A stretch of DNA of 28,344 nucleotides from Gemmatimonadales bacterium (lineage in GTDB: Bacteria > Gemmatimonadota > Gemmatimonadetes > Gemmatimonadales > GWC2-71-9). Location: the NCBI GenBank assembly GCA_037387025.1, contig JARRLJ010000010.1, positions 1-28,344 on the forward strand, written 5' to 3'. Position numbers and translations under genes: made by a program. Shown here piece after piece: positions 1 through 28,344 of the stretch (position 1 is the first letter of the stretch; the number at the start of each line of letters is the position of its first letter). The notes under the pieces were generated by a model. The model searched no databases and had not been told where the DNA came from. It saw only the letters and a program-made list of their open reading frames with translations.

Positions 1-1
1 C

Positions 2-611
2 AGGTACGAAACGGCCATCGCCTATCGAGAAGAGAACCCGTTGGCTGACCGCACGTTGGGTTTGATCGTGCCACTGGGTGACCCGGGGCTGATTGTGCTG
101 CCGACTCACCGTCTCATATATGGCGATCCGATCAACGACGATGAGATAGTCGAGGACCTGTGAGAGGTTCCAGATTCATGAACTGCCGGCGGAGGTCAAT
201 TATGCTGATCACCTCGCGGAACTCGAGAATAGGGGCACTGCGTGCATCCTTGTGCGACGGACAGGAAACGCCGTAGCCCTATTACTCAAGCCGGGAGCAA
301 AGCTCGGGGACCTACCCTTCGCAAATGAGCCTGCCATAGCATCGCTGGGGGTCGCTCGAGTTGATGAACTGGTAGTGAAGCGTCTCCTCACTGCGGCTGG
401 CAAGGGTGGGCAGCTTGGATACTCTGCGGATTCCAGTCACGTCATCGACGAGGTGGCGGAAGCACATGCAGCGGCCGGAGTGCTGCTCAACCCCACCTCT
501 GTGGAGGAGGTGCTGGCCGTGTCCGACTCCGGTGCCGTAATGCCGCAGAAGGCAACCTACTTCATGCCCAAGGTGCCGAGTGGCTTGGTCCTTTTGAGCT
601 ACGAAGCTTGA
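2..611 (+). pseudogene. DUF1015 family protein, 5'-partial, broken by a frameshift near 149-161
   Basis: Frame 2 from the window start reads RYETAIAYREENPLADRTLGLIVPLGDPGLIVLPTHRLIYG...VEDL-TGA(161-163), with the DUF1015-type (H)RYETA and LPTHR motifs. Frame 3 continues from 162 (ERFQIHELPAEVNY...) into the 252..611 ORF, which ends in the family C-terminal motif MPQKATYFMPKVPSGL. Confidence 0.8.
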
Positions 612-931
612 GAACGTTCGCCGTCGGCGGCGTCCTGTACGGCTTTCCTCAGGCGTGCCCACACGTGTACGGCGTAACGTAGGAAATTCGCCCGTTCCTC
701 TGGCCGATCGGCGAGCCAGTCCCAGGCTGGGCGGCTGCCTTTTTCGGAGTTGCATCGGGCGCAGGCAGTCACGAGATTACCGGGTGAGTGGTCGCCTCGC
801 TTCACACGGGGCTGGACGTGGTCCAGCGTAAGTGAGGTAGCGTCAAACACGCGGCCGCAGTACACGCAGCGATACCCATCTCGCTCATAGATGGCTTTGC
901 GCTTCAGGTCGGCCTTCTGTGCACTACCCAC
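599..931 (-). CDS. HNH endonuclease (small, Zn-binding CxxC...CxxC type)
   Basis: Motifs YERDGYRCVYCG, LTLDHVQPRVKRG and GNLVTACARCNSEKG. Confidence 0.9.
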   Translation of the reverse strand: MGSAQKADLKRKAIYERDGYRCVYCGRVFDATSLTLDHVQPRVKRGDHSPGNLVTACARCNSEKGSRPAWDWLADRPEERANFLRYAVHVWARLRKAVQDAADGERSQAS

Positions 932-961
932 TACTAGTCTTTGGACGAGATCGGAGTTGCC

Positions 962-1216
962 ATGTCGGTGCGTTCACGAGAGCGAATCCTGGAAAATCTG
1001 GAGAAAATTTACAGAGAAGCGTACGAACGTGCGAAGAAGGCCGAGGATGAAGCAAGGATGATGGATCTAGACGCTTCATTTCAACGGGAGCAACTAATTC
1101 TCGAGGTTCTCCTCGACGTGCGCGATGCTCTCTATGCCTCGAATGAAGCGTCTCCGGCGGAGTCGGCCATGAAGAAGCTGCAAACATTGAAGAAGATTAC
1201 AAGGTTTGCGAGATGA
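962..1216 (+). CDS. Small helical hypothetical protein (84 aa from ATG 962)
   Basis: GGAG Shine-Dalgarno just upstream of ATG 962. Charged, amphipathic helical sequence. The ORF track starts it at TTG 941. Confidence 0.7.
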   Translation: MSVRSRERILENLEKIYREAYERAKKAEDEARMMDLDASFQREQLILEVLLDVRDALYASNEASPAESAMKKLQTLKKITRFAR

Positions 1217-1297
1217 TCTTGTCCGCGCTGTAACCGGAAAGTAGCAGTAGCAGCCAAACATCGGCCTTGAGGCGACTCGACCAGTTAGAATTCCGAC

Positions 1298-3436
1298 ATG
1301 CCAACTCAGACGAACACGCATCCCAAAGTGCCACAACCGCGTACAACTCGGCTCGGCAAGGACAAGCTCCTTGAGATGTACGAGTTCATCTATATGTCCC
1401 GCCGGATCGATGACAAAGAGATTCAGCTGAAACGCCAGAACAAGATCTTCTTCCAGATCTCCGGTGCGGGTCACGAGGCTGTACTGGTGGCGGCCGGGGA
1501 GGTGTTGAAGGCAGGGTACGATTGGTTCTACCCGTACTACCGCGACCGAGCGCTTTGCCTGACGCTAGGCATGACTGCCACCGAAATGCTTCTTGCAGCG
1601 GTTGCAGCCTCGGATGATCCCAATTCAGGTGGCCGCCAGATGCCGTCCCACTGGGGACACAAAGACTTGAACATTGTTACATCATCGAGTCCCACGGGGA
1701 CACAGTTTCTGCATGCCGTGGGCAGCGCCGAGGCATGGTTGCGCTATAACAGGATAGAGGGAATTACAGATCTGGAACGTGCTACGAAGCGCGACGAAGT
1801 AGTCTTCTGTTCTGCAGGCGATGGAACGACTAGCGAAGGTGAATTTTGGGAAGCTCTCAACAGTGCATGCAATCTGAGACTACCGGTGCTCTTCTTGATT
1901 GAGGACAACGGGTATGCCATATCAGTCCCAGTAGATGTACAAACTGCTGGCGGATCTATATCAAAATTGGCGAGGGCTTTTCCTAACCTCTACGTCGAAG
2001 AGGTGGATGGATGCGATCCAGTGGCATCCTACGATGTGCTGTCCAGGGCCACCTCCCACTGTCGCTCTCGCAAGGGTCCAGCCTTGATTCACGCACATGT
2101 GATACGACCATACTCACATTCCCTATCGGACGATGAGGTAATGTACAAGCCTCCGGAGGAGCGCGAGGAAGAAGCGATGAGGGATCCAGTAACAACATTC
2201 CCGTTGCGGCTCATCAATGAGGGGATCGCCACTGAGAGGGAGATAGGCGAGATCAAGTCGAAGGCAGACGAGGCCGTGAATTTGGCTGCGGATGTTGCAC
2301 TAGCATCGCAGCAGCCGTCGCGTGATAGTGTCTACCTCCATGTGTATTCGGAAGAAGTGGACGCAACCAGCGAACAATTTGACACGGAGGACAATCCTCA
2401 GTTTGTTGGCGACCCTGTGACGATGGTGGATCTGCTAAACAGATGTCTCAGGGACGAGATGACGCGGGATCCGACGATCGTAGTCTTTGGACAAGATATT
2501 GCAGATGTGTCGCGGGACGAACACATAGAGCGCGTCAAGGGTAAGGGTGGTGTCTTCAAAGTCACCTGGGGATTGCAGAAGCAATTTGGCTCTGATCGTG
2601 TGTACAATGCCCCCCTGGCTGAAGCCAACATTGTAGGGCGGGCCATCGGACTAGCCATGCGCGGAATCAAGCCGGTCGTGGAGATTCAGTTTTTCGACTA
2701 CATTTGGCCGGCATACCATCAGATCCGTAATGAACTCGCGCTGATCAGGTGGAGAAGCAATGGCGCCTTCAATGCGCCGGTAGTTGTCCGCGTGACATAC
2801 GGTGGATACCTCAGGGGTGGGGCGATCTATCACTCGCAGACTGGCGCCGCTGTGTATACTAGCATACCTGGCCTTAGAGTCGTGTGCCCTGCGACAGCGT
2901 TAGATGCGAATGGACTGTTACGAACCGCAATTCGTTGCGACGATCCGGTCATGTTTCTCGAACACAAACATCTTTACCGACAGACCTACAACAAGGGAAC
3001 GTATCCGGGTCCCGATTACATGATTCCGTTTGGGAAGGCAAGAGCGGTACGTGAGGGGAACGATGTAACTGTTCTCACATATGGTGCCGTGTTGCAGCGG
3101 ACACTGCAGGCTGCGAAGCAAGTTGAAGAGTTGCTCGGCTTGAGTGTAGAAGTGATCGACCTCCGCTCGCTCAGCCCGGTCGACTGGGATACCATCGGAA
3201 CGTCGGTAAGGAAGACCAACCGGGTGATTGTCGCCTATGAGGATTCTATGTCCTGGGGCTACGGCGCTGAGTTGGCTGCCAGGATAGCCGACGAGCACTT
3301 CGCCTGGCTCGATGCGCCGGTGAGGCGGGTAGCTGCGACGGATACCTTCGTTGCTTACAGTCCACAGCTGGAGGACGTCATCCTGCCGCAGACCGAAGAC
3401 GTGGCCTCCGCGATCAAGGAAGTCTGTGAGTTCTGA
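1298..3436 (+). CDS. Fused E1 alpha/beta 2-oxoacid dehydrogenase, probably branched-chain (2-oxoisovalerate)
   Basis: TPP-binding GDG...N motif ([16 protein letters not shown]), GRQMPSHWG, and HSLSDD phosphorylation-loop region. The beta half has [33 protein letters not shown] and EVIDLRSL. Confidence 0.92.
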
Positions 3437-3450
3437 TACGATGTCGTCGG

Positions 3451-5334
3451 TCAGTTCGGACTTCCGCCCAGTGCCTCTCTGATCTCACCGGCAGCGCCTA
3501 GTGCTGCCTCTACGTCAATCCGCAGAGCGCGGGCTTGTTGGGTGGCTGAAGTCAGGTCTGCCAGTACGGCCGACACTCCAGCGGAACGTAAGCGCAACAG
3601 ATCGAAGCGCATGTTCTGCACGGCGAGCACGCAGGACTCAAATTGCGACTCTACACCGTCACGCCTTTTTACTAGTTCGGCGAGCGAATCGCGTTGTTTC
3701 TCCAGCAATGATATCCTACGATCACTATCTGGTTCGGTTGCTTCCGCACGGAGCTTCTCGATCCGTGCTTCCAGTTCAGCGAGCTGGCTGTTGTCCACAT
3801 TGCCTTCCATGTGGTGTAGAGTCCGCGCGAGATCGGCAGCACGCTCCATCAACTGGTCCACTGTTTGGACGACGTCAGGCAGCATATCGCGGTCGGCTTC
3901 CGGCAACTTCGCGACCACCTGGACTATCGCACCGCGGTCCTTTCTCATTTGCGCCATTGGTTCGGCGTACTTGCCGAATTCGTCCGCAGTGGGTGGGGGG
4001 AGTCGGGGTGCAACTGCACTCGCTCCGCCCGCGACGGGCAGCGCGTCCTTAGCCGGAGGTGGATTGAGCACATCCCTCATGCTGTAACCTTCGGCCCACA
4101 ACTTCCCGTACTGTGATGCGAGTCCGATTCCCCAGCCAATTGCCGGAAAAAGAAACCACGGGTTGTCGAGTCCAACAGTCACGATGTTGAGTAACAGCAG
4201 ACCACCGTTCACCGAAACGTACGAAGCAAAATTGGAACGGAACTTCCGGACAATCCCGGGCTCAGTGTCAGCTGCCTCAGCTGGCTTGGGCGGTTGGCGC
4301 GGTCGCTGCCGCGCCGGAGGGCGCGTCCGCGACCGGTCTCGTTCCGGTCGCTTCTGGCGATCGTCCCACCACTCTCCCCAATCCCGGGGCTCCGGACGCG
4401 ATCTTCTTGCCGGTGGTTGCGCCCTAGATCCGCTGGGCCGGCGAGACGCCGAGGAGCGTGGTCGGTATGGCCCCGACGAGCGGCTTTCGAGAGCACGTCT
4501 CAGAGCATCTGCTGTTGGCCATCGGTTTTCAGGATCCTTCTCCAGGCAACGCATCACCGTCCCGGCCAGTTCCTCGGGTACTTCGGAACGCAGCTTGATC
4601 AAATCTGGTGGTGGCTCGGTGATTTGCTTCATCAACACGCCCGGTACGGTCGGGGCTCGGAACGGTGGCTTTCCAGACAGCATCTCGAAGGCCACTACCC
4701 CCAAACAGTAGATATCGCTGCGTGCGTCAATCTCGCTCTCACCAGCCGCCTGCTCGGGGCTCATGTACGTCGGGGTCCCCAGTGCGACTCCCGTACCTGT
4801 GAGGGTCCCTGCTCCGGCCTCTGACAGAGCCTTGGCGATACCAAAATCCGTTACCATCACTCGGCGGCGAGTCCCCTCCAGCAGGATATTATCAGGCTTG
4901 ATGTCGCGGTGTATGATCCCGGTTGCATGCGCCAGGCCCAATGCGTCGGCGGTTTCCTTCATTATGCGCCGCGATTCTTCGACCGGCAGCCGCCCTCGTC
5001 GGCGGAGCCGCTGGGCGAGCGACTCTCCATCGACGTAACCCATCACGAAGTAGACGAGTTCATTGTCCTCACCTACGGTGTGAATCGGAACGATATGAGG
5101 ATGGGAAAGGCGAGCCGCGGTCTGTGCTTCGCGGATGAACCGTTTCTTGATCTCCTGGCGAAAAGCGAGTTCTGGCGGGAGTAGCTTGATGGCAACACGC
5201 CGCTTGAGCTTGAGGTCACGGGCGCTAAACACCACGCCCATGCCGCCCCGTCCGATTTCCCCTTCGATAACGTAGGAACCGGCCAGGGTATCGGCTAGCC
5301 GTGCAGCCAGAGGTCCCAGTTGTGCCTCGTCCAT
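3451..5334 (-). CDS. Hanks-type Ser/Thr protein kinase with C-terminal 2TM hairpin and coiled-coil domain
   Basis: GEIGRGGMGVVF, VAIK, HRDIKPDNILL, DFG and TPTYMSPEQ motifs. Pro/Arg-rich linker, then a two-helix segment (NFASYVSVNGGLLLLNIV...PWFLFPAIGWGIGL). I prefer ATG 5334 over the track start 5388. Confidence 0.92.
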   Translation of the reverse strand: MDEAQLGPLAARLADTLAGSYVIEGEIGRGGMGVVFSARDLKLKRRVAIKLLPPELAFRQEIKKRFIREAQTAARLSHPHIVPIHTVGEDNELVYFVMGYVDGESLAQRLRRRGRLPVEESRRIMKETADALGLAHATGIIHRDIKPDNILLEGTRRRVMVTDFGIAKALSEAGAGTLTGTGVALGTPTYMSPEQAAGESEIDARSDIYCLGVVAFEMLSGKPPFRAPTVPGVLMKQITEPPPDLIKLRSEVPEELAGTVMRCLEKDPENRWPTADALRRALESRSSGPYRPRSSASRRPSGSRAQPPARRSRPEPRDWGEWWDDRQKRPERDRSRTRPPARQRPRQPPKPAEAADTEPGIVRKFRSNFASYVSVNGGLLLLNIVTVGLDNPWFLFPAIGWGIGLASQYGKLWAEGYSMRDVLNPPPAKDALPVAGGASAVAPRLPPPTADEFGKYAEPMAQMRKDRGAIVQVVAKLPEADRDMLPDVVQTVDQLMERAADLARTLHHMEGNVDNSQLAELEARIEKLRAEATEPDSDRRISLLEKQRDSLAELVKRRDGVESQFESCVLAVQNMRFDLLRLRSAGVSAVLADLTSATQQARALRIDVEAALGAAGEIREALGGSPN

Positions 5335-5418
5335 GTAGCGTATGGTATGAACCGAGCGTAGATTAACCCTGGTATTTACCAGTGGCAACTGCTAGGTAAC
5401 CGCAATAGATGGGGATGC

Positions 5419-5766
5419 ATGCGCTGGCTGACTGATGATGCGGGTCGACGCTGGGCCGCCGAGCGGGTGGGCAGGACGTCCGGCATGATCGCAACTAGGA
5501 AATCCAAGAGCTCGTTCCCGGAACCGGCGGACATCATTCGGTTCACTTGCGAGTCGGACAATTCGGAGCCCGCGCGTGAGGTGACGACCCGAGCGGGGCT
5601 GCTGGAGCAACTAACCGAATCCGAGTTGAAAGCCCTTCTGAATATCGCTCCCCGAGCCCCCAAAGTCGCTCCGGTACTTTCCCGCGAGTCGACGTTCCGC
5701 GCCGCCTTGGCTGTCATATTGGCAGTGAAATGTCTGCCTGTCACGCCGCACTGGCCGGAACGTTAG
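5419..5766 (+). CDS. Hypothetical protein
   Basis: ATG preceded by GGGGA, divergent from the kinase. The first ~82 aa look protein-like. The last ~33 aa are less convincing. Confidence 0.6.
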   Translation: MRWLTDDAGRRWAAERVGRTSGMIATRKSKSSFPEPADIIRFTCESDNSEPAREVTTRAGLLEQLTESELKALLNIAPRAPKVAPVLSRESTFRAALAVILAVKCLPVTPHWPER

Positions 5767-5890
5767 TGCAAATCGAGTGTTATTGAGGTCAAAAGGGCGG
5801 TTAACGCGGGCATAGCGGTTGCGTGTCCGGTCCGTGACGATCTTTGTCCAAGTTTATTTAGTGGCTACGGGTCCAGTGAGGCTAGTCAGA

Positions 5891-8341
5891 ATGAATGAAA
5901 AGCGGATGGTTCGCAGGCGACTGCCGGTGTTGCCGCTGCGCGGATTGGTCTTGTTCCCAGGGGTAACTGCTCCAATAGGAGCCGGACGGCCCAGAACCCT
6001 GGCGGCTATCGAAGCTGCTCTCAAGAATGAAGAGGAAGAGCGCGTGGTGTTTGCGGTTTGCCAGCGGGAGGATAAGGAAGAGGTGAAGCCTGAGGGCTTA
6101 TACACGATGGGTACGGTTGCCCGGATCGGCCAACTGCAAAGAGGGCTTGGGGGCGTGCAGCTGCTGTTGCATGGTGAGCATAGAGGGGCAGTCCTCCAGT
6201 ACAATTCCCGTCAAGACTATCTGGAGGCTGTCGTGCAGGAGGCTCCAGATTTGGATCCAATCGATGCCGAGAGCGCCGCGTTCGTGGCTCTGGATAGGGA
6301 GGTGAGAGAACGAGCCGCAGAGTTGGGCGAAAAGACAGGCATTCCAGAGGAAGTGGTCCAGCAAGTTCTGGATGGCGAAGAGGACCCCGGACGCTTTGCC
6401 GACCTCGTTGCGGGCTACTTGGACATAGCTTCGCAGGAGCGCCAAGGGTTGTTGGAGACGTTAGGTGTGGAAGAGCGTTTGCGCCGCGTCCTGCTGCACG
6501 TTCAGCGGCAGATCGGCCTGCTCAAAGCGCAAGCCGAGATCAAGTCGAAGGTGCAGGAAGAGCTTGGAGAGCGGCAACGGGAAATGTTCTTGCGGGAACA
6601 GCTGAAGGCTATTCGCAGGGAACTGGGTGACGAAGACGAGAGCGCGGACGTCGATGAACTCCGTGAACGTATCGAAACGCTCGAGCTTTCAGAAGAAGCT
6701 CGCAAGGAACTCAACAGGGAGTTGAGCCGCCTCGATCGTACGCCCAAGGAGTCCATGGAGGCGCAAGTCATCCGGACATTTCTCGAAACGGTCGTAGAAC
6801 TTCCGTGGAACGAACGCACCGACGATGACCTCGATCTAAGCAGGGCTGAGACAGTACTGGACGAGGATCACTATGGTTTGAAAGACGTCAAGGATCGGGT
6901 GCTAGAATACTTGGCAGTTAGACACCTCAAGAGTCAACGATCGAATGGTGACGAACCACTGGGCAACGAAGACGACAGACGTCCGCGTGGTACGATCCTC
7001 CTGTTTGCCGGTCCTCCCGGTACCGGTAAGACGTCCGTGGCGAAATCGATAGCGAGAGCCATGGGTCGCAAGTACGTCAGGATAGCTCTCGGTGGGGCTC
7101 GCGATGAGGCGGACATAAGAGGTCACAGGCGAACATATGTGGGTGCGATGCCGGGCCGGATCATGGACGGGCTCAAACGTGCTGGAACCAAGAACCCGGT
7201 ATTCTTGCTGGATGAAGTGGACAAACTTGGTGTGTCTTTCCAGGGCGACCCCGCGTCGGCGTTGCTTGAGGTCCTCGACCCGGCGCAGAACGATTCTTTC
7301 ACCGATCATTACCTCGGTATTCCTTTTGATCTATCCGAGGTGATGTTCATTGCGACCGCTAACTTTATTCCAAACATTCCTCCCCCGCTGCTCGATCGTA
7401 TGGAGCTCGTTGAGTTTTCGGGCTATACCGAGGCAGAAAAACTCGCGATCGCGCGGCAATACCTGACTCCGCGTCAGACAAGGGAAGCTGGACTAACGTT
7501 CGAACAACTGACAATCGTGGACGACGCGATCAAAACGGTGATCTCCGGATACACTCGTGAAGCGGGAGTTAGGCAGCTCGAACGGGAACTGGGCAAGGTC
7601 GCACGCAAGGTTGCGCGGAAGATAGCTGCCCGCGAGGTCGCATCATTGGCCGTGGACCAAGACAACGTCCGTGACCTGATCGGCCGACCCACTGTACATC
7701 CGGAAACCGCGGCGGCTGTGGATCAGATAGGGATCGCGACGGGCATGTATTACGCACCGGCAGGCGGCGACATCATGTTCGTTGAGGCGAGCACAATGGC
7801 TGGGAAGGACTCGTTGGTACTCACCGGCCAGCTGGGCGATGTCATGAAGGAATCTGCGCAGGCTGCACTATCGTATGCCAAGTCTCATGCCGCGGAACTC
7901 GGCATCACGGCCGACAAGTACTCTGGTCAGGACATACACATACATGTGCCGGCGGGAGCCATTCCCAAGGACGGTCCATCTGCAGGAGTAACAATGGCAA
8001 CCGCTCTCGTGAGCCGGATGTCGGGAGTACCTGTGCGGCACGACGTGGCCATGACTGGCGAAGTGACGCTTTCCGGCAGAGTTCTTCCCATAGGCGGCGT
8101 CAAGGAGAAGGTGCTAGGGGCGAGCCGTGCCGGCGTCACCACGGTGATACTTCCCAAACAGAACATACCGGACCTGGAAGATCTGAGTGAAGAGGAACGC
8201 CGGCGAATAACAGTGCATCCCGTGGAGAGCCTGGCTGACGTACTTGAGATCGCCTTGGCCAAGGGCTCGGACGCGGCGACAAAAAGAGAGCCCGGTCAAC
8301 AACAAGCGGGCGATGTAGGCTTGGCAGTCACCCACCACTGA
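5891..8341 (+). CDS. lon: ATP-dependent protease La (Lon)
   Basis: N-domain LPVLPLRG, Walker A GPPGTGKT, Walker B LLDEVDK, catalytic PKDGPSAG (Ser) and IGGVKEK (Lys). GAGG precedes ATG 5891. Confidence 0.97.
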   Translation: MNEKRMVRRRLPVLPLRGLVLFPGVTAPIGAGRPRTLAAIEAALKNEEEERVVFAVCQREDKEEVKPEGLYTMGTVARIGQLQRGLGGVQLLLHGEHRGAVLQYNSRQDYLEAVVQEAPDLDPIDAESAAFVALDREVRERAAELGEKTGIPEEVVQQVLDGEEDPGRFADLVAGYLDIASQERQGLLETLGVEERLRRVLLHVQRQIGLLKAQAEIKSKVQEELGERQREMFLREQLKAIRRELGDEDESADVDELRERIETLELSEEARKELNRELSRLDRTPKESMEAQVIRTFLETVVELPWNERTDDDLDLSRAETVLDEDHYGLKDVKDRVLEYLAVRHLKSQRSNGDEPLGNEDDRRPRGTILLFAGPPGTGKTSVAKSIARAMGRKYVRIALGGARDEADIRGHRRTYVGAMPGRIMDGLKRAGTKNPVFLLDEVDKLGVSFQGDPASALLEVLDPAQNDSFTDHYLGIPFDLSEVMFIATANFIPNIPPPLLDRMELVEFSGYTEAEKLAIARQYLTPRQTREAGLTFEQLTIVDDAIKTVISGYTREAGVRQLERELGKVARKVARKIAAREVASLAVDQDNVRDLIGRPTVHPETAAAVDQIGIATGMYYAPAGGDIMFVEASTMAGKDSLVLTGQLGDVMKESAQAALSYAKSHAAELGITADKYSGQDIHIHVPAGAIPKDGPSAGVTMATALVSRMSGVPVRHDVAMTGEVTLSGRVLPIGGVKEKVLGASRAGVTTVILPKQNIPDLEDLSEEERRRITVHPVESLADVLEIALAKGSDAATKREPGQQQAGDVGLAVTHH

Positions 8342-8347
8342 TGTGAG

Positions 8348-8938
8348 CTACCACTGCAACCCGCGCAGTAACAGTCCACAGATTCCGTCCAGCGACTCGG
8401 CCCTGCGTAGCTCCGCAGGGCCGTTGTCCCACATGCCTTCTAGGGCCAGATGTCCCAGCACCAGGCTGACCGCTTGTCGAGCTAGTGCATTAGGATCGCA
8501 GCTGTCCCGGAAATTGCCGGCGGCCTGACCCCGCGTGATGGTCGCAGATATCCGCGTGACCAGGTTAGTGACGATCATCCCAGCGAGTTCCCGCGCCAGC
8601 TCTTCATGTGTTGCGTCCAGCAGCAGGAGTTTGATTAGGTGAGGTCGGTCCACCAAATCGTCGTATATCTGCTCGAGTTCCCGCCGAAGCATTCTCGTTG
8701 CTAGGCTCTCTGTATTAGCCATGCTCGAAGGGGCGCAAAGATCTCCAGCGTCGTCCTCCATGACAGACCGATACAGCCCGGCTTTGGAACCGAAATAATA
8801 GAAGAGAAGCTGTTTGTTTACCCGTGCCCGCTCGGCGATCCGTTGCACTCGCGCTCCCGAGTACCCGCATTCTGCAAACTCAACCCGAGCTGCTTCCTCG
8901 ATTCTGTTTCTTCGACTCAGACCGGCTGACTTCGGCAC
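8348..8938 (-). CDS. TetR/AcrR family transcriptional regulator
   Basis: N-terminal HTH IEEAARVEFAECGYSGARVQRIAERARVNKQLLFYYFGSKAGLY. Confidence 0.92.
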   Translation of the reverse strand: MPKSAGLSRRNRIEEAARVEFAECGYSGARVQRIAERARVNKQLLFYYFGSKAGLYRSVMEDDAGDLCAPSSMANTESLATRMLRRELEQIYDDLVDRPHLIKLLLLDATHEELARELAGMIVTNLVTRISATITRGQAAGNFRDSCDPNALARQAVSLVLGHLALEGMWDNGPAELRRAESLDGICGLLLRGLQW

Positions 8939-8941
8939 ATC

Positions 8942-8957
8942 TCAACCGTTTGGTTGA
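8942..8957. promoter_or_regulatory. Palindrome TCAACC-N4-GGTTGA, candidate TetR operator
   Basis: Perfect 6-bp arms, 3 nt upstream of the TetR GTG start. Confidence 0.6.
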
Positions 8958-8989
8958 AAACAGTAAGCTGGCGGCGAAAGCCGGAGCGG

Positions 8990-9682
8990 TCAAGCCCTCG
9001 TGATCGCGTCCACCACACCCTGAATGGCACCAATCCAAAGTGAGTCTGAAGACCAGTAGCCTTGAAGCTCTTCCCCCTCGGCCTCGCGACCTACAATGGC
9101 TGCGTCCGGCGTGAGCAACAGGACCGGGTTCGCACTGAAGTACTTTGCCACTGTCGCGTGCTCCACGTTGCCGGATGGCGCTATAGAGAGGTCCTGCTGT
9201 AAGGCGCCGATACCCCAAAGGCGAGTTACTGCCCCGTCCGCAAGGCGTTTCCGCCAAATCGGATTGAGGCCACTCAGCACAGCACCCGTCGCAACGCACG
9301 ACACTTGAGGTGCTCGGACCGCTGACCGGAGTGCCAGTTCCCTGAACGACCGCTCGCTCGCGAAGGCAAAGGTGGTCTCCGCGCCCGGTTGATCGTGGGC
9401 CGCGACCTGGGATTCGAGCAGATCGAGCTTGGCCGCCTCACGCTCCGAAACCATCGCTAGCAATGCGGGTGGGCCAATGGGCCTAAACACCTGCGGGCTG
9501 TCGGATACGCGGCGGGCAACGCCCTTGGTTACAAGGCCGTTCAGCGCCTGGTATACGTTGGCCCGGGCTACACCAACTGTCTTAGAAAGGAGGTAGGCTG
9601 ACGTCGGTCCGCTACTAATCAGAGCGGTATAGACCAATGACTCGGTGGGTGTGAATCCGAAGGGGACGAGGTCTATGGGCAT
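8990..9682 (-). CDS. TrmB-family wHTH transcriptional regulator
   Basis: FGFTPTESLVYTALISSGPTSAYLLSKTVGVARANVYQALNGLVTKG matches the TrmB N-terminal wHTH pattern (G.T..E..VY..L.....A..L....GV.R..VY..L..L..KG). Confidence 0.85.
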   Translation of the reverse strand: MPIDLVPFGFTPTESLVYTALISSGPTSAYLLSKTVGVARANVYQALNGLVTKGVARRVSDSPQVFRPIGPPALLAMVSEREAAKLDLLESQVAAHDQPGAETTFAFASERSFRELALRSAVRAPQVSCVATGAVLSGLNPIWRKRLADGAVTRLWGIGALQQDLSIAPSGNVEHATVAKYFSANPVLLLTPDAAIVGREAEGEELQGYWSSDSLWIGAIQGVVDAITRA

Positions 9683-9710
9683 AGGAGTAGTTAATACTAC
9701 TACTATACCA
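9682..9710 (-). promoter_or_regulatory. Extended -10 (TG-G-TATAGT) overlapped by an inverted repeat, candidate promoter/operator of the TrmB-family gene
   Basis: The + strand reads TAGGAGTAGT-TAAT-ACTACTACTA (9682-9705; 9 of 10 positions complementary). The minus strand reads TGG-TATAGT at 9710-9702. Confidence 0.55.
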
Positions 9711-9759
9711 CTGCCGGTGACGCAATGCCGGATCTGGCCGTGAATGCAGCGCGACGTCC

Positions 9760-10866
9760 CTAGCTGTACTCCAAGTTCCAGCCAGCCAGTCTGGCAATCA
9801 ACGCCAGTCTGAACGTCACGTCTGCCTTTTTGCCCTCTGCCGAGCGGGTATCGGCTTCAAGGGGGAAGGCAAAATCGGCCAGTCCGGATGCGCTCTTTGG
9901 CACCGCCCTCAAGTTTTTGGGGCTCCACACGCCGCTCTCGTCGCAGTCCTTGAGAAGCCGCCCTAGGATTCTCACCGCCGTCGGTGATTCCTCCAGTAAT
10001 CCAAGCCGGGCCAGAATTTCGAGCCAGTGGAGTGCGAACGGGATGTCTTTCGCGTTTCCAGCGCTGTCGGCGTGGAGTGGGTCTCCCAAGAGGTGGAAAG
10101 TTGGCTTGACCACCTTCTTGCCGATCTGGATTACGTAAGTCTTCTTCGCTGCAGGCCGTGTAATGAAAGCCCCCAACCGCTCCACGAATCCTGCGCGCTC
10201 TCGCTGAAGGCGCGGCAGGTGCGCCAACATCGCCACCGAGAATACTGTGGGAGGCCGCGCATCGGGATGCAGAATATTGCGGGAACCCTTCCTCACAATG
10301 GGCTTATCAGCGATTTCGCTCCGCAAGAACTGTGACACCTGGCTCAGGATTCGGTGAGCTGACCCCCTGACACGCGGATCCTCGTTCTTGCCGGCCTGCG
10401 CGAGGCCCGCTGTGACGGCTTCCCGCATTAGGTTACGGGCCCAGTCGCCCAAATCTGGGTTTGTCTTTGCATGCTTTTGGTACTCGAACAGCAGCGACGG
10501 ATCGTTGTCGCGCGACAAGACCCTGTGAAACAGACGCTCTGCTAGTCGAAGTGGTCTTTGCGATCGCGACAGCCCCAGTTCCAACAAGTGCCGGTATTGA
10601 GCCACTGTACCGACATCTTTTATACCCTGAGCCTTTGATGGCGCGATCCCGAGCATGTTGCCGCTCCAGGATCCATTGCTGCGCTGCTTCTTGGCAGTCT
10701 GCTTGACCAACTTGTACTGCTCTACCTCGCGCCGCAGGGCCACCATGTCGGCCTCGGTAGCGGAACCTGGTGGCAGAATGTCACTTACGGTGCGCCACCG
10801 GATCGAAGGGCCCGAATTCTCGCGGATCCAGGTGACGGGGACGGTGTGTGATCCGGACAGTTCCAG
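9760..10866 (-). CDS. Hypothetical protein, probable (alpha/alpha) prenyltransferase/squalene-cyclase-like fold. Probable CTG start.
   Basis: The track ORF starts at ATG 10746, but the frame is open upstream to a TAG at 10884-10882. AGAGGT lies 6 nt before CTG 10866. QW-like motifs QRSNGSW and DESGVW. Confidence 0.65.
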   Translation of the reverse strand: MELSGSHTVPVTWIRENSGPSIRWRTVSDILPPGSATEADMVALRREVEQYKLVKQTAKKQRSNGSWSGNMLGIAPSKAQGIKDVGTVAQYRHLLELGLSRSQRPLRLAERLFHRVLSRDNDPSLLFEYQKHAKTNPDLGDWARNLMREAVTAGLAQAGKNEDPRVRGSAHRILSQVSQFLRSEIADKPIVRKGSRNILHPDARPPTVFSVAMLAHLPRLQRERAGFVERLGAFITRPAAKKTYVIQIGKKVVKPTFHLLGDPLHADSAGNAKDIPFALHWLEILARLGLLEESPTAVRILGRLLKDCDESGVWSPKNLRAVPKSASGLADFAFPLEADTRSAEGKKADVTFRLALIARLAGWNLEYS

Positions 10867-10994
10867 GATAGTACCTCTGTTCTAAGCACGAATCCGGCGT
10901 GGGCGCGCGAGAAGTTACCGTTTTGGACGCCATTCGGCCAGTGCCTCGGGACTGAGCCCGAGCTGTGGCCTGGCTGATATAGCGCGCGCGCGGC

Positions 10995-11834
10995 TCACTT
11001 GGGCACGGTAGCTGATTCACATCTTGCTTTCGCGATCGTCCCTGGCCGGCCGAACACGGCTTCGCTGGTCAACACCACCCACTCGTGGTCCAGGAAATCG
11101 ACAGATTCACCCTGGATCTGCTGCATGCCGATCCAGCACGGTGGTCCCAGCTGGTGTAGCAGGCGGCTACCGTCCGTGTGGATTCTGAAGAAGAACAGCT
11201 CGGTGTAGGTCCGCACCGCCAGCAAGCTACCATCGGGCGAGATCGCCGCCGCAGTTACCATTCGATCGAGTCTTTGATGCTGTTCGATTGGGAGTGATTC
11301 TGAGGCAAGCGCGGCAATAGTCCCGCCGTCGGCTGAGGGTTGAACCCAATAAACATTAGAGCTGTGATTTCCTCCTTTCGTGATAAGCAGTAACGTACCG
11401 TCACGATCAACGCCAAGGGCCTCCACGTCCTGCGGTCCTTCGAGGTAGCGCACCTTGATTACGTGAGCGACATTAGCCACGGCAGTTCCGCTGGCCGGAA
11501 ACTCAGCAGGGTTCGGTTCACGGACCACATAGATCGCCACCGACTGGCGTCGCTCTTCATTGTCCCCAGTGTCTGCTATGTACAGGCAGTCACCTGGTCC
11601 AACTCGCGCCGGGCATCTGGAAAGGGCGATGTCTTCCCAGTCCACGGCACGCGTGCCTTCCAAGCGGAAGCTACCATGGTCTCTACCGGCAAGATCGATG
11701 GCATAGACGATGGGGTCGTCTCCCGAAAACGAAGCAGCTCTACTGGACTGAGATGCCACTGCGGTCGCGTTCGCGGCCGTCATAGCGAACAGGAACGCTG
11801 ACTTCACAACAGGGTTTGCGACCAACCCGCTCAT
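10995..11834 (-). CDS. Secreted beta-propeller-type protein of unknown function, possibly missing an N-terminal segment
   Basis: GAGGG 5 nt before ATG 11834 and a signal-peptide-like N-terminus. Motifs DWEDIA, LYIADTGDN, DVEAL and VTAAAISPDGSLLAVRTY are typical repeat blades. Confidence 0.75.
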   Translation of the reverse strand: MSGLVANPVVKSAFLFAMTAANATAVASQSSRAASFSGDDPIVYAIDLAGRDHGSFRLEGTRAVDWEDIALSRCPARVGPGDCLYIADTGDNEERRQSVAIYVVREPNPAEFPASGTAVANVAHVIKVRYLEGPQDVEALGVDRDGTLLLITKGGNHSSNVYWVQPSADGGTIAALASESLPIEQHQRLDRMVTAAAISPDGSLLAVRTYTELFFFRIHTDGSRLLHQLGPPCWIGMQQIQGESVDFLDHEWVVLTSEAVFGRPGTIAKARCESATVPK

Positions 11835-11902
11835 GGTGTCCCTCATCATGGAATAGTATCCACGAGGTTGCTTGGGTGGGAGTGAGCAATCATGTTCCAA
11901 CC

Positions 11903-13915
11903 ATGACCGAAACGTTGCTAGAGCGTCCTGTAACCACGCTACCTGACAAGCTGCAGCTGGAAGGACGCATTCTGTATCTGGTCGACGATCCTGATCTGAT
12001 CCGGCGACAGCTGGAAGGACACGATTTGGGCTGGCCAAACGACATCGACCTGCGCGACGATATTTCGACAGACGAGATCACCCCGGCGTACATCTGCTAC
12101 TACTATGACGAAACGTTGGGTGAGTTCCCGTACCTGGGGCTCAAGGCTGGAGACGAGTTCCCCGTAACCCGTGGTGCGGTCAAGAACGGTGGATTCGTCT
12201 GCTCCGTCAGTGGCAAACGGCGCGGCAAGGGATCGTCGCGAGAACAGTCTCCTTACGCGGAGAAGTGCGCCGGGATCCGGGTTGTCGTCGCTGAAAACAT
12301 CGAACGCATCTATCGCGAGAACTGTCAAAACCTAGGTATTCTGACGAGCACCAATTTTTCCCTGATCGAGATGATCAGGAGCGGCGATCCCATTCCGCTG
12401 TCCGCGTTCACTAAAGGGGAAGGCGCTATCACGAAAGAGGTAGTTCGACACGGTGGTCTATTTGAATACAACGTGGCCCGCCTCCAAGGGAAGGTGAAGC
12501 CGCCAGTCGTCACAACATCGGCACGGCCGATGACGCTGGGTGAGAAGATCATCGCACGTCACTGGGTGCGCGATCTTGCACAGGATGCTGTCGGCATCCC
12601 TTACATCGCGCCGGGCAATGAAGGCTTCGTACGTACCGACATACGGTTCAGTCACGAGTACGTGACTCCCATGGCGGCAATCTTCTGGGAACACTTCGTA
12701 GGTTCCGAAGAACGCATTGCCGATCCCGATTCCGTATTCCTATTCCGTGACCATCTGACGTTTCTCGACATCGCGATGACGGATCAGCGCAAGGCCCAGG
12801 GCTTGCTGGATGTCGCGCTGGAGCTGAAGAGAAAGCAAGAGGAGTTTGCTGAAAAACAGTCAGTCAAGCTGTACGGTGAACTGCCGCGTTCCGCTCAAGA
12901 CATGAGGGCGAGGGGGTCCGAGGCGATCTGCCATTCCAAGATCCTCGAGCAACATGCTCTTCCGGGCCACCTCATTATCGGCAGCGATTCGCATACTCCG
13001 CACGCGGGTGCTATAGGATCAGTTGCATTTGGAGTCGGTACGACGGCGATATTCAATTCGTGGCTCACCAAGGATGTGCGACTCAAAGTGCCCCCGTCTG
13101 TGCTGATTCGGGTGTCGGGCGGCAAGCCGCACAACGTGACTGCGAAGGATTTCATGCTACAGATTCTGCGTCACCCCTACGTGAAGAATGGTAATGCGAT
13201 CGGTAAGATCGTCGAATACGCAGGCGAAGCAGTTGAGGAGTTGTCGGTGGATGAGCGGGCGACCATGACAAACATGGCTGCTGAGGTAGGTGCGTTCACC
13301 GGTATAATCCGACCCGATGAGCCAGTGGTGGAATACTTGGTGCGAGAGCGGCACCTAGATGCCGACGAAGTCCGCAAATCGTTCGACGGGCTGTATTCGG
13401 ATGAAGGCGCTAACTATGAGGAAGTGATCGACTTCGAGGCATCTGATTTACGTCCGCTCGTGGCTCTCCCCGGGGACCCAGGGAACGGTCTATTTATCGA
13501 GGAGCTAGGTGACCCTGTCAAGATAGACATTGCATACGCTGGGTCCTGCACTGCGGGCAAGAAATCTGACATGGACATGTATGCGCGTGTCTTTGACCAA
13601 GCTCGACAGAATGGTCAAAGCGTCCATCCCGAGGTGCACTGCTTTATCCAATGCGGCTCACAAGAAGTGAAGCAGTACTGTGAAGATCGGGGGTACCTCA
13701 AATTGTTCCGCGATGTTGGTGCTCAGTTCATCGAGCCATCCTGTGGAGCATGCATCAACGCTGGCCCTGGCGTCTCCTACGATCGGGAGACGGTCACCCT
13801 GAGTGCGATTAATCGGAACTTTCCAGGTCGCTCAGGTCCGGGGCAACTGTACCTAGCAAGCCCGTACACAACGGCAGCGAGCGCCATTGCAGGCTACATA
13901 ACAGCTTGGAACTGA
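11903..13915 (+). CDS. Aconitase/isopropylmalate isomerase family protein, single-chain with small (LeuD-like) domain N-terminal to large (LeuC-like) domain
   Basis: N-terminal GKGSSREQSP...GIRVVVAENIERIYRENCQNLG (swivel-domain GSSRE motif). C-terminal GSDSHT, GSCT and PSCGAC (three [4Fe-4S] Cys) plus NRNFPGR and YLASP. Confidence 0.9.
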   Translation: MTETLLERPVTTLPDKLQLEGRILYLVDDPDLIRRQLEGHDLGWPNDIDLRDDISTDEITPAYICYYYDETLGEFPYLGLKAGDEFPVTRGAVKNGGFVCSVSGKRRGKGSSREQSPYAEKCAGIRVVVAENIERIYRENCQNLGILTSTNFSLIEMIRSGDPIPLSAFTKGEGAITKEVVRHGGLFEYNVARLQGKVKPPVVTTSARPMTLGEKIIARHWVRDLAQDAVGIPYIAPGNEGFVRTDIRFSHEYVTPMAAIFWEHFVGSEERIADPDSVFLFRDHLTFLDIAMTDQRKAQGLLDVALELKRKQEEFAEKQSVKLYGELPRSAQDMRARGSEAICHSKILEQHALPGHLIIGSDSHTPHAGAIGSVAFGVGTTAIFNSWLTKDVRLKVPPSVLIRVSGGKPHNVTAKDFMLQILRHPYVKNGNAIGKIVEYAGEAVEELSVDERATMTNMAAEVGAFTGIIRPDEPVVEYLVRERHLDADEVRKSFDGLYSDEGANYEEVIDFEASDLRPLVALPGDPGNGLFIEELGDPVKIDIAYAGSCTAGKKSDMDMYARVFDQARQNGQSVHPEVHCFIQCGSQEVKQYCEDRGYLKLFRDVGAQFIEPSCGACINAGPGVSYDRETVTLSAINRNFPGRSGPGQLYLASPYTTAASAIAGYITAWN

Positions 13916-13933
13916 GATTGAAGAGCGGCAGTT

Positions 13934-15127
13934 TCAAGGTCTTGTGGCCACAGCGCTTGACCTTCCATTGCTTCTAAACGCTGCTGCCGGGTAACGTCCA
14001 CTGGCGTTCCAGAGTATCCAATCGGTCAACCCTAGCTCTTCGACGGCATTGATCTCCGCTCTGACCTCTGCGGCAGTGTAGCGCACTCTGCGGATGGAGA
14101 ATGACTGCAAGAATGGTCTGATCGTTGCGGCGCCTTGGATGCTCGACGCCCGTCGCATGCCGTCGGCTAGAGCACGTCGGACTGTTTCGTATGGTTCGGC
14201 GTTCGGCCATGCGAGACCATACGCCCCGCGATAGTAATGACTGGGGTAAACCATCGGCAGTACGACGTCGGCAACGGCTAGCACGTCCTCCCAGTACTGT
14301 CCGATTCCCAAGTCGTTCGTTGCGCTAGTGGCCAAACCAAACACGTCTAGTGTGAAAGGAATGCCGAGCGGCTCGAGGCGGTCTCGTGCCAGTTGTAGAT
14401 TGCGCCTTATTCCGGCTCGTCGCGACTCCCCCCGTTGCCGCGCAGGGAACCTGGCGCGAGCAAGCAACTCAGCTGGTTCGTCGGGGAATCGCACGTAGTC
14501 AAACTGGATCTCACGGAATCCCATCAGCACCGCTTCCGCTGCGATGTCGGCCGCGTAGATCCAGACTGAATCTCGGTACGCGTCAACCCACGCGTCGCCA
14601 AACCGGTCCTCCCAAGTTCCGCCGCCAGTGTCCCGCACGGACCACCCCGGCTTGTGCTTCGCAAGCAACGGGTCTTTTGCCACAACAATCCGCGCGATCG
14701 GATGGATCCCGTGGGCGCGCAGCACGGCCAGGCGCTCTCGAACATCCTTAACCCGAGGCAGTCGGTTGGCGCCGATGGCCACCGCCGTCGGGACACTCGA
14801 CCGGTATGTCAGGTAGCCGGTCCCGTCTTTTACGTCGATTACAAAGGCGTTTATCTCGGTCGTGTCCGCAAGGGCCACCAAGTCGTAGAACTTCCTGGAC
14901 CCGAATCCCCATGCATTGATGTAGATGCCCTTGACTACCGCGGGCGGTCTTCCTGGTGGCGGCGGCGGCAGTTGTATGGAGGCGGCGCCGTGAGGCATGA
15001 TCTCCGCAACATAGTTGGGTCGCAGGTCTCCCCGATAAAGGTCGGTCCATGAAGTGCGCTCGTCCTGCTGCGCAGCAAGGCTGCCTGCGTAGAGTATGAC
15101 GAACGATACTGTGAGAGTCTGCTTCAT
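13934..15127 (-). CDS. Putative glycoside hydrolase, DUF4015 family, exported
   Basis: Signal-peptide-like N-terminus. Motifs VKGIYI, INAFVIDVKD, IARIVVAKD, GFREIQFDYVRFPD, PMVYPSHY and IRPFLQSF. Confidence 0.85.
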   Translation of the reverse strand: MKQTLTVSFVILYAGSLAAQQDERTSWTDLYRGDLRPNYVAEIMPHGAASIQLPPPPPGRPPAVVKGIYINAWGFGSRKFYDLVALADTTEINAFVIDVKDGTGYLTYRSSVPTAVAIGANRLPRVKDVRERLAVLRAHGIHPIARIVVAKDPLLAKHKPGWSVRDTGGGTWEDRFGDAWVDAYRDSVWIYAADIAAEAVLMGFREIQFDYVRFPDEPAELLARARFPARQRGESRRAGIRRNLQLARDRLEPLGIPFTLDVFGLATSATNDLGIGQYWEDVLAVADVVLPMVYPSHYYRGAYGLAWPNAEPYETVRRALADGMRRASSIQGAATIRPFLQSFSIRRVRYTAAEVRAEINAVEELGLTDWILWNASGRYPAAAFRSNGRSSAVATRP

Positions 15128-15170
15128 ACGCTCACTTTGACAGCGTGCTGCCGGACGAATGAGAACCGCA

Positions 15171-16625
15171 CTATTTCGGGCCGATGTGATTGTCGAGCTG
15201 GGCCAAATAAGCCATTACAGACCGGGCACGCGCTAAGGACAGCGGGTTGTTGATCGCGTCGGTGCCGGTCGCATCAGTGTGACCAGCGACCTCGATACGC
15301 ACGTCTGGATACTCGACCAAGGATGCAGCCACGAGGTCGAGAATGGCATACGATTCCTGGGTCAACCTCGATCGGCTGGTCTCGAAATTGACACCTCTCA
15401 GCACCAAGGGGCCTCGTTCACCTTGTTGGGTGACGAATTCCCCTTGCTCGATGATGAACAGCACCGGGCATCCGACTTCGTCTACCGGGTGCCCTGGAGC
15501 CGTATTCGGGCAGTTGTCACGGGGGTCGGGCACGCCGTCGCCATCGGAGTCCGTCAGGGCGCAGCCCCGCTCATCCACTGGCGTGTTTGGCGCAGTGTTG
15601 GGGCACTGATCTGCACTGTCCAAGACGCCGTCGAGATCTCCGTCCGTGGGACAGCCGGTTTCGTCCACAGCCACACCAGCTGGCGTGGCTGGACATAGGT
15701 CCAGGCCATCTAGGATGCCATCGGCATCGGTGTCCAGCGGGCAGCCAATGGCATTGACGTCGGCTCCTTGTGGCGTGTCGGGGCATTGGTCGGGTCCGTC
15801 GAGTACGCCGTCCTGGTCGGAATCCGCCGGGCAGCCGGTCGAATCCACGATGGCGCCAGCCGGAGTGTCAGGGCAGATATCGATTCCGTCGAAGACTCCG
15901 TCCGTGTCTGCGTCTGCCGGACAGCCCCGTTCATCCACGCTTGCTCCCGTCGGTGTCCCAGGACATGCGTCCGGTCCGTCGAAGACTCGATCCCCGTCGC
16001 TGTCCAATGGACAGCCCTGTTGGTCGACGGTTACTCCCTGTGGTGTACCTGGACAGAGGTCACGCTTGTCAGGAACCAGGTCCATGTCCGAGTCTCGTGG
16101 TGGGCCTCCGAACGCAAAAATCGAAACGCCCGCAGCTGCACTCAGGTTGACAACGCGGAATTTGCCGGCGGGCGCAAATGACCCACGGCCTTCGAGTCTC
16201 AGCGCTGCCCTACCGCCCAGTGAGATTCGATTGCCCACCAACGCGTTGAGGGCTCCTTCATCGCTGTAAACCGCGCCCCGGTAGTACTGTCGTTCGTAAC
16301 CGGCGCCGAGATAGAAGGCGTTCCACGAGGTGACATGTCCGTAAGCAACGAGATCGGCCGCCAGTCTGGCGACCCTGACACGGCTCCCAGTCACCTTCTG
16401 TTCTGTTACGGTGTAATCACCGTTCACTTCAAGTGCAAACACACGAGTAAGGAACAAACCAATCCGGCCTCCGCCACCAAACTGGTGTTTGAGGCTGAGA
16501 CTGTCGTCGTACTGGGTGACGGTGCCTAGAATCCCGAGTTCCACTTGGCCTCCGGACCCTGTCTGTGCAGATCCAGATGCCGCAATTAGCCAGCTCAGGC
16601 ATGCCGCAAGCGTTATCTGACGCAT
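15171..16625 (-). CDS. OmpA-family protein: outer-membrane beta-barrel, seven thrombospondin type 3 repeats, OmpA-C domain with an incomplete end
   Basis: Signal peptide from MRQITL and an alternating barrel-like N-domain. OmpA-C motifs VNFETSRS, EVAGHTD and NNPLSLARARSV are present, but the expected GYGE and NRRVE segments are absent. Confidence 0.85.
   Translation of the reverse strand: MRQITLAACLSWLIAASGSAQTGSGGQVELGILGTVTQYDDSLSLKHQFGGGGRIGLFLTRVFALEVNGDYTVTEQKVTGSRVRVARLAADLVAYGHVTSWNAFYLGAGYERQYYRGAVYSDEGALNALVGNRISLGGRAALRLEGRGSFAPAGKFRVVNLSAAAGVSIFAFGGPPRDSDMDLVPDKRDLCPGTPQGVTVDQQGCPLDSDGDRVFDGPDACPGTPTGASVDERGCPADADTDGVFDGIDICPDTPAGAIVDSTGCPADSDQDGVLDGPDQCPDTPQGADVNAIGCPLDTDADGILDGLDLCPATPAGVAVDETGCPTDGDLDGVLDSADQCPNTAPNTPVDERGCALTDSDGDGVPDPRDNCPNTAPGHPVDEVGCPVLFIIEQGEFVTQQGERGPLVLRGVNFETSRSRLTQESYAILDLVAASLVEYPDVRIEVAGHTDATGTDAINNPLSLARARSVMAYLAQLDNHIGPK
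15465..16094 (-). repeat. Seven 30-codon TSP3-like Ca-binding repeats (DxDxDGVxDxxDxCPxTP...VDxxGCP)
   Basis: 630 nt = 7 x 90 nt. Units begin DSDMD, DSDGD, DADTD, DSDQD, DTDAD, DGDLD and DSDGD. Confidence 0.9.
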
Positions 16626-16797
16626 TCTGGTGTACCCGTATCTCGTTGCATACAGGAATTTAAGGCAACTCACTTATAGTGCTATTGTAGATGTAGCTGT
16701 CGTGCAGCAACATTCCCAGCCGGTACCAATAATGATGGTTCTCGGTTTGGCGTCTGCGTCAGACATCACATTCGTCGGGCCGGGTTGGGATCTCCCC

Positions 16798-18921
16798 TTA
16801 AGCGGAGCTTTCGTCGACAGTGGGGTCGTTATGCAGGAAGCGGGTCGCCTGCGAAAGCTCCTGGGCCAGGTGAGCCAACTCGGCCCCACTTCTGATAAGT
16901 TCTTGATTTGCTGGTAGTTGGGCAGCGGTAGCGTTCGCCAGCTGGGACGCTTCGTTGGCCGACGAGGTTGCGGCGGATCGAGCTTCCTCTAATATGCGGT
17001 TGGTCTCTTCAGCAATGTCGAGGTTCTCCTGTGGGAGCTCGACCATCCGCTCACCTGCCCTTCTGGTCGCCTCCGCGACTTCCACAATGTGTCCCAGCGA
17101 TGCTCCCCACTGTTCGGAACCTTCCGTCAACTCCGCTAATTGTCCTCCGAGATCCTCAAGTACCCGGGCCGCACGGTCGATCGCCCGTCTCGTATCCTGG
17201 GCGCTCCCGCCCATCCTTCTGGCGGCGTCCGCGCTTTGCTCGGCAAGCTTTCTGACCTCGTCCGCCACAACTGCGAACCCTTTTCCCTGAAGACCGGTGC
17301 GCGCCGCTTCGATAGTTGCGTTCAAGGCCAGCAGGTTTGTCTGGTTCGCGATTACGGCAATCGTTTCCGAGAAATCCGCGACGTCTTCTGCTGCTTCTTT
17401 GAGGTGCCCCACCTCTGCAACGCCAACCTCGATGGTAGTTCCCAGATGTCTCAATTGGTCAACTGTCTTACCGCTCGAGTCGTGTAGCTCCATGACGGTC
17501 TGGGAGACCGAACGTGTGGTTGTCTGAGTATCCGTACCGGCTCGCATCGTGCTGCCGATCCCCTCCACCAATCGCTGGATGGACTTCACCGCGTGTTCGG
17601 CCCTTTCGACCGCACGCCGTGCCTCCTTTTCAGCTTCAGCTGCACTGCGTGCTGCCGAATGCGCTGCATCCTGAATACGTACGCTCGTCGTCGTCAACTG
17701 CTCCAAGTACTGGGCGGTGCGGTCCGATGATCGTACCAGGGGGTCGACGGCCGAACTGAGGCTAAGCGAGAGCGAAAGCTGCGGCGCGAGGAGATTCAAC
17801 AACTGACCGTCTGCGTTGCGGTATACTGCGGGGTCAGAGTGGCGTACACTCCAAGCTCCCACCAATTCGTCCGAATGGTAGAGCGGGATCAAGATTTCAG
17901 AGCCCGGCACCTCACCCTCGGGTAGCACCATGTCTCCATCATTGATGGCGCTCGCGACGATCGGCCGACCCTTCCGGATTGCCTCCCCAATCATGCCGCT
18001 GCTGGCGGAAAAGCGGAGTCCTTGTGAGCCCCCTGTATCCGTTAGGATCACCATCTCGTTATGGGCTGTCTCGTGGCGAGCGAAGCCCATGTTTTCCCAC
18101 GGGACTAGGCGCCCCGTTAGGTCCTTGACCCGCTCAAAACTTCGGTGGATGTTGGCTTCAGAGGCCAAGGCCTCTGCCAGGCCTTGCACCAACCGCAGCT
18201 CATCGGCACGCACGCCAGCCTGAATTACCCAGTAAGCCAGCCAACCGATACCGAGAAAGGCTGTGCCCACGGCAAGGGAGGGTATCGTCGGAGCCTGCGC
18301 GGTGAGCAGCCCCACCCACGCTATCGCCAATGCGCTACCGGCCAGCGACATGACCGCTTCCCACCGCAAGGTCAACTTCGCGTCGACCCAGGCGACCATT
18401 CCGGAGAGAGCTAGCTCCAAGTAGTACGTGGCGTTCACGACAATGGGGACGGCCACTACGGCAAGGCCCAGGGGAACGAGGTTGTCGACGCCTACAGATT
18501 CGACCCCAGTTGCTCCGTCAAACGCAGTGTAAGCCAGGCCGACGGCACCCACAGACAAGGCGAGGTGGCCGGATATGGACAGGGCATCTGAGATTCGCTG
18601 GCGGCGCAACACCATTTCGCCAGCGAGCATGCCTGCACTGACAATCAATACTGCGAACTGCCATCCCCTGAGCAACAGAGCTGCCAGGGCAACCCCGGTG
18701 ACGAACGAGGCTACCCCTCTGCCAGGCAGGGATATTGCGAACTGGCGGCTCGCCGCCGCCGCTGCTCCCATTATCACTAGCTGAAGGGAGAAAGCGCCGC
18801 CGCGCAGCTCGGGCCGGGTTACAAGGGCAATTACGGCCGCTGCAAAGAAAGCCAATCCGCCGAGCTCCACGGCGAGGCGGACGATCCCCGGTCGGGTCGA
18901 GGGTTTCTTTCTGGATGCCAC
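16798..18921 (-). CDS. Methyl-accepting chemotaxis-like protein with ~8-TM N-terminal domain and GAF domain
   Basis: MCP signalling motif [18 protein letters not shown]...[19 protein letters not shown]-like [13 protein letters not shown]...SEILIPL...VGAWSV. Hydrophobic N-terminal ~235 aa. Confidence 0.88.
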
Positions 18922-19063
18922 TTTCGGATATTCGGTTGCCTAGCTGGCGGCCGCAATGTTGTATTGTGAGCGCAAAACTTCAAGCGGCGGACTGTCGCGA
19001 ATTTTGGTCCCGGCGTCAAGAGGACCATTAACTTTAAGGCTGGACAATAGCTCCGGAGGATCG

Positions 19064-19294
19064 ATGAAGGCTGATATTCAGTATTGCGTTGTCTGAAACT
19101 ACGGACCACGGGCCACCAGTCTGGCGGCCGAGATTAGAAATGCGTACCCTGCAGCGGATGTACACCTGGTCGAGGCATCGGGAGGTCTGTTCGAAGTGAC
19201 TATTGATGGGGAGCTGATCTTTTCGAAGCAGAAACTAGGGCGCCACGCCGAGCCAGGAGAGGTTCTGGAGTTGATCCGAGAGCGATTCAACTAG
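19064..19294 (+). CDS. SelW/SelT/SelH (Rdx) family selenoprotein, 76 aa, CxxU motif (Sec = TGA 19094-19096)
   Basis: GGAGGA then ATG 19064. Translation MKADIQYCVV-U-NYGPRATSLAAEIRNAYPAADVHLVEASGGLFEVTIDGELIFSKQKLGRHAEPGEVLELIRERFN*, with the Rdx hallmarks YCxxU, GGxFEV and IFSK. Missing from the ORF track because of the TGA. Confidence 0.92.
19111..19129 (+). promoter_or_regulatory. Bacterial SECIS-like hairpin
   Basis: GGCC-A-CCA-[GUC]-UGG-C-GGCC. The apical G/U sit at +26/+27 counting the U of UGA as +1. Confidence 0.65.
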
Positions 19295-19313
19295 GAAGCT
19301 CGGATCCGCGAGT

Positions 19314-20426
19314 ATGACAGGCGCCTATGGAGTTTATTCCGGCTCCGTTCGCGTTGCCGTGTCAACAGGGGGCGGTGATGCGCCGGGGCTCAACGCGGTG
19401 ATTAGGGCCGTTGTTCTAGGGGGCTTAAATCGCGGTTGGGAGGTCTTGGGTGTCCGGAAGGGGTTCGGCGGGCTCCTTGGGGACGCCCGGATTGTACCAC
19501 TCGACCGAGAGAGCGTGCGTGGCCTGACCAATGTCGGTGGGACTATCCTGGGGACGACAAATAGAGGAGACCCTTTCCGGTGGCCCACTCAGACAGGTGG
19601 CGGTAAATGGGAAGAATCCGACCGGTCAGACGAGCTGATCGACAAGGCCAGGCTGCTGGGAATCAAGGCTGTGATTGCCGTCGGCGGAGACGGCACCTTG
19701 AGGATAGCGGCAGACCTGGCGCAGAAGGGGCTCCCCGTGGTAGGCGTCCCCAAGACGATCGACAACGACGTGGGTGGGACGTGGACTACCTTCGGTTTTG
19801 ACACGGCTGTAAACACCGCGACGGACGCTATCGACAAGATCGTCTCCACAGCCAAGAGTCACGAGAGGGTAATGGTTGTAGAGGTAATGGGACGTTACGC
19901 AGGGTGGATAGCTCTGCATGCTGGGTTGGCGGGAACTGCGCACGCTATTCTCATTCCGGAAATCCCATTCGATCTAGATGTGGTGTGCGACAAGATCCGT
20001 CAAAGAGAGGCGCTTGGCCGACACCATAGCATTATTGTTGCTGCGGAAGGTGCCGTACCCAAAGGTGGTTCGGCTGTCGTACAGGCCGAGGCGGCAGTCG
20101 GTGGCACGGAAAGATTGGGAGGGGTATGCGAGCTCGTTGCCGAGTACGTTCAGGACAATACTGGCAAGGAAACTCGTACTGTCACCTTGGGGCATCTCCA
20201 AAGGGGTGGATCACCGACGACCTTCGACCGCCTGCTCGCGTTGAGATTCGGGGCGGCAGCCGTCAGGGCAGTCGAGGAAGGTAGGCTGGGACACATGGTA
20301 GCGTTCGATCCGCCGCACGTTACCACAGTGCCTTTGACCGAAGCATTTGCTAAACCGCACGTGGTGCCTCTGGACTGTGACCAAATACGCACCGCTCGGG
20401 AGTTGGGTATCACCTTGGGAGACTAG
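19314..20426 (+). CDS. pfkA: 6-phosphofructokinase (PfkA family, group III/mixed-substrate type, probably ATP-dependent)
   Basis: GGGDAPGLN, GGTILGT, GGDGT, PKTIDND, VEVMGR and LGHLQRGG motifs. Confidence 0.95.
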   Translation: MTGAYGVYSGSVRVAVSTGGGDAPGLNAVIRAVVLGGLNRGWEVLGVRKGFGGLLGDARIVPLDRESVRGLTNVGGTILGTTNRGDPFRWPTQTGGGKWEESDRSDELIDKARLLGIKAVIAVGGDGTLRIAADLAQKGLPVVGVPKTIDNDVGGTWTTFGFDTAVNTATDAIDKIVSTAKSHERVMVVEVMGRYAGWIALHAGLAGTAHAILIPEIPFDLDVVCDKIRQREALGRHHSIIVAAEGAVPKGGSAVVQAEAAVGGTERLGGVCELVAEYVQDNTGKETRTVTLGHLQRGGSPTTFDRLLALRFGAAAVRAVEEGRLGHMVAFDPPHVTTVPLTEAFAKPHVVPLDCDQIRTARELGITLGD

Positions 20427-21727
20427 ACTTCTTCAGCCCGTCCCTCCATCGGACTCTCGACCGGTACCTGCTTCGGCGTATTCAATTCTCCTTCCGTTTT
20501 GGCAACCCATACGGCACATGTGGTATCGCCGGTGACGTTCACAGCCGTGCGCGTCATGTCGAGGATCCGTTCGACTCCTACGACAAGTGCGATTCCCTCC
20601 AGCGGTATACCCAATTGGTTCAGCACAATCGTCAAAGTGACCATGCCGATTCCTGGGACTCCAGCAGCACCAATTGATGCCAGTGTTGCAGTTAGCACCA
20701 CGGTAAGCAGATCGCCTATCCCAAGATCTATGCCGAATACTTGTGCTATGAATATGGTGCTAACTCCCTGATATATGGCGGTCCCGTTCATGTTGACGGT
20801 TGCCCCAAGGGGCAGCACAAAGGCTGCTACGTCGTTGGATACGCCAAGGTCATCCTCCGAGACCTGAAGGTTTATTGGGAGCGTTGCGTTGCTAGAGGAT
20901 GTCGAGAAAGCGAATACCATCACTTCGTAATACTTACGGAAGAAGAACAGCGGAGACATGCCCGATAGCCGCAGGGATAGCGGATATGCGACAAGCACGA
21001 ACGCCGCCATCGTTCCGATTGTCACGACCACATACTTCAAAAGGGTAAGCAATACTCCGTATCCAAACTGAGCAGATACGGCGGCGATTAACGCGAAGAC
21101 GCCGTAAGGGGCCACTTTCATGACCATCTTAACGAGTACTATCATGGCGTCGTTCACGGCAATGAGGAGATCGAGTACCGATCTTCGTTGGCCCTCGGGG
21201 AGAATCGTGAGTGCTATTCCGAAGAGAATGGCAAAGAAGATGATCTGCAGGAAGTTCGTATCCGCCATTGCCCGGAACGGATTCCTTGGGATGATCCTGA
21301 CCAACAGATCAGCAATCGAGGGCCGTTCTCTCGCACGGTCGAGTTGTTCCGCTGTTACACCGGCGTAGTCGGATAGCATCTGCGCTTTGACTTCTTCATC
21401 CATCCCTGCGCCTGGATTGAAAGTCTTTCCAGCGGCAAGCCCGAACCCCACGGCAATGGCGGTAAAGACTATGTAGTACCCGATCGTTTTGATCCCAATG
21501 CGGCCGAGCTTGCGCAAGTTGCCCAGGCTAGCTGTTCCCACGATGAGCGAGGCCATCACCAAGGGGACAACGATCATTATCAGGAGATTGATGAAAGCGT
21601 CGCCGATGGGCTTTATCAGAAGCGCAGTCTCGCCCAAAAGGGGGCCCAGTATAGCGCCCAAGATCAGGCCCAGAAGGATCTTGGTGTGGAGCTGAAGCCC
21701 TTTACGTGGTTTGGATTCGGACGTCAC
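20423..21727 (-). CDS. Dicarboxylate/amino acid:cation symporter (DAACS, GltP/GltT-like)
   Basis: FSTSSSNATLP, PLGATVNMNGTAIY, AAGVPG and RILDMTRTAVNVTGD motifs. AAGGA precedes GTG 21727. Confidence 0.95.
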   Translation of the reverse strand: MTSESKPRKGLQLHTKILLGLILGAILGPLLGETALLIKPIGDAFINLLIMIVVPLVMASLIVGTASLGNLRKLGRIGIKTIGYYIVFTAIAVGFGLAAGKTFNPGAGMDEEVKAQMLSDYAGVTAEQLDRARERPSIADLLVRIIPRNPFRAMADTNFLQIIFFAILFGIALTILPEGQRRSVLDLLIAVNDAMIVLVKMVMKVAPYGVFALIAAVSAQFGYGVLLTLLKYVVVTIGTMAAFVLVAYPLSLRLSGMSPLFFFRKYYEVMVFAFSTSSSNATLPINLQVSEDDLGVSNDVAAFVLPLGATVNMNGTAIYQGVSTIFIAQVFGIDLGIGDLLTVVLTATLASIGAAGVPGIGMVTLTIVLNQLGIPLEGIALVVGVERILDMTRTAVNVTGDTTCAVWVAKTEGELNTPKQVPVESPMEGRAEEV

Positions 21728-21834
21728 GCCAGGTTCCTTTGCGGTTTGGTCGGATGCAATCTACATGTACACTGCCACGGTGCCACCACTGCGCCGTGAC
21801 CTCGGTACTAATGCCCAACGGTAAAGTTGAATCC

Positions 21835-24399
21835 ATGAATGCACGTTTGCCGCTACGAGATCACTATCTCCCACCCGACCCGGAGGCCTACCGAAAAGCG
21901 GAGCCTGAGACTGGTCGCGTCATAGTGATCGCTCCGACGCGAGCCGCCTGTGAGACGATCGAGCTGGCGACTCAGTTGGAAGTCACAACGGTGTTGGACC
22001 GAGAGCATGGCCACGAGATCCGCGAGCTAGCACGACACGGTCGGGGTTTCGGCATCGTGGCGGGTACTGGAACTGGGAAGACTCTGTCGATTCGCGCAAT
22101 TGCATTAGAGATCCTCAGGTCACCTCTCAAAGTCGGTGTAGTGAATCGTGAAAGAGAGGCCACTCCCGAAACGCCAACTTGGAATCTTGTCATAGTCACC
22201 ACCGGCATTGCGCGCCGCTGGTTTCAGGATGACCTCATTGACCTGAACGACACGCTGGTCGTGGACGAGATTCACCAGACATCGGCAGAGCTGGAGCTGT
22301 GCCTGGCCCTGGGGAAGAGGGTTGGATGCCGCTTCATCTGGCTGTCCGCAACAGTGGAGCCCTCGTTCTACGCCGATTACCTGAACTCGGCCGACGTGCT
22401 GGAAACATCGGTGTTCGATCCCGCAATGGCGGCCACTGTTGAGTGTCGTAGGGAGCGACCCCCGGAGTTCATTGACAACAGGTTCATCCGGCGCGTCGTA
22501 AAGGAAAGACGCGGAGCTGCAGTATTTCTGCCGACGCGGGCCGAAGTCGAGCAAGTGGCCCATGAGATTGGATGGCAGTGGGAAAGTCTCAATGCGGCCT
22601 TCTATCACGGAGGTGAACTGATCCGTGTCATAAGGCCGTTTCTGGACGGGACGGCGGAGAAACCGTTCGTGTTGGCAATGACTCAAGCTGGACAGTCAGC
22701 GTTGAATATTAAGGGACTCGACACGGTCGTGATCTACGATGCCTGTTACAACAATGTCATCGATCGCGGCCGCAATGTTCTCACTCGTCAGTACCTTGGT
22801 GCCAACGAAATCCTGCAGATGGCTGGCCGAGTGCACGGTCGTGTACCGAATGGGGAAGTGTATCTGCTCACCGATCGTGACATTCAGTTCCACTCACTGG
22901 TGCCCACACCACCTGCTTTCCAACTCGCTGGTGACAGTGAAAGGGTAGCGCTTACAGCAGCAGCGATTGGGGTGGATCTGAGTACCCTGGACCTTCCAGT
23001 CCCGTTGGATCACCGGGCCTACGCGGATGCGGTGATGCGGCTGACTGAGAGGGGACTGATCAAAGAGGGCCGGCTGACAGAGTATGGTCGGAACGTGGAG
23101 GCACTGCCGGTAGATCGAGAATGGGGTGAGTTGCTGGTGCATGCGAGCCATCACCTCCAGCCATACTTGGCCGTTGTTGCCAACATCGACTCTCTGCACC
23201 GAATGACCAGAGAAGACCCCGATCTCAGAGGTCTGGTGATACACGGCAGTGACCATTTGACCGGGTACAACGTCTTCGCGGAGGCCGTGAACGAATTCGG
23301 ATACCTCGGAGAGGTCTACGGCCTACCGCGGTACTTGTTTCATGAGGAGATCGCTGAGTGGGGAGAGCGAAGGGGCGTGTTGGTAAAGGCAGTGGAGGAT
23401 GTCGCTTTGGGAATGGCATCCGTGATGCGAACGCTCGATTTGCCACTCCCGGCCAAGCTCTTGAGAGTGGATAAGAAGGTCGTTGCCAACTTCCGGGACC
23501 TCATCGCACGGGTCATGCCTTTTGATCTCGCCATTGAAGAGGAGACCGCTGCTGGGCATCGTGTCAGGCTTTCCAGATCGTCGGTGTGTAATCCGCACGC
23601 GGCGGTAGCCGGTAGACTGTCTTACTTCGCTGACCGATTTGGAGTACCCCGTGCTGCAATTGGAGGTACGAACATACCGTTTCGTCTGGTCCAGCGATAC
23701 GCTAAGGGAGGCGATGCGGTGGTGGAGTATCGCCCAGGCAACCAGCAGACTGGCCTTGTAGTTAGCAGGACCACGTCGTATTTCGGGTTCGAACTGGATT
23801 CTGACCGAACCTGGTTATCAGGGAAGTTCCCGCCAGAGCTTACGGACCAAGCACGGGATACTCTGGCGGAAGCGCTCGTGGCGGGGATGACTCTGCACCC
23901 AAACCAGAATCGTATAGCGCGTACAGTCCGACGGCTGGATGAGTACTGGCGGCGTTCGGGGGCAGCGCTCAAGCAGCTGGACCCTGGTGCATCAGTGGGG
24001 TGGATTCGGTCTCAGCTGGAAGATGTTCACAGCTGGGAAGACTTCTTGGAAACAGATTTGGAGTTGGACGTACAGGATTTCATCAGTGAGGCAGTTCGCA
24101 GGGATCTCGACATGCTGCCTACATCCGTGCACATCCTCGGCGACACGGTGACTCTGAGTTATGAGATGGATGGTGGGCTATCGGTGGCGTGTCTGCGAAT
24201 GCGGGAGGGTCAGGCCAGGAGGCTCAAGGAAAGTGATCTGCCTCTGTTAGACCGGCCTATCCGTTTCAGCGTGATGCGAGGGAAGAAAGAGGTCTTGCGA
24301 GCTGGCTCCGTGGGAGAACTGCAACATGGCCTTCGGCTGCTGCCAGCGGATCGCGGCAGAAAGCCAAAGAGGCGGCGCCGATTCCGCCGCAAGCACTAG
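21835..24399 (+). CDS. SF2 DExH-box helicase, HrpA/HrpB-like, with basic C-terminal tail
   Basis: AGTGTGKT, VVDEIH, LSAT, FLPTRAEV and QMAGRVHGR motifs. HA2-like GRLTEYGRNVEALPV. Ends RGRKPKRRRRFRRKH. I prefer ATG 21835 over the track start 21706. Confidence 0.88.
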   Translation: MNARLPLRDHYLPPDPEAYRKAEPETGRVIVIAPTRAACETIELATQLEVTTVLDREHGHEIRELARHGRGFGIVAGTGTGKTLSIRAIALEILRSPLKVGVVNREREATPETPTWNLVIVTTGIARRWFQDDLIDLNDTLVVDEIHQTSAELELCLALGKRVGCRFIWLSATVEPSFYADYLNSADVLETSVFDPAMAATVECRRERPPEFIDNRFIRRVVKERRGAAVFLPTRAEVEQVAHEIGWQWESLNAAFYHGGELIRVIRPFLDGTAEKPFVLAMTQAGQSALNIKGLDTVVIYDACYNNVIDRGRNVLTRQYLGANEILQMAGRVHGRVPNGEVYLLTDRDIQFHSLVPTPPAFQLAGDSERVALTAAAIGVDLSTLDLPVPLDHRAYADAVMRLTERGLIKEGRLTEYGRNVEALPVDREWGELLVHASHHLQPYLAVVANIDSLHRMTREDPDLRGLVIHGSDHLTGYNVFAEAVNEFGYLGEVYGLPRYLFHEEIAEWGERRGVLVKAVEDVALGMASVMRTLDLPLPAKLLRVDKKVVANFRDLIARVMPFDLAIEEETAAGHRVRLSRSSVCNPHAAVAGRLSYFADRFGVPRAAIGGTNIPFRLVQRYAKGGDAVVEYRPGNQQTGLVVSRTTSYFGFELDSDRTWLSGKFPPELTDQARDTLAEALVAGMTLHPNQNRIARTVRRLDEYWRRSGAALKQLDPGASVGWIRSQLEDVHSWEDFLETDLELDVQDFISEAVRRDLDMLPTSVHILGDTVTLSYEMDGGLSVACLRMREGQARRLKESDLPLLDRPIRFSVMRGKKEVLRAGSVGELQHGLRLLPADRGRKPKRRRRFRRKH

Positions 24400-24980
24400 G
24401 ATCTGGGTTCCGTCAGGGACAGCAATCCCAGCCACGCAGCCGCGTAGGCACCCTGCAGCTCCTCAGGGTCGGTCCCTCCCAGTAGCTGGACCCCTATACC
24501 GTCGATAACTGCCACCATTAAATGGCCGACTTCGTCGGCAGGCACCGTTGGGCGAAGCCCCATGTCTTCCTCGAGCATTCGCAACAATGCGTTTCCGACC
24601 GACTCCCTGAACTGCGTCAGGGCCTTGTTGGTCACTTGGTCAGTAAGAGATTCCTTGGTGCCCAACAGTGTGAGCCAGCCCCTGAGTGTGCCGTTGCCTG
24701 ACTCTTCGGCCAGCAATTTCCAGGATTGATCTATTGCCTGGTTTGGCGACTCGGACTCGAAGGCAGCGGACCAGTTCTCGATGCGGTACTGTGACAATCG
24801 ACTGGCGACTGCGCTCAACAGCCCCTTCTTGGTCTTGAAGTGATAATGGACCAGCCCCTTGGCAGACCCCGCAGCTTTTGCGACCGCCTCAACAGTCACT
24901 GCATTGGCACCCTTCCTCCTGACAAGCTCCTCCGCGCACTCTAGGATCTTGGCTCTGGCTTCTCCGCCATCTCGGGGCAC
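24396..24980 (-). CDS. TetR/AcrR family transcriptional regulator
   Basis: ILECAEELVRRKGANAVTVEAVAKAAGSAKGLVHYHFKTKKGLL. GGAG precedes GTG 24980. Confidence 0.92.
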   Translation of the reverse strand: MPRDGGEARAKILECAEELVRRKGANAVTVEAVAKAAGSAKGLVHYHFKTKKGLLSAVASRLSQYRIENWSAAFESESPNQAIDQSWKLLAEESGNGTLRGWLTLLGTKESLTDQVTNKALTQFRESVGNALLRMLEEDMGLRPTVPADEVGHLMVAVIDGIGVQLLGGTDPEELQGAYAAAWLGLLSLTEPRS

Positions 24981-25038
24981 AGTAATCTCCTGACTGGTTG
25001 GACGGATAATATAAGCGCGTCCCGACTTGGGTCCAATG

Positions 25039-25054
25039 TTGACCGAGAGGTCAA
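25039..25054. promoter_or_regulatory. Palindrome TTGACC-GAGA-GGTCAA (operator, or apical stem-loop of a larger RNA hairpin)
   Basis: Perfect 6-bp arms in the divergent TetR / PAS-Fis intergenic region. Confidence 0.55.
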
Positions 25055-25165
25055 TTGCACAAGGGTTCCCAGATAGTCGGTCGGGAGCTGTAAACGGCTC
25101 GATTTGAAACCTTCAGGCCACTGTGAGCGTACAGTTCTCTGGCACAATAACCGAGTTGCCACGCC

Positions 25166-25576
25166 ATGTCTTCAGTATTCTCACCTCTGGCCCGTGCGGT
25201 TCTCAATTCCTTCAGCGAAGGAGTTGTGGTGTTCGACCCCGAGGGCCAGGTCATGTACACCAACCATCCGGCTGAGGAAGCGATCCACAGCCTCGATGAG
25301 GAGATTTCGCGCGACGCCACGGGCCTGCTCCCGCAGCTCGCTCGTAAAGGTGCGAGGATCGCACCGATTCGAGTCGGTGGACTCAAAGTCGGAGAGGCAG
25401 TCTTCCTTCCGCTACCAGAATCAACTCGAAACACGTTGGCGGAACAGGAGCGGCAGGCGATCCTGCAGACCTTACGGGGAACTGGCTGGCGGCTGGCAGA
25501 GAGCGCGCGGCAGCTGGGAATCTCGAGAACAACTCTTTGGCGCCGCCTGAAGGAGTACGGTCTACGCGCCGCCTGA
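25166..25576 (+). CDS. PAS-like domain plus Fis-type HTH (HTH_8) protein, C-terminus altered by a tandem duplication
   Basis: VLNSFSEGVVVFDPEGQVMYTNHPAEE (PAS start) and LAEQERQAILQTL...AESARQLGISRTTLWRRLKEYGL (Fis HTH). No AAA+ domain. Confidence 0.85.
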   Translation: MSSVFSPLARAVLNSFSEGVVVFDPEGQVMYTNHPAEEAIHSLDEEISRDATGLLPQLARKGARIAPIRVGGLKVGEAVFLPLPESTRNTLAEQERQAILQTLRGTGWRLAESARQLGISRTTLWRRLKEYGLRAA

Positions 25577-25591
25577 AGGAGTACGGTCTAC
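25540..25591 (+). repeat. Exact 26-bp tandem duplication GCGCCGCCTGAAGGAGTACGGTCTAC x2
   Basis: Copies at 25540-25565 and 25566-25591. Confidence 0.97.
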
Positions 25592-25610
25592 ACCGTGACG
25601 GTCGCGGGAG

Positions 25611-27812
25611 ATGGTCGCAAGCTTCCTAGCTACGCTTTTTCTCATCACGCCGATTCAGCAGGGTGATACAGCAACTTTCAGGGATGCAGTAACGGCGGAA
25701 TTATACGCCAGGGCACGTGTGCGTCACGTCAGACAGGACTCCCTAGTAAAGGACTACCGAGCGCGCGTGCGGACACGCATGGACTTCACCGCCGGTCGAA
25801 GTCGCTTCTCCAGACAGACTGCTCTCCTCGCCCACGAAACGGTAGCGCAGGGTACCAGGCGCGCCCCCAACGACCTCATAGTCCAGGTGGAGGGGGCCAG
25901 GTCCGCATCCCCGATTCTTAGAGTGTTTGCCGGCATCAGCCCGGAGCTAGATGAAGAGCTGGATGAGGATCTGAGAGGCGATTTCAAGCAGGAGGTATGG
26001 TTTGACCGACCGTGGTTCATTCCCCGGAGCCTGGGCGACAGCATTCGCTTGATGGGGCTTCCGGAGCATGCGGCGTTGCATCCGTTAGCGGCGGCTGGCA
26101 CAGATTACTACCGGTTCAGGATCACGGATTCAGTGAGCGTCAGTTTACCGGGCCGTGAGATACATGCCGTCAAGATGCGGGTAGAACCGAAGGGGTTGGG
26201 CCCCTCGCTCGTAGCTGGGGATGTGTGGATTGATCGCGAAACTGCTGACGTCGTGCGTCTCATGGTGGTCTTCGTAGGAGAGTACTTGTGGGAGGAGCCG
26301 GATGGGACGTTGCCGAGAGACAGTGCCGAAGCGCGCAAGGGCAACGAACGAGCCGGCCGCTTCCTTAGCGTCGAGGCGGATATCGAGTATGCGCTCGTAG
26401 CACAACGATACTGGCTTCCCCAACGCCAGCTCCTGGCTATCACCGCCGAGATACCGTGGTTTGTGAATGCCACACTGCCGGCCCGGGCGGTTTCGACGTT
26501 CACTGACTACGAAGTCAACACGTCTCCAGAGGTTTCTTTCCAAGTAGCGCTTGATACGACCACGGAGGGTAGACCGCGCCCTAAGGTCAGGGTGAAGCGC
26601 ACCGGTGAGAGTGGCGAACGCAGCACGTCTCAGGAGCGATACCGCTATGGGTATCAAAGGGGTGGGAGCTGGAGTGATGGACGTTGGGAGGTCGATGTGC
26701 CGCCGGCTGACTCTCTGGCGACGTACGAGTGGGACAGCGATTTCAAGATCGATCTGCACGAGGATGAGCAAGAGAGGTTGAGGGAATCGATCGCCGGGCT
26801 GGCCGATATATCGGAACAGCTTCCGCGACAGTGGTTGGGACGACGCAACTTCCAGTTGGCCTGGGAGCAGTTCTCGGATATAGTGCGCCATAACCGGGTT
26901 CAGGGACTCTCGGTGGGAGCCGGGTTTCAAGTGCGACCCGGGCCGGCATTCACAACACTGCTGCTCACGGGCCGATTCGCTTTCGGGAACCTGGAACCAA
27001 CTGGTTCGGCGGTGTGGCGCCGCGATGGCCCAGCCGGGCGACTCGATATAAAGGCCTACTGGGATGTATCGGAGGTAGAGCCCTGGACGGGGGGATTGGG
27101 CGTCGGAAACTCACTCACTGTCGACTTGACCGGTCACGACGATGCGGATTACTTCGGAGCCGCCGGTGGTGGTTTTTCATATCGATGGAATGCCGGCGTA
27201 CTGCGCGATGTGGAATTCGCGGTCTACCTCGAGTCTCACCGTTCGATGCCTACTGAAGTGAGCGCGCCCGTTCCCGGTCTATTCGGGACCGGTACGTTGC
27301 CTCCCAACCGTTCCGTAGCCGAAGGAGAGTATCTACGTGGCAGCCTCATGCACATCGGATTCGTCGGCGTTGCGGAGTTTCGTGAGGCCGCCGAACTGCT
27401 TGCGAACCGGGAACAAGCAGCGGCTCGGTTCTGGGCCTCAGCTGCAATACCGTTCCGCGTTGTTCAGCGAACTGGGACGCTCACGCTCCGGGCGGGCGTA
27501 GTAGCAGGCGATTCGTTGCCACAGTTGGAATTCCGGCTGGGTGGTCCACAGACCGTGAGGGGCTACACCTATGGTATGAGGGTCGGTCGCCGCATGTGGT
27601 CCGTTCAACTCGACTTCGGCCTCGCCCGTTCGCACTTGGTCACGCCGGTCGTGTTTGTGGATGTCGGTGACACGTTCACCACCAAGCCGTTGATCGGCGG
27701 AGGTGTGGGTCTCTCTCTCATCAACGGACTGATACGATTCAGCCTGTCAAAGGGCTTCGCCGATCCATCTACGGACGTTCGGTTTGATCTGGCTTTCAGG
27801 ACGGCGCGGTAA
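25611..27812 (+). CDS. Outer-membrane protein with Omp85-superfamily-like C-terminal barrel and non-POTRA N-terminal domain
   Basis: Signal-peptide-like start. C-terminal amphipathic strands with FRLGGPQTVRGY (Omp85 loop-6 VRGY motif), ending RFDLAFRTAR. Confidence 0.7.
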   Translation: MVASFLATLFLITPIQQGDTATFRDAVTAELYARARVRHVRQDSLVKDYRARVRTRMDFTAGRSRFSRQTALLAHETVAQGTRRAPNDLIVQVEGARSASPILRVFAGISPELDEELDEDLRGDFKQEVWFDRPWFIPRSLGDSIRLMGLPEHAALHPLAAAGTDYYRFRITDSVSVSLPGREIHAVKMRVEPKGLGPSLVAGDVWIDRETADVVRLMVVFVGEYLWEEPDGTLPRDSAEARKGNERAGRFLSVEADIEYALVAQRYWLPQRQLLAITAEIPWFVNATLPARAVSTFTDYEVNTSPEVSFQVALDTTTEGRPRPKVRVKRTGESGERSTSQERYRYGYQRGGSWSDGRWEVDVPPADSLATYEWDSDFKIDLHEDEQERLRESIAGLADISEQLPRQWLGRRNFQLAWEQFSDIVRHNRVQGLSVGAGFQVRPGPAFTTLLLTGRFAFGNLEPTGSAVWRRDGPAGRLDIKAYWDVSEVEPWTGGLGVGNSLTVDLTGHDDADYFGAAGGGFSYRWNAGVLRDVEFAVYLESHRSMPTEVSAPVPGLFGTGTLPPNRSVAEGEYLRGSLMHIGFVGVAEFREAAELLANREQAAARFWASAAIPFRVVQRTGTLTLRAGVVAGDSLPQLEFRLGGPQTVRGYTYGMRVGRRMWSVQLDFGLARSHLVTPVVFVDVGDTFTTKPLIGGGVGLSLINGLIRFSLSKGFADPSTDVRFDLAFRTAR

Positions 27813-27971
27813 TATAGCGCTCTTCCCCACGCCCGTTGGCCGGTCTAGCTTCCTCTCGATGGGTTCCAATCCGTTCACTGTGGATGAGTGCGTCGGCTTC
27901 TCCGAAATCGTGGAGCCCGAATTGTCTTGGCCGGCAACTGCTAGACTCGTAGTGGGTGCTGTAGGTGGATC

Positions 27972-28344
27972 ATGAGATGGACGTTAGTAGTATTTCTGAT
28001 TGGAGTCGTAGCTTGCAGCGAGGAACCGGTATCTGAGGCCGAGGCCCTTCCAGTCGACCAGGAACCTGGTAGGACTCGCCGTACCTTGGAACAGCTACCT
28101 CCAATGCCGGCGTATCCTGACGCAAGCCCAGGGCAACTCGTAGTGGCTAGCGATGGAGACTTCGTTTTGGATGGGAAGAGACCGGCGGCGGCCAGCCTGT
28201 GTCCCGAACAGCGGATATTGGAACTGTATGCTGAAGACGATAGCGGGGGGACTGGGGTGATGCTGCAGTACCCCGAAGGTGACGCGGTGGGCGAATATCC
28301 AGTTCTCTTGCCCGAATCGACCTTAGTCGACGAACGATCCGCCC
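27972..28344 (+). CDS. Putative lipoprotein, 3'-partial
   Basis: AGGTGG before ATG 27972. MRWTLVVFLIGVVA-C lipobox-like signal. The frame is open to the window end. Not in the ORF track. Confidence 0.75.
   Translation, partial: MRWTLVVFLIGVVACSEEPVSEAEALPVDQEPGRTRRTLEQLPPMPAYPDASPGQLVVASDGDFVLDGKRPAAASLCPEQRILELYAEDDSGGTGVMLQYPEGDAVGEYPVLLPESTLVDERSA

What the first reader, a model, noticed from the sequence alone, without database searches (positions are those of the whole stretch)
19064..19294. Hidden selenoprotein: SelW/Rdx-family gene with in-frame TGA in a CxxU motif
Seen: a strong GGAGGA RBS, ATG, then YCVV-TGA-NY, with 65 more codons of clear Rdx-family sequence (SGGLFEV, LIFSK, RHAEPGEV) to TAG 19292-19294. 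The TGA falls exactly at the second redox position of the CxxC/CxxU motif. Established: this is the signature of Sec-containing SelW-like proteins. The ORF track and naive annotation miss or truncate it. It predicts a complete Sec machinery (selA, selB, selC, selD) in a lineage not usually highlighted for selenium use.
Basis: partly seen in the sequence, partly recalled or inferred. Interest (0 to 1): 0.8.

Follow-up and report, generated by a model that had tools for sequence, protein, structure and literature searches.

The report
SelW-like selenoprotein gene in Gemmatimonadota
This is a real 76-codon gene for a small SelW-like redox protein whose in-frame TGA encodes selenocysteine, and it is an ordinary member of a bacterial selenoprotein family described since 2005, here in a soil Gemmatimonadota genome.

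Summary
Both the observation and the interpretation hold. Window 19064-19294 (+) encodes a 76-residue Rdx/SelW-like protein with a C8-V-V-U11 motif. It matches Pfam Rdx at E=8e-20, and NCBIfam NF041051 scores 94 bits against a cutoff of 88.

- **TGA conservation:** the TGA sits at the same codon in all 110 related loci fetched, which include five other phyla. It is present in 129 of 199 high-quality Gemmatimonadota genomes.
- **SECIS:** an 8-bp hairpin with a GUC loop lies at 19111-19129, starting 15 nt after the UGA. 97% of cells are paired and four pairs show compensatory changes. One of those pairs links two synonymous third-codon positions. Synonymous sites inside the hairpin are nearly frozen.
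- **Sec machinery:** the window's genome has selA, tRNA-Sec(UCA) and a selD that itself carries a UGA at its catalytic site. selB was not found, but the MAG is 74% complete with an N50 of 6 kb.
- **Co-occurrence with selB:** across the phylum, 127 of 129 carriers of the TGA gene have selB, against 2 of 38 genomes without selB.
- **After Sec loss:** four genomes that lost Sec decoding lack the gene rather than carrying a Cys version.

The family is well known, so interest is low. The one less ordinary feature is a conserved selW-pfk gene pair. The scan has not reported this gene on other DNA.

The parts
19055..19060 (+). Shine-Dalgarno sequence GGAGGA, 3 nt before the ATG
   Evidence: Read directly. 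The GGAGG core is conserved at the same place in same-genus orthologues.
19064..19294 (+). SelW-like / Rdx-family selenoprotein gene: 76 codons with Sec at codon 11, stop TAG at 19292-19294
   Evidence: Translation. Pfam PF10262 at E=8e-20 covers profile positions 3-74 of 74. NF041051 scores 94 bits against a cutoff of 88, and TIGR02174 scores 61.3 bits against 34.2. Orthologues are gapless over 72 codons.
19085..19087 (+). Cys8 codon (TGC), the first redox residue of the CxxU motif
   Evidence: TGC or TGT in 110 of 110 loci.
19094..19096 (+). Sec codon UGA (codon 11), the second redox position of CxxU
   Evidence: TGA in 110 of 110 loci and in every close hit of the phylum sample. It aligns with the second Cys of CxxC in 2fa8 and 3dex and in the G205 Cys form.
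19111..19129 (+). Bacterial SECIS hairpin inside the coding region: 8-position stem (19111-19118 with 19122-19129, with an A-C mismatch at 19115/19125 in this copy) and apical loop GUC at 19119-19121
   Evidence: Fold. Pair counts: 97.1% of cells paired against 15-59% when slid, and 4 of 8 pairs have compensatory changes. Synonymous sites are frozen. The loop G is invariant and the following U is at least 90% conserved.
19314..20426 (+). 6-phosphofructokinase gene, 19 nt downstream with no terminator between; probable operon partner
   Evidence: NF002872 scores 364 bits against a cutoff of 253. No terminator-like site lies between 19294 and 19314. pfk is immediately downstream on the same strand in 85 of 110 loci.

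Best explanation
Window 19064-19294 (+) is a functional gene for a 76-residue SelW-like (Rdx-family) selenoprotein of a Gemmatimonadota bacterium. During translation, the UGA at codon 11 is recoded as selenocysteine. The 8-bp hairpin with a G-U-containing apical loop at 19111-19129, lying in the coding sequence 15 nt past the UGA, acts as the bacterial SECIS. It recruits SelB carrying GTP and Sec-tRNA(Sec) to the ribosome. SelA makes the Sec-tRNA from Ser-tRNA(Sec) using selenophosphate supplied by SelD. The product has a Cys8-x-x-Sec11 redox centre at the start of the first helix of a thioredoxin-like fold. It most likely acts as a small thiol/selenol oxidoreductase.

- **Shown here:** family membership, conservation of the UGA, structural conservation and covariation of the hairpin, presence of selA, selD and selC, and co-occurrence with selB across the phylum.
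- **Inferred:** actual selenium insertion, SelB binding to this hairpin, and the biochemical role. The bacterial substrate is unknown for the whole family.
For: - **Family:** (Rdx E=8e-20; NF041051 94 bits against 88; TIGR02174 61 bits against 34). One search shows sequence homology to solved Rdx structures, with 2fa8 at E=8e-10 and CxxC aligned to CxxU.
- **UGA conservation:** (110 of 110 loci have TGY at codon 8 and TGA at codon 11, including five outgroup phyla). In one search every close hit in the 200-genome sample has exactly one TGA.
- **Coding on both sides of the UGA:** one search shows synonymous variation at Ile5, Tyr7, Cys8, Val9 and Val10, and throughout codons 12-72.
- **SECIS:**. 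The stem is paired in 97.1% of cells, against 15-59% for slid controls, and 0 of 500 shuffles reach the observed values. Four pairs have double changes. Pair 18-36 reads GC in 19 sequences, CG in 6, AU in 3 and GU in 1, and it joins the wobble positions of Arg16 and Ala22. The loop G is invariant. In one search, Gly19 is GGT in 18 of 18 sequences, Ala18 is GCC in 20 of 20 and Ala21 is GCG in 26 of 27. Other Gly columns have 1.6-2.0 bits of codon entropy and other Ala columns 1.4-1.8 bits. [quoted passage not shown]
- **Machinery in the same genome:**. selD reads GAG-U-ACK, and one search finds G-U-loop hairpins after its UGA.
- **TGA is otherwise a stop:** it ends 532 of 954 long frames, and 12 of 30 orthologues end in TGA.
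- **Co-occurrence:** 127 of 129 carriers of the TGA gene have selB above its cutoff, while only 2 of 38 selB-less genomes carry the gene.
Against: selB was not found in the window's own assembly, whether with the family HMM, the SelB winged-helix domains or a same-genus SelB protein. The assembly is 74% complete, in 689 contigs, with an N50 of 6 kb. In this particular copy the stem has an A-C mismatch at 19115/19125, and its folding energy over a 76-nt stretch is not exceptional against shuffles (z = -0.66). Support for the hairpin therefore comes from comparative data, not thermodynamics. No Rfam family matched. No protein-level or expression evidence was obtained. Related genomes are not independent samples, so the co-occurrence counts overstate the statistical weight.
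Confidence: 0.94

Rival explanations
1. The TGA is a nonsense mutation in a former CxxC gene, so the locus is a pseudogene.
For: Cys-form Rdx proteins exist. A truly decayed CxxC paralogue with three stops is present in the same genome.
Against: The TGA is at the identical codon in 110 of 110 loci spanning six phyla, and in 129 genomes of the phylum sample. There are no other stops or frameshifts. Substitution patterns on both sides indicate purifying selection. The SECIS is conserved and covaries.
Confidence: 0.01
2. The gene is intact, but this organism has recently lost Sec decoding (no selB), so translation here stops at codon 11.
For: selB is not found in the assembly. Sec decoding has been lost repeatedly within the order.
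Against: selA, tRNA-Sec and a Sec-dependent selD are all intact in the same MAG. About a quarter of the genome is unassembled. Three same-genus genomes have selB. In four lineages that did lose selB, no trace of the gene remains upstream of pfk.
Confidence: 0.03
3. UGA is decoded as something other than Sec, for example Trp, Gly or Cys, through codon reassignment or near-cognate read-through.
For: Some public gene calls of homologues show W at this position.
Against: Those W residues are what a pipeline produces when it translates under code 4. TGA is the commonest ordinary stop in this genome, ending 532 of 954 long frames. A dedicated tRNA-Sec(UCA), selA and selD are present. The gene's presence tracks selB. 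The conserved hairpin has no role in a simple reassignment.
Confidence: 0.02

Closest known systems
Bacterial SelW-like selenoproteins (CxxU), as catalogued by Zhang, Gladyshev and co-workers (PMC1088965, PMC1794560, PMC2398784); NCBIfam NF041051 / TIGR02174; Pfam PF10262 Rdx
   Same: The size (about 76 aa), the N-terminal CxxU motif, the HMM scores above curated cutoffs, the SECIS immediately downstream with a small G-containing loop, and the scarcity of Cys-form orthologues all match. In four relatives that lost Sec decoding, no copy, Sec or Cys form, remains upstream of pfk.
   Different: The host phylum, Gemmatimonadota, is not discussed in those papers. The gene is paired with pfk in most Gemmatimonadales, a linkage I did not find in the outgroup phyla.
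Cys-form Rdx proteins with solved structures: Agrobacterium Atu0228 (PDB 2fa8) and Streptomyces SAV_2001 (3dex)
   Same: They are homologous over the whole domain (E=8e-10 and 2.6e-7). Their YCxxC motif aligns residue for residue with YCVVU.
   Different: They carry Cys instead of Sec, are about 105 aa long with extra termini, and belong to a separate subfamily at roughly 35-40% identity. No UGA or SECIS is involved.
Escherichia coli fdhF SECIS (from my own knowledge of the SelB/SECIS literature, not retrieved here)
   Same: Both are hairpins within the coding sequence just after the UGA, with an apical loop that presents a G-U dinucleotide followed by C-U-G.
   Different: Here the loop is 3 nt (GUC) instead of 4 (GGUC). 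The G-U lies at +26/+27 rather than +23/+24 from the U of the UGA. There is no bulged U, and this copy has an A-C mismatch in the stem instead.
Mammalian selenoprotein W
   Same: It belongs to the same Rdx family and has the same CxxU redox motif. A reported interaction with glutathione is mentioned in PMC1088965.
   Different: The eukaryotic SECIS lies in the 3' UTR and has a different structure and different decoding factors. No functional equivalence has been shown.

Membership tests
Rdx / SelT-SelW-SelH family (PF10262, TIGR02174, NF041051) | Profile HMM match above the curated cutoff over the full domain | tested here: met
   PF10262 scores 71.3 bits against 22.6, covering profile positions 3-74 of 74. 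NF041051 scores 94 against 88, and TIGR02174 scores 61.3 against 34.2.
Rdx / SelT-SelW-SelH family (PF10262, TIGR02174, NF041051) | CxxC or CxxU redox motif directly after the first beta-strand near the N-terminus | tested here: met
   C8-V-V-U11, invariant in the C and U positions in 110 loci. It aligns to the CxxC of 2fa8 and 3dex.
Rdx / SelT-SelW-SelH family (PF10262, TIGR02174, NF041051) | Thioredoxin-like fold | not tested
   No structure prediction was run. The fold is inferred from full-length sequence homology to solved Rdx structures.
Bacterial Sec-decoded (selenoprotein) gene | In-frame UGA conserved among orthologues at a position held by Cys in homologues | tested here: met
   for the TGA. 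for Cys forms.
Bacterial Sec-decoded (selenoprotein) gene | Bacterial SECIS: a stem-loop immediately downstream of the UGA in the coding region, with a small apical loop containing G (PMC1088965) | tested here: met
   Hairpin at 19111-19129 with loop GUC. Covariation and frozen synonymous sites support it.
Bacterial Sec-decoded (selenoprotein) gene | tRNA-Sec (selC) in the genome | tested here: met
   C486:2573-2665 (-). RF01852 scores 70.7 bits against a gathering score of 47. ARAGORN calls tRNA-SeC with anticodon tca.
Bacterial Sec-decoded (selenoprotein) gene | selA and selD in the genome | tested here: met
   selA scores 512.6 bits against 267.9. selD scores 364.6 bits against 125 and has U at its catalytic site.
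Bacterial Sec-decoded (selenoprotein) gene | selB (Sec-specific elongation factor) in the genome | tested here: inconclusive
   Not found in this MAG, which is 74% complete with an N50 of 6 kb. The best hit is EF-Tu next to a tRNA cluster. selB is present in three same-genus genomes and in 127 of 129 phylum genomes that carry the TGA gene.
Bacterial Sec-decoded (selenoprotein) gene | Selenium actually incorporated at the UGA position | not testable with these tools
   Requires 75Se labelling or mass spectrometry.

The most novel reading that the evidence does not exclude
The conserved selW-pfk gene pair of Gemmatimonadales is a functional unit. Either the selenoprotein redox-regulates the phosphofructokinase, or the efficiency of UGA recoding in the 5' gene couples selenium or redox status to expression of the glycolytic enzyme downstream. 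The pair occurs on the same strand, usually 0-60 nt apart, in 85 of 110 loci, and in none of the outgroup phyla.
Probability: 0.1. Interest if true: 0.55.

Novelty: new member of a known kind. Interest (0 to 1): 0.25.

Why it matters
Practically, this is an annotation fix. Standard gene callers lose or truncate this gene. Public entries for its relatives are 44-59-aa fragments or carry W at the Sec site. The analysis also documents that Sec decoding is widespread in Gemmatimonadota, a major soil phylum: selB was found in 162 of 199 good genomes and this selenoprotein in 129. The Sec trait and this gene have been lost together several times, and in the four selB-less genomes examined no copy, Sec or Cys form, remains upstream of pfk. 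That pattern fits the published view that Sec is the original state of SelW-like proteins and is hard to replace. It does not reveal a new mechanism. The conserved hairpin gives a clean, covariation-supported example of a lineage's SECIS consensus that could seed selenoprotein searches in this phylum.

Tried and rejected
- **Rfam scan of the whole window at gathering thresholds:** no hit.
- **Single-sequence folding:** the hairpin appears, but the energy is unexceptional against shuffles (z = -0.66). I relied on comparative evidence instead.
- **selB searches in the own genome:** TIGR00475, PF09107, PF09106 and a same-genus SelB by tblastn returned only EF-Tu, IF2 and other translational GTPases.
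- **Cys-form orthologues:** none were found among 110 loci or among database proteins. The apparently full-length 80-aa database entries have W at the site, which is TGA translated under another code.
- **Remnants of the gene upstream of pfk in four genomes lacking selB:** none found.
- **Literature linking Gemmatimonadota with Sec decoding:** nothing specific.
- **Not run:** a structure prediction, because sequence homology was already decisive. A SelW-PFK complex prediction, because I do not claim that the two proteins bind.

Full report
**Observation.** GGAGGA is at 19055-19060 and the ATG at 19064. The protein starts MKADIQYCVV, followed by TGA at 19094-19096 as codon 11. Sixty-five further sense codons follow, and the stop TAG is at 19292-19294. 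Under table 11 the ORF list shows only a 46-aa frame ending at that TGA and no ORF of 40 aa or more in the continuation. A plain ORF track therefore misses the gene.

**Family.** Read through with U at codon 11, the 76-residue product matches Pfam Rdx (PF10262) at E=8e-20 over essentially the whole profile. It also passes the curated cutoffs of two NCBIfam models for SelT/SelW/SelH (seleno)proteins: NF041051 at 94 bits against 88, and TIGR02174 at 61.3 against 34.2. It is homologous over its full length to solved Cys-form Rdx proteins, with 2fa8 at E=8e-10 and 3dex at 2.6e-7. Their YCxxC motif aligns exactly to YCVVU, which places the UGA on the second redox Cys.

**Conservation of the UGA.** Record titles of the related contigs place the window in Gemmatimonadota, order Gemmatimonadales. 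In 40 relatives from three families of the order, 38 carry the orthologue, and each has exactly one in-frame TGA. I extracted 30 of these genes. All align without gaps over 72 codons and read YC(V/G/A)V-U-(N/S/G)Y.

Across those 30 loci plus 80 further loci from the species-representative genome collection, codon 8 is TGC or TGT and codon 11 is TGA in 110 of 110. The 80 include contigs labelled Armatimonadota, Krumholzibacteriota, Chloroflexota, Actinomycetota and Planctomycetota. Conserved residues on both sides of the UGA show synonymous codon variation, for example at Ile5, Tyr7, Cys8, Val9 and Val10 upstream. The stretch before the UGA is therefore translated together with the stretch after it. 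A nonsense-mutation pseudogene is excluded.

**SECIS.** Every orthologue has a hairpin beginning 15 nt after the UGA. In the window it spans 19111-19129, with a stem of 8 positions and the loop GUC at 19119-19121. This copy has an A-C mismatch at 19115/19125.

On the 30-sequence alignment A1, the named structure is paired in 97.1% of cells, against 15-59% when the 3' partners are slid by 1-3 columns. Four of the 8 pairs show changes on both sides, and 0 of 500 shuffles reach the observed values.

The most telling pair is 18-36, which reads G-C in 19 sequences, C-G in 6, A-U in 3 and G-U in 1. It joins the wobble base of Arg16 to the wobble base of Ala22, so protein selection cannot explain the covariation.

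Synonymous sites inside the hairpin are also nearly frozen. Gly19 is GGT in 18 of 18 sequences, and the alternative residue there is Ser encoded by AGT. Ala18 is GCC in 20 of 20 and Ala21 is GCG in 26 of 27. The five other conserved Gly columns carry 1.6-2.0 bits of codon entropy, and the other Ala columns 1.4-1.8 bits.

The loop G is invariant and the following U is at least 90% conserved. [quoted passage not shown] The single-sequence folding energy is unremarkable (z = -0.66) and Rfam has no matching family. The case for the SECIS is therefore comparative.

**Sec machinery.** The window is contig C10 of a MAG of 3.83 Mb in 689 contigs, estimated 74% complete, with an N50 of 6 kb.
- selA is present at 512.6 bits against a cutoff of 267.9.
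- selD is present at 364.6 bits against a cutoff of 125.
- tRNA-Sec is present at 70.7 bits against a gathering score of 47. ARAGORN also calls it tRNA-SeC with anticodon UCA.
- selD is itself a selenoprotein gene. It reads ...SHGAG-U-ACKLSS..., with the UGA at the catalytic Cys/Sec position. Small hairpins with G-U in their loops follow that UGA.
- TGA is not reassigned. It is the commonest terminator of long frames in this genome, ending 532 of 954, and it ends 12 of the 30 orthologous genes.

selB was not found. TIGR00475 returns only EF-Tu, which sits next to a Thr-Tyr-Gly-Thr tRNA cluster, along with other translational GTPases. The SelB winged-helix domains give nothing. A same-genus SelB used in tblastn finds only the same GTPases. 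Given the fragmentation of the assembly, this is best read as an assembly gap. Three same-genus genomes have selB at about 350 bits.

**Co-occurrence across the phylum.** I searched the same sample of 200 Gemmatimonadota genomes of at least 90% completeness for the protein and for selB.
- The TGA-bearing gene is in 129 genomes, and 127 of those have selB above its cutoff. The two exceptions, G064 and G203, are assemblies of 210 and 270 contigs.
- Of the 38 genomes without selB, only those two carry the gene.
- Both are missing together in several separate clades: all 8 genomes of genus g34, 2 of 5 in g50, and 16 genomes of family f2.
- One selB-less genome, G205, has instead a distant CxxC form, YCTGCRW.
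- The unpublished genome G174 is one of the 127. Without it the count is 126 of 128, and no conclusion depends on it.
- Related genomes are not independent samples, so these counts describe a pattern and are not a statistical test.

In four selB-less Gemmatimonadales that retain pfk, there is no trace of the gene upstream. At these loci the gene is simply absent, with no Cys-form replacement. This fits the earlier finding that SelW-like selenoproteins have very few Cys homologues (PMC1794560).

**Public annotation.** Database relatives are mostly 44-59-aa fragments that cover only the part after the UGA. A few are still named selenoprotein W-related. The 80-aa full-length entries carry W at the site, which is a TGA translated under another code.

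**Context.** The gene sits in a divergent intergenic region, downstream of a chemoreceptor gene on the other strand. It lies 19 nt upstream of a 6-phosphofructokinase gene (NF002872 at 364 bits against 253), with no terminator-like site between them. pfk follows directly on the same strand in 85 of the 110 loci. It does not follow in any of the outgroup-phylum loci. Genomes that lost the selenoprotein keep pfk, so the kinase does not depend on it.

**Mechanism and comparison.** The best-supported reading is standard bacterial Sec insertion: SelB with Sec-tRNA(Sec) is recruited by the in-frame hairpin. The product is a CxxU thiol/selenol oxidoreductase of the thioredoxin-like Rdx fold. The recoding logic is well supported here. 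The biochemical role is inferred from the motif and the family, and it is unknown for bacterial SelW-like proteins generally (PMC1088965).

Compared with the E. coli fdhF SECIS, as I know it and not retrieved here, the loop is GUC rather than GGUC. The G-U sits one codon further from the UGA, and there is no bulged U.

**Verdict.** This is a real feature, correctly interpreted, and a new member of a well-known kind. [quoted passage not shown] Interest is low. The only feature beyond the ordinary is the lineage-wide selW-pfk pairing.

Noticed in passing
G000 contig C516:223-1149 (+), locus L007 175-1215: The selenophosphate synthetase gene of the same genome is itself a selenoprotein gene. It has an in-frame TGA at the catalytic GAG-U-ACK position, and a second TGA serves as its true stop. 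Hairpins with GAGU and GUG loops follow the first UGA.
   Followed up: partly
G000 contig C526:2162-2380 (-), locus L132 654-890 (-): A second Rdx-family sequence with a Cys-form CVPC motif, 44% identical to the selenoprotein. It is interrupted by three in-frame stops (TAA, TAG, TAA) at conserved Tyr, Phe and Glu positions. It is apparently a decayed paralogue, and it lies on a 2.7-kb contig whose binning I did not check.
   Followed up: partly
window 19064-20426: The selenoprotein-pfk gene pair is conserved. pfk lies directly downstream on the same strand in 85 of 110 related loci, all of them Gemmatimonadota, and in none of the outgroup-phylum loci. Genomes that lost Sec decoding keep pfk without the upstream gene.
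   Followed up: partly
window 19314-19349: More distant PFK orthologues align only from residue 9-12 of the 370-aa frame. The true pfk start may therefore be the GTG about 11 codons downstream of the ATG at 19314, which would widen the intergenic gap to about 50 nt.
   Followed up: no
database proteins P0016, P0020, P0024, P0034, P0043: Public metagenome gene calls of homologues are full length but carry Trp at the Sec position. This indicates that those contigs were translated with TGA=Trp, a systematic mis-annotation of selenoproteins.
   Followed up: no
window 18984-18998 (+): A terminator-like hairpin with a T-rich tail lies in the divergent intergenic region upstream of the selenoprotein gene. 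No upstream gene on the + strand needs it.
   Followed up: no
G170:C36:24652-24867 and G121:C3:1771618-1771836: Two class-level relatives show the TGA plus one extra in-frame TAG within the matched stretch. This may be a shorter C-terminus or incipient decay.
   Followed up: no
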